Source: a bacterium
GTDB taxonomy: Bacteria; UBA8248
Assembly: GCA_965202625.1 (NCBI GenBank)
Contig: CBDBBI010000010.1
Location: 704,001-768,000 of the forward strand
Reading direction: 5' to 3'
DNA: 64,000 nt
Part shown: piece after piece, positions 1 to 64,000 of the stretch
Layout: every line of letters starts with the position of its first letter
How positions within the stretch are numbered: position 1 is the first letter of the stretch
Program-made: the position numbers and the translations under genes
Notes under the pieces: model-generated
Databases searched by the model: none
What the model saw: the letters and a program-made list of their open reading frames with translations, nothing else
What the model was told of the DNA's origin: nothing

Positions 1-836
1 GAACGCTGGCGACCACCCTGTTCCTGGCGACGAAATTGGCGAAACCCCTCTTTCTTGAGGGGGAAGCCGGTGTCGGCAAAACGGAGCTCGCTAAGGTACT
101 CGCCAGTGCGATGCATACGGAGCTCATCCGTCTCCAATGCTATGAGGGCCTCGACGCGAACTCGGCCCTCTACGAGTGGAACTACGCGAAGCAACTCCTT
201 CACATCAAGATGGAAGAAGCAAAGGATTCGGACGCAAAGTCGATTGAAAAGGACATTTTCAGCGAGCAGTACCTGATAGAGCGCCCACTTCTCCGGGCGC
301 TTTTGCGCTCAAAAGAAAAACCCGTGGTCCTGCTCATTGATGAAATCGACCGTTCAGATGAGGAATTCGAGGCCTTTTTGCTCGAAATCTTGTCCGACTA
401 CCAGATTACGATTCCAGAGATGGGGACCGTCAAAGCGACTTGCAAGCCCCTAGTGGTGCTCACCAGCAACCGGACGCGCGAAATTCACGACGCACTGAAA
501 CGCCGCTGCCTTTATCTCTGGGTGGACTACCCATCCTTCGAGAAAGAGGTGGAGATCATCACGACGAAGGTGCCCGGAATTACCACCCGGCTGGCGGAAC
601 AAATATCGCGATTCATGACCCAAGCGAGACAAATGGACTTTTACAAGCGCCCCGGCGTGGCCGAATCCCTCGACTGGGCCCAAGCGCTCCTCGCTCTACA
701 CAGAAACGAACTGGACGTCGACGCCGTGCGAGAGACCATCGGCTGCATACTCAAATACCAAGACGACATCAAACGCGTCGAAGATGATGGTCTCGACAGC
801 ATGGTGGCGACGGCGCAGTTATCCCCTGACGCCTGA
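1..836 (+). CDS. MoxR-family AAA+ ATPase, CoxD-like (5' end outside window)
   Basis: Walker A GEAGVGKT, RLQCYEGLD, Walker B LLIDEIDR, LTSNRTRE and ALKRRC. The frame is open back to the window start (TLATTLFLATKLAKP). Confidence 0.9.
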   Translation, partial: TLATTLFLATKLAKPLFLEGEAGVGKTELAKVLASAMHTELIRLQCYEGLDANSALYEWNYAKQLLHIKMEEAKDSDAKSIEKDIFSEQYLIERPLLRALLRSKEKPVVLLIDEIDRSDEEFEAFLLEILSDYQITIPEMGTVKATCKPLVVLTSNRTREIHDALKRRCLYLWVDYPSFEKEVEIITTKVPGITTRLAEQISRFMTQARQMDFYKRPGVAESLDWAQALLALHRNELDVDAVRETIGCILKYQDDIKRVEDDGLDSMVATAQLSPDA

Positions 837-848
837 TTTGAGAAATCC

Positions 849-2114
849 GTGGTAGCCGCCATCCGGCCCATCGTGAACGGTACCCTTCCCAAGCGCCGGA
901 TCCGCATAAAGGGGCGCGGTCTGAAGGGTGAAATCATAGGCTTTTGCCGAGTACTCAGACGCACTGGGCTGAAGATAACCTCCGGCCGCATCATCGACGT
1001 GTTTCGCTGTTTCGACTCTCTCGACGTCACCAACCTCGACAACATTTATATTTGCAGTAAAGCCAATCTCATATCCAGCCAGGATGAGAGCGCGATATTC
1101 GACGCGGTGTTTCGTCAATACTGGTTCGATGAGGAGGGAAATCCATATTCAGGTGATGAATCCGTCCAGGTCGACACCCAGTTCGAGGAAGAGGGAGAGG
1201 GACAGGCCGGCGAGGGAGGCGGCACTTCGGAGGAAGGCGAATCGGACGCCGACGGCGAGGGGCAGGAAAACCCAGGCCTTCCATCGGAGGACGACGTGGA
1301 AAGCGCCGCCGAGCCTGGCGAGCAGGGAGACGACGAGGAGGGAGTCCCCTCCTATAGCCCCGCCGAGGTCATCTCGCATAAAGATTTCTCCTCGCTTGAC
1401 ATGGAGCAAGTCGCTGAACTCAGACGCCTCATCGCAAAACTCGTTCCCAAGCTCGCCACTAAAATCAGCCGCCGCAAGCGGCCCGACATGCGCTCCCCTG
1501 AAATTGACATGAGGCGCAGCGTGAAGAGAAGCGTGCGCTCGGGCGGGGAGGTTTTGAAGCTTTTCCGCAGGAGAAGAAAAATACAAAAAACCCAAATTGT
1601 ACTAATCTGCGACGTGTCGGGTTCGATGGACAGCTATAGTCAATTCCTGATTCAATTTCTCTACAGCCTACAAAACGAAATCAAATCGCTGCGCACGTTC
1701 GTATTCAGTACGCGCCTCTCGGACGCCACCCCATATCTACGCCACAAGGATGTCAACACCGCACTGAAGCGTTTGTCCACGGAGGTGCACGATTGGAGCG
1801 GCGGCACCCAGATCGGCAATTGTCTGAAGACTTTTAACTATGAGTACGGCAGAACCATCCTGAACAGCCGCACCATCGTCATCGTTATATCGGACGGCTG
1901 GGATCGGGGTGATACGGACACGCTGGCGAAGGAAATGGATCGGCTCAAAAAAATCTGCTACAGGCTCTTCTGGCTTAACCCCTTGCTGGGAAGTCCCGGA
2001 TACCGGCCAATTGACAGAGGTATGAGAACAGCCCTGCCCTATTGCGATGAATTTCTGGCCGCGCACAACCTTGACAGCTTAGTCGATATGACGAACAAGA
2101 TCGCGCGTATATAG
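849..2114 (+). CDS. vWA domain protein, CoxE-like
   Basis: MIDAS DVSGSM, WSGGTQIG, ISDGWDRG, WLNPL. Has an acidic low-complexity linker and directly follows the CoxD-like ATPase. Confidence 0.88.
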   Translation: MVAAIRPIVNGTLPKRRIRIKGRGLKGEIIGFCRVLRRTGLKITSGRIIDVFRCFDSLDVTNLDNIYICSKANLISSQDESAIFDAVFRQYWFDEEGNPYSGDESVQVDTQFEEEGEGQAGEGGGTSEEGESDADGEGQENPGLPSEDDVESAAEPGEQGDDEEGVPSYSPAEVISHKDFSSLDMEQVAELRRLIAKLVPKLATKISRRKRPDMRSPEIDMRRSVKRSVRSGGEVLKLFRRRRKIQKTQIVLICDVSGSMDSYSQFLIQFLYSLQNEIKSLRTFVFSTRLSDATPYLRHKDVNTALKRLSTEVHDWSGGTQIGNCLKTFNYEYGRTILNSRTIVIVISDGWDRGDTDTLAKEMDRLKKICYRLFWLNPLLGSPGYRPIDRGMRTALPYCDEFLAAHNLDSLVDMTNKIARI

Positions 2115-2197
2115 GCACATGGAATCATCTCTCCTCTTTCCCCCACCCCGTTTGGTTATATAAATACCCTTTTATTCGCCATTTTTGTAAACTGGGA

Positions 2198-2863
2198 ATG
2201 GAATTGGCCGATCTCCTTATCTACACGGCGGACAACGAATTCGCGGACGCCCTTGGACGCGCACTGAGACGAGAGGGCCATTTTTGCAAAATGGTTCAGG
2301 ACGAAACAACGGCGCTTCAAGAGGTTCGCGCTAGAGGTCTCTCCCTTATTTTACTGGATGACGCCCCCGCTCTCCCGAAAGTGGGGGAAATGAAAAATTG
2401 GACCATCTTGCCGATACTCCTACTCATCGAACCCGACCGTCTATTGACCGTCCGGATCCCACCGCAAGCCGAGGACGTTCTCGTAAAACCCGTTCGTGAG
2501 GAGGAACTCTTGTATCGTGTCCGCAATCTCTGCCGTCGCTCCGCCTCCGACGCCGAGGGCGGACGAGCACTGAAAAACAAAGGCTTAACGATCGATGAAA
2601 ATCGCTACGAGATCAGACTCGACGGGGAGCTGATCGATCTAACGTACCGCGAATTTGAGCTTTTGAAGCATTTGATAAACAATCCGGGGCGCGTATTCGA
2701 CAGGGAACAGCTTTTGAACCTCGTCTGGGGAGTTGACTATCTCGGAGGCCCACGGACGGTGGACGTTCACGTTCGCAGAATCCGCTCGAAAATCGAGATC
2801 CGGGGGTATGCGTTCATCTCAACGGTGCGCGGGGTGGGGTATAAATTCATAGGTGAGTCCTGA
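2198..2863 (+). CDS. OmpR-family response regulator, GlnR-like
   Basis: Winged helix DLTYREFELL...VWGVDYLGGPRTVDVHVRRIRSK...TVRGVGY. Receiver domain is degenerate, no adjacent kinase, directly upstream of glnA. Confidence 0.8.
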   Translation: MELADLLIYTADNEFADALGRALRREGHFCKMVQDETTALQEVRARGLSLILLDDAPALPKVGEMKNWTILPILLLIEPDRLLTVRIPPQAEDVLVKPVREEELLYRVRNLCRRSASDAEGGRALKNKGLTIDENRYEIRLDGELIDLTYREFELLKHLINNPGRVFDREQLLNLVWGVDYLGGPRTVDVHVRRIRSKIEIRGYAFISTVRGVGYKFIGES

Positions 2864-2913
2864 TGCGCGAAGCGCCTCTCGCCTCCCCTAGCGGAACGAA
2901 AACCCCATAAAAA

Positions 2914-2949
2914 GAAACCAGCCTGAAACATTCAGCAGATATGCTGAAT
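2914..2949 (+). promoter_or_regulatory. Candidate GlnR-type operator (GAAAC-n6-GAAAC) plus adjacent inverted repeat upstream of glnA
   Basis: GAAAC at 2914-2918 and 2925-2929 (11-bp period). Palindrome ATTCAGCA-GATA-TGCTGAAT at 2930-2949. Confidence 0.45.
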
Positions 2950-2993
2950 CGCTTTGATGATAATGGAAAACATTTGTTCATCTGGAGCACATC

Positions 2994-4340
2994 ATGTCTG
3001 AGGCGTTTGACGATAAAGACCGCGAATTCGTCCTGAACCAAGCGCGCGAACTGGGCGTGCGCTTTATAAGGATGTGGTTCACGGACATTCTGGGTTTCCT
3101 GAAAAGTTTCGCCATCACCATCGAAGAGCTGGAAAACGCGCTCTACGAGGGGCACCTCTTCGATGGCGCCGCCATAGAGGGCTTCGCGCGGATCGAGGAG
3201 AGCGACATGTTTGCCCATCCCGATCCCACAACGTTCTGTGTGCTGCCCTGGCGCCCGCAGGACGGAGGATCCGTCGCTAGGATGTTTTGCGACATCAAGG
3301 ACCCCGACGGAAACCCCTCCGAGAGCGACCCAAGGTTCATACTTAGGCGAACCCTTCAGAACGTGGCGCAAAAAGGATTTACGTTTTATGCAGGCGTGGA
3401 ATATGAGCATTACTATTTCAAATCTCCCGAACCGCCAATCGAAACGCTTGACGAGGGTGGATATTTCGACCTCACACCTCTAGACATCGCGAGCGACCTG
3501 AGACGTGAGACGGTCTTGAACCTCGAGAAAATGGGAATCGGGGTGGAGTACAGTCACCACGAGGTCGGGCCCAGCCAGCACGAAATCGATCTGCGCTACG
3601 GCGACGCCCTCGCCATGGCAGACAACGCAATGACTTATCGACTTGTCGTCAAGGAAGTGGCTATGCGGCATGGCGTTTACGCCACTTTCATGCCGAAGCC
3701 GATAGCCGAATCGAACGGCAATGGAATGCACACCCATCTTTCATTGTTCCGGGGCTCAGCAAATGCGTTTCACGACCCTGAGAAACCCGATGATCTTTCA
3801 GACACATGCTACGCCTTCATCGCTGGCCTTTTGAAATACGTCCCAGAGATGACGCTCGTACTGAACCAATGGGTGAACAGCTACAAGCGTCTCGTTCCCG
3901 GTTTCGAGGCGCCCGTCTATCTCACATGGGCGCATAAAAGCAGAAGCGATTTGATACGCGTTCCCAGCACGCGCAAGGGAAGGAAATCTGATACGCGAAT
4001 CGAGCTGCGATCCCCAGACGCGGCGTGCAATCCCTATCTCGCGTTCGCCTGCATGCTGGCGGCCGGAATAGCGGGAATCGACGAAGGTTTGCCGCCGGTT
4101 CGCGCCGTGGAGGAGAACGTATTCGAGATGAACGAGGAGAAGCGTAAAAACCGAGGTATTGAGAGCCTGCCGGGAAACCTGCATGAAGCCACGATGCTGG
4201 CCGAAAAGAGCACTTTTTTAAGAAACATCTTTGGAAAACAACTTTTTGAAAAATTCATCGAGAACAAAAAAATCGAATGGAGACCCTACCGCGCGCACGT
4301 CTCGGATTTTGAACTAAAGAAATATCTATCTATTCTATGA
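2994..4340 (+). CDS. glnA: Glutamine synthetase type I (alpha-like)
   Basis: FTDILG, FDGAAIEGFARIEESDM, HHEVGPSQHEI, ATFMPKP, NGNGMHTHLSL, NSYKRLVPGFEAP, RIELRSPDAACNPY. Confidence 0.95.
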   Translation: MSEAFDDKDREFVLNQARELGVRFIRMWFTDILGFLKSFAITIEELENALYEGHLFDGAAIEGFARIEESDMFAHPDPTTFCVLPWRPQDGGSVARMFCDIKDPDGNPSESDPRFILRRTLQNVAQKGFTFYAGVEYEHYYFKSPEPPIETLDEGGYFDLTPLDIASDLRRETVLNLEKMGIGVEYSHHEVGPSQHEIDLRYGDALAMADNAMTYRLVVKEVAMRHGVYATFMPKPIAESNGNGMHTHLSLFRGSANAFHDPEKPDDLSDTCYAFIAGLLKYVPEMTLVLNQWVNSYKRLVPGFEAPVYLTWAHKSRSDLIRVPSTRKGRKSDTRIELRSPDAACNPYLAFACMLAAGIAGIDEGLPPVRAVEENVFEMNEEKRKNRGIESLPGNLHEATMLAEKSTFLRNIFGKQLFEKFIENKKIEWRPYRAHVSDFELKKYLSIL

Positions 4341-4381
4341 AACCGCCCTTCAAAACCGGAATTGAGGAGTCCGCTCGTCAT

Positions 4382-4729
4382 CTAACCAGCACAACCCTCC
4401 GCCAGCCACTCAAGATAGGACGCGCGGCCCTGATGGAGGGATACCGACACGACTTCCGGGACGTCATAGCTGTGAGCCTCAGCGATGTGCGCGGATAGCT
4501 CTTGTAGATTGGCTTTCGTGGTCTTCATCACGAGCAGGACTTCTGTGTCATCTTGCACCGCGTCCGCCCAGCGATAGATGCTGCGAACCTTAGGGATCAG
4601 GTTGACGCAAGCGCACAGTTTGTGTCCAACCAGGGATTTCGCAATCCGCGCACCCTCCTCCTCAGAGCCGGCCGTGGCCATCACGATGCAGAACTCTCGC
4701 CCATCTCTCAAGACTTCCTCCTCACGCAT
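4382..4729 (-). CDS. cutA: Divalent-cation tolerance protein CutA
   Basis: LCACVN, SIYRW, EVLLVMKT, HSYDVPEV, YLEW; 115 aa. Confidence 0.9.
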   Translation of the reverse strand: MREEEVLRDGREFCIVMATAGSEEEGARIAKSLVGHKLCACVNLIPKVRSIYRWADAVQDDTEVLLVMKTTKANLQELSAHIAEAHSYDVPEVVSVSLHQGRASYLEWLAEGCAG

Positions 4730-5675
4730 TCAGTAATTTTTCGGCCGCACTATAAGGATCCTCTTCTCGCGCCGCTATCGCATCAAGAAGCTCATCCAGC
4801 TTCTGCGCATCCTCCGCCCAAAATCTCATGCGCTCCACAGCGTGTTCCCTCACCATTTCCAAGAGCATGACGCGAGAGCGCTCTCGCCCCAAACGCTTGG
4901 CCTCATCCGGATTTTCACGCAAATAACACATTCGCGCCTCGACTTGAGCCAGTACGTCGCTCGCGTCCTCTAGCGCTTCTGTCTTCAGCACGGGCGGTCT
5001 CCAGACGTTCGCCGCCTCACTAGGATGGAACTTGAAGTCCAGCATTTCCTCAATCTCTTTCACAGTGCGGTCCGCCCCAGCGCGCTTCGCTTTGTTCACC
5101 ACAAAAATATCCCCGATTTCCATGATCCCCGCCTTCGCCGCCTGGACGTGATCTCCCTCCCCGGGCGTCTGGAGCAAGACGACCACGTTCGCATACTGCA
5201 TGACGTTCACCTCACCCTGACCCACGCCGACGGTTTCAAGGATCACAACGTCCCAACCCATGGCGTCCATGACGCACAGCGCGTCCCCCGTCGCGCGAGC
5301 AAGCCCGCCGAGATGGCCACGGGTGGCCATGCTCCGGATGAAGACTCCCGGGTCCGTGCTGTGCCGTCCCATCCGAATGCGATCTCCCAAAATCGCCCCC
5401 CCTGTAAACGGACTTGTCGGGTCCACCGCAATGACAGACACCCTTTTCTCCTGGGCGCGCAAATGCGCGATCATCTGATCGGAAAGCGTGCTTTTGCCCA
5501 CACCAGGAGGCCCCGTGACCCCGATGATCAGACTTTTTCCGCCTTTGCGATACAACTCTCGCAAAATCGGCCTCGCACTTGGATCGTTCGCTTCTACCAA
5601 TGAGATCAGCCTAGCCGCGGGTCGCAACATCCCCGCCAGAATTTGAGAGATTCGTTCTTTGTTTTTGTCATTCAT
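4722..5675 (-). CDS. meaB: MeaB/ArgK-family GTPase (B12 mutase chaperone)
   Basis: GVTGPPGVGKST, AVDPTSPFTGGAILGDRIRM, FIRSMATRGHLGGL, ETVGVGQ, KAGIMEIGD, VVNK. Confidence 0.9.
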   Translation of the reverse strand: MNDKNKERISQILAGMLRPAARLISLVEANDPSARPILRELYRKGGKSLIIGVTGPPGVGKSTLSDQMIAHLRAQEKRVSVIAVDPTSPFTGGAILGDRIRMGRHSTDPGVFIRSMATRGHLGGLARATGDALCVMDAMGWDVVILETVGVGQGEVNVMQYANVVVLLQTPGEGDHVQAAKAGIMEIGDIFVVNKAKRAGADRTVKEIEEMLDFKFHPSEAANVWRPPVLKTEALEDASDVLAQVEARMCYLRENPDEAKRLGRERSRVMLLEMVREHAVERMRFWAEDAQKLDELLDAIAAREEDPYSAAEKLLNA

Positions 5676-5741
5676 TTCAATTTATTTATCAATAGATTAT
5701 GACAAGTATATTCAAGTTTTCCTTGCACGAAAGAGCGCGCC

Positions 5742-6896
5742 TCAAGAATCAAACAGATAGCGGGAGATGAGGTTGCGATGTATTTCGCTCGCGCCTTCCC
5801 AAAGGGTGAACACCCGGGCATCGCGCCAAAGAAGCCCGGCGGATGTTTCGCCTGCATATCCATATCCGCCATGTATCTGTATGCCCCTATCACATACGCG
5901 CAGACACGCTTCAGACGTGAAAAGTTTCGTCATCGCCACTTCTCTTTTGTTGTTACCTCCCCTATCCCGAATTTTTGCCGCATTTGAGACCATCTCGCGC
6001 GCAGTCACAATTTCAATGGCGCTTTCCGCCATCATCCCGCGCAGGCCGGAAAACTCCGAGATATGTTTGTCAAGCGCTTTCCGCCCCTTCGCGTGGGAGA
6101 TGGCGGAGTCAAGAGACGCCTGCGCTATTCCGACGCACATCGCCCCCAGCACGACCCTTCCGTCATTCAAAACGCGCGTCGCCTGTCGAAGACCGTCTCC
6201 GACGTTTCCAATAAGGCGATTCTCCGGAATTTCGCAATCCTTGAAAAAAACCTCCGCCGTGTTCGAAGAAAGCATCCCGAGATTTTTGGCGAGCGGGACA
6301 CTCTTGCGGCCCTCATCCCCCTGTTCTATCACGAATGCGCTGATCCCGTTTTTCCCCTCTGACGTGCGCGCGAAGATGAGAAGTCTCTCAAAGTGCAGCC
6401 CTTGCGTAACGAACATTTTCGATCCATTGACAACGTAGGCGTTCCCCTGTCGTCTCGCCTCACATTGAATGGCCGTCGCATGACTGCCGGCGTTACGCTC
6501 GGTGATCGCCCATGCGCCCAAGGAGCCCTTCGCGAGAGGAGGGATCCATTTTCCTTGCTGCCCGTCCGTCCCGTAGAAAAGCAAGTGCGCCCCGCACAGG
6601 CCCGCCGACACACTCACCGTGAGAGCGAAGCTCGCATCGGCGCGGGCCAGTTCCTCCATGACAAGACACTCCGAAAATAACCCGAGGCCGCGGCCGCCCA
6701 GGTTCTGGGGTATTTTGACGCCAACAAAACCCCAATTCGCAGCTTCTTTATACAGACCGGAGGAAAATGCCGCGTTTCGATCGCGTTCCAATGCGCCGGG
6801 AGCGAGTCGTGCTCGCGCGAATTCGCGGGTACTCTCTTGGAGGGACACTTCCGCTTCCGTTAATTCCGCGTGGGTCGTGATAGGCAAAGTCGTCAT
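5742..6896 (-). CDS. Acyl-CoA dehydrogenase
   Basis: GAWAITERNAGS, NGSKMFVT, IQIHGGYGY, catalytic WEGASEI. Start overlaps the upstream stop codon. Confidence 0.9.
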   Translation of the reverse strand: MTTLPITTHAELTEAEVSLQESTREFARARLAPGALERDRNAAFSSGLYKEAANWGFVGVKIPQNLGGRGLGLFSECLVMEELARADASFALTVSVSAGLCGAHLLFYGTDGQQGKWIPPLAKGSLGAWAITERNAGSHATAIQCEARRQGNAYVVNGSKMFVTQGLHFERLLIFARTSEGKNGISAFVIEQGDEGRKSVPLAKNLGMLSSNTAEVFFKDCEIPENRLIGNVGDGLRQATRVLNDGRVVLGAMCVGIAQASLDSAISHAKGRKALDKHISEFSGLRGMMAESAIEIVTAREMVSNAAKIRDRGGNNKREVAMTKLFTSEACLRVCDRGIQIHGGYGYAGETSAGLLWRDARVFTLWEGASEIHRNLISRYLFDS

Positions 6897-7882
6897 TCCT
6901 CCTTTACATAGAGTGCCGGAAGAATATCTTCACCCAAGAGCGTCAATCTATGAGGGTGAGCATCCAGGTCGGGAATGGTGACCAGTATGTGGTTCACGCC
7001 CGCCTTCAGATACTCTCTCAGGCGGGCGGCGCAATCATCTGGCGTTCCATGGATCGCTCCTGAATCTGGAACGACACTCAACTTCTCTCGCGCCGCCTTC
7101 GCCTTGGCCCTGTCTTTCTCAGGAATCACCATCAGCATCACGGATGCCCGAACGCCGCGCGGATCCCTGCCGCTTTTTTCACACTCCGCCTCAATCTGAG
7201 GTCTTCTGCCCAAAAATTGCGCGGGCGTCCACCAACGGCAATTATAGCCATCCGCATGGCGCGCGGAAACGCCGAGAATCTTCTCCCCCTCGCCACCCGT
7301 CCAGATCGGCGGGTGCGGCCTCTGGACAGGCGGGGGGCGGCAAATGGCGTTTTGAATTCGAAAGTGCTCCCCTTCAAAGTTCGGAACAGGATCGGTCCAC
7401 ATCGCGCGTATGAGTTGAATGGCTTCTTCGAGCTGCCTTATCCTGACGGAAACCTCCGGATAGGGATATCCGAATGCGTGGTATTCTCTTTCGATCCAAC
7501 CCGCTCCAATCCCGAAGTCCACGCGGCCTTTGCTGATGACGTCGACCGTGGCAGCCATCTTCGCCAGCATCGCCGGCTGACGATACCCTACACAAGAGAC
7601 CAAAGTGCCTAGACGGAGGGTATTGGTGTCCCGCGCGAGGGCGGCGAGGCTCGTCCATGGTTCGAGAATCGCGGTATCGACAGATTGCGCTTTTTCGTCC
7701 TGGCTACCGAATCCAGTTTGGCTTCCATAAGAGGTGGGGTCGAGCGTCACGAAATGATCGCAATGCCAGAGAGAATGGATGCCCACTCTCTCCGCCTCCT
7801 GGGCAATTTCCCTGAGTTTCTCATAGTCGCCGACATACAAGCCCTTAAGCGTCAAGGCGGCGATGATGCCAACTTCCGTCAT
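6893..7882 (-). CDS. LLM-class oxidoreductase, probably F420-dependent type
   Basis: WHCDHF, LEPWTSLAALA, RLGTLV, YRQPAMLAKMAATVDVIS-GR--FGIGAGW, PPIWTGG. Confidence 0.85.
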   Translation of the reverse strand: MTEVGIIAALTLKGLYVGDYEKLREIAQEAERVGIHSLWHCDHFVTLDPTSYGSQTGFGSQDEKAQSVDTAILEPWTSLAALARDTNTLRLGTLVSCVGYRQPAMLAKMAATVDVISKGRVDFGIGAGWIEREYHAFGYPYPEVSVRIRQLEEAIQLIRAMWTDPVPNFEGEHFRIQNAICRPPPVQRPHPPIWTGGEGEKILGVSARHADGYNCRWWTPAQFLGRRPQIEAECEKSGRDPRGVRASVMLMVIPEKDRAKAKAAREKLSVVPDSGAIHGTPDDCAARLREYLKAGVNHILVTIPDLDAHPHRLTLLGEDILPALYVKEE

Positions 7883-8013
7883 ATGCGATGCCCCTATCAA
7901 GCGTGAAAGCGTCGAAAACCCATGTTTCCTACCCTATCAGCAATATGGGAGAGAGACGAACAGCCGTCGAACTCTCCCCTCCATTCGGCGCTTTTTACGG
8001 AAACGACGCTCTC

Positions 8014-8895
8014 CTATTTTCCTAAAACCACCCCAAACGCCCCCAAGACGGATAGAAAACCACCAGCCACGACGCGCCAGCCTACGGCTTCCTGCTTTCT
8101 GAAAAAGAGCCAGGAGAAAAAAATGATGAGTAGCACCGACAGACGGTTCAGAGGGACGAGCTGAACGATGTCCCCCATCTTGATGGACGACCAGAAAAAA
8201 AAGGCGGCCAGGGCATTCAAGCATGCGCCACCCAAAACAGCCAGCAATCCTTTGCGGTCCCAGGCCTTGGGTTTCCTCCCCTCTCCGGAGAAAGGCAAAA
8301 CGACGAGCATGAAACAAAACCCCGTCATGCTGCCAATCGTCATCCCAAGTGGCGCGGATTTTATCGTCATCAGGCCAAATTTTCCGAAAAGGTGCGTCAT
8401 GGCGAACAAAACGGCAGTACCCAAAGGCGCCACGTAGTAATGCAGAGGGATGTACCGTTGAACCTCCCCTTTCTCATAGACGAGAAGAATTGATCCCATC
8501 ATGATGGCCAGCGTACCGATAGCAATGGGCCACGTCATTTGCTCGCCCGCGAAAGCCACCGCGAACAATGACGCCCACACGAGACTGGTTTGGCTTACGA
8601 CGGAGGAACGGGCCAACCCCACCAGTTTCATACCTACAAGGCTCAGATAACGACCGATAAACGAGCCCGAAACGCCCATGGCAACGAACCAAAGGACGCC
8701 CTTGAGTGGCCAACTCTCCACACCACCTTCCAACAAGTAAAAAATAGAGCCGAAGCACATCTGCACGGAGGCCATGACAAGGTTCATCACCACCGGGCTG
8801 AGGCGCGCTACTCCCACCCGGTACAGCGTGCGCGCAGAGGCGATAAAACAAGCGGCGATGAGAACCAGGACATTGGGATGAAGTAAATCAACCAT
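8014..8895 (-). CDS. DMT/EamA-family transporter
   Basis: About 10 hydrophobic helices in two repeats; AFAGEQMT and FFRKQEAV ends; 293 aa. Confidence 0.85.
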   Translation of the reverse strand: MVDLLHPNVLVLIAACFIASARTLYRVGVARLSPVVMNLVMASVQMCFGSIFYLLEGGVESWPLKGVLWFVAMGVSGSFIGRYLSLVGMKLVGLARSSVVSQTSLVWASLFAVAFAGEQMTWPIAIGTLAIMMGSILLVYEKGEVQRYIPLHYYVAPLGTAVLFAMTHLFGKFGLMTIKSAPLGMTIGSMTGFCFMLVVLPFSGEGRKPKAWDRKGLLAVLGGACLNALAAFFFWSSIKMGDIVQLVPLNRLSVLLIIFFSWLFFRKQEAVGWRVVAGGFLSVLGAFGVVLGK

Positions 8896-8898
8896 TGT

Positions 8899-9783
8899 CT
8901 ATTTTCCCATTACGATGACAAAAGCGCCAACAAGCGCGAGACATCCGCCGACGACGACGCGCCATGTCACGTTTTCCTGGTGCCTGAAAAAGAGCCAGGA
9001 GAGAAAGATGATCAGCAAAACGGACAGACGGGTCAGTGGGATGACGCGGGTAATTTCGCCGAGTTTCACCGATGACCAAAAGAAAAAAATTGCGCACCCC
9101 TGCAACATCGCACCCAGAAGAAGAACTAACCAGCCTTTTTTGCCATCAGGCATCCCCGAGGCTCTTTGCTTTTGCGTGAAGGGCAGCATTCCCACCAGGA
9201 GGGTAAGCGAGGTTGTGTTGGCGATCGCCACCCCGAAAGCAGAGGACGGAATCCATTGGAACGCGAATTTGCCCACCAGATGAGCAAACGCGTACAGCAG
9301 CGCGGACGCGACAGGGATCGCATAATAGTGAAGTGGTATCTTGGTGTTGTTTCCTTCCGAATAATAAACGAGCATGCTTGCCCCGCACATCACCGCTGAA
9401 ATTCCAGTCGCTTTCTGAAGCGACATTTCCTCGCCCAATATAAAAACGGCCAGCAGAGACGCCCACACGAGCACGGTTTGACTCATCACCGCCGCGCGCG
9501 CCAGGCCCGTGTAGCGAATAGCGATAAAGTTGACGTATCTGCCTGAGAAACTTCCAAAAAATCCCATCGCCATAAACCACAGAACGCCCTGATAGGGAAT
9601 CTGCTCGAGCGCGCCCTCCAGCCAATAGAAAAACCAGCCCACGATGGACGTCACGCATCCCATGGCCAAATTGGCCGTGTGCATTCTCATGCGCACAATC
9701 GCATAGCGCTGTGAAACGCGCGCGAAGGCGATGAGCACGGCCGAGCAGAGCGCCAAGACGTTAGGATGTATGGAATCAAGCAA
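8899..9783 (-). CDS. DMT/EamA-family transporter (tandem paralog)
   Basis: Same architecture as its neighbour, sharing HPNVL, GVLWF, IPLHYY and RLSVLLIIF-SWLFFR. Confidence 0.85.
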   Translation of the reverse strand: MLDSIHPNVLALCSAVLIAFARVSQRYAIVRMRMHTANLAMGCVTSIVGWFFYWLEGALEQIPYQGVLWFMAMGFFGSFSGRYVNFIAIRYTGLARAAVMSQTVLVWASLLAVFILGEEMSLQKATGISAVMCGASMLVYYSEGNNTKIPLHYYAIPVASALLYAFAHLVGKFAFQWIPSSAFGVAIANTTSLTLLVGMLPFTQKQRASGMPDGKKGWLVLLLGAMLQGCAIFFFWSSVKLGEITRVIPLTRLSVLLIIFLSWLFFRHQENVTWRVVVGGCLALVGAFVIVMGK

Positions 9784-10253
9784 AACGGCAGCCTTTTATG
9801 AAAAAATCCACATTTTCATGTCCCGCATCCACCAAAAAACGCGCGCGAGCACGACGAAAGTAGCAGATAAACAACAGGAACGTCGTGCTGTGAAAATTTC
9901 GACAAGGAGTTTCCGAGCTGGTGGTATATGGCAGGCGATTATGCGCGGATCAGGCTTTTCCGGCCCGGAACAGGCGCTGAGGGCAGGGAGATGCAAAAAT
10001 CTTCTCCAAACCCTTTATGTGTATGATACGCAGTCATCACCCCATTACCCTGCGAAGACAGCGTTTATAGACGTGGAGGCGGAGCAAAACTTTTCTACAG
10101 GCATCGGAGGGACGCCGATGAAATCACCACCATCGTCTCTTCAGATACAAAGATTGCGAAACTGCATGAACTTCGTCGTGGGGTTGGAGGGGACACCCAA
10201 AAGCGCGCGGGCCACATCTGCTCGTATGAGGCATGGAACCTTTCAAGGACGTC

Positions 10254-10613
10254 CTACATCTCATCCAATCTCTTGTCGACCACTCGGGGGCCTTGATAGC
10301 CCGGAAAATTCTCGACATAGGGGCAATCTTCCGGCAGTCCCCCCATCTCGATGATCTCCGCCCCGATAGGCATGCACATCGGCTCTCTCTCAAACCGCTC
10401 GGTATATACGCGGCAGCGATTCATTTTCACGTCAAGATAAGAGCACGCGCTCCTCAGTAAAAGGAGCCTGTCCCCCTCCCATACCTTGTCATAACAACAC
10501 TTCCCGCACCCGGTGCAAAGCGCTTCCCAATCAGGGGTCCCGACGGAAGGCAGGTTTTCATCCATCCATTCTTGAATTTCGTCCAAGCGGCGTTCTTTCT
10601 GGGTTTTATACAT
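10254..10613 (-). CDS. YcgN/YkgJ-family cysteine-cluster protein
   Basis: WEALCTGCGKCC...AC-YLD...C-VY--RF---P-C...LPEDCPY. Start taken at the ATG at 10613. Confidence 0.8.
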   Translation of the reverse strand: MYKTQKERRLDEIQEWMDENLPSVGTPDWEALCTGCGKCCYDKVWEGDRLLLLRSACSYLDVKMNRCRVYTERFEREPMCMPIGAEIIEMGGLPEDCPYVENFPGYQGPRVVDKRLDEM

Positions 10614-10743
10614 TGGGATGACTTGGATTCCATCCCGTTCATGGGGCTCAAGACCAGATGTCTCCTCCTTGCGTCTCTTCCGGCCACCTTTCATTTTTCT
10701 TGCGCTTGACCGACTTGCAAAACGCGCTTTTCGTCCCATAAAT

Positions 10744-11526
10744 TCAACCATCCTGAAAGTTGGCGGAACGCTTTTCAATGAAGGCCTGAAGTCCCTCCTG
10801 CGAATCCTCCGTACTGTTGACCAAACCAAATTTCTCGGTTTCAAGGGCCAGCCCCTCCTCAAGGCCGGTTTCCAGCCCGCCATGGACGGCTTGGAGAATA
10901 AACTCAATCGCAGGTCGGCTCTTAGAGGCCAGTTTTCGGGCGAGCGCCTTCGCCTCGTTCATCAAGTCATCTGGCTCACACACCCTGTTCACCAAGCCGA
11001 TTCGATAAGCCTCCGAAGCGCTTATCGAATCGCCCGTCATCAACATCTCCAAGGCGCGTCCCTCTCCCACAAGCCGAGGGAGACGTTGGGTGGCACCGTA
11101 GCCGGGAATAATTCCCAGATTGATCTCCGGCTGGCCGAACTGCGCATTCTTGGAAGCCAGACGAATCGAGCACGCCATCGCCACCTCACAGCCACCGCCA
11201 AGGGCGAACCCGTTCACCGCCGCAATCGTCGGTTTCTCAATGGTTTCCAGTGTGCACAGGATTTTTGATCCATGTGCCGACAGATGCCGCGCCTCAATAG
11301 GACTTCGACCCGCCATGCCCTTGATGTCCGCGCCGGCGATAAACGCTTTCTCTCCTGAACCCGTCAATATCAATACTTTCAGATATTTGTCATCTCGAAC
11401 CTTTGATACCACATGAGAGAGCTCATTCACCGCCTCCGCGTTCAAGGCGTTCAACGCCTTCGGGCGATGGAACGTACAGGTGGCGACTCGCCCATCTGTT
11501 TGGTATATCAAATTATTGTAATTCAA
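10744..11526 (-). CDS. Enoyl-CoA hydratase (crotonase)
   Basis: KAFIAGADI, IAAVNGFALGGGCE, FGQPEINLGIIPG-GATQRL. Confidence 0.92.
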   Translation of the reverse strand: MNYNNLIYQTDGRVATCTFHRPKALNALNAEAVNELSHVVSKVRDDKYLKVLILTGSGEKAFIAGADIKGMAGRSPIEARHLSAHGSKILCTLETIEKPTIAAVNGFALGGGCEVAMACSIRLASKNAQFGQPEINLGIIPGYGATQRLPRLVGEGRALEMLMTGDSISASEAYRIGLVNRVCEPDDLMNEAKALARKLASKSRPAIEFILQAVHGGLETGLEEGLALETEKFGLVNSTEDSQEGLQAFIEKRSANFQDG

Positions 11527-11648
11527 CGTCTTATCACCCTATGGAAAAACCATTCTTTTATAGCGAATTTTTTCGATTTTACAGGTTGTCCATCTGCCGC
11601 CAGAGGTGCCCGGGAACTCATCGCGCGCCACGCGCGCTCCGGACGACG

Positions 11649-12839
11649 TTAATCCTCATACGCCTCCACAATTACCGAAAGCCCCATGCCGCCGCCGATG
11701 CACGCTCCCGCCAAGCCATACTTGCCGCCCCGGCGCCTCAGCTCGTGCAGTATCGTGAGGGTGAGACGCGCCCCGCTCGCGCCCACTGGGTGGCCGATGG
11801 CAATTGCACCGCCGTTCACATTCGTCTTTTCACGGTCCAAGCCCAGTTCCTTCTCTACCGCCAGATACTGGGCGGAGAACGCCTCGTTTATCTCGATGAG
11901 GTCCATGTCATCCAGCTGCAGCCCCGCCTTTTCGAGTGCGATGCGGCTGCTCTGCGCCGGCCCGATGCCCATGATCTTCGGATCACACCCCCACACCCCC
12001 CAGGAGACCAGTTGCCCGATGGGCTTGCGGCCCAGACGCTCGGCCGCTGCACGTGAGGAGATCACGAGAGCCGCCGCCCCATCGTTGATGCCGCTGGCGT
12101 TGCCCGCCGTCACCACGCCGTCCTCCTTAAAAACCGGCTTGAGCCTGGCGAGCGCCTCCACATCGGAATTCGGACGGGGATGTTCGTCGCGTTCGAAGAG
12201 AATCGTCTTTTTCCGCTCCCTCACTTCGACGGGAAAACACTCTTCAGCCAATCTTCCGCTCTCCCATGCGTCGTGCGCCCGCGCCTGGCTCAAGGCCGCG
12301 AACTCATCCACCCCCTCTCGATGCAGGTCATATTTCTCCGCCAGATTCTCCGCCGTGATTCCCATCGGCACGTTGGCCTGCGTATCGGTGAGCGCCGCGT
12401 AGAGGGCGTCTTCCATCGGCGCCTGAAACAGCTTGATGCCGGTGCGCGAGTTTCTGATCACGTGCGGCGTCAGGCTCATGTTCTCCGCCCCGACAGTGAG
12501 CACCACCTGAGCGTCTTCGGTCATGATTTCCTTCGCTCCGCTCACGATCGCCTGAAAACCGGAGGCGCACATGCGGTTCACGCAGTAGCCGGGCCTGTCT
12601 TGGGGAACGCCCGCGGCTAGGGCGACGTGCCGACCAATGTACACGCCATCAGAATTCGACTGGATGACGTTGCCCACCACGGTGTGGTCAACATCCTCCG
12701 GCGCGATACCTGAGCGCTTCATCGCCTCCTTCGCCGCTAGGGCGCCCAACTGCGTGGCCGACAAATCTTTCAAGGCACCCAGAAACGCTCCGAAAGGCGT
12801 TCTCGCCCCACCCAGAAAAACAATGTCCTTATCCGACAT
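11649..12839 (-). CDS. Acetyl-CoA C-acyltransferase (thiolase)
   Basis: VNRMCASG, TAGNASGINDGAAA, EINEAF, NGGAIAIGHPVGASG, ACIGGGMG. Confidence 0.93.
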   Translation of the reverse strand: MSDKDIVFLGGARTPFGAFLGALKDLSATQLGALAAKEAMKRSGIAPEDVDHTVVGNVIQSNSDGVYIGRHVALAAGVPQDRPGYCVNRMCASGFQAIVSGAKEIMTEDAQVVLTVGAENMSLTPHVIRNSRTGIKLFQAPMEDALYAALTDTQANVPMGITAENLAEKYDLHREGVDEFAALSQARAHDAWESGRLAEECFPVEVRERKKTILFERDEHPRPNSDVEALARLKPVFKEDGVVTAGNASGINDGAAALVISSRAAAERLGRKPIGQLVSWGVWGCDPKIMGIGPAQSSRIALEKAGLQLDDMDLIEINEAFSAQYLAVEKELGLDREKTNVNGGAIAIGHPVGASGARLTLTILHELRRRGGKYGLAGACIGGGMGLSVIVEAYED

Positions 12840-13062
12840 TTCCCCAATTCCTCCCGCCTCGGCCAAAAGGAAACTTACGTTTCACCCGCTCTCCCCACGC
12901 CTTCCAACATAACGCCAAGAGAAAGCCAAGCGCAAGAGGTCTCATCTTGCGAGAACCCGAGACGGGAGCCTTTCTCAAGCGCACATGCGCGCCGGCGATT
13001 GACGAACAGATACGCTCCACCCAAAAAGAAGCAAGAAAACTCCGCTTTTCACATAAAATCTT

Positions 13063-14232
13063 TTATTTTGATTCAGGTTTTGGAATTCTATGCGAAGCGC
13101 CTCGAATGGCTTGCAAAAGGTCACGGGCACATTCGACTTCATACTGATCAAATGCGGAGATATTCGTATATTTCATATGCAACTGTCCTTCTCCAACATT
13201 ACCGCGATGCTGTTTATCGGTAAAAAATCAATTTTTCCTTACTTTTAGAAGAAAGAACCCAATACCTGATTTTGTAGCACCAAACGGCTACCCAAACGAA
13301 AACATCGCAACAACTCAGCTTCACCTGCTGGAAATGCATAAGAAAAGGCTTTCGCATACGGCTGGAAAGCACTCTTTCCACTAACGAACCTTCCGTCGAG
13401 GAATCGACAGTCCTTGACGCTTTCACTTCAACCTTAAACTTCCCATCAAGGTAAAAGTCATATTCTCCTGCGTAAGACGGGGTGTCTTTCCTGGATGGTT
13501 TCTTGAGTTCAGGCACCAGTTCCTTTGTTTCGCCGACGCAATGAGAGTGGAGCCTGAGTGCAAAAAAATCCGCAACAACATCGTTTTTCGCGGAACTGGC
13601 GAGAATGAGTCTCTCAATACATTTCAAAGGCTTCTGTTCGTAACAACCACCCACATTTTCTTTCATACGATAAAAAACTTGCTGAACATCTACCCAAACG
13701 TTGCCAGAACGAATGTTCTCGGACTTACTTCGCTCCAAATTTTCGGTTTTTTCCCCGTTTACCTCTTTGTAGTATCCACGAAGAATTTTGGGAATGTCCG
13801 TATATTGAACATTGAATTTCGGTTTTCGCTTTACATACATAATAAAGGGACTCCTGTATTACCGCCATCCAGTTATACTGGGTCCCGTAGCCTTGTTGAT
13901 CCCGCATCGTGATGAAAGAGCGGCTCTTCAAGGAATCAAAATCACGCATCATGATCATAAATTCTGGAATTTTCCGTAAGCGTCTTTTCCGTCACGGCTA
14001 CCCACCGCCTGCACCAATCAATAAATTCCTCAGTTGATCGCTTCTCAAACGCAACGAGACTATTAGGGTGGGGCCTGAATCGACAAGTTGGCTTTCTCAC
14101 GCACCATGAGAAGATAAATTTCCTCTGGAGAGGCCGCGTCAAGGCATCCGATGCGAGACGGCAAAGCGGAAACAGTTCCCCCCGGACTCTTGAATTTTTG
14201 TCCAACCGCCCTATGATCTGATTTTTCGTCAT
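13063..14232 (-). pseudogene. Decayed restriction-modification locus: N4/N6 DNA methyltransferase fragments joined to a PD-(D/E)XK endonuclease fragment
   Basis: Pieces in different frames: IGCLDAA...IQAPP* (DPPY position), SFITMRDQQGYGTQ, GNVW...QKPLKCIERLILASS--NDVVADFF/HSGST, then EYDF...VEVKASR and HRGNVGEGQLH. The region is AT-rich. Confidence 0.7.
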
Positions 14233-14296
14233 TTCCCTGCCTCGACAAATCTCCGGACTGAGAAAAACGCCATGTTCACTATTTTGATTATCTTCC

Positions 14297-15355
14297 TCAC
14301 GTCCACGAGAGCGGGGTATCCACGTCTCCCTTGAACCTTCGCGCGGCGTCTCTGGCGAAGTAGGTGAGAATAACATCCGCTCCCGCGCGCTTGATGGAGG
14401 TCAGCATTTCCATGAACGCACGCTCGGGGTCGAGCCATCCGTTGCGGCTCGCCGCCGCCAGCATAGCGAACTCCCCCGATACGTTGTAGGCGGCGACGGG
14501 CAGGTCCGACAGAGCCCGCGCCTTGGCGATGACGTCGAGATAAAGGAGCGCGGGCTTCACCATAACGATGTCCGCCCCCTCCTCGACGTCAAAACGCATC
14601 TCGCGCATAGCCTCGCGCGCGTTGGCCGGGTCCATCTGATAGGAGGCCCTGTCGCCAAAGGCGGGCGCACTCTGCGCCGCCTCCCTGAAAGGGCCGTAAT
14701 AGGCACTCGAGAATTTCGCCGAATAGGCCATGATGGGGATATGGGTGAACCCTTCCGCGTCGAGAACCGAGCGAATCGAGCCCACGTGCCCGTCCATCAT
14801 GTCTGATGGGGCGATGGCGTCGGCACCCGCCTTCGCGTGGCTCACCGCGGTTTTATTGAGGAGGGCTAGGGTCGGGTCGTTCAATATCCTCTCGCCCCTG
14901 ACGAAGCCGCAATGGCCGTGGTCCGTATATTCGCAAAGACAGACGTCCGTGATGACGCACAGCCCAGGGTGCGCTTCCTTGAGGGTGCGCACGGCGTTCT
15001 GGACAACCGCGTCCTCAGCGTAGGCGTGGCTGGCGAACGCATCCTTGTGTTCAGGAATCCCGAACAGGATGACGCCCGGTATGCCAAGGGCGACGATTTC
15101 CGCGCAGTCCGCCACCAGTTGATCGACGGAGAGTTGGTATTGTCCGGGCATTGAGGAGATCTCCCGCCGCACGTTCTCTCCCTCGACCACGAACATCGGG
15201 TAGATGAGATCGTCCACCGAGAGGCGCGCCTCCCGCACCATGCGCCTCATGGCGGGCGTCTCGCGCGTGCGTCGCGCCCGATTTTTCACGTTGCTCACAG
15301 AAAGGGGGGGGGCGGGAACCTCCCCGGGGAGGGAAACGTCAACGTCTCGGGTCAA
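14297..15355 (-). CDS. hemB: Porphobilinogen synthase (start uncertain)
   Basis: Zn motif [51 protein letters not shown]. Confidence 0.95.
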
Positions 15356-16227
15356 TTTTGATGTCCTTCTCTTTGAAGTGACGATGGGCGGAGAACCTCC
15401 TGTTCCGCTCCCGATTTCCGGTAAAAAGAGACGATGGCCCGCGCCATGCCCGAAATCGTCGATTCAGCAGCCTCGAGGTCCGGCTCAATTCCCCATTCGC
15501 GCGCCGTGCGGGTGGTCGCCGGGCCAATAGAGGCCACCTTTGTGTGCTCTATCCACATTTTCGCCCTCCCCTCGCCCGCCGCCCGCACAAAACCCGTAAG
15601 CGCAGAGGAGCTAGTGAAGGTCAGCATATCCATTTTTCCGACCTCCAGCTCTCCCCACACCTCTCGCAGCGCCTCGCGCCCCAGAGGCGTCGTCTGGTAG
15701 GCCGCCACGTCATCCACGACAGCCCCCAGTTCAAGCAGCATCCGGGGGATGGCGTCCCGCCCTTCCTTCGCCCTGGGCAGCAAAACGCGCGCGCGCGCCA
15801 CTTTCTCAGCCGCAAGCAGTGCAACGACGCCCTCAGCCGCATACTCTTTGGCTACCCTGTCGGGCGTTCTTCCCAAATACTTCTTCACAGAGGACGCCGT
15901 GGCCGGTCCGATGGCCAAAAGCGACGCCTTCTCCGGAATAACTTCAGGGCCAATCCCCAGCTTCTCGAGCCTTAGCGAGAGATATCTTGGTCCGTTCGCG
16001 CTTGTGAAAATTATCCACGCATAGCCCTCAAGCGCGTGGATGGTCGCGTCTAGCGGCCCCCAGTCATCCGGCTCTCCAATTTGGATGATCGGTGCGGCGC
16101 GGACGCACGCTCCCAGGTCAGCAAGCATCTCACCCATGCGCGAAGCACCCTCTTTGGGGCGCGTGATGAGAATTCGCCTGCCCAAAAGCGGACGCGCGGC
16201 TAAATCCTCGCCTTTTCCATCATTCAT
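15352..16227 (-). CDS. hemD: Uroporphyrinogen-III synthase
   Basis: [39 protein letters not shown] overlaps the hemC stop (ATGA). Confidence 0.88.
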
Positions 16228-17144
16228 CGCACGTCTCTCAATATCTCCGCCCCACCGTGATACAAAATCTCCTCGGCCAGCTCTTCTCCCAGCCGCATGG
16301 CGCCGGCGGGTGCTCCCACTCTTTCCTTCTCCACCATCCGTTTCCCATCGAGACTCACGAGACGGGCGCGGACGCACAACGCGCCCTTGCGCATTTCCGC
16401 CAGAACAGCCAGGGGCAGCTGGCACCCGCCCTCCAGACGCGCCATAACTACGCGCTCCACCAAAACGGCGTGTTTCGTCGCGGAATGTTCCAGCCCCCGA
16501 AGGAGGCGGCGAGCGCTCTCGTCCGCTTCTCTTATTTGGACCGCAAGCGCGCCTTGGCCCACGGCGGGGAGCATGAGTTCAGGTGCGAGGACTTCCGTCG
16601 CCCGCTCTCCCCATCCCAGACGATTCAAGCCGGCGAGGGCCAGAATGGCGCAATCTACCTCTCCCGACGCCACTTTGGCGAGGCGCGTATCCACGTTTCC
16701 GCGCACCTCCACAATTTCAAGATCGCTCCGAAACCGCCTGAGCTGCGCGATTCTCCGCAAGCTGCCCGTGCCAACCATGCTGCCCGGCGCCAAGCTCCGA
16801 ATGGACGCCCCGCCTCTCGACACCAAGGCGTCCCAGGGCTCCTCCCTGCGGGGTATCGCGCCCAGAATGAGCCCCTCGGGCAATTCGCTCGGTAGATCCT
16901 TCAAACTATGGACGGCGGCGTCAATTTCGCCGCGCAGTAGAGCGTCCTCGATTTCTTTGACGAAAAGACCTTGCCCGCCCAGCTCGCGAATCGGGCGGGT
17001 GGACATCTCGTCTCCCCTTGTGCGGACGACGATTTCCTCTACATTGAGGTCCGAATGCAGGTTTCGCAGCTGGGCGGCTACCTGTGCTGTCTGCGCGCGC
17101 GCCAGCGCGCTGCCTCGCGTCCCGATACGCAACGAGTCACCCAT
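16224..17144 (-). CDS. hemC: Hydroxymethylbilane synthase
   Basis: IGTRGSALA, GLFVKEIE, AVHSLKDLP, RGNVDTRL, LPAVGQG, LEGGCQLP. Confidence 0.96.
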   Translation of the reverse strand: MGDSLRIGTRGSALARAQTAQVAAQLRNLHSDLNVEEIVVRTRGDEMSTRPIRELGGQGLFVKEIEDALLRGEIDAAVHSLKDLPSELPEGLILGAIPRREEPWDALVSRGGASIRSLAPGSMVGTGSLRRIAQLRRFRSDLEIVEVRGNVDTRLAKVASGEVDCAILALAGLNRLGWGERATEVLAPELMLPAVGQGALAVQIREADESARRLLRGLEHSATKHAVLVERVVMARLEGGCQLPLAVLAEMRKGALCVRARLVSLDGKRMVEKERVGAPAGAMRLGEELAEEILYHGGAEILRDVR

Positions 17145-17147
17145 GCC

Positions 17148-18458
17148 CTAAGCCGATTCATCCGCCGGCGCGTCGGACGAACGCTCCTGGCTCTCGGTCT
17201 CCACACCAAAGAGTTTGCGCACCGATTCCAGCTGAATGCCCTCCGTCTCCTCCTCGCTCATTCGGCGGAGGGCGGCGAAGGGATGATGGAGGAGCTTGCT
17301 GACGAGCGCCTTCGTCATGGCGTCCAGCGCCCCGCGACCGCTCTCGCCGAGTTCGGGCAAGCGCCGAATGGTTCTCTCCATCTCACTTTGGCGCATCGAC
17401 TCGGCGAGGGAGCGTATGGCCGCGAAGGTGTCTCGAAGCTCCTCCGCTCGCTTGCGCGCGAGGTGGGTGCGCAACTCGCTTTCGAGTATGGCGCGCGCGC
17501 CGCGCGCCACCTCCTCTCGACCTCTCAGGTTATCCGCCACGACGGACTGCAAATCGTCCACATCGTAGAGATAGGCGTCCTCCAGGTCGTTCACGTCGGG
17601 CGCGACGTTTCTCGGCACGGAAATGTCGATGAGAAAAACGGGGGCGCCGCGGCGACGCTCCAAGGCGGCGGCCACGGTCGCTTTGTCAAGAATGAACTCC
17701 GGAGCAGACGTTGAGGCGATGACGACGTCGGCGTCGATGAGCGCCTCTCGCAGATCCTCGAAACCCATCGCGTGGCCCTTGAGTCTTGAGGCCAGCGTCT
17801 GTGCGCGTGCGCGCGTCCTGTTCGCCACATGGAGGGCGCCAATCCCACTCGCCTTCAGATGTCTCGCCGCCGCCTCGCCCATCTCACCCGCGCCCAGCAG
17901 GAGCACTTTCTTGTCTGTGAGAGAGCCGAAAATCCTTTTGGCCAGGTCCACAGCGACGGAGCTTACCGACACCGGCGTTTCGCCTATCGGGGTTTGTTCG
18001 CGAATCTTCTTCGCCACCCGAAACGCGCGGGAGAAGAGATCGGCAAGTGCCTTTCCGGCATGGCCGGAAGCGTGGGCAACCCGGTAGGCCGCCTTGACCT
18101 GGCCCAGAATCTGCGGCTCGCCCACCACCATGGAGTCGAGGCTCGAAGCCACGGCGAACAGATGGCGCGTGGCCTCCACCTCTCCGTGAACGTAGAGGTG
18201 CGCGCGCAGCTCCTCGGGGGCGACGTCCCGCGATTCGAGGAGAAAGCGATGAATTGCGTCGATGCCCTGATCGAAATCCTCCGCTGCGCTATAGACTTCC
18301 ACCCGATTACACGTGGACAGGATGAGGCGCTCCTCCAATCCGCGATAGCCAGCCAGATGATCGAGCCACTCGCCCATGCGCCCCTCCGGAAAATAGAGGC
18401 GTTCGCGAACGCTGAGCGGCGTGTTGCGATGGCTCACGCCGGCGAGAATGATGTGCAT
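17148..18458 (-). CDS. hemA: Glutamyl-tRNA reductase
   Basis: LSTCNRVE, SLDSMVVGEPQILGQVK, GAGEMG, DISVPRNV. Confidence 0.96.
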   Translation of the reverse strand: MHIILAGVSHRNTPLSVRERLYFPEGRMGEWLDHLAGYRGLEERLILSTCNRVEVYSAAEDFDQGIDAIHRFLLESRDVAPEELRAHLYVHGEVEATRHLFAVASSLDSMVVGEPQILGQVKAAYRVAHASGHAGKALADLFSRAFRVAKKIREQTPIGETPVSVSSVAVDLAKRIFGSLTDKKVLLLGAGEMGEAAARHLKASGIGALHVANRTRARAQTLASRLKGHAMGFEDLREALIDADVVIASTSAPEFILDKATVAAALERRRGAPVFLIDISVPRNVAPDVNDLEDAYLYDVDDLQSVVADNLRGREEVARGARAILESELRTHLARKRAEELRDTFAAIRSLAESMRQSEMERTIRRLPELGESGRGALDAMTKALVSKLLHHPFAALRRMSEEETEGIQLESVRKLFGVETESQERSSDAPADESA

Positions 18459-18470
18459 CTGCGCCGCTCC

Positions 18471-19238
18471 CTAGAAATGCGCGACCAGCGCGAGAAGCGC
18501 GGCGGCGAAGGTCAGCATCGAGAAAACGGCGGAGCGCTTTCCCTTCCAACTCCTCGTGAGCCGGCAAACGAGCAGGAGGCCATACGCGCCCCAAATCAGG
18601 AGCAGAGGCCAGGTGCGCACCGGATCGAGGCTCCAGTAGGCGCCGTGGCGCGACTTGGCCCACATCGATCCGAGCAACAGACTCGCCGTCAGGAACGCGA
18701 AGCCGAAATAGAGTATCTTGTGGTTGAGGTCGTCCAAGACGTCGAGCGAGGGCAGGCGATGCAGCCAGGCGCTCGGTCTTCTGGATTTGAGCTGCTGCGA
18801 TTGGACGAGATACATCAGCGCTGAGGCGGAGAGGAGAAAAAACGCGGCGGAACTCAAAAGCGCCAACACCGCGTGGCCCTTGAGCATATAGCCCTGCACG
18901 ACCAGAGAACCCGCTCCCCACGCGCCGGGAAAGGCGGATGCGTATCCCTCAAGGACGAACGCCGCTGGCACGGCGAAGCCGCCGAGGGCGATGTCGCGGT
19001 AACGCGCATAAACGATGAGATACATCAGCACAATCACCCACGCCATGCCGCTCAGCCACGGCCCCCAACCCTGGGGCGCGGCAGTGGAGAAACCCATCCC
19101 CAGCATCAAGGTGTGAAGGGAAAAACCCAGAAGCAGCGCTCCCATGCCGTAGATGATGCCGGACAACCTGCCCGTGAAGAGCAGATACAAGTGCGTGAGA
19201 GCGGCGATGAGATAGCAGGCGATCAAAATGGCGACCAC
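18471..19238 (-). CDS. CcsA/HemX-like cytochrome c assembly-family membrane protein
   Basis: Multiple TM helices, conserved His (KGHAVL), RLPSLDVLDDL, LLGSMWA...YWSLDP. Heads the hem operon; GTG start with purine-rich RBS. Confidence 0.8.
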   Translation of the reverse strand: MVAILIACYLIAALTHLYLLFTGRLSGIIYGMGALLLGFSLHTLMLGMGFSTAAPQGWGPWLSGMAWVIVLMYLIVYARYRDIALGGFAVPAAFVLEGYASAFPGAWGAGSLVVQGYMLKGHAVLALLSSAAFFLLSASALMYLVQSQQLKSRRPSAWLHRLPSLDVLDDLNHKILYFGFAFLTASLLLGSMWAKSRHGAYWSLDPVRTWPLLLIWGAYGLLLVCRLTRSWKGKRSAVFSMLTFAAALLALVAHF

Positions 19239-19510
19239 GGGACTTCTTCTCTCCCTCTCGGCACAAGAGAACAAACTGCGTGATTCGGAGAACGGGAAAT
19301 ATCGCCCCCGCTCTCCGAAGAAACAGGCAGAATTATTTAGAGCACCATTTCGGGCATTTTGCAATAATCCCGCATTCACGCCGCCTTCCACACAGGTGGA
19401 TTTATACATTTCCCTCCCTGGCCCCTGGTTGGCACGGACATCCCATCCAAACTATACTCCTCGCGCGTATCCGCCTTCACTGCTCAGCATCGGGAGGGGA
19501 GAGAAGCCTT

Positions 19511-20446
19511 GTGATAACGCTTCCCGAAATCGATCCGCCTCTGCTCAACGCCAGCGGCATTCTGAGCTATCCGGAAGTTTTCGCCGCCTTCGAGAATGCG
19601 GGCGCGCGCCTCGGCGGCTACGTCACGAAGTCGATCGGCCCCCGGGAGAAGCCGGGCAACGAGAATCCGGTGCTCGTCCACCCGTCGGGAGGTCCCGTTC
19701 TCAACTCCCTCGCCCTGCCGACGCAAAGCGCCGAGGACTGGGAGCGCGACCTTGAAGAAATACACCTGAAGAAAGCCAAACTCATCGTCTCCATCTACGG
19801 CGGAACACCCGATGAGTTCGCGCGCGTCGCCTCCCGCATGTCGAGATTCAGCGACGCCATTGAGGTGAACCTCGGATGTCCGAACAAAGAACCGGGCGAG
19901 CGCGCCATCATGGAGAGTATCGGCCAGAGTCCTGTCTTCTCGCGTGAGGTCATCAAGCACGTGCGCGGCGAGACGGACAAGCCCGTTATCGCGAAGCTCT
20001 CTCCCAACAGCGACTACATATCCGTGGCGGATTCATGTCTGGGCGCAGGGGCGGACGCTCTCGGCTGCGGAAACACTCTCGGTCCGGGGTTGGCCGTGGA
20101 CATCACGAGCCAAACGGCGATTCTCGCAGGCGTCACAGGCGGCATCAGCGGACCCGCGCTCAAACCCGTCAACCTACGCATGACCTATGAGGCATACGCG
20201 CGTTTTGAATGCCCTATCGTCGCATACGGCGGCATCGAAACCTGGGAGGATGGCGTCGAGTATATCCTGGCGGGGGCCTGCGTCCTTGGAATCGGCACCG
20301 CATTCATGCGAAAGAGCACGGAAGAGGCCGCCGCGCTCACCCACGATATCTGGGAGGGAGTGCAAAGGCACCTTGCCGACAGACCGATGTCCGCGCTCAT
20401 CGGCGGCGCGCACTGCGGCACCGCAGGAGATCGCTCTCATGCGTAG
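19511..20446 (+). CDS. pyrD: Dihydroorotate dehydrogenase, family 1 catalytic subunit
   Basis: LLNASG, VTKSI, EVNLGCPN, IAKLSPN, GNT, GGISGPALKP, GGI. Confidence 0.88.
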   Translation: MITLPEIDPPLLNASGILSYPEVFAAFENAGARLGGYVTKSIGPREKPGNENPVLVHPSGGPVLNSLALPTQSAEDWERDLEEIHLKKAKLIVSIYGGTPDEFARVASRMSRFSDAIEVNLGCPNKEPGERAIMESIGQSPVFSREVIKHVRGETDKPVIAKLSPNSDYISVADSCLGAGADALGCGNTLGPGLAVDITSQTAILAGVTGGISGPALKPVNLRMTYEAYARFECPIVAYGGIETWEDGVEYILAGACVLGIGTAFMRKSTEEAAALTHDIWEGVQRHLADRPMSALIGGAHCGTAGDRSHA

Positions 20447-21167
20447 CCTCTTTCGGGTCGTGGAAAATCGCCGAGAAAGCGCGTGGACGCAGACGATTTT
20501 CTTCGATCAGGAGGTCTCGTCTAGGCCAGGGCAATTCATGATGGTCTGGCTGCCTCGCCTCGGAGAGAAGCCGTTTACGCTCTCCTACCCAAACGCCATC
20601 ACCGTGAAAAAGGCCGGCGCGTTCACCCGAAAGCTGGCCGCTCTCCAGGCTGGCGAGAACATAGGACTTCGAGGCCCTCTGGGCCAGGGATATCCACCCC
20701 TCGAAAAGCCCGTGTTGATCGGCGGCGGGGTGGGGATCGCCGAACTCAGACTACTCGCCCTCGTCTCGGAGGAGCCTTCTTTCGTCCTGGGCGGCGCAAC
20801 GGCGGACGAGATTTTATTCTATAAGGAATTCCAGGAGTTGGGGCCTATCCGCGTCGCCACTGAAGACGGCACTCTCGGGAAGAAAGGCCTAGTCACCGAC
20901 TTGCTGCCGGTCGAAGCGAGGAGCTACGCCCTCTGCGGGCCGGAGCGCATGATGGCTGCGTGCCTGCCTATGCTTCCAATGGAGCGGACATACCTCGCCC
21001 TTGAGCGATACATGAAATGCGCCGTGGGTCTATGCGGCCAATGCACCTGCTCCGGCTGGCGCGTATGCACAGACGGTCCCGTATTCTCGGCTTCAAGCGT
21101 CGCGCGGATGGCGGATTTTGGAAAGCGCAGACGCTCGAAGAGCGGAACTTGGGAGAAGGTTTCATAG
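20439..21167 (+). CDS. pyrK: Dihydroorotate dehydrogenase electron-transfer subunit
   Basis: PGQFMMVW, RGPLGQGY, GGGVGIA, ATEDGT, CGP--MM, 2Fe-2S motif MKCAVGLCGQC...VCTDGPVF. Confidence 0.88.
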   Translation: MRSLFRVVENRRESAWTQTIFFDQEVSSRPGQFMMVWLPRLGEKPFTLSYPNAITVKKAGAFTRKLAALQAGENIGLRGPLGQGYPPLEKPVLIGGGVGIAELRLLALVSEEPSFVLGGATADEILFYKEFQELGPIRVATEDGTLGKKGLVTDLLPVEARSYALCGPERMMAACLPMLPMERTYLALERYMKCAVGLCGQCTCSGWRVCTDGPVFSASSVARMADFGKRRRSKSGTWEKVS

Positions 21168-21351
21168 ATAACAGATATGGGTTCGCCATATTTTCCCGAG
21201 CGGCAGAAAGTTGTCCGTCCGCTCTTCTCAGGTTTCATAGAGGCGGTTCGCCGTATCTTCCCAAAATGCCCCGCCTGTGCTTATAATCAGGCGAAGGTGT
21301 TAAAAGGCAAAGGCTTCATCGCATCCACGAGACCCCGACGGAGGGCAGGCT

Positions 21352-22113
21352 ATCCAATTTCGTGTGTTGGGCTGCTTCGGCGGGAAAGCGCCCGGATGTG
21401 ACCTGACGTCTTTTCTGCTCAACGAAGAGTTGTTGGTAGAGGGCGGATCCGCCGCTTCGAGCCTCAGCATCCAGGAGCAGGCCGGGCTGACCGGCGTGGT
21501 GATATCCCACGCGCATCTGGATCACGTCGGAGAGTTGCCCTACATCGCCGACAACATCTTCGGGCTTCGGGAGGATTCGCTGCAAATCATGGGCGCGCGT
21601 GAAGTCTTGAACGAGATGAGAAACTCCATCTTCAACAACGCCATCTGGCCGGATTTTTGCGCCATACGCCACAAAGACAAGCCGATACTCGACTTCGTCC
21701 CCATCCAGGAGAACGAGGCACACTCATGCGACGGAATCCAGATTACCGCGCATGCGGTGAACCATGCGACGACCACCTTCGGCTTTGTTTTTCAGGACAC
21801 CGAGAGAGCACTACTCTACACCAGCGACACCGGGCCCACGGAGGCCATCTGGCGAGGCGGCCTCAAGGCGCGCAACCTGCGCGCGATCATCACCGAGATC
21901 TCGTTTCCGAATAAGATGGAGGAACTCGCGCGCCTCACCAGACACATGACGCCCACCCTGCTTCAGGAGGAGATGCGCAAGATGCCGCCGGAAATCCCCG
22001 TCTACATCTATCATCTCAAGACGCAGTATTACGAGGAGACGAAGGGGGAAATCGAGGCGCTGAAAGAGCCGAGGATCCAGCTGCTCGAACAGGGAAAAAC
22101 ATATCACCTATAG
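21352..22113 (+). CDS. MBL-fold metallohydrolase, class II cyclic-nucleotide phosphodiesterase-like
   Basis: RVLGCFGG, ISHAHLDH, FNNAIWPDF, VNH, YTSDTGPT, EISFP, HMTP, YHLK. Start is either ATC at 21352 or GTG at 21364. Confidence 0.82.
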   Translation: MQFRVLGCFGGKAPGCDLTSFLLNEELLVEGGSAASSLSIQEQAGLTGVVISHAHLDHVGELPYIADNIFGLREDSLQIMGAREVLNEMRNSIFNNAIWPDFCAIRHKDKPILDFVPIQENEAHSCDGIQITAHAVNHATTTFGFVFQDTERALLYTSDTGPTEAIWRGGLKARNLRAIITEISFPNKMEELARLTRHMTPTLLQEEMRKMPPEIPVYIYHLKTQYYEETKGEIEALKEPRIQLLEQGKTYHL

Positions 22114-22268
22114 TGCGTTTGTGCTCAAGCGGGACGAGGCCGCTCCGCAGTGGGCGATGAGAAAGGGAGGCGGCCTGAAGAACGGAGATGGGGGCATCAG
22201 TTAGGCAACGCGGGCCTGAGCGTGAGGAAGCGCCGCCGAGGTCACTTGCCTTAAGAGGAGATATTTTC

Positions 22269-22514
22269 TTGCAAGACGTCGAGGCGCAAAGGAAGAACAG
22301 CCGCATTCTGACCGAGAGAATCAGCCGTATTCTGGCCGGAGATATCGCGGGCGTCGATGCGGACATTCGCTACACCTATCAGGACGGGGGCTTTCGGCTT
22401 TGGTGGGGGGAACGAGGAGACCCGGACACTACGGCCCACATTACCTTCGAACAAATCGCCGCGCTGAACAACGAGGAGTTGCGCCAAGTCATCCGCTCAT
22501 CCGTCATCGGCTAG
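22269..22514 (+). CDS. Small hypothetical protein
   Basis: AGAGGAG RBS before TTG at 22269, genome-typical codon usage, no recognised motif. Confidence 0.55.
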   Translation: MQDVEAQRKNSRILTERISRILAGDIAGVDADIRYTYQDGGFRLWWGERGDPDTTAHITFEQIAALNNEELRQVIRSSVIG

Positions 22515-22760
22515 GAGCGTATTCCGACCCCGAGGGGCGTCCATACGTTTTTCAGACCCTAGGCGTCGTCCGCCTTCCGGTCGCGTTTCTCTCCGCCAAA
22601 GCACCCATCTCCGCAGACGAATCCTATTCCGATCAGGAAAGTGTGCAAACGCCTGAAAGCATGGAGGGGAGGGAGGAGTTGAAAATCCATTATTTTTCAA
22701 ATTTTTAGAGGTGAAATTGAAAGTAAAAAATAAAATATCACGCGCGCGGATCGGTTTTGG

Positions 22761-22788
22761 TTCCGTGTGAAGGCGGCACGGAACGACG
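22761..22788 (-). repeat. REP-like palindromic repeat, copy B
   Basis: Reverse complement CGTCGTTCCGTGCCGCCTTCACACGGAA matches the copies at 29387 and 24789. Confidence 0.55.
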
Positions 22789-22833
22789 ATTCTGGGTTAC
22801 GGAATGGCGACGCCATTTGGTTTTTCTGAAAGG

Positions 22834-23718
22834 CTAGGCGATGTTGGCGAGCTCCTGGTAAATTCGAAATATCGAGCTTCCGTCCTCGTGCTGCCTGCCC
22901 TTGCTTCTCTGTGCCATGTAGAGATGCTCCAGCAAGCCTCCAAGCGGTACGGGGACGTCGAGGTCCTTGGCGGAGGCGATCGCGCATTCGAGGTCTTTCA
23001 AGACTATCCATATCGGGCCGGATTCCGGAAAATTGCCGGCTAGCATGTCCGCGCCCCGAACGTCGAGCACGTTGGAACCCGCCGCCCCGGAGCACAACGT
23101 TTCGAGCATGACCTCCTTGGGTATCCCCGCCTTCAGACCAAGCGTGAGCCCCTCGCTCGCCCCCGCCATGTTGATGAACAACACCAGATTCACCACGAGC
23201 TTGAGCTGGGCGGCGAGCCCGTTTTCCTCGCTCACGAAAACCGTCTTCTTGCCGATGGCGTCAAAGGCAGGCCGCGCCTTCTCGAAAGCAGCTCTCGGCC
23301 CAGCCGCCATTACCACGAGGTCCTTCACGGCGGCCTGTTTGCCAACGCCGCTCACCGGACAATCGAGCCAGTGGACGCCCCTCTCCCCCGCCTTCTTCGC
23401 CATGGCTTTGGAGAATTTCGGCGGAACCGTGCTCATATCGGCGATTACGCCTTCGGCGGACGTCCCCTCCAGAACCCCCTCCTCTCCCGTCACCGCCTCT
23501 TCCACGACCTTGTAGTTCGGCAACGACGTCATCACCAGATCGGCGCCGGCGGCGGCATCCGCCGGCGAGGAGGCGCGGCGCAGGTCCCTCCCCTCGAATT
23601 TCTCATACGCCGCATCGAGCGGGTCGTAGCCCGCCACTTCCATTCCGGCGTCCAACATGTGTCCTGCAAAGGCACCCCCCATCACGCCCAGACCCACCAC
23701 TCCCACTCTCATGCCCAC
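22834..23718 (-). CDS. NAD(P)-dependent oxidoreductase, 3-hydroxyisobutyrate dehydrogenase family
   Basis: GVVGLGVMG, DMSTV, LDCPVSG, catalytic KLVVN, KDL. Confidence 0.9.
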   Translation of the reverse strand: MGMRVGVVGLGVMGGAFAGHMLDAGMEVAGYDPLDAAYEKFEGRDLRRASSPADAAAGADLVMTSLPNYKVVEEAVTGEEGVLEGTSAEGVIADMSTVPPKFSKAMAKKAGERGVHWLDCPVSGVGKQAAVKDLVVMAAGPRAAFEKARPAFDAIGKKTVFVSEENGLAAQLKLVVNLVLFINMAGASEGLTLGLKAGIPKEVMLETLCSGAAGSNVLDVRGADMLAGNFPESGPIWIVLKDLECAIASAKDLDVPVPLGGLLEHLYMAQRSKGRQHEDGSSIFRIYQELANIA

Positions 23719-23802
23719 GGCTTATGCTCCTCCCCTGGTGCGGCGGCGGAGGATGAACCCGCCCGCCGGCATCGAAGATGAAAAATGCGCATTCGCGCAT
23801 CG

Positions 23803-24155
23803 TTAATGAATCACGTAGCCGCCATCCACTACGAGGTTGCGTCCCTGAAAGAAAGAGACGTCCTCTGGTCCCAAGAAACACGGCCTGAGCGATTTCCATC
23901 GGCACGTTCGCCATGCACTTGGGCACGCCCCTGCGATGTTTCGTAGGCGTGCTTAGATACTCCGTCGCCATCGGTCCCGGTTTGACGGCGTTCACCAAAT
24001 GTTCTCGCGCACGAGTTCGAGCCCCATGGAGCGTGCAAGTGGAATCCGCCTCGCCTTGGTCGTGCTGCAGAACGCGGGCGCGCGAGGGTCCTCTTGCCAT
24101 CAAAGAGACGCCAACAGAGTTTCTCCGCCGCAAGAGTTGGGCTATATTCATCCAC
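23803..24155 (-). pseudogene. Frameshifted C-terminal remnant of an SDR oxidoreductase
   Basis: Across frames: STTKA, ARSMGLEL-RENI, VNAVKPGPMAT, EIAQAV, SFFQGRNLVVDGGY-stop. Confidence 0.6.
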
Positions 24156-24196
24156 GAAGCGACGCCGCGCGACGCAGATCAAAGGAGAATCGCATC

Positions 24197-24769
24197 ATGC
24201 CCCGACCAAAGACGCCGTTTGAAGGGTTGCAGCACGTCGCCATCAAGGTTTCGGACATTGCAGAATCCCTCAGGTTCTACACCCGGATTCTCGGCTTCAT
24301 CCTCACGGAACGCCACGATCCGGGCGAGCACCCCACCCTGGACGTAGGGCTTTGCTTCCTGCGATGCGACGCGCTTCATCACGATTTGAACCTAGTATAT
24401 CACACGGGCGCGCAGCCCGCCCTCACGAGACTGAAAACGGACGACCAGGGCCCTGTCAAGGATCTGGGGTTGCATCATTTCGCGTTGCAGGTGAAAAACC
24501 GGGAAGAGTTCCGCGCCTGGAGAGAGTGGCTGGAGGAGTGCGGGGTCAAAATCGTTCGCGGTCCCCTCGTTCACAGCCCTACGCATCCGGAGGGGGACGG
24601 GACATGGGGCGAGAACCGGGCCATGTATTTTTGCGATCCCGATGGGCACCGAATCGAAATTTTTTGCGACCTGGCCAGAATGGACGAAGCCAACAGCATC
24701 GACAAACGATGGTATGAGAATCGCCTCCGCCAGGAGGGAATCAACTCCACCTCGCACCCGACCGAATAG
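24197..24769 (+). CDS. VOC/glyoxalase-family protein
   Basis: LQHVAIKV-D---SLRFY--ILGF, HHDL, GLHHFA, YFCDPDGHRIE; AAGGAG RBS. Confidence 0.87.
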   Translation: MPRPKTPFEGLQHVAIKVSDIAESLRFYTRILGFILTERHDPGEHPTLDVGLCFLRCDALHHDLNLVYHTGAQPALTRLKTDDQGPVKDLGLHHFALQVKNREEFRAWREWLEECGVKIVRGPLVHSPTHPEGDGTWGENRAMYFCDPDGHRIEIFCDLARMDEANSIDKRWYENRLRQEGINSTSHPTE

Positions 24770-24788
24770 CCGCATGATGCCCCTTCAG

Positions 24789-24838
24789 TTCCCTGTAGAG
24801 GCGTCCCGGAATCACGATCCTGGGTGTGCGGAATGACG
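24789..24838 (-). repeat. REP-like palindromic repeat, copy C plus a partial copy
   Basis: Reverse complement CGTGATTCCGGGACGCCTCTACAGGGAA at 24789-24816, and CGTCATTCCG at 24829-24838. Confidence 0.55.
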
Positions 24839-24948
24839 CGCTATGGACGCGCGGCTGCCCGGTACTGCGTTCCGCGTGAAGGCGCGACGGAGGCGCAGGG
24901 TGCTGAGCCACCACCCCCAAGGAGGCGCTCTTCCATGGACGAGACGAC

Positions 24949-26712
24949 GTGAGCTGGAAAAATTTTCGTATTCGGCTTCTCCGCTGGCTGCTTCATTTCA
25001 ATTTCTCCGACAACGGCATCTTCTACCTCACCACCATCATCGTAGGAGCGTTTACCGGACTCGTCGCCGTCTTCTTCCACCTCGCCCTGGGCTGGACGCA
25101 TTTCCTCCTCTTCGGCTCCCACGACCTTTCTGCGATTCATCGCGCTTGGTACTGGGTGGCACTGATACCCGCAGGGGGCGCTTTCGTTTCCGCCCTGTTT
25201 CTCCAATACGTCGCGCCCGAGGCGCGGGGCAGCGGCATCCCGCAGACGAAAATCGCCTACGTCGCCCGGAACGGCCACATCGAGAAGCGCGTATGGATGG
25301 GCAAGTTCCTCGTCGGACTTCTCAACATCGGCTCAGGCTCCAGCCTGGGGCGCGAAGGCCCCACCGTGCAAATTTGCTCGGGCGCGGCGAGCTGGATCGG
25401 CGAAACGTTCTCGCTATCAAGAAGACGCGTGCAGGCACTCGTTCCGGTAGGGTGCGCCGCCGCCCTGGCCGCCGCGTTCAACACGCCGATCGCCGCCGTC
25501 TCCTTCACGCTTGAGGAACTCGTGGGCGACCTCAACGCGCGGGTTCTAGGCTCCATCGTTTTCGCCGCCGTCTCCGCCTCCGTCGTCGCGCGCGCCATTC
25601 TCGGCAACAAGCCCGTGTTCTCCGTGCCGGCCTACTCGCTGGGCAACCCTCTGGAGCTGCTCCTCTACGCCCTGGTGGGCGTGGTCTGCGCGCTCATCGG
25701 CGTGGCGTTCGTCAAGGGTTTGCTGCTCATACGCGGGCGATGGAAGCGCCTGGGAGGATTGAGGGGGGTTCTCGCCACCGGACTGGGCGGTCTGGTCGTC
25801 GGCGTCATCGGCATCTGGTTTCCCGAGGTGTTCGCCGTGGGCTACCCCGCCGTGAGCAACGCGCTCACGCACAGCTACTCCCTGCCCTTTCTCTTGGCTC
25901 TGCTCGCACTCAAGCTCATCGCCACCATGGTGTCCTACGGCACCGGCTCCTCAGGCGGCATCTTCGCCCCCACCCTGTTTCTGGGCGCCATGGCCGGAGG
26001 CGCCGTGGCGTCCCTCGCCGAGCTCGTGCTCCCCGGCTTCGTCGCCCACCCGGGCGGATACGCGCTCGTGGGCATGGGCGCGGCTTTCGCCGCCATCATC
26101 CGCGCGCCCATGACGTCGGTTCTCATCATCTTCGAGCTCACGCAGGACTACAACATCATTCTCGCGCTCATGGCGGCCAACGCCATATCCTTGGGTCTGG
26201 CGCGATACTGGCATCCGGAGCCGATATACAGCGCCCTCTCCTCCCAAGACGGAGTCGGACTTCCTGATTACGAGACAGAACACCTCCTGCACGAGATTCA
26301 CGTGTCAGACGCCATGATCAGGAACGTCGTCACCCTGCCCGAGGACATCACTATAGGGGAGGCGATAGAGAGAACGAAAGAGAGCGACATCTCCGGATTT
26401 CCCGTCCTGGACGCGCGAGGGAAGCTCTGCGGCATGGCGAGCAGATATGACTTCAGCCAGGCGGAAGCCGCCGGCGCCCTGCCAAAAAACATCAGCGAAA
26501 TTTCTCGAAAAAAATACGTCATGCACGCGCATCCGGATCAGTCGCTCGATTCGGTGATGGCCAAGCTAGGCGACAGGCGCATCTCGCGCCTGCCCGTGGT
26601 GAGCCGGGAGGATCCGACCGCGCTGCTGGGAATCATCACGGCCGAGGACGTGATTTACGCTTTCGGCAAAGTGTGGAATGATCGAGCGTTACATCATCGC
26701 GATCCCGTCTAG
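24949..26712 (+). CDS. ClC-family H+/Cl- antiporter with C-terminal CBS pair
   Basis: GSGIP, GREGP (gating Glu), FTLEE (proton Glu), GGIFAP, IY, followed by two CBS domains. Confidence 0.92.
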   Translation: MSWKNFRIRLLRWLLHFNFSDNGIFYLTTIIVGAFTGLVAVFFHLALGWTHFLLFGSHDLSAIHRAWYWVALIPAGGAFVSALFLQYVAPEARGSGIPQTKIAYVARNGHIEKRVWMGKFLVGLLNIGSGSSLGREGPTVQICSGAASWIGETFSLSRRRVQALVPVGCAAALAAAFNTPIAAVSFTLEELVGDLNARVLGSIVFAAVSASVVARAILGNKPVFSVPAYSLGNPLELLLYALVGVVCALIGVAFVKGLLLIRGRWKRLGGLRGVLATGLGGLVVGVIGIWFPEVFAVGYPAVSNALTHSYSLPFLLALLALKLIATMVSYGTGSSGGIFAPTLFLGAMAGGAVASLAELVLPGFVAHPGGYALVGMGAAFAAIIRAPMTSVLIIFELTQDYNIILALMAANAISLGLARYWHPEPIYSALSSQDGVGLPDYETEHLLHEIHVSDAMIRNVVTLPEDITIGEAIERTKESDISGFPVLDARGKLCGMASRYDFSQAEAAGALPKNISEISRKKYVMHAHPDQSLDSVMAKLGDRRISRLPVVSREDPTALLGIITAEDVIYAFGKVWNDRALHHRDPV

Positions 26713-26955
26713 ACGACGCCCCCGCGAATGCGTTTCGGTGGGTGGGATGGGTGACGCGGATCGCGCTTCATGGGCTTGGAAAATCACAGGGAGCACGTCG
26801 CCCCGCCGTCATTTTCGGCTTAAGGGCGCAAGTCCCGTTCGTCAGGAAGCCCCGAAAAAGTAGCGGGCCGCGTTGGCGGAGCTCGCCTATGCGATGCGGA
26901 CGGTCGCCATTTCGGGCAAGTGGAAATCCGGAATCCAGAAATCGGCAACGCGACG

Positions 26956-27624
26956 ATGAACGCGCGAAATCCAGCCACCTTGCTGCCGAGCGGCCAGCCT
27001 TTTTGGCTCAAGAAGATCGTTCAGGCCGTTTTGGTGCTCTCCTACGGCGGAGTGGACGTCCATGGCATGGACAACGTTCCGGACGATGGTCCGTTGCTCG
27101 TCGCCTCCAATCATCGAAGCTACCTCGACCCCGTGATTCTCGGCGCTTTCCTGCCGAGGCGGGTGTATCACATGGGCAAGCAGGAGATTTTTCGCAATCC
27201 TCTGTGCGCCAGGTTCCTCACTTTTTTCGGCGGCTTTCCCGTGAACAGGGAAAGCCCGCGCCCCAGCACCTTCAGAACGGCCCTCAGACTTCTGGACATG
27301 AACGCAGCGGTCGTAATTTTTCCGGAGGGCGGCATCGTGAATTCCATGCTCGAGACGGGGATGAAAGAAGGCGTCGCCGCTCTTGCCGCCATAAGCCGCG
27401 CCCCCGTTCTTCCGGTCTATATCGGGGGTTCCGACTCCCTGGTTCGCCTGGGGGGAATTCTCTATCCATGGCTCGCCATTTGGGTGGGCGAGGTTATCCG
27501 GCCGGTAGCGGAGAAAGACGGCGGAAAAAGGGAAAATCGCAAGGATCTGTCCAAAAGAATCGCGCAGGCGTTCTCTCGACTGGAGGCGGATTTTCTGGCT
27601 GCGCAAAAGAGAAAAAAATTGTGA
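26956..27624 (+). CDS. plsC: 1-acyl-sn-glycerol-3-phosphate acyltransferase (PlsC-like)
   Basis: NHRSYLD (HX4D), GGFPVNR, IFPEG, PVLPV; start uncertain. Confidence 0.85.
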   Translation: MNARNPATLLPSGQPFWLKKIVQAVLVLSYGGVDVHGMDNVPDDGPLLVASNHRSYLDPVILGAFLPRRVYHMGKQEIFRNPLCARFLTFFGGFPVNRESPRPSTFRTALRLLDMNAAVVIFPEGGIVNSMLETGMKEGVAALAAISRAPVLPVYIGGSDSLVRLGGILYPWLAIWVGEVIRPVAEKDGGKRENRKDLSKRIAQAFSRLEADFLAAQKRKKL

Positions 27625-27769
27625 ACGGGCGGGGACGCCTCTGAAATTTCGCAACCTGTGGGCCCATTAGACGCGCAGCGGGAAGGAGTGTGCAGGCCGT
27701 CATTCCCGCGAAAGCTGAAACCTAGGGCGGAGGCGAAGGATGCGCGCGCGGCCCGGCTCCCGTGTAAAG

Positions 27770-27809
27770 ATCTTTGGGGGGCAGACCTGCCGATCCGCCC
27801 CCCAAAGAT
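27770..27809 (-). terminator. Strong hairpin, probable intrinsic terminator between convergent plsC and porin genes
   Basis: Minus strand ATCTTTGGGGGGCGGATC-GGCA-GGTCTGCCCCCCAAAGAT, an 18-bp stem including two G-U pairs with a GNRA loop, about 27 nt after the porin stop. Confidence 0.7.
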
Positions 27810-27836
27810 AAAACCCTTCAAACGAAACCCGGATGC

Positions 27837-29219
27837 TTAGAAACTATACTGAAGTCCGAGCTGAAGGCGCGTGGCATCTCCGTCCTGATCGTCGTTCGTA
27901 TCGCGCGAACCTCTGATGAACTCGATGCCGGCCCGCACTTTCGGCGCCGGATCCCACCACAAGTTGGCGTGAAGCGTCCGAAGACTCTCGCTGTGCTCGC
28001 CCGCGAACGTCTCTTTAGCGCTATCGTCGAAATCGTTTTCCACCCAGCCGTAATACACGTTGGAAGTCAGGGTGTCGGTCCAGCGGTGTCTGATGCCAAA
28101 GAATCCGCCCATGGAATCCACCGCATCCAGATTGCCATGGATATCCCGCGTGGCGGCGATGCCCGCGCCTTGCATGTAGAACCCCATGGCGCCCTTGCCC
28201 GCATTGAACGTCGCCATCAGCTGGGTGCCGCTCAGCACGTTGACGTGCGCGCCCACGTGAACACCATAGGTGGTCAGGTCATCATCGTTGTCCTCGTCGC
28301 GAATCTGGCCCACCACGCCGGCCAGGTTGACGGCGCCCCAGGACGGCCGCCAGCGCAAAGCCCCCAGAAGGTTCGGCAATCGATCCTGAGAACCGGTTAC
28401 ACCTGGAGAGAATGTGTCTAATTCTTCATCGTCTGATGTACCCAACACTTCATCGTTTCCTGGTGCTATGTCTCTTACTCCGTGCAGGATACGCGGGCTG
28501 GAGGGATCGTCAAGCGCGACCTGTGCGGTGAGGCCCTGCCCCATCGACCAGGTGTAGCGCAGCTGCGGCTGGCGCGCGAAAATCATGCCCACCGGTCCGT
28601 AAAAGTCCACCGTGTCGGCGTAGGTATCTTCATCCTGGAGAATCGTCCAGGCCTGGCCCGCCAGGACCGGTCCGAGGGTGGCGTAGGCGTGACGCATGCG
28701 CAAGCCGGCGGAGTTGTCTCTGCCGCTGCCGAAGAAATCCGTTTCAATGCGCGTTTTCAATGTGCCTATTGGCGTCGGCGTCAGGCTGTCGAAGCGGAGG
28801 CGCGTTTGTCTGGCGTGCATGGAGAAGCTGCGCACATCCTCGGTGCCATCCAGCGGAATGCCACTCGGGTTGCCGCCGACAAAAAAGTCAGGGCCAGCGT
28901 CGTAATCTAGATCGTAGATGGCGTCGAGTTTGACGTACCCGCTGAAGGAGACGGACGTGTTGCTGCCCGGCATCTTCCAGGAGCCGGGAAAATCACCCGT
29001 AGCCACAGCTTTTTCGTTCGCAATTTTACTCTCCAGGGCCCTCATCTTTTGTTGCCGATTTTCTATATCCTGGAGACGCTCCTGAAGGGCTTTTATCTGC
29101 GCCTTCAGGTCGTCCAACTCCGTCCCAGCCGCCGGCGCGGCGAACAGCGCGAACGCCATTCCCAATGGCAGGAGCACATGGCCTATGCGCCTTGCCCCTC
29201 TCCACATCCTCTCCCTCAT
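27837..29219 (-). CDS. DcaP-like outer-membrane porin
   Basis: Signal peptide, coiled coil, FPGSW-MPG-NT----SGYVKLD, HARQTRL, RMRHAY, LAGQAW, RQPQLRY, C-terminal YSF. Confidence 0.85.
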   Translation of the reverse strand: MRERMWRGARRIGHVLLPLGMAFALFAAPAAGTELDDLKAQIKALQERLQDIENRQQKMRALESKIANEKAVATGDFPGSWKMPGSNTSVSFSGYVKLDAIYDLDYDAGPDFFVGGNPSGIPLDGTEDVRSFSMHARQTRLRFDSLTPTPIGTLKTRIETDFFGSGRDNSAGLRMRHAYATLGPVLAGQAWTILQDEDTYADTVDFYGPVGMIFARQPQLRYTWSMGQGLTAQVALDDPSSPRILHGVRDIAPGNDEVLGTSDDEELDTFSPGVTGSQDRLPNLLGALRWRPSWGAVNLAGVVGQIRDEDNDDDLTTYGVHVGAHVNVLSGTQLMATFNAGKGAMGFYMQGAGIAATRDIHGNLDAVDSMGGFFGIRHRWTDTLTSNVYYGWVENDFDDSAKETFAGEHSESLRTLHANLWWDPAPKVRAGIEFIRGSRDTNDDQDGDATRLQLGLQYSF

Positions 29220-29298
29220 ATCTTTCTCCCTCCTCCGTTAAAAAAAAAACCAAAAGCTCCACAGCCGGGAGCATAGAAGCATGGTGAGTAAAGCGCAC

Positions 29299-29328
29299 AT
29301 TTTAACACAGGACGCGCATTTCTGTAAA
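29299..29328 (-). promoter_or_regulatory. Candidate sigma70 promoter for the porin gene
   Basis: Minus strand TTTACA-18 nt-TAAAAT with TG extended -10. Confidence 0.4.
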
Positions 29329-29386
29329 GTTTCCTCACGATGTATTCCATCCATTTATTCTGCGAGACTCTGTAACACCCCAATCT

Positions 29387-29414
29387 CGTCATTCCGTGAT
29401 GCCTCTACACGGAA
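29387..29414 (+). repeat. REP-like palindromic repeat, copy A
   Basis: CGTCATTCCGTGATGCCTCTACACGGAA with a TTCCGTG/CACGGAA stem. Confidence 0.55.
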
Positions 29415-29462
29415 GCCAGGGAGCATCCTCTCGTCCTTCCGCAACGCCAAAGCGCGGAGAGA

Positions 29463-30335
29463 TCAGGACGCGCCCAGCGCCTTCAGAATGGTGCGCCGGA
29501 CGAGGACGGGCGTCACCTGCCTCCTGTAGTCGCCGCTCGCGCGAATGTCGCTCAAGGGCTCCAGATCGTCCAGCGCGCCGGCGAGCGCGGCGTCGATATT
29601 CTCCCCGTTGAGTTCCTTTCCCCTGAGTCCTTCCTCCGCCGTCCGCAGACGCCTGAAAACCGCCTCCACTCCGCCCAGGCCGATTCGCACCTCCCTCGCC
29701 GTCCTGCCATCCTCCTCGGCAAGCACCGCGGCGGAGATAGACGCACAGGGCTTGTCTTCCTTCGATCTCGTGGTGAAGCGCGTGCAGGCCGTCCGGAATC
29801 CAGCGGGCAGCGGATCCACCTCGATCGCGCACAACAACTCATCCTCCGCCAGGGCACACTCGTAATACCCCGTCCAGAATTGCGACGCAGGAATCGTCCG
29901 CTCCGTCCCGTCCGCCTTGCGCGCCCGCATTCGGGCGTCGAGGACGAGAAACGCGGCGGGCGGGTCAGAAGCCGGTTCGGCGAAACAGAGGTTTCCGCCC
30001 ACCGTGCCCTGGTTTCGAATGCGAACCGTCGCCACGTTGTGAAAGATTTCGGCGAGGAGAGGGAAACGCTCCCGCACAAGGGAGGAGGTCTCGAGCCTGC
30101 GATGCACCACGCGCGCGCCGATTCGGATTCCGCCGTTCGCCGTCTCCTCGATAAAATCCAAATCTTCCGCCCCCGCGATATCTATCAACACCTCGGGCGC
30201 ATACACCCGCGATTTCATGAGAATCGAGAGCGCCACGCCGCCGGCGAACACTTTCGCGTCGTCGCCATGCTCCTTCATCGCGGCGAGCGTCTCCTCCACG
30301 CTGTTCGCTGACAGATGCCGAAATGCCATTTTCAT
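29463..30335 (-). CDS. Xanthine dehydrogenase-family FAD-binding (medium) subunit
   Basis: AKVFAGGVAL, IRIGA, RIRNQGTVGGNLC-A-PASD, DIRASGDYRR. No Cys-rich 4Fe-4S insert. Confidence 0.9.
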   Translation of the reverse strand: MKMAFRHLSANSVEETLAAMKEHGDDAKVFAGGVALSILMKSRVYAPEVLIDIAGAEDLDFIEETANGGIRIGARVVHRRLETSSLVRERFPLLAEIFHNVATVRIRNQGTVGGNLCFAEPASDPPAAFLVLDARMRARKADGTERTIPASQFWTGYYECALAEDELLCAIEVDPLPAGFRTACTRFTTRSKEDKPCASISAAVLAEEDGRTAREVRIGLGGVEAVFRRLRTAEEGLRGKELNGENIDAALAGALDDLEPLSDIRASGDYRRQVTPVLVRRTILKALGAS

Positions 30336-30347
30336 CCCCCCTCTTCT

Positions 30348-32639
30348 CTAAGCGCCATTTTTCTCTCGCATGGCGGCCAGTATCTTCTCAGGCGTTATCG
30401 GCAACGAGGAGATCCGAACGCCAACGGCGTCATACACCGCGTTCGATATCGCCGCGGAGGTGCCCAGCTGCGCCATCTCGCCCAGCCCTTTCGCGCCATA
30501 CGGCCCCGAGGGATTTTCCGTCTCGACGAGCACGACTTCAAGGGCGGGCAAATCTTGGGTCGTAGGCAGTTTGTAGTCAAGCCAGTTCGGGTTCACGGGC
30601 TGGCCATCCTCGACCTGAAAATCCTCCGTCATGGCGTAGCCCACGCCCATGAGCGCGCCGCCCTCGATCTGCCCCTGCGCGCCCGCCGGATTCACGATGG
30701 TGCCCACGTCGTTCGCGCTGATGACGCGCAGCACATCCAGAGCGCCAGTTTCGACGTCCACCTCCACCTCCGCCACCTTCGCGCCGTAGGCGTAGGCCGC
30801 GGACCAGTTTCCATAGCCCGTCACCGGATCGGGCGTCTCGCTCGGCGAATCATACGAAGACGCCGTATAGACGGCTTCGCTGCCCTCCTTGTCGTATATC
30901 TTCATGTAGGCATCGGCGTGGGTCACCTGGTGCTCGGGAGAGCTCGCGACGAAAATTTTGCCCTCGCGCGCGTCGAGGTCTTTCGGGTCGCACTCAAGCA
31001 GTTCCGCGGCACCTCTCAGGAGCATGTTTTTCGCCTCCAGCGCCGCCAGGCGCGTGGCCTGGCCGTCGATGGTCGTCGTCCGGCTTCCCCGCACCCCCCA
31101 TCCGTAGGGGTTCACCGCGGTGTCCCCGTTGATGATTCGCACGTCCTCCACCCGCACGCCCAGCGTTTCGGCGCAAATCTGCGCGAGCGTGGTATCCGAG
31201 CCGTTGCCCATCTCAATGGTGCCGGAGAGGAGCTGCACGGTGCCGTCCTTGTTCATCTTGATGAACGCGCCGGCCGTCTCCGGCCCCATCGCGCGCGCAC
31301 CGGTGAAGTGCACCGCCGCGCTCAGCCCATAACCGCGCTTATTCGTCTTCGCGTCGCGGCTCTCGTATTTTTCTCGCCAAGGCACGCGCTTGACCGCCTC
31401 GCGCACGCACTCGGAAACCCCGCAACTCGTAATTTTGGCGCCGATGATGGTCGTGTCGCCCTTTCTCACAAAATTCTTCACGCGAAACTCCGCCGGGTCC
31501 ATCCCTATCTCCTCGGCGTGTTTCTCCATGGCGACTTCCGATCCGAAGGAATAGCCGCCGTTGCCCACGCCGCGCATCGCCCCACCCGGCGGCACGTTTG
31601 TATAGACGACGTCGGCGTGGTGGCGATAGGCCTTGTAGTTGTAGAGACTTCCCCCCATGTGCGCGGTGATGGCGCCCACCACCGGGCCGTAGTCAGAGTA
31701 GCCGCCGTTTTCCACCACCATTCTGACGTCGCGCGCGAGGAGCATACCCTCTTTGTCCGTCGCGATTCGGAAGGTATGAAACTGTTTCGTCCGGTGGGTG
31801 CCGAGGAGAAACTCCTCCTCCCGCGTATAATAGAACTTCACGGGAACGCCCAGTTTCTTCGCCGCGATGATGGAAAGAAAGTCGATGTTGAATTTGCTCG
31901 TCGCCTTTCCCCCAAACCCCCCGCCCACGTAGTTCGTTACCACGCGAACGTTAGCTTCGGGAATCTTGAGGAGTTTGGAGAAATACTGGCTCGAAAGGCT
32001 CGGGCACTGCGAGGAATTATAGACCGTCACGTCGCCGCTCGGCGACCATTCGGCGATGGAGACGTGCGCCTCGAAGGAGGCGTGCATCTGGCGCGAGGAG
32101 GATGTGGAAATCTCGCTCACGTGGTGCGCCTCGTCGAACATCCGGCCCACCTCGCCAAACTCCATGTGCTTGGTGAAGGCGACGTTGTTCGGGTGCGCCT
32201 CGTGGAGCACGGGGGCACCCTCGCGCATCGCCTCAAAGGGGTCGAAGACGGCGGGAAGCTCCTCGTAGTCAACGTCGATGAGGTCGAGTGCCTCCTGCGC
32301 GGCGTCCTCGGACGTCGCCACCACGGCCGCCACCGAGTCGCCCACGAAGCGCGCCTTGTCGGTAGCAAGAGGACGCTGATCGTAGCAGACGGGAACGACG
32401 CCCCAGACCACGTCGTCAGGCACGTCCCTGGCCGTCATCACGAGTTTGACGCCAGGCAGCCTCTCGGCGCGGCTGACGTCGATGTTCCTGATGCGCGCGT
32501 GGGGGATGGGGCTGCCCAGCAATTTTCCATGAAGCATTTTGGGCAACAGAAGGTCGAGAGTGTACATGGCCTTTCCCGTCACTTTTTCCGGTCCATCAAC
32601 GCGCGGCACGCTTTTTCCGACATAGGCGAGATCAGTCAT
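30348..32639 (-). CDS. Xanthine dehydrogenase-family molybdopterin-binding (large) subunit
   Basis: VGKSVPRVDG-EKVTGKA-Y, VGGGFGGK, AMRGVG, EMGNG, GSRTT, GQIEGG, DYKLPT, GAKGLGE. No CODH AYRCSFR loop. Confidence 0.92.
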   Translation of the reverse strand: MTDLAYVGKSVPRVDGPEKVTGKAMYTLDLLLPKMLHGKLLGSPIPHARIRNIDVSRAERLPGVKLVMTARDVPDDVVWGVVPVCYDQRPLATDKARFVGDSVAAVVATSEDAAQEALDLIDVDYEELPAVFDPFEAMREGAPVLHEAHPNNVAFTKHMEFGEVGRMFDEAHHVSEISTSSSRQMHASFEAHVSIAEWSPSGDVTVYNSSQCPSLSSQYFSKLLKIPEANVRVVTNYVGGGFGGKATSKFNIDFLSIIAAKKLGVPVKFYYTREEEFLLGTHRTKQFHTFRIATDKEGMLLARDVRMVVENGGYSDYGPVVGAITAHMGGSLYNYKAYRHHADVVYTNVPPGGAMRGVGNGGYSFGSEVAMEKHAEEIGMDPAEFRVKNFVRKGDTTIIGAKITSCGVSECVREAVKRVPWREKYESRDAKTNKRGYGLSAAVHFTGARAMGPETAGAFIKMNKDGTVQLLSGTIEMGNGSDTTLAQICAETLGVRVEDVRIINGDTAVNPYGWGVRGSRTTTIDGQATRLAALEAKNMLLRGAAELLECDPKDLDAREGKIFVASSPEHQVTHADAYMKIYDKEGSEAVYTASSYDSPSETPDPVTGYGNWSAAYAYGAKVAEVEVDVETGALDVLRVISANDVGTIVNPAGAQGQIEGGALMGVGYAMTEDFQVEDGQPVNPNWLDYKLPTTQDLPALEVVLVETENPSGPYGAKGLGEMAQLGTSAAISNAVYDAVGVRISSLPITPEKILAAMREKNGA

Positions 32640-32962
32640 GGAGCCTCCTCTCATGGGCGGCGTCATCAAAAGACACCACGGGTACAGGACGTTTTCTGAA
32701 TCCTTCAGTCAAGGCAAAAACATAGAATATGCTATCATAGCTCTTTGCAATCGAGTGGAATTCGACGCAATGGGCGGATTATAACAACCTCACAGACGAA
32801 ACAAAACTTCCTAAACGCGCCGTCGAACCTCCGCTCCTCCCGCGCGGCCGCCTTGGCCTTCCAGTTTGCCCAGTTTGCGGCGCACGGTCCGCCGTGCTAG
32901 AAAGAGATAATAGATTTATCATTAATTCCTGCCTCCCCAAAATGCGGGATTGGAGCGACGCG

Positions 32963-33709
32963 ATGCCCATTCGTTTTGATTTTCAGGGCCGAAAGGTCAT
33001 TCTCACGGGCGCGGCGGGCGCCATGGGAAGCCGCATTCTGCGAGGCTACGCGGAAGCCGGCGCCCGGGTTTTCGCCACTGACAAGGAAGGGGCCGCCTTT
33101 GAGGCGATGAGCGGCCCGCCCGATCAATTCTTCAAGTATCCCTGCGACCTGACCGACATGACCGCCGTCCGTGCCACCATGCGCGAGGCGCTCGGGTGGC
33201 TTGGCGGCTGCGACGTGCTCGTCAACGTGGCGGGCTACATGCCGATTCGCCCGCCGCTTACGCTTGTCGAGGACGATTGGAATTCCGTCCTCGCCGTGAA
33301 CCTGCTGGCGCCTTATTTCTGTATTCAGGAAACCATCGACGCGCTGAAAGCCTCCGGTACAGGGCGCATTATCAGCTTCGCCTCCATCGCGGGCAAGATG
33401 GGGGGCATTGGGCCCAACCTCACCTACGCCGCCGCCAAGGCGGGCTTGCTCGCCATGACCTTCAATCTCGCGCGTGAACTCGCCAGGACGGGCGTGACGA
33501 TCAACACCATACAACCGGGCCCGGCCGACACGGGACTTCACTTCGAGTCTCCGCCCGAAATGCTGGCCAACGCCGCGAACGCCCACCCCATGGGCAGGCT
33601 GACGACACCCGAGGACGTGTGGCAGACCGTTTTATTTCTATCGAGTGAGGAAGCCGCGCACATCAACGGAGAGGCGGTGGACGTGAACGGCGGCTTCTGG
33701 ACAGACTAG
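32963..33709 (+). CDS. SDR-family oxidoreductase
   Basis: TGAAGAMG, LVNVAG, catalytic YAAAK, INTIQPG, VDVNGG. Confidence 0.9.
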   Translation: MPIRFDFQGRKVILTGAAGAMGSRILRGYAEAGARVFATDKEGAAFEAMSGPPDQFFKYPCDLTDMTAVRATMREALGWLGGCDVLVNVAGYMPIRPPLTLVEDDWNSVLAVNLLAPYFCIQETIDALKASGTGRIISFASIAGKMGGIGPNLTYAAAKAGLLAMTFNLARELARTGVTINTIQPGPADTGLHFESPPEMLANAANAHPMGRLTTPEDVWQTVLFLSSEEAAHINGEAVDVNGGFWTD

Positions 33710-33728
33710 ACAGAGGAGCGACGCCGCC

Positions 33729-34592
33729 ATGTCGGCAGAAAACCCGAAAGGATATTCGAATCCCGACCTGCTCTGGTCGCCCGCGCAGCTGATGTGCCGC
33801 ATGGACGACCCCAGCCTGCGGATCGTGGACACGCGCCCCGGCGAGCGCTATGCGATGGGGCACATTCCCGGAGCGCGTCACTTCAACGTCTATGGCGTCA
33901 ACTGCGATGATTCGAGCGAGGCGACGCTCAAGAATTTTTTCAGCATGTGGGCATTTCTGTTGGGAAACCGGGGTGTGGGGTTCGAGAACGTCATCGTTTT
34001 CTACGACGACGTCCTCGGCCACACGAGCGCGCGCGGATTCTGGATGCTCGAGCTCTTCGGGCACAAGGACGTCCACGTACTCGACGGCGGCTACAGCGCA
34101 TGGGAGCGGGCGGGCTTCGAGACGACGCGCGACGCCCAGCCGCCCCAGCCCGTCGCCTTCGAGATGGCGTTTGAGCCAGAGCGTCTTGCCACGAGAGAGG
34201 ACGTGGCGCGCGCCATTGAGGATGACAACCACATCCTGCTCGACACCAGATCTCTGGAAGAGTGGGAGGCGAGGCGCGTCCTGGCAAAGCAAGGCGGAAT
34301 CATCCCCGGCGCCGTCTGGCAGGAATGGCTGCGGCACCTGACGCCCGAGGGTGAGATGAAGCCCGCCGATGCGTTGCGGGCGCAATTCGAAGAACTCGGA
34401 ATCACGCCCGACAAAGAGGTGACCGCCTACTGACAGACGGGCTACCGTGCGGCGCACGGTTATCTCGCCTTGCGGCTGCTGGATCATCCAAAGATGCGAA
34501 ACTACATGAGCTCCTGGAAGGAGTGGGGGAATCGGGAGGATACTCCCATCGCGCAGGCCAAGACCCAATCTCAGGGCGAACAGCGAGAATGA
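33729..34592 (+). CDS. Tandem-domain sulfurtransferase (rhodanese), probable selenoprotein with UGA=Sec at 34431
   Basis: GHIPGA, VLDGG---W, LLDTRS--EW, IPGA, then Y-TGA-QTGYRAAHGYLALRLL...NYMSSWKEWGN to TGA at 34590-34592. SECIS-like hairpin directly after the UGA. Confidence 0.88.
34431..34462 (+). promoter_or_regulatory. Putative bacterial SECIS element
   Basis: UGA, 10 nt, then a perfect stem ACCGTGC/GCACGGT (34444-34460) with a G-starting apical loop 17 nt after the UGA. Confidence 0.75.
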
Positions 34593-34621
34593 AGCGCGTC
34601 GCCCACCCGCTGGACAGGAGT

Positions 34622-34649
34622 TTGCGTATTGAAGCCCATGAGGTAAAAT
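34622..34649 (+). promoter_or_regulatory. Candidate sigma70 promoter for the ABC transporter operon
   Basis: TTGCGT-16 nt-TAAAAT about 100 nt upstream of the SBP start. Confidence 0.3.
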
Positions 34650-34745
34650 GGGGCATATTGAAACATTACAAAAAGTTCAATGGCCTGGAACGTCTATCGC
34701 GTCGTGGCCACTTCCATTCATGACGAATTCCTGGAGGTTCACAGC

Positions 34746-35762
34746 ATGAAGATGAATTTCGCTCGCATCATCCTCGCCCTCGGCGTCGCCTGCGGCGTTT
34801 CGGCAGCGAATCTCGCGTCGGCGGCACCCACCCTTCGCCTCGGCGCGGCCAGCAACACCGGCGGTCTCATCGTATTCGTCGGCGTCGATAAAGGGTTTTT
34901 TGCGAAAAACGGACTGGACGCGAAAGTCGTCGTGCGCAACACCGGCGCCCAGCTCACCAAATCCCTCAAGGCGGGGCAGATTGATTTCGCCCCCGCCGCG
35001 TTCACCAACCTGCCGGCGGCGCTCGAGCGCGGCATCAAGGTGCGGGGCGTCGTGGGCTACGTCGGCGGTTCTTACAAGAAATCCACGACCGATGAGATGG
35101 TGGGCATCGCCGTGCGCCCTGAAAGCGGCATCAAAACCATCGCGGACCTCAAGGGCAAAAAAATCGGCTCCACCTTCGGCTCTACCGGCGACCTCTACCT
35201 CCGCACCCTTCTGAACAAAAACGGCATCGGCGCAGGCGGCGTGCGCCGCATCAACGTGCGCCCACCGAGCATCGTCTCCCTGTTCGACTCCGGAGGCGTG
35301 GACGCCATGGTGGCGTGGGAACCCTACCTCACCCGCATGACCGACAAGGTGAAGGGCGCCTCTCTCGTGTCGCGCGGCGGCGATTACGTCTGCTTCTGCG
35401 CAGGAATGCACGGCGTGCCGGAGCGCGTGTATAAAGATAGGAAAGCGACGCAGGCGTTCGTCAACGGAATGTCCGAGGCCGCCGCCTACGTGCGGGACGC
35501 CAAGAACCGGGAAGAAGTGTCCAAAATCGGCGCTCGCTACGTTCGAGGCATGGACGCCTCCCTCATCAAGCGCACCATCAAGTGGTGGACCTATGACCCG
35601 CGCCTGGGCGAGAATACGCTGAAGGCCTTCAATTTTTCGGTAAAACAGCTTATCGCCCAGAAGAAAATGAAGCGGCCATACGACCCCAAAAAATACTTCG
35701 ACTTCCAGTTTATCAACCGGACGATAAAAGAGCATCCGGAGTGGTTCAAGGATCTGAACTAG
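34746..35762 (+). CDS. ABC transporter substrate-binding protein, NitT/TauT/SsuA-like
   Basis: Signal peptide, DKGFFAKNGLD, IKTIADLKGKKIG, GGVDAMVAWEPY; GGAGG RBS. Confidence 0.88.
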   Translation: MKMNFARIILALGVACGVSAANLASAAPTLRLGAASNTGGLIVFVGVDKGFFAKNGLDAKVVVRNTGAQLTKSLKAGQIDFAPAAFTNLPAALERGIKVRGVVGYVGGSYKKSTTDEMVGIAVRPESGIKTIADLKGKKIGSTFGSTGDLYLRTLLNKNGIGAGGVRRINVRPPSIVSLFDSGGVDAMVAWEPYLTRMTDKVKGASLVSRGGDYVCFCAGMHGVPERVYKDRKATQAFVNGMSEAAAYVRDAKNREEVSKIGARYVRGMDASLIKRTIKWWTYDPRLGENTLKAFNFSVKQLIAQKKMKRPYDPKKYFDFQFINRTIKEHPEWFKDLN

Positions 35763-35837
35763 CCGCGCGCGCCTTCAACATCCGCGCCCTGATCGTCGTC
35801 GGGGCGCGGATTGCGCTTTGAAAGGAAACGGAAAAAA

Positions 35838-36626
35838 ATGCCGTCCAAACTGGTCGTCCATGGGCTGTCGCACCGCTATCCGGATGAATACACGGGAGAG
35901 GACGTTCACGCTCTTGACCAGGTGAGCCTCGCCGTGGAGGACGGCGAGTTCTCCGCCGTCGTCGGCCCGAGCGGCTGCGGAAAGACCACGCTGCTCAACA
36001 TCCTCGCCGGCCTTCTTCCCCACACAGAGGGCAGCGTTCAGGTTGACGGCAAGGAGGTTCAGGGACCGGGGCCGGACCGGGGGGTGGTCTTTCAGGAGCA
36101 CGCGATTCTTCCCTGGCGCTCCGTCGCGAGAAACATCGGCCACGGCCTCGAGATTCAGGGCGTCCCCAAGGAGGAGAGAGCGAAAAGAGTTCAGGAATTC
36201 ATTGACCTGGTCGGCTTGTCGGGCTTTGAGGACCGTTATCCCCACGAGCTCTCAGGCGGCATGAAGCAGCGCTGCGCGCTCGCGCGCACGCTGTGCGCCA
36301 ACCCCGTCGTGATGCTGATGGACGAACCCTTCGCCGCAGTGGACGCGCAGACGAGAATCACTCTGCAAGAAGAGTTGAACCGCATCGCCATCGCGACGGG
36401 GAAAACCATCCTTTTCATCACCCACAACGTGGATGAAGCCGCGTTTCTGGGAGATCGCTGCTTCATCTTCTCGCGCCGCCCGGGAAGGCTGAAGGCCACC
36501 GTGAAAATCGAGATTCCGCGCGAGAAACGCATTTGGAAGAATTTGCTCTCCGAGAGGGACTACACCGAACCGCGCGATGAAATTCTGCGCCTCGTGCGCG
36601 AGGAGGTCTCTGATGAGGAGGAGTAG
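35838..36626 (+). CDS. ABC transporter ATP-binding protein, TauB/SsuB-like
   Basis: GPSGCGKT, VVFQE--LPW, LSGGMKQR, LMDEPF, FITH. Confidence 0.93.
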   Translation: MPSKLVVHGLSHRYPDEYTGEDVHALDQVSLAVEDGEFSAVVGPSGCGKTTLLNILAGLLPHTEGSVQVDGKEVQGPGPDRGVVFQEHAILPWRSVARNIGHGLEIQGVPKEERAKRVQEFIDLVGLSGFEDRYPHELSGGMKQRCALARTLCANPVVMLMDEPFAAVDAQTRITLQEELNRIAIATGKTILFITHNVDEAAFLGDRCFIFSRRPGRLKATVKIEIPREKRIWKNLLSERDYTEPRDEILRLVREEVSDEEE

Positions 36627-37437
36627 GGAGGCGACTCCTCGGAAAAAACCACGCTCGATGCGGTGGAGGAGGTTCACCAAAGAAGGCGGCGTCGAACTGC
36701 TGCTCCTCATTACGGGCATTTTCCTCCTTTGGTCCCTCATCTCGCAGATCATCCCCAACCCGAGCCGCTACCTCCCCTCGCCCGTTTCCGTCGTCCTATC
36801 TTCCTACGACGTCATCTGGAAAGGTCTCCTGCCCAACTATATCGGGCAAACTCTTTGGCGTCTCCTCATCGGCAGCGCCATCGGCCTCCTGCTGGGCATT
36901 CCGTTTGGAATCGCTCTTGGTCTCAATCGCACGGTATCGGACATGTTCTACCCCATCATGAATTTCTTCCAGTCCATATCGGGCATCGCCATACTACCCA
37001 TCATCGTCGTCTGGTGGGGCAACAGCGAAAAGACGGTGTTCGCCGTCATCCTCTACACCTGTTTCTTCCCGATCACCTTCAACGTCCTGACGGGCGTGCG
37101 CAGCACCCCGATGATACTGGTGAACGCCCTGCGCACTCTGGGGGCCTCGCGTCTGCGAATCGTGAAGGACGTCCTCATTCCAAGCGCCATGCCCCACATC
37201 GCGACCGGGGCGAGGCTGGGCATCGGCTACGCCTGGCGCGCGGTCATCGCAGGCGAGATGCTCGCCGGCAGACGCGGCCTGGGGTGGATGATCTTCACCG
37301 CGCAGGACGCAGACCTCACCGCTCAGGTGATCCTCGGCATGGTGATGATTGGCGCCATCTGGATCATGATCGACCGCTTCGCCCTCCGCCCCATCGAGGC
37401 AGACACAATTCAGCGCTGGGGACTCGTGCAGCGATGA
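36613..37437 (+). CDS. ABC transporter permease 1
   Basis: TM helices, NALRTLGAS EAA-like loop, AWRAVIAGEML, GLGWMI. Confidence 0.9.
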   Translation: MRRSREATPRKKPRSMRWRRFTKEGGVELLLLITGIFLLWSLISQIIPNPSRYLPSPVSVVLSSYDVIWKGLLPNYIGQTLWRLLIGSAIGLLLGIPFGIALGLNRTVSDMFYPIMNFFQSISGIAILPIIVVWWGNSEKTVFAVILYTCFFPITFNVLTGVRSTPMILVNALRTLGASRLRIVKDVLIPSAMPHIATGARLGIGYAWRAVIAGEMLAGRRGLGWMIFTAQDADLTAQVILGMVMIGAIWIMIDRFALRPIEADTIQRWGLVQR

Positions 37438-38294
37438 GCGCCCTCCAGACGGCGACCATCGCCCTGCAAAAGCGCTTTGGCCGCCAAAGACTGCGAAAGA
37501 TCATGCTGGGCGCTGTCCCCTTCGTCTCCCTGCTCGCTTTGTGGCAGATGAACGCCGTCCTCGAATGGCTTCCGCCGGTATTCATTCCGCCTATCGCATC
37601 CATCTGGGAGGCGATATATACGCTCTCGGAGGGCTGCTCCGGCGTCGGCGGGGCACTCAGCATGCAGTATGAATGTCTCTTCACCAACCATATATTTTCA
37701 AGCCTGGGCCGCGTGGGGCTCAGCCTCCTCATCGGCATTCCTTTCGGGATCGCACTTGGCGTGCTGGCGGGCATGAGCCGCCGTTTTGCCCACGCCCTCG
37801 AGCCCATCGGCGTATTCGCTAATGCCATATCAGGCATCGCCTGGGTGCCCCTAGCCATCGTCTGGTTTGGAACCGGCTGGCTCACGACGCTTTTCATCCT
37901 GCTGAACACCGTCTTCTGGCTCGTATTCTTCAACACGCTTCTGGGCGTTCGGGGCGTGCCCCGGGTATATGAAAACTCCGTCATGACGCTCGGTGGCGGC
38001 AGGTGGGCCATCATCTCTCAGGTATATATTCCGGGCGCGCTTCCCAGCATCGTCACCGGAGTGCGCATGAGCATGGGGTTTGGATGGCGCGCGCTCATCG
38101 CTGCGGAAATGATAGGCGGCGACAGCGGCCTGGGCTTCATGATCTTCGTCTCCGCGGCTGAATACAAAATTGAGGAGGTGTTCCTGGGCGTTCTCATCAT
38201 CGCCGTCATCTGGATGATCACCGACAGACTGCTTCTCATTCCCCTGGAGAGATGGACCATCCAGAGATGGGGCATGGTATGGAGACCGTCCTAG
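37434..38294 (+). CDS. ABC transporter permease 2
   Basis: ATGA overlap with permease 1; IAWVPL, IPGALPSI, GWRALIAAEM, GLGFMI. Confidence 0.9.
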   Translation: MSALQTATIALQKRFGRQRLRKIMLGAVPFVSLLALWQMNAVLEWLPPVFIPPIASIWEAIYTLSEGCSGVGGALSMQYECLFTNHIFSSLGRVGLSLLIGIPFGIALGVLAGMSRRFAHALEPIGVFANAISGIAWVPLAIVWFGTGWLTTLFILLNTVFWLVFFNTLLGVRGVPRVYENSVMTLGGGRWAIISQVYIPGALPSIVTGVRMSMGFGWRALIAAEMIGGDSGLGFMIFVSAAEYKIEEVFLGVLIIAVIWMITDRLLLIPLERWTIQRWGMVWRPS

Positions 38295-38295
38295 A

Positions 38296-38664
38296 ATGAT
38301 GGATGATACCAGAGCCATCTTGAAGGGCGCGCTGGGCGATCGCCACTGGAGCCGGCACCCTACCGCGCGTTTTCTGATCGCCACCGCCCTTTTGTTCGGC
38401 CTGTATTATGGATACGGCTACGTGACAGCACCCTCGCGCCTCACCCCCGCCCTCAAAGCGCACCTGGCGACCAACGCGGGCAAGGTTGACCTGCTCGTCA
38501 CCTCGAAATTTCCGCCAGAAGAATTTCATATCCGCATCTATCAGGAGTTGGGCAGCATGCGCGGCGTGAAAGACTCGACAGCGAAGTTGGTCTCCGTCAC
38601 GCCCTCAGGTTTACGGACGCTCTCCCAGTATTATTGGGTAGAAAAAATAGATTTGAAGAAGTAA
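38296..38664 (+). CDS. Hypothetical single-TM protein at the end of the ABC operon
   Basis: Starts 1 nt after the permease stop; one hydrophobic segment followed by a soluble domain of about 80 aa. Confidence 0.7.
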   Translation: MMDDTRAILKGALGDRHWSRHPTARFLIATALLFGLYYGYGYVTAPSRLTPALKAHLATNAGKVDLLVTSKFPPEEFHIRIYQELGSMRGVKDSTAKLVSVTPSGLRTLSQYYWVEKIDLKK

Positions 38665-38899
38665 TAAAAGAATCGCAGTGGGTTGAACCCCGTCTTGGCA
38701 ATGGCATCTCACCCGACATATCGCCGTTATTCTCGGTGTAGCCAGACAAAAATAATTGGGAATTCGCGCAAAAATAATTGTGAATAGCCTAGTAAAACGG
38801 CCGTGCAAGGGCGTTGAAAAAGTCGTTCAAAGCAGATCGTCGAGCGAGATGGCAGCGGCGTTCACGTTCGTGCGCATGACGCGGCGATCGCCGCGCAAT

Positions 38900-39325
38900 T
38901 TACTCGCTCCTTTTATACAGATTTTCGAACGTGCCGTGGTCTTTCTCAACGTCCGCCATCTCGCGGAAGATTTCCTCATATCCCGGGGGGGAGAAAATCC
39001 AGACGAGTTTCAGGGGCGCGTCGCCCGTGTTCTTCAGGCCATGCTCTACGCCCACGGGCAAAAATGCGCTCATGCCCGACGTGACGTGGTATGCCTCGCC
39101 GTCCACCTCCAACTCGGCTTCGCCTTCGTGGAAGAAGAGGATTTCCTCCTCTCTCTCATGAATGTGGCGGGGAATTCCGCCGCCGACGGGAATGTCCTGA
39201 TTTCCCATGCTCAGCATTCGGGAACTCGTATTCCGGGGGTCGATCATGATACGCCAGCCCCGGGCCAGCTCCACCTCGCGCATCTCCAGCTTCTCACCAT
39301 CGTCCCAACCGAATACGTATGCCAT
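38900..39325 (-). CDS. Cupin-domain protein
   Basis: IPRHIHEREEEILF and FLPVGVEHGLKNTG...FSPPG. Confidence 0.88.
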   Translation of the reverse strand: MAYVFGWDDGEKLEMREVELARGWRIMIDPRNTSSRMLSMGNQDIPVGGGIPRHIHEREEEILFFHEGEAELEVDGEAYHVTSGMSAFLPVGVEHGLKNTGDAPLKLVWIFSPPGYEEIFREMADVEKDHGTFENLYKRSE

Positions 39326-39454
39326 ATGAACACCCTCCCCCCCGGCCTTCGCACGCGAACGCGTGCGTCGCGCTCTGCATCCGAGACTACGCGAGACGAA
39401 CAGAAAGGCACACCGCTGAGACGGCGCGCCCTGAAACCTTCGCGGGAATAATGT

Positions 39455-40492
39455 TCAGGCTACTGCGGGGACGACTTCCTTGGCGAATCTTTCCAGCAAT
39501 TTAAGGGATTCCTCATGCTTCATTCCGTCACCATAGACGCCCAGAATCACGTGGTTCAGGCCAAAATCGTCCCTCAGCCGGTAGAGTTCCTGAACGTTCT
39601 CCTCCACGGAGCCAATGACGCCGCCGCCCTTCAGAAACTCGCGCACGTCGAGCTTGTAGCTCCAGTTTCTCTGGAGGTGCCTGCCCTCCTCGTCGCTGAA
39701 CTCCACCTCGTTCACTCTGGCGCGGTATTCGAGATAAGAAGAAAGGCCCTGCTCGAAGGTTTTCAGATAATCGACCTGCTCGTCATCCTCACAGACGTAG
39801 AAGCGATGCGTCATGGCATAGTCGATCTCGGACACGTCGCCCCCGGCCTCCGCCACGGCTTCTTCGTAGATCTTCATCTTCGAGCGATAGACTTCTGGTC
39901 CCTTGAAGCCGGCCGAGGCCATGATCTTAAACCCGTTGGTGCCGGCATAAGCGTAGGTTTCCGGGCTCGTGCCCGCCAACCAGATGGGCGGCCTCGGCTG
40001 TTGCAGAGGTTGGGGAAAAATCCGCACGTCCTTGCACTGGTAGTGCTCTCCCTCGAACGTCAGGTTCTCTCCCTCCAACAGCCTAGAGACGATCTCCAGT
40101 CCCTCCACGAGGCGCTTTCTGCTCTCCGATGGTTTCACGCCGAAAGTCTTGAACTCCTTGGGTTGGGAACCCCGGCCCACGCCCAGATCGAGCCGCCCGC
40201 CACTCAGCAAGTCAGCCATCGCCGCCTGCTCCGCCAAACGCACCGGATTGTGGAAGGGCATGATGGATATCGCCGTTCCCAGCCGGATATTTTTCGTCTT
40301 TTGGGCTACCGCCGCGCACAAAAGAAGCGGGTCGGGACACATACCCACTCTTGAGAAATGGTGTTCGGCGAACCAGACGCAATGATAGCCGAGCTCATCA
40401 GCCGCCTGGCATTGCTCCATCACCCTCCGGTAGGCATCCGCCTCGGACTCCTCCTCTCGGGGACATACCACGTAAAAAAGTGAAAATTTCAT
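39455..40492 (-). CDS. LLM-class flavin-dependent (luciferase-like) monooxygenase
   Basis: WFAEHHF, IRLGTAI, PVRLAEQAAM-DLLSGGRLDLGVGRG, PQPLQQPRPPIW. Confidence 0.9.
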   Translation of the reverse strand: MKFSLFYVVCPREEESEADAYRRVMEQCQAADELGYHCVWFAEHHFSRVGMCPDPLLLCAAVAQKTKNIRLGTAISIMPFHNPVRLAEQAAMADLLSGGRLDLGVGRGSQPKEFKTFGVKPSESRKRLVEGLEIVSRLLEGENLTFEGEHYQCKDVRIFPQPLQQPRPPIWLAGTSPETYAYAGTNGFKIMASAGFKGPEVYRSKMKIYEEAVAEAGGDVSEIDYAMTHRFYVCEDDEQVDYLKTFEQGLSSYLEYRARVNEVEFSDEEGRHLQRNWSYKLDVREFLKGGGVIGSVEENVQELYRLRDDFGLNHVILGVYGDGMKHEESLKLLERFAKEVVPAVA

Positions 40493-40684
40493 ATCACGCC
40501 ACTCCTGTCCCCTTGCCTAACGCATGGAAACCATATCTTTTCATCCGCATCACGGGCGGCTCAAGTTGTTTGGTGTAATTTATCCAGTTTATCATACTTC
40601 TCCAAGGCTGCGAAGAAGCCTGACGCTCAGAAGACGTCGTTCCACTTGCGCACCAAGGCCAGGCGTTATTCGAGGAGAAAGCAC

Positions 40685-41434
40685 ATGCGTTTCGAGGGCA
40701 GGACGATCATCGTCACAGGAGCGGGCGCGGGCATTGGCCGGGCGAGCGCGCTCAGACTCGCGCGCGAGGGCGCACACGTCGTTTGCATGGACGTCGCCGA
40801 ATCGCGCGAGGATACTGCCAGACGCATCAAAGAAGGCGGGGTTGGCGGCGCAAGCGCGGCGGCCCTCGACGTGGGCGATGCGGAGGGGGTGAAAAAAATT
40901 TTTCGGGAAACCATTCGGACGCACGGGCGGATCGACGGGCTCGTCAACTGCGTTGGCGGAGGCTCTCCCCTTCTGGCACTGGAAATTGACGAGCGGGCTT
41001 TCGACAAAATGTTCGAGCTGAACGTGAAAAGCGTCTATCGAGCCTGCTGGGCGGTACTGCCTCACATGCAAGAGCGAAAGGCCGGCAAAATCGTCAATTT
41101 CTCCTCCGTCGCGGGGCGCTCGGCCAGCGTGCTCCAGGGCCCGCATTACTCAAGCTCCAAAGCCGCCGTCATCGGCTTGACGCGCCACCTCGCCCGAGAG
41201 TTTGGCCCCCACAACGTCAACGTGAACGCCATCGCCCCAGGCGTCGTCGGCACAAAACGCATCCTTGCGCAAATGAGCGACGCACAAAGAAAAAAAACGG
41301 AAGCCGCCACGCCCCTGGGACGAATCGGTACGCCCGAGGATATCGCGGGCGTCGTCGCTTTTCTCGCCTCCGACGATGCTCGCCACGTCACCGGCGTCAC
41401 CATCGACGTGAACGGGGGCTTCTTTCTGGCCTAG
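40685..41434 (+). CDS. SDR-family oxidoreductase
   Basis: TGAGAGIG, IVNFSS, catalytic YSSSK, NVNAIAPG, IDVNGG. Confidence 0.92.
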   Translation: MRFEGRTIIVTGAGAGIGRASALRLAREGAHVVCMDVAESREDTARRIKEGGVGGASAAALDVGDAEGVKKIFRETIRTHGRIDGLVNCVGGGSPLLALEIDERAFDKMFELNVKSVYRACWAVLPHMQERKAGKIVNFSSVAGRSASVLQGPHYSSSKAAVIGLTRHLAREFGPHNVNVNAIAPGVVGTKRILAQMSDAQRKKTEAATPLGRIGTPEDIAGVVAFLASDDARHVTGVTIDVNGGFFLA

Positions 41435-41529
41435 ATGAGAATTTCACGACATGGCCCGCGCATCCACCTGAACCAGCTGGCTGCGCTTCGCGGTCGCGCC
41501 GCAAAATCGAATTTCAACGTATCTGCGTC

Positions 41530-43731
41530 CTATCCCTTGGGTGATTCCGCCTCCAAAGGCGACGCGGTCGGCAAAAAATCCTTTGGACGCATCATCTGTA
41601 TAGCGACCGATACGAGCAGCATGGCAAGTCCCGTCGCCTTGAACCAGATTCCGTTCCAGAACAAGGCCACTCCGGCCACTCCCATGAGGACGCGGTCGAA
41701 CACCGTCAGCAAGCGGAGGAAATAGCCCTCCAGTGCCGCCGAAGTGCAGATGAAACCCAAAGCCGCGCTCACCCAGACCAGAATGACCTGGCTCCAGGGA
41801 CCGTTGACCAAAATCGGTGTGTAGGCCATCAAGAGGGGCACGACGTAAAGCGGCTTGGCCAGTTTCAGAGAGATGAAGCCGGTTCTCATCGGATCGCACT
41901 GCGCGACGCCCGCGGCCACAAACGCGCCCAGGGCGAAGGGCGGCGTGAGCGCGGCGTCCTGGCTCAGCCAGAGGATGATCATGTGTGCGGTGAACATCGA
42001 GAGCCCAAAATCCATGAGCGCGGGCCCGGCCAGAATAGCGATGAGGATATAACTCGCCGTGATCGTCATCCCCATGCCCAGAATGTAGCTGGCGAGGGCC
42101 ACGAGAGCCACCGCAAGGAAAAGCATGTTGTTCGAGTAGGAGAGAATGATGGCCGTCATCTTCTGCGCGAGGTCCGGATGCGTGACGCCTGTGAGCACGA
42201 GGCCCATCACGCCCGCAGTCGCGCCAATGACGAGTGAATTGACCGAACCCGTGACAAACGCGTCGCAGATTTTGGACATGATGCGCCTCGCCTCTTCATG
42301 CCGCCACGCCAGAAAACAGGCGACCGCCACGTACAAATACACTGCGTCGCCGCCGTAGATGATGCTGGCCACGAAGACGGCCGCCTCCAGCCCCAAGAGA
42401 TACCAGCATTTTTGCTTGAACGTGCTCACCACCACGGCGGCGACGATGGCCCAAAAACCGGCGAAAAAGGGCGAAAACTGAAGGATGAGAAGCATGATAA
42501 GCAGCACGATGGGAATGAGCAGCACTCCGTCTTTTTTCAGCACGCCCCAGAAGTCGGGCAGTTCGTCCTTGCTGAGTCCCTGAAGGTTGTTTCTGCTCGC
42601 GTAGTAGTGAACCGACATGAATACGGACAGATAGTAGAGCAGCGCGGGCACGAGGCTCACGAGCGCGACCTTGTAATATGGCGTCTCGGTCATCGCCGCA
42701 AGGATGAAGGCGGCGGACGCCATGATCGGCGGCATCAGGTGTCCCCCAATGCTGGCCACTGCCTCCGTCGCCGCGGCGTAGGTGGCTCGAAAGCCGGCAC
42801 GCTTCATGAGGGGTATCGTGAAAGTGCCGGTGATGACGATGTTCGCCGCTCCGCTGCCCACGATAGAACCCACGAGGCCGCTCGACACGATAGCCGCTTT
42901 CGCGGCGCCGCCCTTGTAGCGGCCCACCAGCGCGAAGGCGAGGTCAACGAACACGTCGCCCACGCGCGTGGCCTGGAGCAGCGCCCCGAAGATCAGGAAG
43001 ATGAACACCACCTGGGCGTAGACGCGGGTGATGACTCCATAAATGCCCGATTGGCTATAGAGATAGCCCATCACGTAGCCGAACTCGGCGCCCTTGTGCG
43101 CCAACAGGCCGGGAAAGATGGGACCTGCCCAGTCGTAGAACAAAAAGACGACCGCGACAATAGGCAAAACCAGTCCCAGGACGCGGCGGCACGTCTCCAA
43201 GACAAGGCACGCGGCCGTGAAGCCGAACACCACGTCGTTCCACTCCACGATACCCGCCCGGGCCCCTCGCTCATCGTAGAAATACATGAACTCGATCATG
43301 ACGATGAGGCTGAGGACGCACCAGAGAAAATCGAAGAGCGAAGGTCTATCCTGCGGAGAAGTCGCTTTGCAGGGATACAGCAAAAAAGTGAGGATGGACG
43401 TAAAGCAAATGAATATAGGGAGGGAGAATTGTTCTCCATAATATGGGATATAGGGAAAATCGAGTTGCACCAGTTTCAGGCTTCTCGGACCGAAGAGGGT
43501 GTAGCTTCCGTTCACCGCTCCAAAAAGAAAATAAACGGCGAACACGAAACCCACCACGCGCAACACCCAGAGAGAGGGCCCGCTCAGCGTTCTCGTTCGG
43601 GCGAGACCCGCCCCGAGGAAGCTGCCGATTTTGTCTACGACGTCGCGAAAACCCAATCCATGTTCCTCCGGAATGAGGCGAGACGCCAAGCGGACTACTG
43701 TTCGTGAGAATAGTCGTTCCGCCGAGGACAC
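41530..43731 (-). CDS. TRAP transporter fused 4TM/12TM permease (TAXI type)
   Basis: GGAAKAA, GSGAANI--TG-FTIPLMKR-G, GGHLMPPIM, LGMGM, LTPP; follows the TAXI SBP. Confidence 0.9.
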   Translation of the reverse strand: MSSAERLFSRTVVRLASRLIPEEHGLGFRDVVDKIGSFLGAGLARTRTLSGPSLWVLRVVGFVFAVYFLFGAVNGSYTLFGPRSLKLVQLDFPYIPYYGEQFSLPIFICFTSILTFLLYPCKATSPQDRPSLFDFLWCVLSLIVMIEFMYFYDERGARAGIVEWNDVVFGFTAACLVLETCRRVLGLVLPIVAVVFLFYDWAGPIFPGLLAHKGAEFGYVMGYLYSQSGIYGVITRVYAQVVFIFLIFGALLQATRVGDVFVDLAFALVGRYKGGAAKAAIVSSGLVGSIVGSGAANIVITGTFTIPLMKRAGFRATYAAATEAVASIGGHLMPPIMASAAFILAAMTETPYYKVALVSLVPALLYYLSVFMSVHYYASRNNLQGLSKDELPDFWGVLKKDGVLLIPIVLLIMLLILQFSPFFAGFWAIVAAVVVSTFKQKCWYLLGLEAAVFVASIIYGGDAVYLYVAVACFLAWRHEEARRIMSKICDAFVTGSVNSLVIGATAGVMGLVLTGVTHPDLAQKMTAIILSYSNNMLFLAVALVALASYILGMGMTITASYILIAILAGPALMDFGLSMFTAHMIILWLSQDAALTPPFALGAFVAAGVAQCDPMRTGFISLKLAKPLYVVPLLMAYTPILVNGPWSQVILVWVSAALGFICTSAALEGYFLRLLTVFDRVLMGVAGVALFWNGIWFKATGLAMLLVSVAIQMMRPKDFLPTASPLEAESPKG

Positions 43732-43785
43732 CCGTCGGCCGAGAGACGTCTTCCCCGGCCGACGGGGACGAGAAACGTTTTATTA

Positions 43786-44763
43786 TCAGTTGGGCAGCTT
43801 GTATCCGACCTCTTTCCAATACCGCGCCGCCCCCGGATGCACTTTCATCCCGATGGCGTCCATCTGCTCAAGGCCCGGAGCCATGGCGAAGCCAGAGGCC
43901 CAACCCTTGTGCACCTTTAAGAGGAATTCGCGGCCCTTTTTCGAGAAGTTGAGTCGCGCCACCTCGTAGACGACGTCGGCGGGCACATTGCAACCCACGA
44001 TGGTCCAAGCAGCATACCCGATGGTGGGCACCGACTTGTCAACGCCGCTATACGCCCCCTGGACGATGTCGGTCTTGAAATAGGCCTTGTTCGATTTCAA
44101 AAGGCCCTCTCCTACTTTTCCGTCCACAGAAAGGAGCGTGATAGGCGCCGAGGTCGCCAGCTTCAGGACGGCCGGAGAGGGGACGGGATTGGGAATGGTG
44201 AAGGCGTCGAGCCGGTTATCCTTCACGGCGTCCGCCGCTACGTTCCAGTTCAAGTTCTCCTCGCGCACCTTGATGCCAGCGAGCTCCACAATGGTGCGCG
44301 TCATGAAGTGCGTGCTGCTGCCCCGGCGAGCGAAACTCACGCGCTTGCCGTTGAGCTGCTCGATGGTCGTGATCCCTGAGTCCTTTCTCACAGCGATGTG
44401 GAACTGCGAAACCGTGCCGGGTCCCATCCCACACTGATTTTTATACGGTTTTTTGAACATTTTCTTGCCCTGAATCGCCAACTGCACGAGCGTGGCCACT
44501 CCCAGAGCAAACTCAGCCTTGCCGTTTTCGACCAAACGAATATCCTCCACCGCCCCTCGTGTGGTGAGGTTGTTCATCTCGACGATCTTTGATTCCTTCG
44601 ATACCAAAGCGGCGAGACCACCCCAGATTACATAGGCGGCGGCACCCGGCCCCGCGCCGGCGACCGAGGTTTTGATGCGCGCCGCCTCCGCCCCTGAGAA
44701 AGACAGGCCAATGGCCAGTGCGCATGCGTTTGCTACGAGAACAACGTTTCTTAGGCACTTCAT
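43786..44763 (-). CDS. TAXI-family TRAP solute-binding protein
   Basis: Signal peptide, T-GAVEDIRL, GITTIEQLNGKRVS---GS, VHPGAARYWKE; AAGGAGG RBS. Confidence 0.88.
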   Translation of the reverse strand: MKCLRNVVLVANACALAIGLSFSGAEAARIKTSVAGAGPGAAAYVIWGGLAALVSKESKIVEMNNLTTRGAVEDIRLVENGKAEFALGVATLVQLAIQGKKMFKKPYKNQCGMGPGTVSQFHIAVRKDSGITTIEQLNGKRVSFARRGSSTHFMTRTIVELAGIKVREENLNWNVAADAVKDNRLDAFTIPNPVPSPAVLKLATSAPITLLSVDGKVGEGLLKSNKAYFKTDIVQGAYSGVDKSVPTIGYAAWTIVGCNVPADVVYEVARLNFSKKGREFLLKVHKGWASGFAMAPGLEQMDAIGMKVHPGAARYWKEVGYKLPN

Positions 44764-45435
44764 CTGATTTTCCTCCTTAATGAATAGTGGTGCGACGAAA
44801 TAACAAAGTGATTCCCAGAACGTCTGCGCGAAAATGAAAATCAAAGAATTTCACTTTCACGAAACATGGGGATATCGCAATACAATGCTGCATTGTCGCC
44901 TGCCGGATAACGGATACAAGAAGCGCCCCTCTCCCCTTACCCTTCTCGCCACTCTTCCCCCGGGTTGTGGAGCAAAAGGGGTATGACCAGTCTTCTCGCC
45001 GCACTCTTGCGCCTTGCGCTATACCCCATTGCGGGCTTTCAAAAGCAGATGCGCAAACTCCAGTTCAGCCTTCACTACGGAATCGTCTCATTCGGAATGC
45101 GTCCCCAAGATATCCGTATTGGCCTGAAAAAATACGAATTCATAACAAACGAGGCAACATCGGAAAATACGAAAGTCGCTTTCAGCATCTTCGCTCTCGG
45201 GCCGCTTCCGTCCACACTCTGAAATTACGCGCGCGCCCGCGCGTAATAAACTCCCTCAGCCTTGCCAAATCCATCGTCCAGAACCGGCTTATTCGCACGC
45301 GGACGCAAAAAGGGTTCGATCTGCCCCCCCCCGCCCCTAAAAGCATTTATAAAAACAAAATATCCGTATGAGGGAATCTTACCCAGACCGAACAATAAAA
45401 TCAAATCCAAAAGCACGAGCCCCTCAAAGAGGAAG

Positions 45436-46800
45436 TCAACATCCCTCATCCACGTCCGGAAATTCGGACGCCCAACCCAGTTCCGCTTCGCACCATCGGG
45501 CGGCGGCGAGAAGGGCAGCCTCGCCGAATCGGCGTCCGCCCAGCTGAATGCCGATGGGCAAGTGATTCTCTCCCCTGCCTACAGGCAGGGTGAGGGCTGG
45601 AAACCCGATTTGCGTGAAAGGCTCGTTGAACAAAGCGTTTCCCGTCGATTCCTCGGCGATGGGGGCGCAAGCCACATGGGAAGGCAAAATGACGAGGTCG
45701 AATTTTTGAAAAAAATCATCCATATTCTGAATGAAGCGCGCACGAAAGCGCAAAGCGTTTACGTAATGAACAGCCGGCACCATGAGGCCCGAAGCAACGT
45801 TTTTGTGGATTTCAGGGGCGTAGGTCTCCTGATTCTCCAAAAATGTCCTGTCGTGATAAGAAGCCGCCTCCACTCGCATAATAATACGATGGGCCGCGTG
45901 CATCTGGTCCACGTCCACCGGCAGCCTCTTCTCCTCCACGTTCACTCTCATGGCTTTCAGGTTCGCCACGCATTCCTCCATTCTTCCGGCCACCTCTCGG
46001 CTCGCCCGCGGGAGGAAATCCTCCTTCAAAAAACATACTCGCGTTGGCTTTCTCGGAACGGACGCCTCTGCGTAGTCAGGCACCGCGACGTCCGGCGATT
46101 GCGCATCGCGCCCATCCGCGCCCGAGATAGCTGTGAGCAGGCGCGCCGTATCCTCTGCGCATCTGGCGATGATCCCCACATGATCCAGATTCCAGGCTAC
46201 CGCGACCATTCCGCTCCTGGGCACGCGGCCGTAAGTGGGCTTCAAACCCACCACCCCACAAAACGCCGCGGGGCGCAGAGTAGAACCGCCCGTTTGGCTG
46301 CCCAAGGCGGCCGGCGCCATTCCGGCGGCCACGGCTGCCGCGGAACCGCTGCTGGAGCCGCCTGGACTTCTTTCCAGATTCCATGGATTTCGCGTAATCG
46401 ACGGGTCAGAGGTGGCGAACTGCGTGGTGATCGTTTTGCCCAGAAAAACTGCGCCCGCCTTTTTAAGACGGAGCGCCAGAGTGGCGTCCCTTTCCGGCAA
46501 ATGGTCTTTAAGAAGGGGAGAGCCCGCCTCGCGCGGCATACCAACGACGTCGATGATATCCTTGCACCCGATGGCGGCACCTGCGAGCGGCGGGCTCTCC
46601 GACCGGTTGGCGAGCCGCTCGTCGATCGCCCGTGCCGCCTCAAGGGCTCCCGCCTTGTCTACGTACGCCCACGCACGCACCTTGCGCTCCACCGCGTCGA
46701 TTCTCCTCAGCAAAGAGCGCGTCCATTCAGCGGCGGACAGCCCGCGTTCGCAAACGTTCCTCACCCCCTCAGAGAGGCTCAAGCGCCAAAGTTCACGCAT
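45436..46800 (-). CDS. Amidase-signature family amidase (GatA/AtzE-like)
   Basis: Ser-cisSer-Lys motifs: GCKDII, PGGSSSGSAAAVA, GSQTGGSTLRPAAFCGVVGLKPT. Confidence 0.92.
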   Translation of the reverse strand: MRELWRLSLSEGVRNVCERGLSAAEWTRSLLRRIDAVERKVRAWAYVDKAGALEAARAIDERLANRSESPPLAGAAIGCKDIIDVVGMPREAGSPLLKDHLPERDATLALRLKKAGAVFLGKTITTQFATSDPSITRNPWNLERSPGGSSSGSAAAVAAGMAPAALGSQTGGSTLRPAAFCGVVGLKPTYGRVPRSGMVAVAWNLDHVGIIARCAEDTARLLTAISGADGRDAQSPDVAVPDYAEASVPRKPTRVCFLKEDFLPRASREVAGRMEECVANLKAMRVNVEEKRLPVDVDQMHAAHRIIMRVEAASYHDRTFLENQETYAPEIHKNVASGLMVPAVHYVNALRFRARFIQNMDDFFQKFDLVILPSHVACAPIAEESTGNALFNEPFTQIGFPALTLPVGRGENHLPIGIQLGGRRFGEAALLAAARWCEAELGWASEFPDVDEGC

Positions 46801-47020
46801 TTGCGTCCCGCGCGCGCGTTCCGCGTTCTTCGGCAGGATTCATCGATTCCACCTCTTCCAGCTTTTCTAATATGCGGAGCAAATGGGGCTTCCCCCCAGC
46901 CGGCGGCCGCCAGTGCACGCCCACTACAGGCACATTCTGGCTTCTGAGTTCATCCGCAAATATCTCCAAGCCGAGATTAACGACTTGAAGCGGTTTAAGG
47001 CGCAAATCCTTCACGTTCAT
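46793..47020 (-). CDS. Small FdrA C-terminal-domain protein
   Basis: VVNLGLEIFADEL--Q---V--V-WRPPAGG---L--IL, resembling the FdrA C-terminal segment. Confidence 0.75.
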   Translation of the reverse strand: MNVKDLRLKPLQVVNLGLEIFADELRSQNVPVVGVHWRPPAGGKPHLLRILEKLEEVESMNPAEERGTRARDANA

Positions 47021-47101
47021 CCGTCCTGGCGAACTCCCAGTCGGCCCGGAGGAGATAGATCGCGAGAATTCCCAAGAGAAAGGAACCCCCATCCCGACGT
47101 T

Positions 47102-48601
47102 CTACCCATCCTCAAGCAGAGCCGGCCTTATCAAAGCGGCGGCGAATCGGGTCACCCGCGCGTTAGAAGGCAAGAGCACGACTCCGGCGTCTTCTAAAAT
47201 TCTCATCTGCGCACTCATGTCTTGCGGATCGTCCGCCGTCCCCACTACCGAAGCCACAAAAAACAGATCCCTCGCTTTCACCCTCGTCTCTTTTATCGCC
47301 CGCGCCAGGGGACCCGCCGGGTCTACGGCGCTTCCCCTGCCCAGGATCAGGTCAAACAAAACCACGCCAACGCTCTCATCCATGGATGCACGCAAAACCA
47401 TTTCCACACGGATATCCGGGGCGATCATCGGATGTGGTTTCCCCACCGTATATCGATCGTCTCCCAAATCCAGGATACGGTGGCGGCCCGCCTTCTCGTT
47501 CCAACCCACGTCGCCGAGCAGCGACTCGAGTATGAGGCGGCTCTCATGGGCGAGCGTCCCTCCGGAGAACAGTCCCAAAATTCCCGCGCCTCTGGGCTCG
47601 CCCTCCAGTCGCAACGAGGCGATGCTCTCCTTCAGAGTCGCCTGCGCGAGAAAATTTTCAGTGCGGTGGTGCTCGCCCCGCAGAATCGCCGCCGCCGCAT
47701 GACCCGCATCCTCCAAATTCTCCGCCCAGTTCGGGTTTTTCGCGCCGAGAAAACATACGACGTGCGGTTTTTGCAGGCACGCCAACGCCCCCTCTATTTT
47801 GGGCAAAACCTCTGGTGCCGGCGGCTTGGATATGAGAACTACGATCTCCGTTTCAGGATCATTCGACAAGAAGTCCAGTGCGTGGAGCGTCATCATGCCG
47901 CCCACTTCGGCGGACAGATCGCGTCCGCCCACGCCAATGCCGTGAGAAATTCCCTCGCCTAAGGAGTCAAGCTGCGAGGCGACGGCCTGGAGGCCGGTCC
48001 CCGAGGCCGCGACACAGCCCACGCGACCAGGCTTCACCACGTTGGCGAAACCCAAACCCACGCCGCCGACGTAGGCCGTTCCGCAATCGGGCCCCATGAG
48101 GAGCAAGCCACGCCTTATGGCCTCCTGCTTGAGCGTCGCCTCATCGTCAACCGACACGTTGTCGCTGAACAAAAAAACGTGAAGCCCGCGACGCAGAGCT
48201 TCCATGGCCTCTTTTCCCGCATACGCGCCGGGGACGGAAATCATCGCCAAGTTCGCATCCGGAGCGACGGCGAGAGCACTCTCAAGGCTCAATGGAACAA
48301 AATCACGCGAGCCGCCATGAGTGCTCTGCGCCTGCGTGAGCAAGGCTTTCGCCTCCTCAATCGTCTCCAGCGCGCGTTCGCGAGAATCCGCAGCCACAGC
48401 CAAAATCAAATCATTCGGCCCGGCATCAATGCCCTCTCCCCCAACAAGCCCCGCCTGAAGCATGATTTCATGGTTCATGGGCGTGCCCATAAGCGCGGCC
48501 GCCTCGGAAACGCCCTTCCTCATCCGCATCGTCCGCGCCAGCCGCATGAGTTTGACGGAATCCTGGTAGAAGGAAGGCAATACGATGCTTGCGAGCGCCA
48601 A
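47102..48601 (-). CDS. fdrA: FdrA/AllF-like acyl-CoA synthetase-fold protein
   Basis: YQDSVKLM, MGTP-N, ANLAMISVPG-YA, FLFSDNV, LMGPDCGT, ASGTGLQ, GGRDLS, SGGTL, DLGDD-YT-GKPHPMI. Confidence 0.88.
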   Translation of the reverse strand: MALASIVLPSFYQDSVKLMRLARTMRMRKGVSEAAALMGTPMNHEIMLQAGLVGGEGIDAGPNDLILAVAADSRERALETIEEAKALLTQAQSTHGGSRDFVPLSLESALAVAPDANLAMISVPGAYAGKEAMEALRRGLHVFLFSDNVSVDDEATLKQEAIRRGLLLMGPDCGTAYVGGVGLGFANVVKPGRVGCVAASGTGLQAVASQLDSLGEGISHGIGVGGRDLSAEVGGMMTLHALDFLSNDPETEIVVLISKPPAPEVLPKIEGALACLQKPHVVCFLGAKNPNWAENLEDAGHAAAAILRGEHHRTENFLAQATLKESIASLRLEGEPRGAGILGLFSGGTLAHESRLILESLLGDVGWNEKAGRHRILDLGDDRYTVGKPHPMIAPDIRVEMVLRASMDESVGVVLFDLILGRGSAVDPAGPLARAIKETRVKARDLFFVASVVGTADDPQDMSAQMRILEDAGVVLLPSNARVTRFAAALIRPALLEDG

Positions 48602-48602
48602 T

Positions 48603-48803
48603 CTATCTCTCTTCTTCTTGCATTGGCGCGACGGCGGGAAGGGGGAAAGGTTCTTGCGTTTTCTCAAGCGTCATGGACGATACCGTCTGAAGCATCTCCA
48701 CTACCTCATCGGCATACGCGGCGACACGCTCCTTATCCTCAAGGAGAAAAACGCCCTCCGCCATCCGCGCGATTCGCACGGCGATCTCGCTCCGATCACT
48801 CAT
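48603..48803 (-). CDS. 66-aa protein resembling GatC/AtzG-type amidase small subunits
   Basis: ATGA overlap with the ubiX stop and ends 1 nt before fdrA; helical N-terminus and L----EP motif near the C-terminus. Confidence 0.55.
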   Translation of the reverse strand: MSDRSEIAVRIARMAEGVFLLEDKERVAAYADEVVEMLQTVSSMTLEKTQEPFPLPAVAPMQEEER

Positions 48804-49414
48804 TTGGTCGTTTCCCCATCATGACGGGCCGAGAGGGTTTTCCGCTCCGGGTGCTGGCCGCCCCACTTCTCAAACAGATTTTGCTCAAGCCCCAAGGCCG
48901 TGAGCGTCTTGCCCACCACATGATCGATCAAATCCGCCATCGTCCGGGGCTTGAAATAAAATCCCGGCGACGCGGGAAGAATCAAGACGCCCATCAGCGC
49001 GAGTTTGCGCATGTTCTCCAAGTGAATCGCGGAAAGCGGCATTTCGCGCGGCACGAGAACGAGTCTGTTTTGCTCCTTGAGCATCACGTCCGCCGCCCGG
49101 CAGATAAGATTCTCGCCCGTGCCGGCGGCTATTTGACCGAGCGTCTTGAGGGAGCATGGAGCTATCACCATCGCCTCAAAGCCGGCACTCCCGCTTGCGG
49201 GTCGCGCCCCGATGTCGCTCTCCGGATGTACGACGCTCGCCCAGGAGGATAGCGTGGCGAGATCCATGTCCGTCTCGTAATGCAAAACGCGAATGCCCGC
49301 TTTGGAGACGACCAGGTGGGTCTCCACCTCTGGGTACACGTCGTGCAAAACCTCCATGAGGCGAACGCCATATATCGCACCAGACGCGCCCGTGACGCCT
49401 ACCACCACCTTCAT
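48800..49414 (-). CDS. ubiX: Flavin prenyltransferase UbiX
   Basis: VVGVTGASG, PASGS, IAPCS-KTL, RAADV-LKE, VPREMP, IHLENM, P--PGFY. Confidence 0.93.
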   Translation of the reverse strand: MKVVVGVTGASGAIYGVRLMEVLHDVYPEVETHLVVSKAGIRVLHYETDMDLATLSSWASVVHPESDIGARPASGSAGFEAMVIAPCSLKTLGQIAAGTGENLICRAADVMLKEQNRLVLVPREMPLSAIHLENMRKLALMGVLILPASPGFYFKPRTMADLIDHVVGKTLTALGLEQNLFEKWGGQHPERKTLSARHDGETTK

Positions 49415-49438
49415 CAGAAAACCCCAACCTCCATGCGT

Positions 49439-50329
49439 TTATGCGAGTGTCCGAGAAATCCTATCGTAATCACGATACAGCAGCGTAAAATCCTCTTCGA
49501 TCATCCCACGTTTGACGGCTTTGTTTAAAAAAGCGAGCGTGGCTTCTCCGTGCGTGGTCTCCGCCTTAAGCTTCCTCCCCATTCTGACGGCCATTCCCAC
49601 ATCCTTTTGTATATTGTAGATTCGCGACTTGCCATCCCACGTTTCAGACAATATGTGGTTCGGAAAACGAAACTGGCTCGCGTAGCTTCTCGCGTTGGAG
49701 ACATTGAATACCCTGATCATGTCCTCAAGGCTGATTCCCGACTTCTCCGCGAGCCTCCCCCCCTCACAAGTGGCCATGAATATGGAGTGACAAACCATGT
49801 TGTGAATCAGCTTCAGGGTATGACCCGCCCCGCTCTCGCCCAAATAGAAAAGGTTGTCGGCGATTGGCTTCAAAAATCTTCTCGTCTTGCGAAACGCCCC
49901 CTCATCCCCGCCTATCATCAACGTCAAGGAGCCGGCGGCCGCTCCCGTCGCGCCGCCGCTCATTCCGGCATCGAGATACGCGATCCCGTTCGCCTTAGCG
50001 CGCCTAGCGATTTTTCGGGTGCGTGCAGGGTCTGAACTTGTGAAGTCATAAATCACCAGGTTCTTCCGCGAGTTCGCCAAAACACCCCTCTTTCCCTTCA
50101 GGCTATCCTCGATTTCCGGAGATCCGGGAACCACGAAAAAGATGACGTTCGCCCGATCCGCCATATCGCCGGGCGCGAGAACCTCCACGCCTCGCTTTTT
50201 CTCCCATGGTCGCCTCGCTTCAGGGATAAGGTCCCAAACCATCAAGGGGGTTTTCGCTTTCTCGAAATTGGCGGCTATGCCGCGCCCCATGCTTCCCAAC
50301 CCCACCACGCCAACGCTCGCTTTCGCCAT
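49439..50329 (-). CDS. NAD(P)-dependent oxidoreductase, 3-hydroxyisobutyrate dehydrogenase family
   Basis: GVVGLGSMG, YLDAGMSGG, LTLMIGG, GAGHTLKLIHN, KD. Confidence 0.88.
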   Translation of the reverse strand: MAKASVGVVGLGSMGRGIAANFEKAKTPLMVWDLIPEARRPWEKKRGVEVLAPGDMADRANVIFFVVPGSPEIEDSLKGKRGVLANSRKNLVIYDFTSSDPARTRKIARRAKANGIAYLDAGMSGGATGAAAGSLTLMIGGDEGAFRKTRRFLKPIADNLFYLGESGAGHTLKLIHNMVCHSIFMATCEGGRLAEKSGISLEDMIRVFNVSNARSYASQFRFPNHILSETWDGKSRIYNIQKDVGMAVRMGRKLKAETTHGEATLAFLNKAVKRGMIEEDFTLLYRDYDRISRTLA

Positions 50330-50332
50330 GCC

Positions 50333-52090
50333 TCATACTTCTCCTTGCCGCGTATACGCGACCTCACGTTTCGGGGTTGATGTGGGCACAGCCGTCTTCA
50401 ACGGGTCTTTCTCGAGCAAAATCTTGCCCTTCTCCCCCCGCGTAAGACGCGTCACAAAACTGCAATCTCTCTCATTCACCTCGGGGTAATCGATCCTGAA
50501 ATGCGCCCCTCGGCTCTCTTTCCTGTTCACGGCGGCGGTGGCGAGGAGTTTACCCAAAAGCGCCAGGTTTCTGACCGAAAGCGCGCTCTCCAGCTCATGT
50601 CCCCTTATTTTCTCCGACGCGCGCGCGCCCTCACCAAGACACATGTTTGGAACTTCCTCGCTCTCTATGCGTTCGAACTCATCCAGCGCATATTGACAGC
50701 CCCCGGCGTCCCGGATGGGCCCGAGTTTTTCATGCGCGAGCATCCGGCACCGCATGCGCACGTCCTTCTGGAGCGGCCCATCGTCCCGATGAACGAGCGC
50801 CTCCAACCAGGCGCGCTCTGATGCAGGAATACCCGCAAAAGTCGCCGACGCGCCTCGCGCATCCTCTTTTACCTGCGCGGAGGCCGCCCTACCCGCCCGC
50901 CTCCCATAGACCAAAGACGCGGAAAGCGCAGAGCCGCCAATTCTGTTTCCGCCGTGGATGCCGCCCCCCGTTTCGCCTGCGGCCCAAAGACCCGGCACGC
51001 TCGTTCCGCCGTCGACGTCGATCTCCAAGCCCCCGAGCCAAGTATGGCTGCCCGGCGCAACTTCGAGGGGCGTTCGGGTGATGTCGATGCCGCGAGCGAG
51101 GCACGTCTTATACACATGGGGGATTTGTTTTTGAATGGTCGTCATGGGGACTTGGGTCGCGTCCATATAAATGCCGCCCGTGAGACCCGCGCGACCTGCG
51201 TGAATTTCCTTCGCCATGGCGAGGATAACCTCGCTGCGCGCGCTTTTCTCCGCAGTTTCGGGGAAATAGCGCTTCAAGAACGCCTCCCCCTCCCGATTCA
51301 AAAATATGGCGCCCGCGTTGATGAACCCCGTGGGATGAGGAGCGAAGCCGAAAAGCGCCTCCGGCGCGCAGCACATGGCCTGAAAGTCGATCATTTCGAT
51401 GCCGACAAGAGGCGCGCCCGCCCTGAAACCCAAAACGTAGCCATCGCCCGTCACTTGCGGCGGATTGTCGTTGACATAAAAAAGGCCGCTTCCACCCCCC
51501 GTGGCCAAAATTACCTCGCGCGCGGCGAAAACCACGAGACGACCGTGGGAATAATCCACTCCCCATGCGCCCACGACGCGGCCTCCGTCGGTGATGAGGT
51601 CCACAATGGCCGTATGGGGATGTTGTCCGATTCGGGCATCGGAACGGAGCCTCCTGGATAGCGTCTTGGTGACCATGTTGCCCGTGGTGTCATGGTGATG
51701 AAGGGCGCGGGGATAGGTGTGGCTCGGAAACATTTTCAGGTCGAGCCCCCCTTCATCATCCGTTATGAATTCTGCGCCCCAGGCGCGCAGGTCACGCACG
51801 ACGTCAATGATGTCGTGGGTCCAGGTTTTCGCCAGATCCGGGTTGATGAGTTCTCCGCCATATTGGAGAACTTCTTGGAGATGAATCTCCGGACTATCGC
51901 CCGGAGCCATCGCCGCGGCGAAACCGCCTCTCGCCACGGTTGTCGTGCCGCTCGTGGCGCGGCCCTTGGTGGCCTGAATGACGCGCACCCCCGCTTGCGC
52001 ACACTCAAAAGCGGCCATCGTGCCCGCCGCGCCACCGCCCACGATGAGCACATCGGTCTCGTGCCGCTCCTCAGCTATGCTCCACTCCAT
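50333..52090 (-). CDS. SdhA/FrdA/NadB-family flavoprotein with divergent active site
   Basis: DVLIVGGGAAG, LATGG, TGDG, GLWAAGE, HGGNRIGG, RKESRGAHFR-DYP. Confidence 0.88.
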   Translation of the reverse strand: MEWSIAEERHETDVLIVGGGAAGTMAAFECAQAGVRVIQATKGRATSGTTTVARGGFAAAMAPGDSPEIHLQEVLQYGGELINPDLAKTWTHDIIDVVRDLRAWGAEFITDDEGGLDLKMFPSHTYPRALHHHDTTGNMVTKTLSRRLRSDARIGQHPHTAIVDLITDGGRVVGAWGVDYSHGRLVVFAAREVILATGGGSGLFYVNDNPPQVTGDGYVLGFRAGAPLVGIEMIDFQAMCCAPEALFGFAPHPTGFINAGAIFLNREGEAFLKRYFPETAEKSARSEVILAMAKEIHAGRAGLTGGIYMDATQVPMTTIQKQIPHVYKTCLARGIDITRTPLEVAPGSHTWLGGLEIDVDGGTSVPGLWAAGETGGGIHGGNRIGGSALSASLVYGRRAGRAASAQVKEDARGASATFAGIPASERAWLEALVHRDDGPLQKDVRMRCRMLAHEKLGPIRDAGGCQYALDEFERIESEEVPNMCLGEGARASEKIRGHELESALSVRNLALLGKLLATAAVNRKESRGAHFRIDYPEVNERDCSFVTRLTRGEKGKILLEKDPLKTAVPTSTPKREVAYTRQGEV

Positions 52091-52376
52091 ATGAATCGTC
52101 CTCTCAGGATGCCCGGTTTCAAGGGAGCGCATCTATCGAAAACATCTTAAAACATTCCGGTAGAAAAAACCCGCCACGGAAGAGGCGCGCCGGGGGACGC
52201 ACAGGGGATTTTCTTGAAAGCCGCATTCCCGGGCTTCCACCCTGTGAGGAATCGGCCCGCAAGACGCACCCTACAAAGAGGAACCGAATTTGCGGAGACA
52301 TCGGTGAGATTGATGCGGACCCCAGCCCGAGGAGCGGAAGACGTCGCTTTCATCACGCTACGATGATGGAGCGCAT

Positions 52377-53627
52377 TCAGATATCAGCCCTGCCCAGCAT
52401 CTCGACCATCTTGTCCGCGCACGCGTCAGCGAAAGCCCCATCGTTGATGTGCAGATCGAGCGTGATGATCTCTCCGGTTTTCAGATTCTCCGCAAGCGAA
52501 GCCGCGAAGGCGGCATCCACTTCGGGCTGATGCCAACCGCCCGCCTCCTGGCCGCCGAGGGCATAGACTTTTCGCTTCGTGTGCTCGCTATAGCCTCTGG
52601 CGGGTATCAATACGCAAAGGGGGCCTTGGGCGCGGTTGAGCTTTTCCGCCATGAGGACGCCCAAAGTTTCGCACTCTTGTCTGTTGGTGCGCATCAAAAG
52701 ATTCTGGGCGTTGTATTGAAAAAACACTCTGCTCCGGTATTTTTCGGGCACCTGCCCCGTCCAGAAATTGGCGTGATCGAGCGCGCCTGGAGCCACGACC
52801 TGGGGAATGCCCGCCGCGCCCGCCGCCTCCAATCTGCCATCGCCCGCGCTGTATACGCCGCCCACGAGCAAATCCGTAAGCTCATGCGTGGTGACGTCCA
52901 CCACTCCGGCGAGTTCACCCCGGCCGCCCAAGGATTCGAGCGCGCGGCCGCCAGGACCGGAAGCATGGAAGAATATAACCTCGTAGCCCGCATCCGCCAG
53001 CCTTTTTTCGACGCGGTTGACACACGCCGCGGTGCCGCCAAAGGAGGAGACTCCGACGAGAGGCGGCGCAGGGCGGTCGCCGTCTCGCGCCACTCTCTCA
53101 CACTTCACCATTCCCGCGAGCGAGAGAGCGGCGTTTCTCATCACGCCCCGGGTGATGCGGTTGAGAGACAAATCACCGATGGAGGGGAACATTATGATAT
53201 CGCTTTCGGCCACATACCACTGCACGGCCGCAGTAGCGGCGACTACGCTCACCATCACCTTGGGTGCAAGGGGTGGCAGCACACGCATGACGCCGCAGGC
53301 CATTGAGGTGCCGTTCGCGCCTCCGAGGCCAACCACGCCCCTGATTTCTCCTTTCTGAAACTTTTGGGACACGACCCGTCGTCCGCCTTCCATCATCACT
53401 TCGGACGCGGCGCTTCTTTCCATCCGCGCCAGCTCGCCCCAACTCTTCCCTGACGCCGAAGCTATTTCTCCGCCGCCGACGTCCGCGCCACGCGCCTCAT
53501 GTGGCCTACAGGACAAATCGATCACAAAGGCCCTCACGCCGCAACTCTCGAGCGTCTGCGCTAAAAAGCGCGCCTCCGCCCCCTTGCTGTCCATCGTCGC
53601 CAACAACGCTACCGCGAGAACTGACAT
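52377..53627 (-). CDS. UPF0261 / Tm-1-like ATP-binding domain protein
   Basis: ATMDSKG-EA, GLGGANGT, PKVMVS, SIGD--LN, FG-T--CV, FHASG-GGRALE, DVTTHE, PGALD, HIND--FA. Confidence 0.88.
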   Translation of the reverse strand: MSVLAVALLATMDSKGAEARFLAQTLESCGVRAFVIDLSCRPHEARGADVGGGEIASASGKSWGELARMERSAASEVMMEGGRRVVSQKFQKGEIRGVVGLGGANGTSMACGVMRVLPPLAPKVMVSVVAATAAVQWYVAESDIIMFPSIGDLSLNRITRGVMRNAALSLAGMVKCERVARDGDRPAPPLVGVSSFGGTAACVNRVEKRLADAGYEVIFFHASGPGGRALESLGGRGELAGVVDVTTHELTDLLVGGVYSAGDGRLEAAGAAGIPQVVAPGALDHANFWTGQVPEKYRSRVFFQYNAQNLLMRTNRQECETLGVLMAEKLNRAQGPLCVLIPARGYSEHTKRKVYALGGQEAGGWHQPEVDAAFAASLAENLKTGEIITLDLHINDGAFADACADKMVEMLGRADI

Positions 53628-53685
53628 TTTACTCCCATCGGAATGTTCCTGACTGCCTGATGGATGATTTCTGAAAGGATGCGTC

Positions 53686-54519
53686 TTATTTTCTCAATCG
53701 CACCGACTTAAAACCCTGTGCCGCCCTCGGTACGGCGTCCTCCACCGGAAAACGCTCTGCGGAGGAGCCGCCTACGTATCCATCAAAACGGCTTTCCAAA
53801 TCGAGAAGTTTTTCAAAGTCGCGCGGAGTTTCTATAGCACCTCCATGGCAGGTGAAGATTCTGTCTCGATACCTTGGCAAGAGGGCGTCAAAAATAGCCG
53901 TGGCCCTGCGGGCGGCTTCATCAAGCGGGACAACCGTATTCGATCCGATGGAGCCGCCGGAGCTGTTGCCGAAATGAATAATGACATTGTCGACCCCTGC
54001 CTCCGCCATGGCAAGCGCTTCATCCGGCGTAGTGGTGAAAGCCTTCGTGAACATGCCCTTGCGACTCGCGTATCCCAAAACATCGACTTCTTTCGAAAAC
54101 CCCATACCCGTTTCTTCCAAATCTTTCCTGAAATTTCCATCGATCAGAGCGACGGTTGGGCAGTTCATCACGCCATGGAAACCGACGGCTTCCACTCTGT
54201 CCACGAACGAAAACATGTTTCTCGTAGGATCAGTGGCTAACACGCCGGCGACGACAGGACATCCGCGCACGACGTTCAAAATGGAACGCTCACCCAACTC
54301 AAGCGTGATGGCGTTCGCGTCCCCAATAGGAAGATAGCCCGCCATCGAGCTCAAACCCTGCATCCGATAATAGGCCAGATTAAAGGTCGTGAGGAGGTCC
54401 GCTCCGCCACGCGCAGCGAATTTTGCCGTGATGCCGCTTCCACAAAGAGCGTCATATATCGCACGCCCAGCATTTTTTTCAGCCCCCAGACGAGCGAGAA
54501 TTTCGCTTTTTAGTATCAT
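53686..54519 (-). CDS. TIM-barrel PEP-hydrolase-like protein (partner of UPF0261)
   Basis: GSGITAKFA--GGADL, YRMQG-SS-AG-LP-GDAN, ATDP, NCPTVALIDG-FR--LEETGM, HGG-I, GYVGGSSAERFP. Confidence 0.88.
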   Translation of the reverse strand: MILKSEILARLGAEKNAGRAIYDALCGSGITAKFAARGGADLLTTFNLAYYRMQGLSSMAGYLPIGDANAITLELGERSILNVVRGCPVVAGVLATDPTRNMFSFVDRVEAVGFHGVMNCPTVALIDGNFRKDLEETGMGFSKEVDVLGYASRKGMFTKAFTTTPDEALAMAEAGVDNVIIHFGNSSGGSIGSNTVVPLDEAARRATAIFDALLPRYRDRIFTCHGGAIETPRDFEKLLDLESRFDGYVGGSSAERFPVEDAVPRAAQGFKSVRLRK

Positions 54520-54537
54520 TATGAATTATGTGTCCTC

Positions 54538-54586
54538 AAAATATCAATATGTTGCATAAAATATCTAAGAAAAAACTTGAGATATT
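54538..54586. promoter_or_regulatory. AT-rich operator-like inverted/direct repeats upstream of the Tm-1-like operon
   Basis: AATATCT-13 nt-AGATATT at 54560-54586, plus another AATATC at about 54540. Confidence 0.4.
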
Positions 54587-54932
54587 ATGGCTTTTTCGGC
54601 TCCTCAATAAACTGCGCGTGCGGCCCCGAGTCATTTTCACGCTTGGTGCCACGCCCGCCTTTGTGTGAAAATAAGGCTGGTGGAAGGAGGAGACGTATCG
54701 CGTTTGAAATCATGTTGTTCTCAGGATAATCTATAGTATTCATGTGGTGCTTGAGATGCGCGTCTGCATGAAAATTATATTGTCCTGAGAATGTGCTCTG
54801 GTGATCTCGCTCGCCCGAGCCGCTCCGCCTCTCTTGAGATTGAGGTGGAGCGGTGCGGGACCACATAGTTGAAGGGGTGAAGCGCGCGCTGAACAGACGC
54901 TAGAGAACACGAGAACTTATTCCCTGCTGTTC

Positions 54933-57056
54933 TCAAGTTCTGTCCGCCAAGAACGCTTCGGCGACAAATACCCCTCCCAGCAAAACGAAAAGAAGCGCGC
55001 TCACATCCATGAGTCCCAAAAGCGAACGCAGTGAATCCGCATCATCCGCAGGCAAGTCTCGCACATCGATTTTCTGGAGTTTTTCTTTCAGATCGCTCAC
55101 CTCCACGGGGGAGACGTTCGCTTCAGAGGCGGGCATGTTCACGCTCACGAGATGCTCCTCATCGGGCGTAAGAACGCGATAAAAACCCGCGCGGCCCGTA
55201 TCCCGGTAATGGACGACTGCGCCGCCGGAGGCTTTGCCCAGCCGCAACCCATCCAGGGATTCGGCTTGCGGGGCACTCTCCATGAATTGAAGCGCACGCT
55301 CTTCACCGACGGGCCCTCGTATTTGTATCGCCTCCCCCACCCGTCTGATGGACGCGCGCATTTCAAACGAATCCCCCACGTTCACGGACGAGGCCACCCC
55401 TTCCCTCGTCCCGCCCAAAAAATCGGAAACTCCTCTTATGAAAGGGACGAAAACAGGCCGCACGGCGAGGTCCGTCCAGTCTCGATCACAAGTAGAGCCC
55501 CAAACCATCACCCGCCCGGAGCCTACGGAGCCGCCGACCAAAACGGGAGTTCCATCGGAAAGCTCCAACAAGACGCGCCCGTCTCGCGCCGGCGCAAGCG
55601 GCGTGATGCGCGCCAGGCGCAAGGCAGAGAAAAACCGCTCGCCGTTCGCCCCCAGCAGAGAAAAAGCCGGATGCGCCTCCGCGTCCTGGGCGATTTTAAG
55701 GCTTTGAGATGGGCGCAGCGTCGTGGGGCCTCCCGGCACCCCTGGAAGCCAACCCAAACCAGCCCCCGTTTCGCTTGACAACTCACCCGTGGCCCAAAAA
55801 AGCCCTCCGCCCTTTTCGACAAAACTTCTCAGCCGCTGTCTCCCCCCCTCGGACCAGCCGCCCACATTGCAGCCGATGACGTAGTCGTAATCATCCCATT
55901 CCACGCTGTTCAATTCATAAGATGCCACGACGCGCGCCAACACCGGAGATTCCCCGCCTAGGGGGGCCGCACTCAGGGCGTTAACGATGAAAAAAGTTTC
56001 GCTGTCCTGGAGTCCCCGTTTCGGGTCTCCATCAATGACCAAGGCGCGCAGACGCTTACCAATGCGGGCCGCAAAGTAAAACCGGTTCGTTGGCGAAAGA
56101 TTATCCCGCGGTAATTGTAGACGGCCATAGAGCACACCCTTTCGGGGCGCGTTCACCCGAAAACTCAAAGGATTCGACCCATTCGGCTCGACGTCCACTC
56201 TGGCCGTTTCCTGTAGGTTTTCCCCCACGAACAATCGCACGGGAACGTTCACTTGTTTCTCGTTTCCTCGGTTGAAAACGCGTGCGCCGATGGTGAAGGG
56301 AAAGCCGGCCTTGGGCGGCCACGGCTTCATCCGCACGTTCTGGAGACTCAAATCCGCCACTCCGGCCTCTGGGGCCACGCGCACGAATTGGATGTGAACG
56401 TGCGGGTTCCGGCGCTTGAGATTACGAATCTGAAACGACCCCCAATCGCTGCGGGCAAAATCGCTGAAAACGACGATGTTTCTCCGCCTCGCACGGGGCG
56501 ACGCGCTCTCGAGTGCGCGCTGAACGACACGAGCCGGCGCACCTTTTCCATCGGTTTGGCGAATCTTATCCAGTGCTTCAAGCGCATCCTCGCGCTTCAA
56601 TTCCTTGAATGGAGCGATACTCGATTGTTCGACGGTCGGCGCGATACTCATTCGGTCAGAATCCGACATGTCCTCAATCATCCGCTTCACGGTGCGCTTC
56701 GCCAAGTCAAAACGACTACCCTTGTGCGTAGAAAACGCCATGCTCGCTGAATTATCAATCACGGCGAAGGTGTGGACGGGAAACCATCCACCGCTCGATA
56801 CACGGCCCTCCGTGGCGAGAAGAGGGCGCGAAGCCAGGAAAATGGTCAGCCCAACGGCACACACGCGGAGAAATAAAAGTATCCAGTTTCTGAGCCTACT
56901 TCGATTTGTGATGCGACGCTGCGTTCTGAGCAAGAATTCAAAAGTGGGGAGCCGATACCTCCGGACGAGACGTCTCCTTAAAAAGTGAATCAGGATAGGG
57001 AGAACAGCGAGCCCCATTCCCCAAAGAAGCGCGCTGTGCAAAAATTGAAAACCCAA
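54933..57056 (-). CDS. BatA-N / vWA membrane protein
   Basis: N-terminal F-----LWG--L--LPILIH...P---FL, vWA DNSASM and FSDF, C-terminal TM helix. Confidence 0.85.
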   Translation of the reverse strand: MGFQFLHSALLWGMGLAVLPILIHFLRRRLVRRYRLPTFEFLLRTQRRITNRSRLRNWILLFLRVCAVGLTIFLASRPLLATEGRVSSGGWFPVHTFAVIDNSASMAFSTHKGSRFDLAKRTVKRMIEDMSDSDRMSIAPTVEQSSIAPFKELKREDALEALDKIRQTDGKGAPARVVQRALESASPRARRRNIVVFSDFARSDWGSFQIRNLKRRNPHVHIQFVRVAPEAGVADLSLQNVRMKPWPPKAGFPFTIGARVFNRGNEKQVNVPVRLFVGENLQETARVDVEPNGSNPLSFRVNAPRKGVLYGRLQLPRDNLSPTNRFYFAARIGKRLRALVIDGDPKRGLQDSETFFIVNALSAAPLGGESPVLARVVASYELNSVEWDDYDYVIGCNVGGWSEGGRQRLRSFVEKGGGLFWATGELSSETGAGLGWLPGVPGGPTTLRPSQSLKIAQDAEAHPAFSLLGANGERFFSALRLARITPLAPARDGRVLLELSDGTPVLVGGSVGSGRVMVWGSTCDRDWTDLAVRPVFVPFIRGVSDFLGGTREGVASSVNVGDSFEMRASIRRVGEAIQIRGPVGEERALQFMESAPQAESLDGLRLGKASGGAVVHYRDTGRAGFYRVLTPDEEHLVSVNMPASEANVSPVEVSDLKEKLQKIDVRDLPADDADSLRSLLGLMDVSALLFVLLGGVFVAEAFLADRT

Positions 57057-57067
57057 TTCGGCTTCTC

Positions 57068-57964
57068 CTAAAACGTCCCTCTACGCCCTCGCCGAGCCAG
57101 AAACCGTATCAAGCTTTTGTCCAACGGATCAGCCGTCGAGACAAGATGATAATCGACCCCCAAGTCTGCGCACCGCTCGCGCATTCGCTCCAGAAATTCT
57201 TCCAAAAGCGCGAGATAGGGCCTCTTCACCACCTCACATTCCACCGTAACGTTTCTATTCGTTTCGACGTCATCCATCCTCGCGAGGCCCTCAAAGGGAA
57301 AATCCAGTTCCGCGCTGTCAAGAACGTGAAAGACTATGACGTCGTTTCCTTTTAGGCACAGCAGCCTGAGTGATCTCTCCACCGCTTCCGGCTCATCGAG
57401 CAAATCGGAAACGATGACGACGAGTCCTCTCCTCTTTAGACGTTCCGCGAGGGAAAACAGCGAACGGGCAATCCCCGTTCCTCCCATGGGCTTGACCCCT
57501 TGGAGACGCGCCAGCAGAGCCAGCAGGTGCCTCTTTACGGATCTAGGCGGAACTTGCGCATCTTCTTCCTCATGAGAAATAACCAGACCCACCGCGTCAG
57601 ACTGCCCAAGTAGCAAATACGCCATCGCCGAGGCGAGAGTAGCCGCATAGCCCCACTTGCTCAGAAAGCCATCCCCAAAATCCATCGACGCGCTGGCGTC
57701 GATGACGAGGTGAGCGCGTAGGTTCGTCTCATCTTCATATTGTTTTACGAGGTAGCGGTCGAATTTTCCATACGCTTTCCAGTCAATGTGGCGGAGTTCA
57801 TCTCCCGGAGAGTAGGCCCTGTGTTCCTCAAAATCAACGCTGAAACCACGCGAGCGGCTCCTGTGGACGCCACTCATCAAACCCTCGACCACGTGACGGG
57901 CGCGGAGCTGGAGATTGGACAATCGCGAGATGAGGGCGGGGTGGAAGTATTCCTCCGGGTTCAA
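57068..57964 (-). CDS. DUF58-domain protein
   Basis: G-HRS--RGFSVDFEEHRAY-PGDELRHIDWK, VKQYEDET, DASASM, VSDL. Confidence 0.9.
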   Translation of the reverse strand: MNPEEYFHPALISRLSNLQLRARHVVEGLMSGVHRSRSRGFSVDFEEHRAYSPGDELRHIDWKAYGKFDRYLVKQYEDETNLRAHLVIDASASMDFGDGFLSKWGYAATLASAMAYLLLGQSDAVGLVISHEEEDAQVPPRSVKRHLLALLARLQGVKPMGGTGIARSLFSLAERLKRRGLVVIVSDLLDEPEAVERSLRLLCLKGNDVIVFHVLDSAELDFPFEGLARMDDVETNRNVTVECEVVKRPYLALLEEFLERMRERCADLGVDYHLVSTADPLDKSLIRFLARRGRRGTF

Positions 57965-57986
57965 GGCAATTTCCCCAAAACCCCGC

Positions 57987-59039
57987 TCATGCGGCCTCGG
58001 TAGCCTCCGCCGGGGGTGCGATGGCTTCGAGAAGCCGCGTTATCAAGGACATGGAGTCATATCCTTCCGCCTGGCCGCGGAAGTTCACCAGAATCCGATG
58101 CCGCAACACGGGTTCGGCCAATGCCCTCACGTCTTCAATCGTAGCGGCGTATCTGCCCCGAAGCAGCGCGCGCGCGCGCGCGCCAAGAATCAGATATTGG
58201 CTGGCTCTTGGACCCGCGCCCCATTCCACATAGTGGCGGACGAAATCAGGAGCGCTCTCGTCGCTCGGCCGAGACGCGCGCGCGAGGGAAACCGCGTATT
58301 CCACGACATAGGGAGCTGCTGGCACGCGGCGCACCAACTCCTGGAACAATAAAATCTGCTCACCATCCACAATCTTTTCGAGCTGGGGGTCATAGTTCGA
58401 CGTCGTTTGCGCGACAATTTCTTTTTCCTCCACCAGACTCGGATACGATACCCCCACTTCGAACATAAACCTGTCCAGCTGCGCCTCCGGCAACGGATAC
58501 GTCCCTTCCTGCTCCACGGGGTTCTGGGTCGCAAGAACGAAAAATGGAGGATTCAGGAAGTGCGCTTGTCCACCGGCCGTCACATGCAGCTCCTGCATGG
58601 ATTGCAGCAGCGCCGCCTGCGTTTTAGGCGACGTGCGGTTGATCTCATCGGCCAGAAGTATCTGCGTGAAGATAGGTCCCCTAATGAAGCGAAAAGAGCG
58701 CCTTCCTTCGGTCGTGTCATCCAGAATATCCGTGCCCGTAATATCTGAGGGCATCAGATCGGGCGTGAACTGGATACGGTTGAAATCGAGCTGTAAGACT
58801 CGCGCCAAGGTGCGTATCAGCAGGGTTTTAGCCAGGCCCGGCACGCCAACCAAAAGACAGTGGCCCTTCGAGAGCAAGGCTATCAAAACCAAATCAATGA
58901 CTTCCGCTTGGCCAACGATGATCTTTCGCACCTGCTCCAAGATGGCGTCGCGCTTAAGGCCAATCTCGCGCGCCACTTCCACGTCCATCTCACTCATTTG
59001 TGATTTTTCACTTCCCGTATCATCAAACGTTTCGTTCAT
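57987..59039 (-). CDS. MoxR-proper AAA+ ATPase
   Basis: [63 protein letters not shown]. Confidence 0.93.
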
Positions 59040-59061
59040 TCGATACCGCCTTCTGAGGGGC

Positions 59062-60786
59062 TCAGCGGAGCGCCATGACGCGCAGAGCCTCCCGTTGCCG
59101 CTTCGCTTTTTTCTCGTCGCCTATCCTCTCATAGTGCGCCAACAAGCGCTGATGAGCCAGTTGAATAAACGGGTTGATCTCCAACACTTCCTCCCACGCC
59201 CTGAGCGCGCGATTCGGCTTTTGGCCCATCTCGCTCGCCAGCGCTTGATGCACGTATGTCATCGCGTAGTCCGGGTCCACCTCGAGTGCTTTTCGAATAT
59301 GCCGCTCTGCCTGTGAGATCATGCCAAGACGTATCTCGACCTGGGCCGCGCGATTGAGCAGGGGCTGGGAGTCCGGTTCATCGCGCAGCGCACGGCGATA
59401 CTCAACCAAGGCCGCTCTCATTCTCCCGCGAAACGAGAGCCTGTCGCCCAACCTCATGCGCCTTCTGGCCACGGCGCTCCTAAGTGCCGCCAAATCCAGC
59501 GTCCGCTCACTCATCGGCCCCTTGGGCTTCAACTTCGGCTGAGAAATCCGCACTCCTGAGAATGAGCGAAGAGGGAGTTTTCTGAGATGTGCTCTCCACA
59601 TTTTCTCAAATCCATTCAAATCGACTCCGGCGAGAATCCGCAGGCCAGGCTCGGCGCTCTGAGGCGGACCCGTACCCTCTAATTCAACGAGACTCGCATG
59701 CCTTTGCAAACGCGCACTGGCACCCATTTTCTTCTGAAGGTTTGATGCTTCCCCTGATTTTTGCGGGGAGGACGCGTTTCGGATACCCGCCAACAATCGA
59801 ACGAGTGCGCGCGCGCCCATCTTTCGGTGGATGAAATCAGCGGCGGAAGCCGCTTCCGCGTAAGCTAATTGCACGTCTTGCGGCGTATCCAGATAGATGA
59901 GGCTCGGTTCCATCCTCTTGAATGTAATATAGCTGCCCGCTTCTCTCGCTTTATACAACAAGGCTTCCTCGCCCGGGTGAAGATAGTCCCGCTCATCATC
60001 TCGCCATTTTTTCTCCAAATACTTGGCGATTCCCTCATGGAGCCAGATAGGAGCGCGATTCCTCGTGGCTCGCACGATGAGATAATGGACGTATTCATGC
60101 GCCGCAGTGTCGAGCCAGCGATAGCCCCGCAGGAGCGCGCCGGGCGATAAAAGCATCAGTTTGTTGAACTTGGAGACCCCGACTGCTCCCTTCTCCTCAA
60201 TGTCTCGCCTCGATAAAGTGGAGGATTTATGAAAACGGCTCGAATCCGAGAAAAGCTCCACCCGAATCCGCTCTTTGGGCCTTACGCCCAACGTTTCTCC
60301 ATACCGCGCATACGCTTTCTCAAGGGTATCACCCAGATAGGGGAGAAGAATGGCGTCTTCTCCCGGTTCGTACCAGATGTCGAAATGCGTCGTTTTATAC
60401 GCTTCAAACCCTTTAACAGCCGCTTGCGTCTGACGCACATGAAGCCTAAGCTCGAGCCATTCTCCATCGCCTGGTCTTTTTTGGAGCGCCGCGTTGAGGT
60501 GGGCAAGGGACTCAGAAAACCTGCCCTCCAGATAATCCACTGCCCCAGAGAGGGCCCGCCATTCAGCAAGCCCGGGGGATTCACGGCTAAGCAATTCCAC
60601 TTTATTCCTGGCGGCTTTCAGGTTCCACATCCGAAGCGCATCCACCGCCTCGCTATAGCCGTCCGGCCGCTTCACGTCCAGCGACGGTGGCACCACGCGA
60701 TTGACGGTGTGCGCTATCGCTAACGGAGCAAGCGCGAACGCAAAGAAAAGGGAGATGAGAAGAAAAAACGCTTTTTTCAACATCAT
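59062..60786 (-). CDS. Secreted TPR protein with peptidase MA-like HEXXH domain
   Basis: Signal peptide, TPR repeats, HEYVH...PIWLHEGIA. Confidence 0.8.
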
Positions 60787-63700
60787 TTGGTGAGCTTATC
60801 GAAATAGTCTTCAATTTCGCCCCGCATCGCGCTCGGCAGGCCGTCTTTCATCGCTTCCATGATCTCTTCCCTGAACTTGGCCGGCACCTTGTATTGCTCC
60901 CTGTCGGGTATCAGCACCTCGCTGAACTGGGTGCCGAGGGAACCGTCCTCCTTTCGGCTTCTCCGCTCAGAACCCCGCTGTTGGGGAAAATTTGGATTTC
61001 TCGACCACCAAGGCCGACCCCCGCCCATACCCGGACGAAAGGCGCCGAACCCCCTTGGCGTCCCCAGTCCCACGCTACCCCGCTGGGCCATCTGCTGCAT
61101 GGCTTGCTGCATGGAGTTCTGCCCCTGGGTGAGTTTGCGTATCGCCTCTTCCTCTGGGAGAACCGCGTGGGATGGACTCCGCTTCTCTAAGAATGCGGCG
61201 GCTTGTTCCATCGCCTTGCCCGCTTCCGCGATTCTCCTCAAGATACTGGGGTTGATGAACGGATAAATCTGCATCATCTGACGCAACTGCCGCTCAAAAG
61301 CCGACAATCGCTTGTGCAGGGACTCTTGTCTGAAGCGCAAGCCGTCCAGTTTGGCGATTTCCGCACCGCCCGAATGTTTTTCGGATTGCTTCAAAAGTCG
61401 CTCCAGATTCTCGGCTACCTTCGACCAGGGCGCGACCCCGGCTCCTTCCTCACCCCTCGCCGCCTCTCGCGCCCCCCCCCTTTTCTTCGTTCCACGGGCA
61501 GAATCAACGCAGGGCGATTCCGAAAGCGTTGCCCTCCATTCCGGCAACCTTTGGAAAATGATCCCCCATTCCCCCCTTTTCAGCAGAGCGTCAAGTTCGG
61601 ATAGCGTCCGCATCCTCTCACGTTGCATTTTCTCGGTGCGCATTTGAGGAGGTGGTTCTGGCTGTTCCACACTAGGCCGCGACGCTCCTTGCACGGGAGT
61701 GGCGGATTCAGCCCTTCCCACAGGTTCGGCTCTCGACAAACAATCGGATTTAAGCGGCTTTTTCTGCATCTCGTCGCTTTTGCTCCAAGCCGATCTGGCG
61801 ATTCCCGCCACGACGGCCACCTCCTGCGGCCATTTCTCCTTGAGCCGATCCACAACATTTTCGAAAACTCCCACCGTCTCACCTAGTATAGCTTGCTGCT
61901 CCTCCACGATGGAGGCCAGCTCGCTTTGTCGACGCCGGATGGGGCTGCCACCGCGCTGGCTCATCATCTGCTGGCGCTGGATGCCTCGCAACGCTAGACG
62001 CATTCTCTGCAATTGACTCATCAAACGTCTGAGCTGCTCCAACGCGCCTTCAAAATTGTTCTCGCGCATCATCTGGCGCACCTGCTCCAGGGAGCGCATC
62101 ATGTTGCGCATAGGCATCTCCCGCATACTGCGCTGGTTCATGAACTCGGCGGGCATCCGCTGGGCTAATGAAGCCATCTGCCGCATCAGCTTCCTCAACT
62201 CTTCTCTCAGTTTTTGCAGCTCCTTCTCCACGCGCCCGATCGCCTCTTTGTCCGCGCCCAACTTCCGCATCTTCTCCAAAGCGCGCTCAATAGCCCTTTG
62301 TCTCTGGATCATCGACTCCGCCGCGCGGCCCGCCCTGTCCACCCGAACGTTGCGTTGAATCTCCTCACCCATCGTGGCGAGGCGTTCGAGGGTTTCCGTC
62401 GCCTCCTCTTGTCGAGCGGCCATCTCGCGCGTCAACCTCTCTTTTTCCTCTTTTGCGTCTCCACTCAATTTCGATAGTCTCGTCAGCGGTTTCAGGTATC
62501 GCGAAATCGCGTCTTTCAGTTGTCGCTCCAGGGTGGATAAATCCATATCCGCCAGCGTTTCTCGCGGATTCTTGGGTTTGAGCTTCATCCGAGCCAGTTT
62601 AATTCGCTCCAAAATTTCGTTCGCTTTCTCCTCGACCGCTCCGTCTCCCCTGGTGGTTTTCGCGGACTCCGCCCCCACTTCTCGCTTGCCTTGAGGCGGA
62701 AGATCCATTTCCAGGTAATCACCCAACAAATCCAGGAGATCGTCCGAGATTTTGCCCATCGCCTTATCCAGCCCAGCCATCACGGCTTCTCTATCGCGGA
62801 TTCTCAGCCGGTACGTTTTACTGGCACCCATTTTGGGGCCGCTCACCGTATCCACATCATGAGCGATGAAACGATAAGAGAGGACGCTCCCTAGTCGGAC
62901 ACCCATGGCCCTAAGATCAAATTCATAGCGCCCATCGGCCCTTTGTTGGGGTGTTTCACCGCCCCACACCTTGATTCTCTTGGCGCGTCTCCCCCCAAGT
63001 CCGATTTCGAGATAAACGTTTCTCAGACCGAAATCATCGGACGCTCGCCACACCACGGCCACTTGCGCATCCACTTCTACCGCGAGGTCCTTGGCTGGTT
63101 GCGTCACCATCACCTGGGGGTGGACATCCGGGATGATGTCAATTCGATAACGCCGGGGTACCAGACTGGAAAATCCATGTGCATCTTTCAAACGAACCTG
63201 ATAAGAACCCGCGCCGCCCAAGATGATCTTTCCGCTCAACAAATTGCCCTCAGCAGGCTTCAGCGGCAATCGCCAACCATCGGCTAGGGAGATGAGCGCC
63301 TCCTGGACAGGCTTGTTCGTTTTTACCGCCAAACGAATTTCCGAACCCATGTAGGCTCGAATATGCCCCCCATTTTTGCCCGGAGCGGGTTTGAGTTTCG
63401 TATGCTCCGGGGGGTATTGAACCACCTCGATCGATTCCACCCTGGGCGGCGTAGCCACATGAATATCGATCGTCCGGGAGCGAAACCGTCCAGCGCGCGC
63501 CGTTACGCGCGCATCTGCTCTGACTCCTGACCAACGCCCGCGAAAATGGCGAGCGGTTATTTTTTCCATGCCGATCACTCCGGTGGACGCGGAACCCTGG
63601 CGGATTTCCAATTCCACTGCATCCGTCTCTCGTCCCATGGTACTCACGTCAAACGTGATGGGCATTCCGGGCAGAACCGTCGTGCGGCTCGCCTGAACCG

Positions 63701-64000
63701 TCAAATGCGTGATGCGAGAGGGCGTGAGATCCCCCGCATTCGCCAAAAGATAGCCCGCGCGCGGATATAGCCCCGGCCAGATCAAAGCCATGAGAACCAC
63801 GGCGACAGCCAATGCACCGGCGATCCGCCTAAGGTTTTGCAAACCGACGCGAGAGACATACGCATCCGGCGGAAGCGCCTCCACCTCTCGACTGGTGTCA
63901 TTCACCAAGGCGTCGATGAGCGCCGGCGAAGTGGGATCGTCATCGCCGAGATCGCCTTTGCACGGAAAAAGCTGGAGCGAACTGATGAGGTTGCTGCCCA
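60783..64000 (-). CDS. DUF4175-like membrane-anchored coiled-coil protein (5' end outside window)
   Basis: TM segment, Ig-like region with PD--P-V and DDFGL, long Q/M/E/R-rich coiled coil, C-terminal FREEIMEAMK...YF. The frame is open to the window end. Confidence 0.75.
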   Translation of the reverse strand, partial: GSNLISSLQLFPCKGDLGDDDPTSPALIDALVNDTSREVEALPPDAYVSRVGLQNLRRIAGALAVAVVLMALIWPGLYPRAGYLLANAGDLTPSRITHLTVQASRTTVLPGMPITFDVSTMGRETDAVELEIRQGSASTGVIGMEKITARHFRGRWSGVRADARVTARAGRFRSRTIDIHVATPPRVESIEVVQYPPEHTKLKPAPGKNGGHIRAYMGSEIRLAVKTNKPVQEALISLADGWRLPLKPAEGNLLSGKIILGGAGSYQVRLKDAHGFSSLVPRRYRIDIIPDVHPQVMVTQPAKDLAVEVDAQVAVVWRASDDFGLRNVYLEIGLGGRRAKRIKVWGGETPQQRADGRYEFDLRAMGVRLGSVLSYRFIAHDVDTVSGPKMGASKTYRLRIRDREAVMAGLDKAMGKISDDLLDLLGDYLEMDLPPQGKREVGAESAKTTRGDGAVEEKANEILERIKLARMKLKPKNPRETLADMDLSTLERQLKDAISRYLKPLTRLSKLSGDAKEEKERLTREMAARQEEATETLERLATMGEEIQRNVRVDRAGRAAESMIQRQRAIERALEKMRKLGADKEAIGRVEKELQKLREELRKLMRQMASLAQRMPAEFMNQRSMREMPMRNMMRSLEQVRQMMRENNFEGALEQLRRLMSQLQRMRLALRGIQRQQMMSQRGGSPIRRRQSELASIVEEQQAILGETVGVFENVVDRLKEKWPQEVAVVAGIARSAWSKSDEMQKKPLKSDCLSRAEPVGRAESATPVQGASRPSVEQPEPPPQMRTEKMQRERMRTLSELDALLKRGEWGIIFQRLPEWRATLSESPCVDSARGTKKRGGAREAARGEEGAGVAPWSKVAENLERLLKQSEKHSGGAEIAKLDGLRFRQESLHKRLSAFERQLRQMMQIYPFINPSILRRIAEAGKAMEQAAAFLEKRSPSHAVLPEEEAIRKLTQGQNSMQQAMQQMAQRGSVGLGTPRGFGAFRPGMGGGRPWWSRNPNFPQQRGSERRSRKEDGSLGTQFSEVLIPDREQYKVPAKFREEIMEAMKDGLPSAMRGEIEDYFDKLTK

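Follow-up and report, generated by a model that had tools for sequence, protein, structure and literature searches.

A tandem-rhodanese gene with an in-frame UGA codon predicts a selenocysteine-containing sulfurtransferase in an uncultured UBA8248-type bacterium

The window (the whole stretch of DNA that was analysed, 64,000 nucleotides of a bacterial contig) carries on its forward strand a rhodanese gene, preceded by a short-chain dehydrogenase/reductase (SDR) gene and followed by genes of an ABC transporter. The open reading frame of the rhodanese gene begins with ATG at 33729, 10 nt after a Shine-Dalgarno-like GAGGAG (33713-33718) read directly in the sequence, and with translation table 11 it ends at TGA 34431-34433 (ORF 33729-34433), for a product of 234 amino acids ending in KEVTAY. 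Translated with TGA as U, the frame beyond this codon reads QTGYRAAHGYLALRLLDHPKMRNYMSSWKEWGNREDTPI... and stays open until the TGA at 34590-34592; the predicted read-through coding sequence of a tandem-rhodanese selenoprotein (33729-34592) comprises 287 residues, with U at position 235 and a further 52 residues after it, including the remainder of the active-site loop. The TGA at 34590-34592 is taken as the true stop codon, and the orthologues have their stop (TAG, TAA or TGA) no more than a few codons away from it. A hairpin at 34444-34460 (stem ACCGTGC at 34444-34450, triloop GGC at 34451-34453, GCACGGT at 34454-34460) starts 10 nt after the first TGA. The preliminary description of this DNA had reported both the frame running on from KEVTAY-TGA to 34590 and the perfect 7-bp stem with a G-starting loop 17 nt past the UGA, and all of its statements on the sequence hold.

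The SDR gene directly upstream (32894-33709, forward strand; Pfam adh_short_C2, E 3.2e-46) has its stop codon TAG at 33707-33709, and therefore the gap to the rhodanese gene is 19 nt; judged by this gap only, the two genes are probably co-transcribed. The genes downstream (34680-37437, forward strand; Pfam NMT1, ABC_tran and BPD_transp_1) were predicted to encode an SsuA-like binding protein, an ATPase and a permease of a sulfonate/taurine-type ABC transporter; the binding protein scored 120 bits with the NCBIfam model SsuA_fam, under its cut-off of 163.5. A scan of 32700-34800 for promoters and terminators gave nothing that exceeds shuffle expectation.

Positions 34431-34433 are bridged by contigs of four public runs, which come from three studies, and the letters there are the same in all of them; at contig level, the check that had been proposed earlier returned TGA throughout, and neither TGC nor TGT. 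A sequencing error is excluded by these contigs together with the TGA in all distinct orthologues (see below). Contigs from two RNA libraries span the region from the TGA to past 34592 without differences, which is consistent with transcription; DNA carry-over is possible, and these contigs are not a measure of the expression level.

Two stretches of the read-through protein match Pfam Rhodanese (PF00581; E 9.5e-32, score 109.9 bits, cut-off 22.2), i.e. two rhodanese domains in one chain, and residues 13-274 align to the two-domain structure PDB 1e0c (E 1.6e-45), the best solved relative. The UGA codon 235, predicted to be read as Sec, opens the loop U-Q-T-G-Y-R and takes the place of the catalytic Cys, where the preliminary description had put it: in the alignment, U235 falls on the Cys of HCQTHHRS (1e0c) and on that of YCRIAERS (1uar), the catalytic residue in both. 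On these grounds the gene product is a 287-residue two-domain rhodanese (sulfurtransferase), for which sulfur-transfer activity is predicted. Its two-domain layout is that of A. vinelandii RhdA (1e0c), of 1uar and of bovine rhodanese (1rhd/1boh); however, these enzymes use Cys where the window's protein has a predicted Sec, and Ala replaces Ser after the loop Arg, so that the catalytic loop reads Y-U-Q-T-G-Y-R-A instead of the H-C-Q-T-H-H-R-S of RhdA. The fold and the domain order are shared also with E. coli SseA (NF008557, PDB 1urh), and NF008557 is the best NCBIfam match (E 1.7e-36, 125.7 bits), at a score far under the equivalog cut-off of 250, by which an identity as SseA/3-mercaptopyruvate sulfurtransferase was rejected. 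The loop of 3-mercaptopyruvate sulfurtransferases, of the type C-G-[ST]-G-V-T, also differs from that of the window's protein. The earlier assignment to an SseA/TST type can therefore be kept on its TST side, the protein being nearer to RhdA/thiosulfate sulfurtransferase, and is dropped on its SseA side.

The TGA at codon 235 is present in 29/29 distinct orthologues (69-87% identical to the window's protein); counted by locus, it was found in 20/20 congeneric loci, in 4 further loci, and in 24/25 loci of named MAGs, the contig of the 25th (L085) ending before the site. The set of 29 omits this last locus, the exact duplicates L084 and L072, a frameshifted second copy (L048) in the relative G004, and L061-L071 and L073-L077, which apparently represent the same genomes as loci already included (not checked row by row). 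In Cys-form homologues the TGA column holds Cys in 89/89 cases. In a quick tree, rooted by four chosen outgroup rows only, all Sec forms fall into one group (SH-aLRT 99) that lies within the Cys forms; among the matches listed, the Cys forms nearest to the window's protein are 63-69% identical to it. The tree comprises 85 of the 120 listed matches (270-300 aa), the 29 Sec rows and the 4 outgroup rows; it omits 25 truncated entries of 234 aa, fused forms of ~434 aa and other lengths.

Across the 29 orthologues, pN/pS is 0.23 before the TGA and 0.17 after it (codons 245-275, with pS 0.53), and therefore the part past the TGA is translated; the homologue comparison suggested in the preliminary description thus yielded an in-frame TGA with conserved downstream coding in every distinct orthologue, and Cys in every more distant homologue examined. 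These values bear on the reading that the TGA is a real stop, i.e. that the locus encodes a 234-residue protein without the catalytic loop, or is a decaying pseudogene, or contains a sequencing error. Table 11 does yield the 234-aa ORF, public gene callers report its product in at least 25 clusters, and the frameshifted copy in G004 would agree with decay; however, an untranslated tail would not show such a pN/pS over codons 245-275, the 234-aa product would lack both the active-site loop and the end of the fold (in view of the alignment to 1e0c up to residue 274), and the TGA is identical in the contigs of all four runs and in all distinct orthologues. We consider this reading extremely unlikely in each of its versions.

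Bacterial SECIS elements have a stem that starts 10-11 nt past the UGA and an apical loop that begins with G, the minimal element being 17 nt. As in the SECIS of the E. coli fdhF type (bSECISearch model), the hairpin in the window lies inside the coding sequence directly 3' of the UGA; it differs from the fdhF type by its GGC triloop, and is without the bulged U and without the G-U in the loop, a dinucleotide that SelB contacts in the SECIS of E. coli and of Moorella. The stem is perfect in 25/29 Sec forms and has one mismatch in the other four, i.e. at least 6/7 pairs are formed in 29/29, whereas Cys forms have at most 3/7 pairs (13/13 examined). Synonymous variation is suppressed over the same stretch: pS is 0.057 in codons 236-244 compared to 0.44-0.53 in the flanks (29 orthologues), of 104 nine-codon windows ordered from the least synonymous variation upwards, those that begin at codons 233-236 hold ranks 1-4, and the suppression begins at the TGA and stops at the final stem base. 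The protein sequence follows suit, as all Sec forms read R-A-A-H-G (29/29) versus R-S-x-H-x in the Cys forms, and these codons build the stem; among 89 Cys forms, none has Ala after the loop Arg and one ends the motif with Gly. As read from their codons, these two residue changes, specific for the Sec forms, create the 3' arm of the predicted hairpin. The SECIS-like hairpin noticed in the preliminary description is hence conserved at the nucleotide level in TGA forms only, and the counter-case considered there, that close orthologues might all carry Cys with the hairpin unconserved, does not apply.

The structural evidence is more limited. With loose criteria (a stem of 7 bp or more that is offset by 8-19 nt and carries a loop of 3-8 nt, with G within the first two loop positions), a hairpin follows 1.5% of 40000 TGA triplets sampled on the plus strand of the main contig, and with the strict geometry of the hairpin at 34444-34460 the chance rate is 0.5% of 40000; therefore, the hairpin by itself is weak evidence. 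The folding check proposed earlier succeeded in part: the stem forms when 34431-34475 is folded (pair probability 0.74-0.95) and less so in 34351-34592 (0.37-0.74), but the probability is ~0 in 34431-34490 as well as in 34401-34520, and in the 60-nt fold the hairpin was not seen and the energy was no better than for shuffles (z = -1.16). Thermodynamic folding evidence on the hairpin is thus neutral. The minimum free energy structure of 34431-34475 contains, in addition, a 4-bp lower stem (34438-34441 with 34464-34467), a weak candidate for an extended SECIS (34438-34467). Covariation was assessed in an alignment of 21 rows (A2), which supersedes one of 12 rows (A1). For the hairpin stem it is not significant (counts matched by 137-147 of 500 shuffles); the four stem variants break one pair with no compensation, and the counts are uninformative because the stem is nearly invariant. 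In the lower stem, 96% of the cells are paired in the set of 21 distinct sequences, and L047 has the single compensatory change (G-C to C-G); this support is no better than shuffles (147/500), and RNAalifold favours a slightly different lower stem. Rfam contains no bacterial SECIS model to score the hairpin against, and an Rfam scan of 34300-34700 (E up to 10) returned two noise matches only (a human lncRNA region and an archaeal snoRNA; E 0.97 and 2.2).

The missing covariation, the context-dependent fold and the loop without U would suit a hairpin that serves as an RNA element of some other kind (for pausing or for stability), or that reflects codon preference in a conserved active-site loop. 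Such an origin is hardly credible, since the Cys homologues keep the loop residues with freely varying codons and no stem, since the synonymous suppression spans exactly the TGA to the last stem base, and since both stem-making residue changes occur only together with the TGA.

The genome (completeness 99.69%) encodes the complete Sec machinery, with selA (565 bits), selB (361 bits) and selD (333 bits), all above the family cut-offs, and a tRNA-Sec (75.8 bits, anticodon TCA; ARAGORN also finds tRNA-SeC (tca)); all four components sought at the suggestion of the preliminary description are present, and the absence of such machinery, the first objection foreseen there, falls away. The selD gene carries an in-frame TGA of its own (a predicted Sec-containing SelD), followed by a GGA triloop that starts 17 nt after the UGA, the same distance as in the hairpin of the window. 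A second Sec-rhodanese gene is predicted in the genome, with a 9-bp stem that likewise starts 10 nt after its UGA.

The purifying selection downstream and the conserved hairpin are evidence of translation beyond the UGA and do not identify the inserted residue, and this would agree also with UGA 235 being read through without selenium, by a near-cognate tRNA (Trp/Cys) or by Cys-tRNA(Sec), the enzyme being mostly a Cys or Trp form and the hairpin merely stimulating. Against this stand the full set of Sec genes with a UGA in selD itself, the hairpin geometry matched by selD of the same genome, and the fact that Cys is one base change away, yet TGA is kept in every distinct orthologue; we rate selenium-free read-through as very unlikely, if slightly less so than a real stop.

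The reading that we consider highly probable is that the catalytic Cys of the C-terminal rhodanese domain is replaced by Sec, in a 287-residue enzyme made through SECIS-directed UGA recoding. The UGA at 34431-34433 would be recoded, with the 17-nt hairpin at 34444-34460 (triloop GGC, 10 nt downstream) serving as the bacterial SECIS: SelB with Sec-tRNA(Sec) would bind the hairpin and bring Sec to the ribosome, and once the 52 further residues are translated, both the loop U-Q-T-G-Y-R of the active site and the rhodanese fold would be complete. Where rhodaneses usually form a Cys persulfide, the selenol would then hold a sulfane sulfur (or selenium), the intermediate being of the Se-S (or Se-Se) type. 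What is said here on the insertion of Sec, on binding by SelB, on the chemistry and on the physiological substrate is what we infer from sequence comparison.

Sec-containing rhodaneses as a type have been predicted since 2005, and the present gene is not a new class of system. In the parts of the reports available to us, Sec sulfurtransferases of COG2897 (UxxG) are listed as a predicted family with three genes in the Sargasso Sea in 2005 (PMC1088965), with three genes in Olavius symbionts in 2007 (PMC1976440) and with one gene in GOS in 2008 (PMC2398784), and the table of a 2026 review includes COG2897 / rhodanese form 4 (UxxG) as a selenoprotein family (PMC13188914). The published family, as described in these parts, is two-domain with an active-site Sec in U-x-x-G, has widespread Cys homologues, and has its SECIS right after the UGA, as is the case here with the motif present as U-Q-T-G; this likeness is one of COG/Pfam class and motif, not of sequence alignment. 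As far as the same parts extend, the reports are lists, and what goes beyond them here is the lineage, the evidence from synonymous sites, the residue changes forced by the SECIS and the genes around the locus. In the literature searched, natural Sec-rhodaneses appear as predictions only, with none characterised.

Because the predicted catalytic Sec codon is written as a stop codon, public annotation cuts the gene short, as the preliminary description had expected: public databases hold at least 25 clusters of the truncated 234-aa product, named 'sulfurtransferase' or 'rhodanese-like domain-containing protein'. A conserved enzyme is thus stored as a catalytically dead fragment, and therefore metabolic reconstructions of the symbionts and selenoproteome counts are slightly wrong. 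The Sec forms, together with Cys forms 67-69% identical to the window's protein, are a well-defined pair with which to probe the contribution of selenium to persulfide-type sulfur transfer. The gene is also a clean example of a coding-region SECIS that constrains its protein, two residues beside the active-site loop being stem builders.

An SDR gene lies directly upstream of the rhodanese gene in 24/24 related loci, and the binding protein of the transporter is found downstream in 16/24. The order SDR-rhodanese-transporter was sought at the loci of five same-class Cys homologues (47-48% identical) and at that of the genome's own Cys paralogue (41-44%), and was not found; near these genes there are distant SDR matches only (26-40% identity), a few kb off. 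The SDR partner and the nearby sulfonate/taurine-type transporter suggest a role in organosulfur metabolism, as a lead only. A wider proposal, which we rate as unlikely, is that the Sec clade is not simply a faster version of the Cys enzyme: it would be a functionally distinct sulfur/selenium-relay enzyme with Se-S/Se-Se cargo and, together with the SDR and the transporter, would serve an organosulfur pathway specific to the sponge symbionts of UBA8248/Nitrospinota. In this proposal, the SECIS-forced changes of Ser to Ala and of Ala to Gly in the active-site helix may have reshaped the anion-binding loop. The rhodanese could also hand selenium or sulfur to a neighbouring enzyme of the xanthine-dehydrogenase family, a possibility raised because the genome contains the YqeB/YqeC markers of selenium-dependent molybdenum hydroxylases.

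A crude hairpin scan of the genome gave 699 candidates, reduced to 81 by a GC3-periodicity filter (many of them surely false), and 10 of these were checked against NCBIfam. The scan recovers the gene of the window and three UGSC-family selenoproteins above the NCBIfam cut-off, and seven more loci have below-cut-off matches to AhpD/YciW-, MduS- and PrdB-type models. Many other selenoprotein genes are predicted in this genome, with no claim on the size of the selenoproteome. In the part of the literature available to us, relatives of this lineage are named with the bacteria richest in selenoproteins. The lineage itself, an uncultured Nitrospinota/UBA8248-type bacterium recovered in sponge metagenomes, is widespread and sponge-associated.

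The gene at positions 33729-34592 (+) of the window is, judged from sequence comparison, very probably a real, conserved and mis-annotated selenoprotein gene. Its start codon (ATG, 33729) is preceded by GAGGAG at 33713-33718, and under translation table 11 the frame closes at TGA 34431-34433 to give 234 residues ending in KEVTAY; past this TGA the frame is open as far as TGA 34590-34592, and translation with TGA as U gives 287 residues with U235. On re-reading of the sequence, the frame, the internal TGA, the continuation to 34590 and the following hairpin were all as given in the preliminary description, and its main reading, a 287-residue Sec rhodanese behind an in-frame TGA, stands on TGA conservation, selection on the tail, the hairpin, and the Sec machinery of the genome. 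The tandem architecture it proposed is reflected in two predicted rhodanese domains (Pfam); the top NCBIfam model (3-mercaptopyruvate sulfurtransferase) scores 125.7 bits, below the cut-off of 250. The closest solved structure is Azotobacter RhdA (1e0c; E 1.6e-45, residues 13-274), followed by Thermus rhodanese (1uar); both carry Cys at the catalytic position (HCQTHHRS and YCRIAERS, respectively), whereas the 33729 protein has the aligned U235 there (YUQTGYRA). The active-site loop and the remainder of the C-terminal domain are supplied by the 52 residues beyond the TGA; a 234-residue product would be without an active site.

A six-frame search that covered the window's own genome and 40 relatives (41 in all) identified orthologues in 22 of 22 congeneric genomes (78-86% identity), with one internal TGA in each full-length congeneric copy; the copy in the relative G005 is truncated by a contig start ahead of the site. 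The TGA is codon 235 in 20/20 loci from this search and is present in all four added loci: one is from a different genus (71% identical), two are from congeners, and the fourth is a second, frameshifted copy carried by the relative G004. A scan of species-representative genomes yielded 25 loci, 24 with TGA at the site and one cut off earlier by a contig end; the MAGs behind them are labelled Nitrospinota, Nitrospinae, Nitrospinaceae, Candidatus Tectomicrobia, or plain 'bacterium'. After duplicate removal, 29 distinct sequences with TGA at codon 235 (Sec forms) remain, which share 69-87% identity with the window's protein. Cys in homologues, another expectation of the preliminary description, was found in this column in 89/89 Cys-form rows, which comprise 85 database homologues (270-300 aa, 51-69% identical) and four outgroup rows at 44-48% identity, of which three are same-class homologues and one is a congener's Cys paralogue, and also in the Cys paralogue within the window's own genome (41-44% identical). 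Contigs from four public runs of three studies span the TGA with zero differing letters at the site; a sequencing error at codon 235 is excluded, as is a nonsense mutation private to this genome. The second copy in G004 (L048; G004:C3:36868-38120) has a frameshift near codons 67-82 and retains TGA and hairpin; with a listed contamination of 9% for G004, it may stem from another strain.

That coding continues downstream of the TGA in the relatives, as was also proposed, is indicated by substitution patterns computed over all pairs of the 29 Sec-form sequences: pS and pN/pS are 0.44 and 0.23 for codons 1-234, 0.057 and 0 (pN = 0) for codons 236-244, and 0.53 and 0.17 for codons 245-275. The tail is under protein-level constraint at least as strong as that on the body, with synonymous sites free to vary. 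This is not the pattern of an untranslated 3' region, and the stretch beyond the TGA is predicted to be translated.

The hairpin is a perfect 7-bp stem (5' arm ACCGTGC, 34444-34450; loop GGC, 34451-34453; 3' arm GCACGGT, 34454-34460; + strand), starting 10 nt and with its loop 17 nt downstream of the UGA; the hairpin that follows the UGA of this genome's selD has a GGA triloop, in place of GGC, that also begins 17 nt after the UGA. Of 40000 TGA triplets sampled from the same genome, 0.5% (strict geometry) to 1.5% (loose criteria) have a hairpin of this kind after them, and taken alone the hairpin has little evidential weight. Single-sequence folding, proposed as a check, was equivocal: the stem formed in a 45-nt context (pair probability 0.74-0.95), not in 60 nt and 120 nt (about 0), and at 0.37-0.74 in 242 nt. 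In the alignment, codons 236-244 (CAG ACG GGC TAC CGT GCG GCG CAC GGT) are near-invariant, with the pS of 0.057 set against 0.44-0.53 in the flanks, and codon heterozygosity (invariant degenerate codons) is 0.043 here versus 0.29 over the whole gene; the lowest four of 104 nine-codon windows are those beginning at codons 233-236, and synonymous variation is back at codon 245 (TAT 13, TAC 16), one base past the stem end. The stem is perfect in 25 of the 29 Sec forms (C.A mismatch in two, A.C mismatch in two), and in the 13 Cys forms examined just 1-3 of the 7 pairs are possible. At the stem the Sec forms have R-A-A-H-G and the Cys forms R-S-x-H-x, chiefly R-S-A-H-A; among the Cys forms, Ala follows the Arg in 0/89 and the final residue is Gly in 1/89. 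Stem pair 6 and the final three bases of the 3' arm come from the codons of these two residues, so that the changes accompany the RNA structure. There is no covariation in the stem (the few changes that occur break pairs, and 137-147 of 500 shuffles score equally well), one compensatory change in the 4-bp lower stem falls short of significance, and Rfam holds no comparable family.

A quick maximum-likelihood tree (118 rows), for which four more distant rows served as the root, unites all 29 Sec forms in one group (SH-aLRT 99). Two Cys forms (67-69% identical to the window's protein) are its sister, and the group is placed within other Cys forms; a single Cys-to-Sec change would provisionally be the simplest reading.

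The assembly (3.09 Mb, 99.69% completeness) contains all four Sec genes that were to be sought, namely tRNA-Sec (anticodon TCA; 75.8 bits, cut-off 47), adjoining selA (565 bits) and selB (361 bits), and selD (333 bits), which has its own in-frame TGA; the genome is predicted to decode Sec. Outside the window, a second Sec-type tandem rhodanese (L043/L101; G000:C10:2809702-2810526, +; YURLSHR, a UxxS motif) has its catalytic position encoded by an in-frame TGA, followed by a hairpin with 9-bp stem, the same 10-nt offset and a GUC triloop; its TGA is retained in the listed congeneric genomes, and Cys takes its place in L059, a same-class homologue. This gene, too, adjoins a sulfonate/nitrate-type ABC transporter. 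Many further genes of this genome contain a TGA. A crude genome scan for reading frames interrupted by a TGA with a hairpin behind it picked up the 33729 gene; of ten candidates compared with NCBIfam (L086-L095, on G000:C10 outside the window), three are UGSC-family (seleno)proteins above cut-off and seven match, below cut-off, (seleno)protein models or related ones of AhpD/YciW-like (CxxU), MduS, and PrdB types, several with GGUC or GUG loops after the UGA. Three further candidates of the scan inside the window (27170, 33540, 48802; all - strand, one antisense to the SDR gene directly upstream of 33729) are probably chance matches in a GC-rich genome.

The preliminary description predicted that standard gene calling would hide the product, and among the best 120 of 1510 database matches are 25 clusters of exactly 234 aa (81% query cover, 65-100% identity). 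Such clusters as have a name are called sulfurtransferase, rhodanese-like domain-containing protein, or thiosulfate/3-mercaptopyruvate sulfurtransferase. Among these 120, full-length entries do not exceed 69% identity. Some Cys forms (P0050, P0056, P0070, P0097, P0102; 55-62% identical) have 434-436 aa, P0050 with an extra His- and Asp-rich N-terminal part of about 155 residues.

By COG class and motif, the gene belongs to a family that others have already predicted: 'Rhodanese-related sulfurtransferase, COG2897' is a new selenoprotein family in the Sargasso Sea study (3 genes; predicted SECIS in its figure 3; PMC1088965), and 'Sulfurtransferase COG2897' is reported for Olavius symbionts (3 genes; PMC1976440) and GOS (1 gene; PMC2398784). 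The table of a 2026 review gives five Sec-rhodanese forms, of which form 4 has the motif UxxG and shares its citation with the other families in that table that derive from the Sargasso data (PMC13188914). Sec rhodaneses had been described beforehand as known mainly from predictions; a 2022 review states that the majority of such families are predicted only (PMC9312934), and a full-text literature search (excluding subscription journals and supplements) found no biochemical study of a Sec-rhodanese. Relatives in the lineage are likewise already listed as selenoprotein-rich: the BSepDB paper places UBA8248-lineage MAGs among the bacteria richest in selenoprotein genes, and one with 54 such genes bears the isolate name of the record behind our locus L078 (PMC13326102). 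The analysis mainly adds the footprint that the SECIS leaves at synonymous sites, two residue changes tied to it, what appears to be one origin for all Sec forms, a conserved SDR partner, and the extent of the 234-aa truncation across public databases.

This partner, a short-chain dehydrogenase gene, ends 19 nt upstream of ATG 33729 and is directly upstream in 24/24 related loci; a xanthine-dehydrogenase-family molybdenum enzyme (Mo and FAD subunits; window 29463-32669, -) is encoded upstream of the SDR-rhodanese pair, in divergent orientation, in 20/24, and an SsuA-like binding protein is encoded downstream in 16/24, then transporter ATPase and permease where the flank sufficed. The arrangement is absent around Cys forms in six loci (five same-class homologues, 47-48%, and the genome's own Cys paralogue). 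A function more specific than 'sulfurtransferase' is therefore a guess, with organosulfur handling as the best lead. Elsewhere in the genome, at G000:C10:247552-251745, YqeB and YqeC score above their cut-offs; both are marker proteins for selenium-dependent molybdenum hydroxylases. Near-identical sequence of 33729-34592 occurs in sponge-metagenome runs, in runs labelled with one host organism, and in four libraries from a separate marine metatranscriptome study, and the source organism is therefore probably a sponge associate; SelA and SelB are reported in most symbiont bins of a sponge-microbiome study (PMC5649159).
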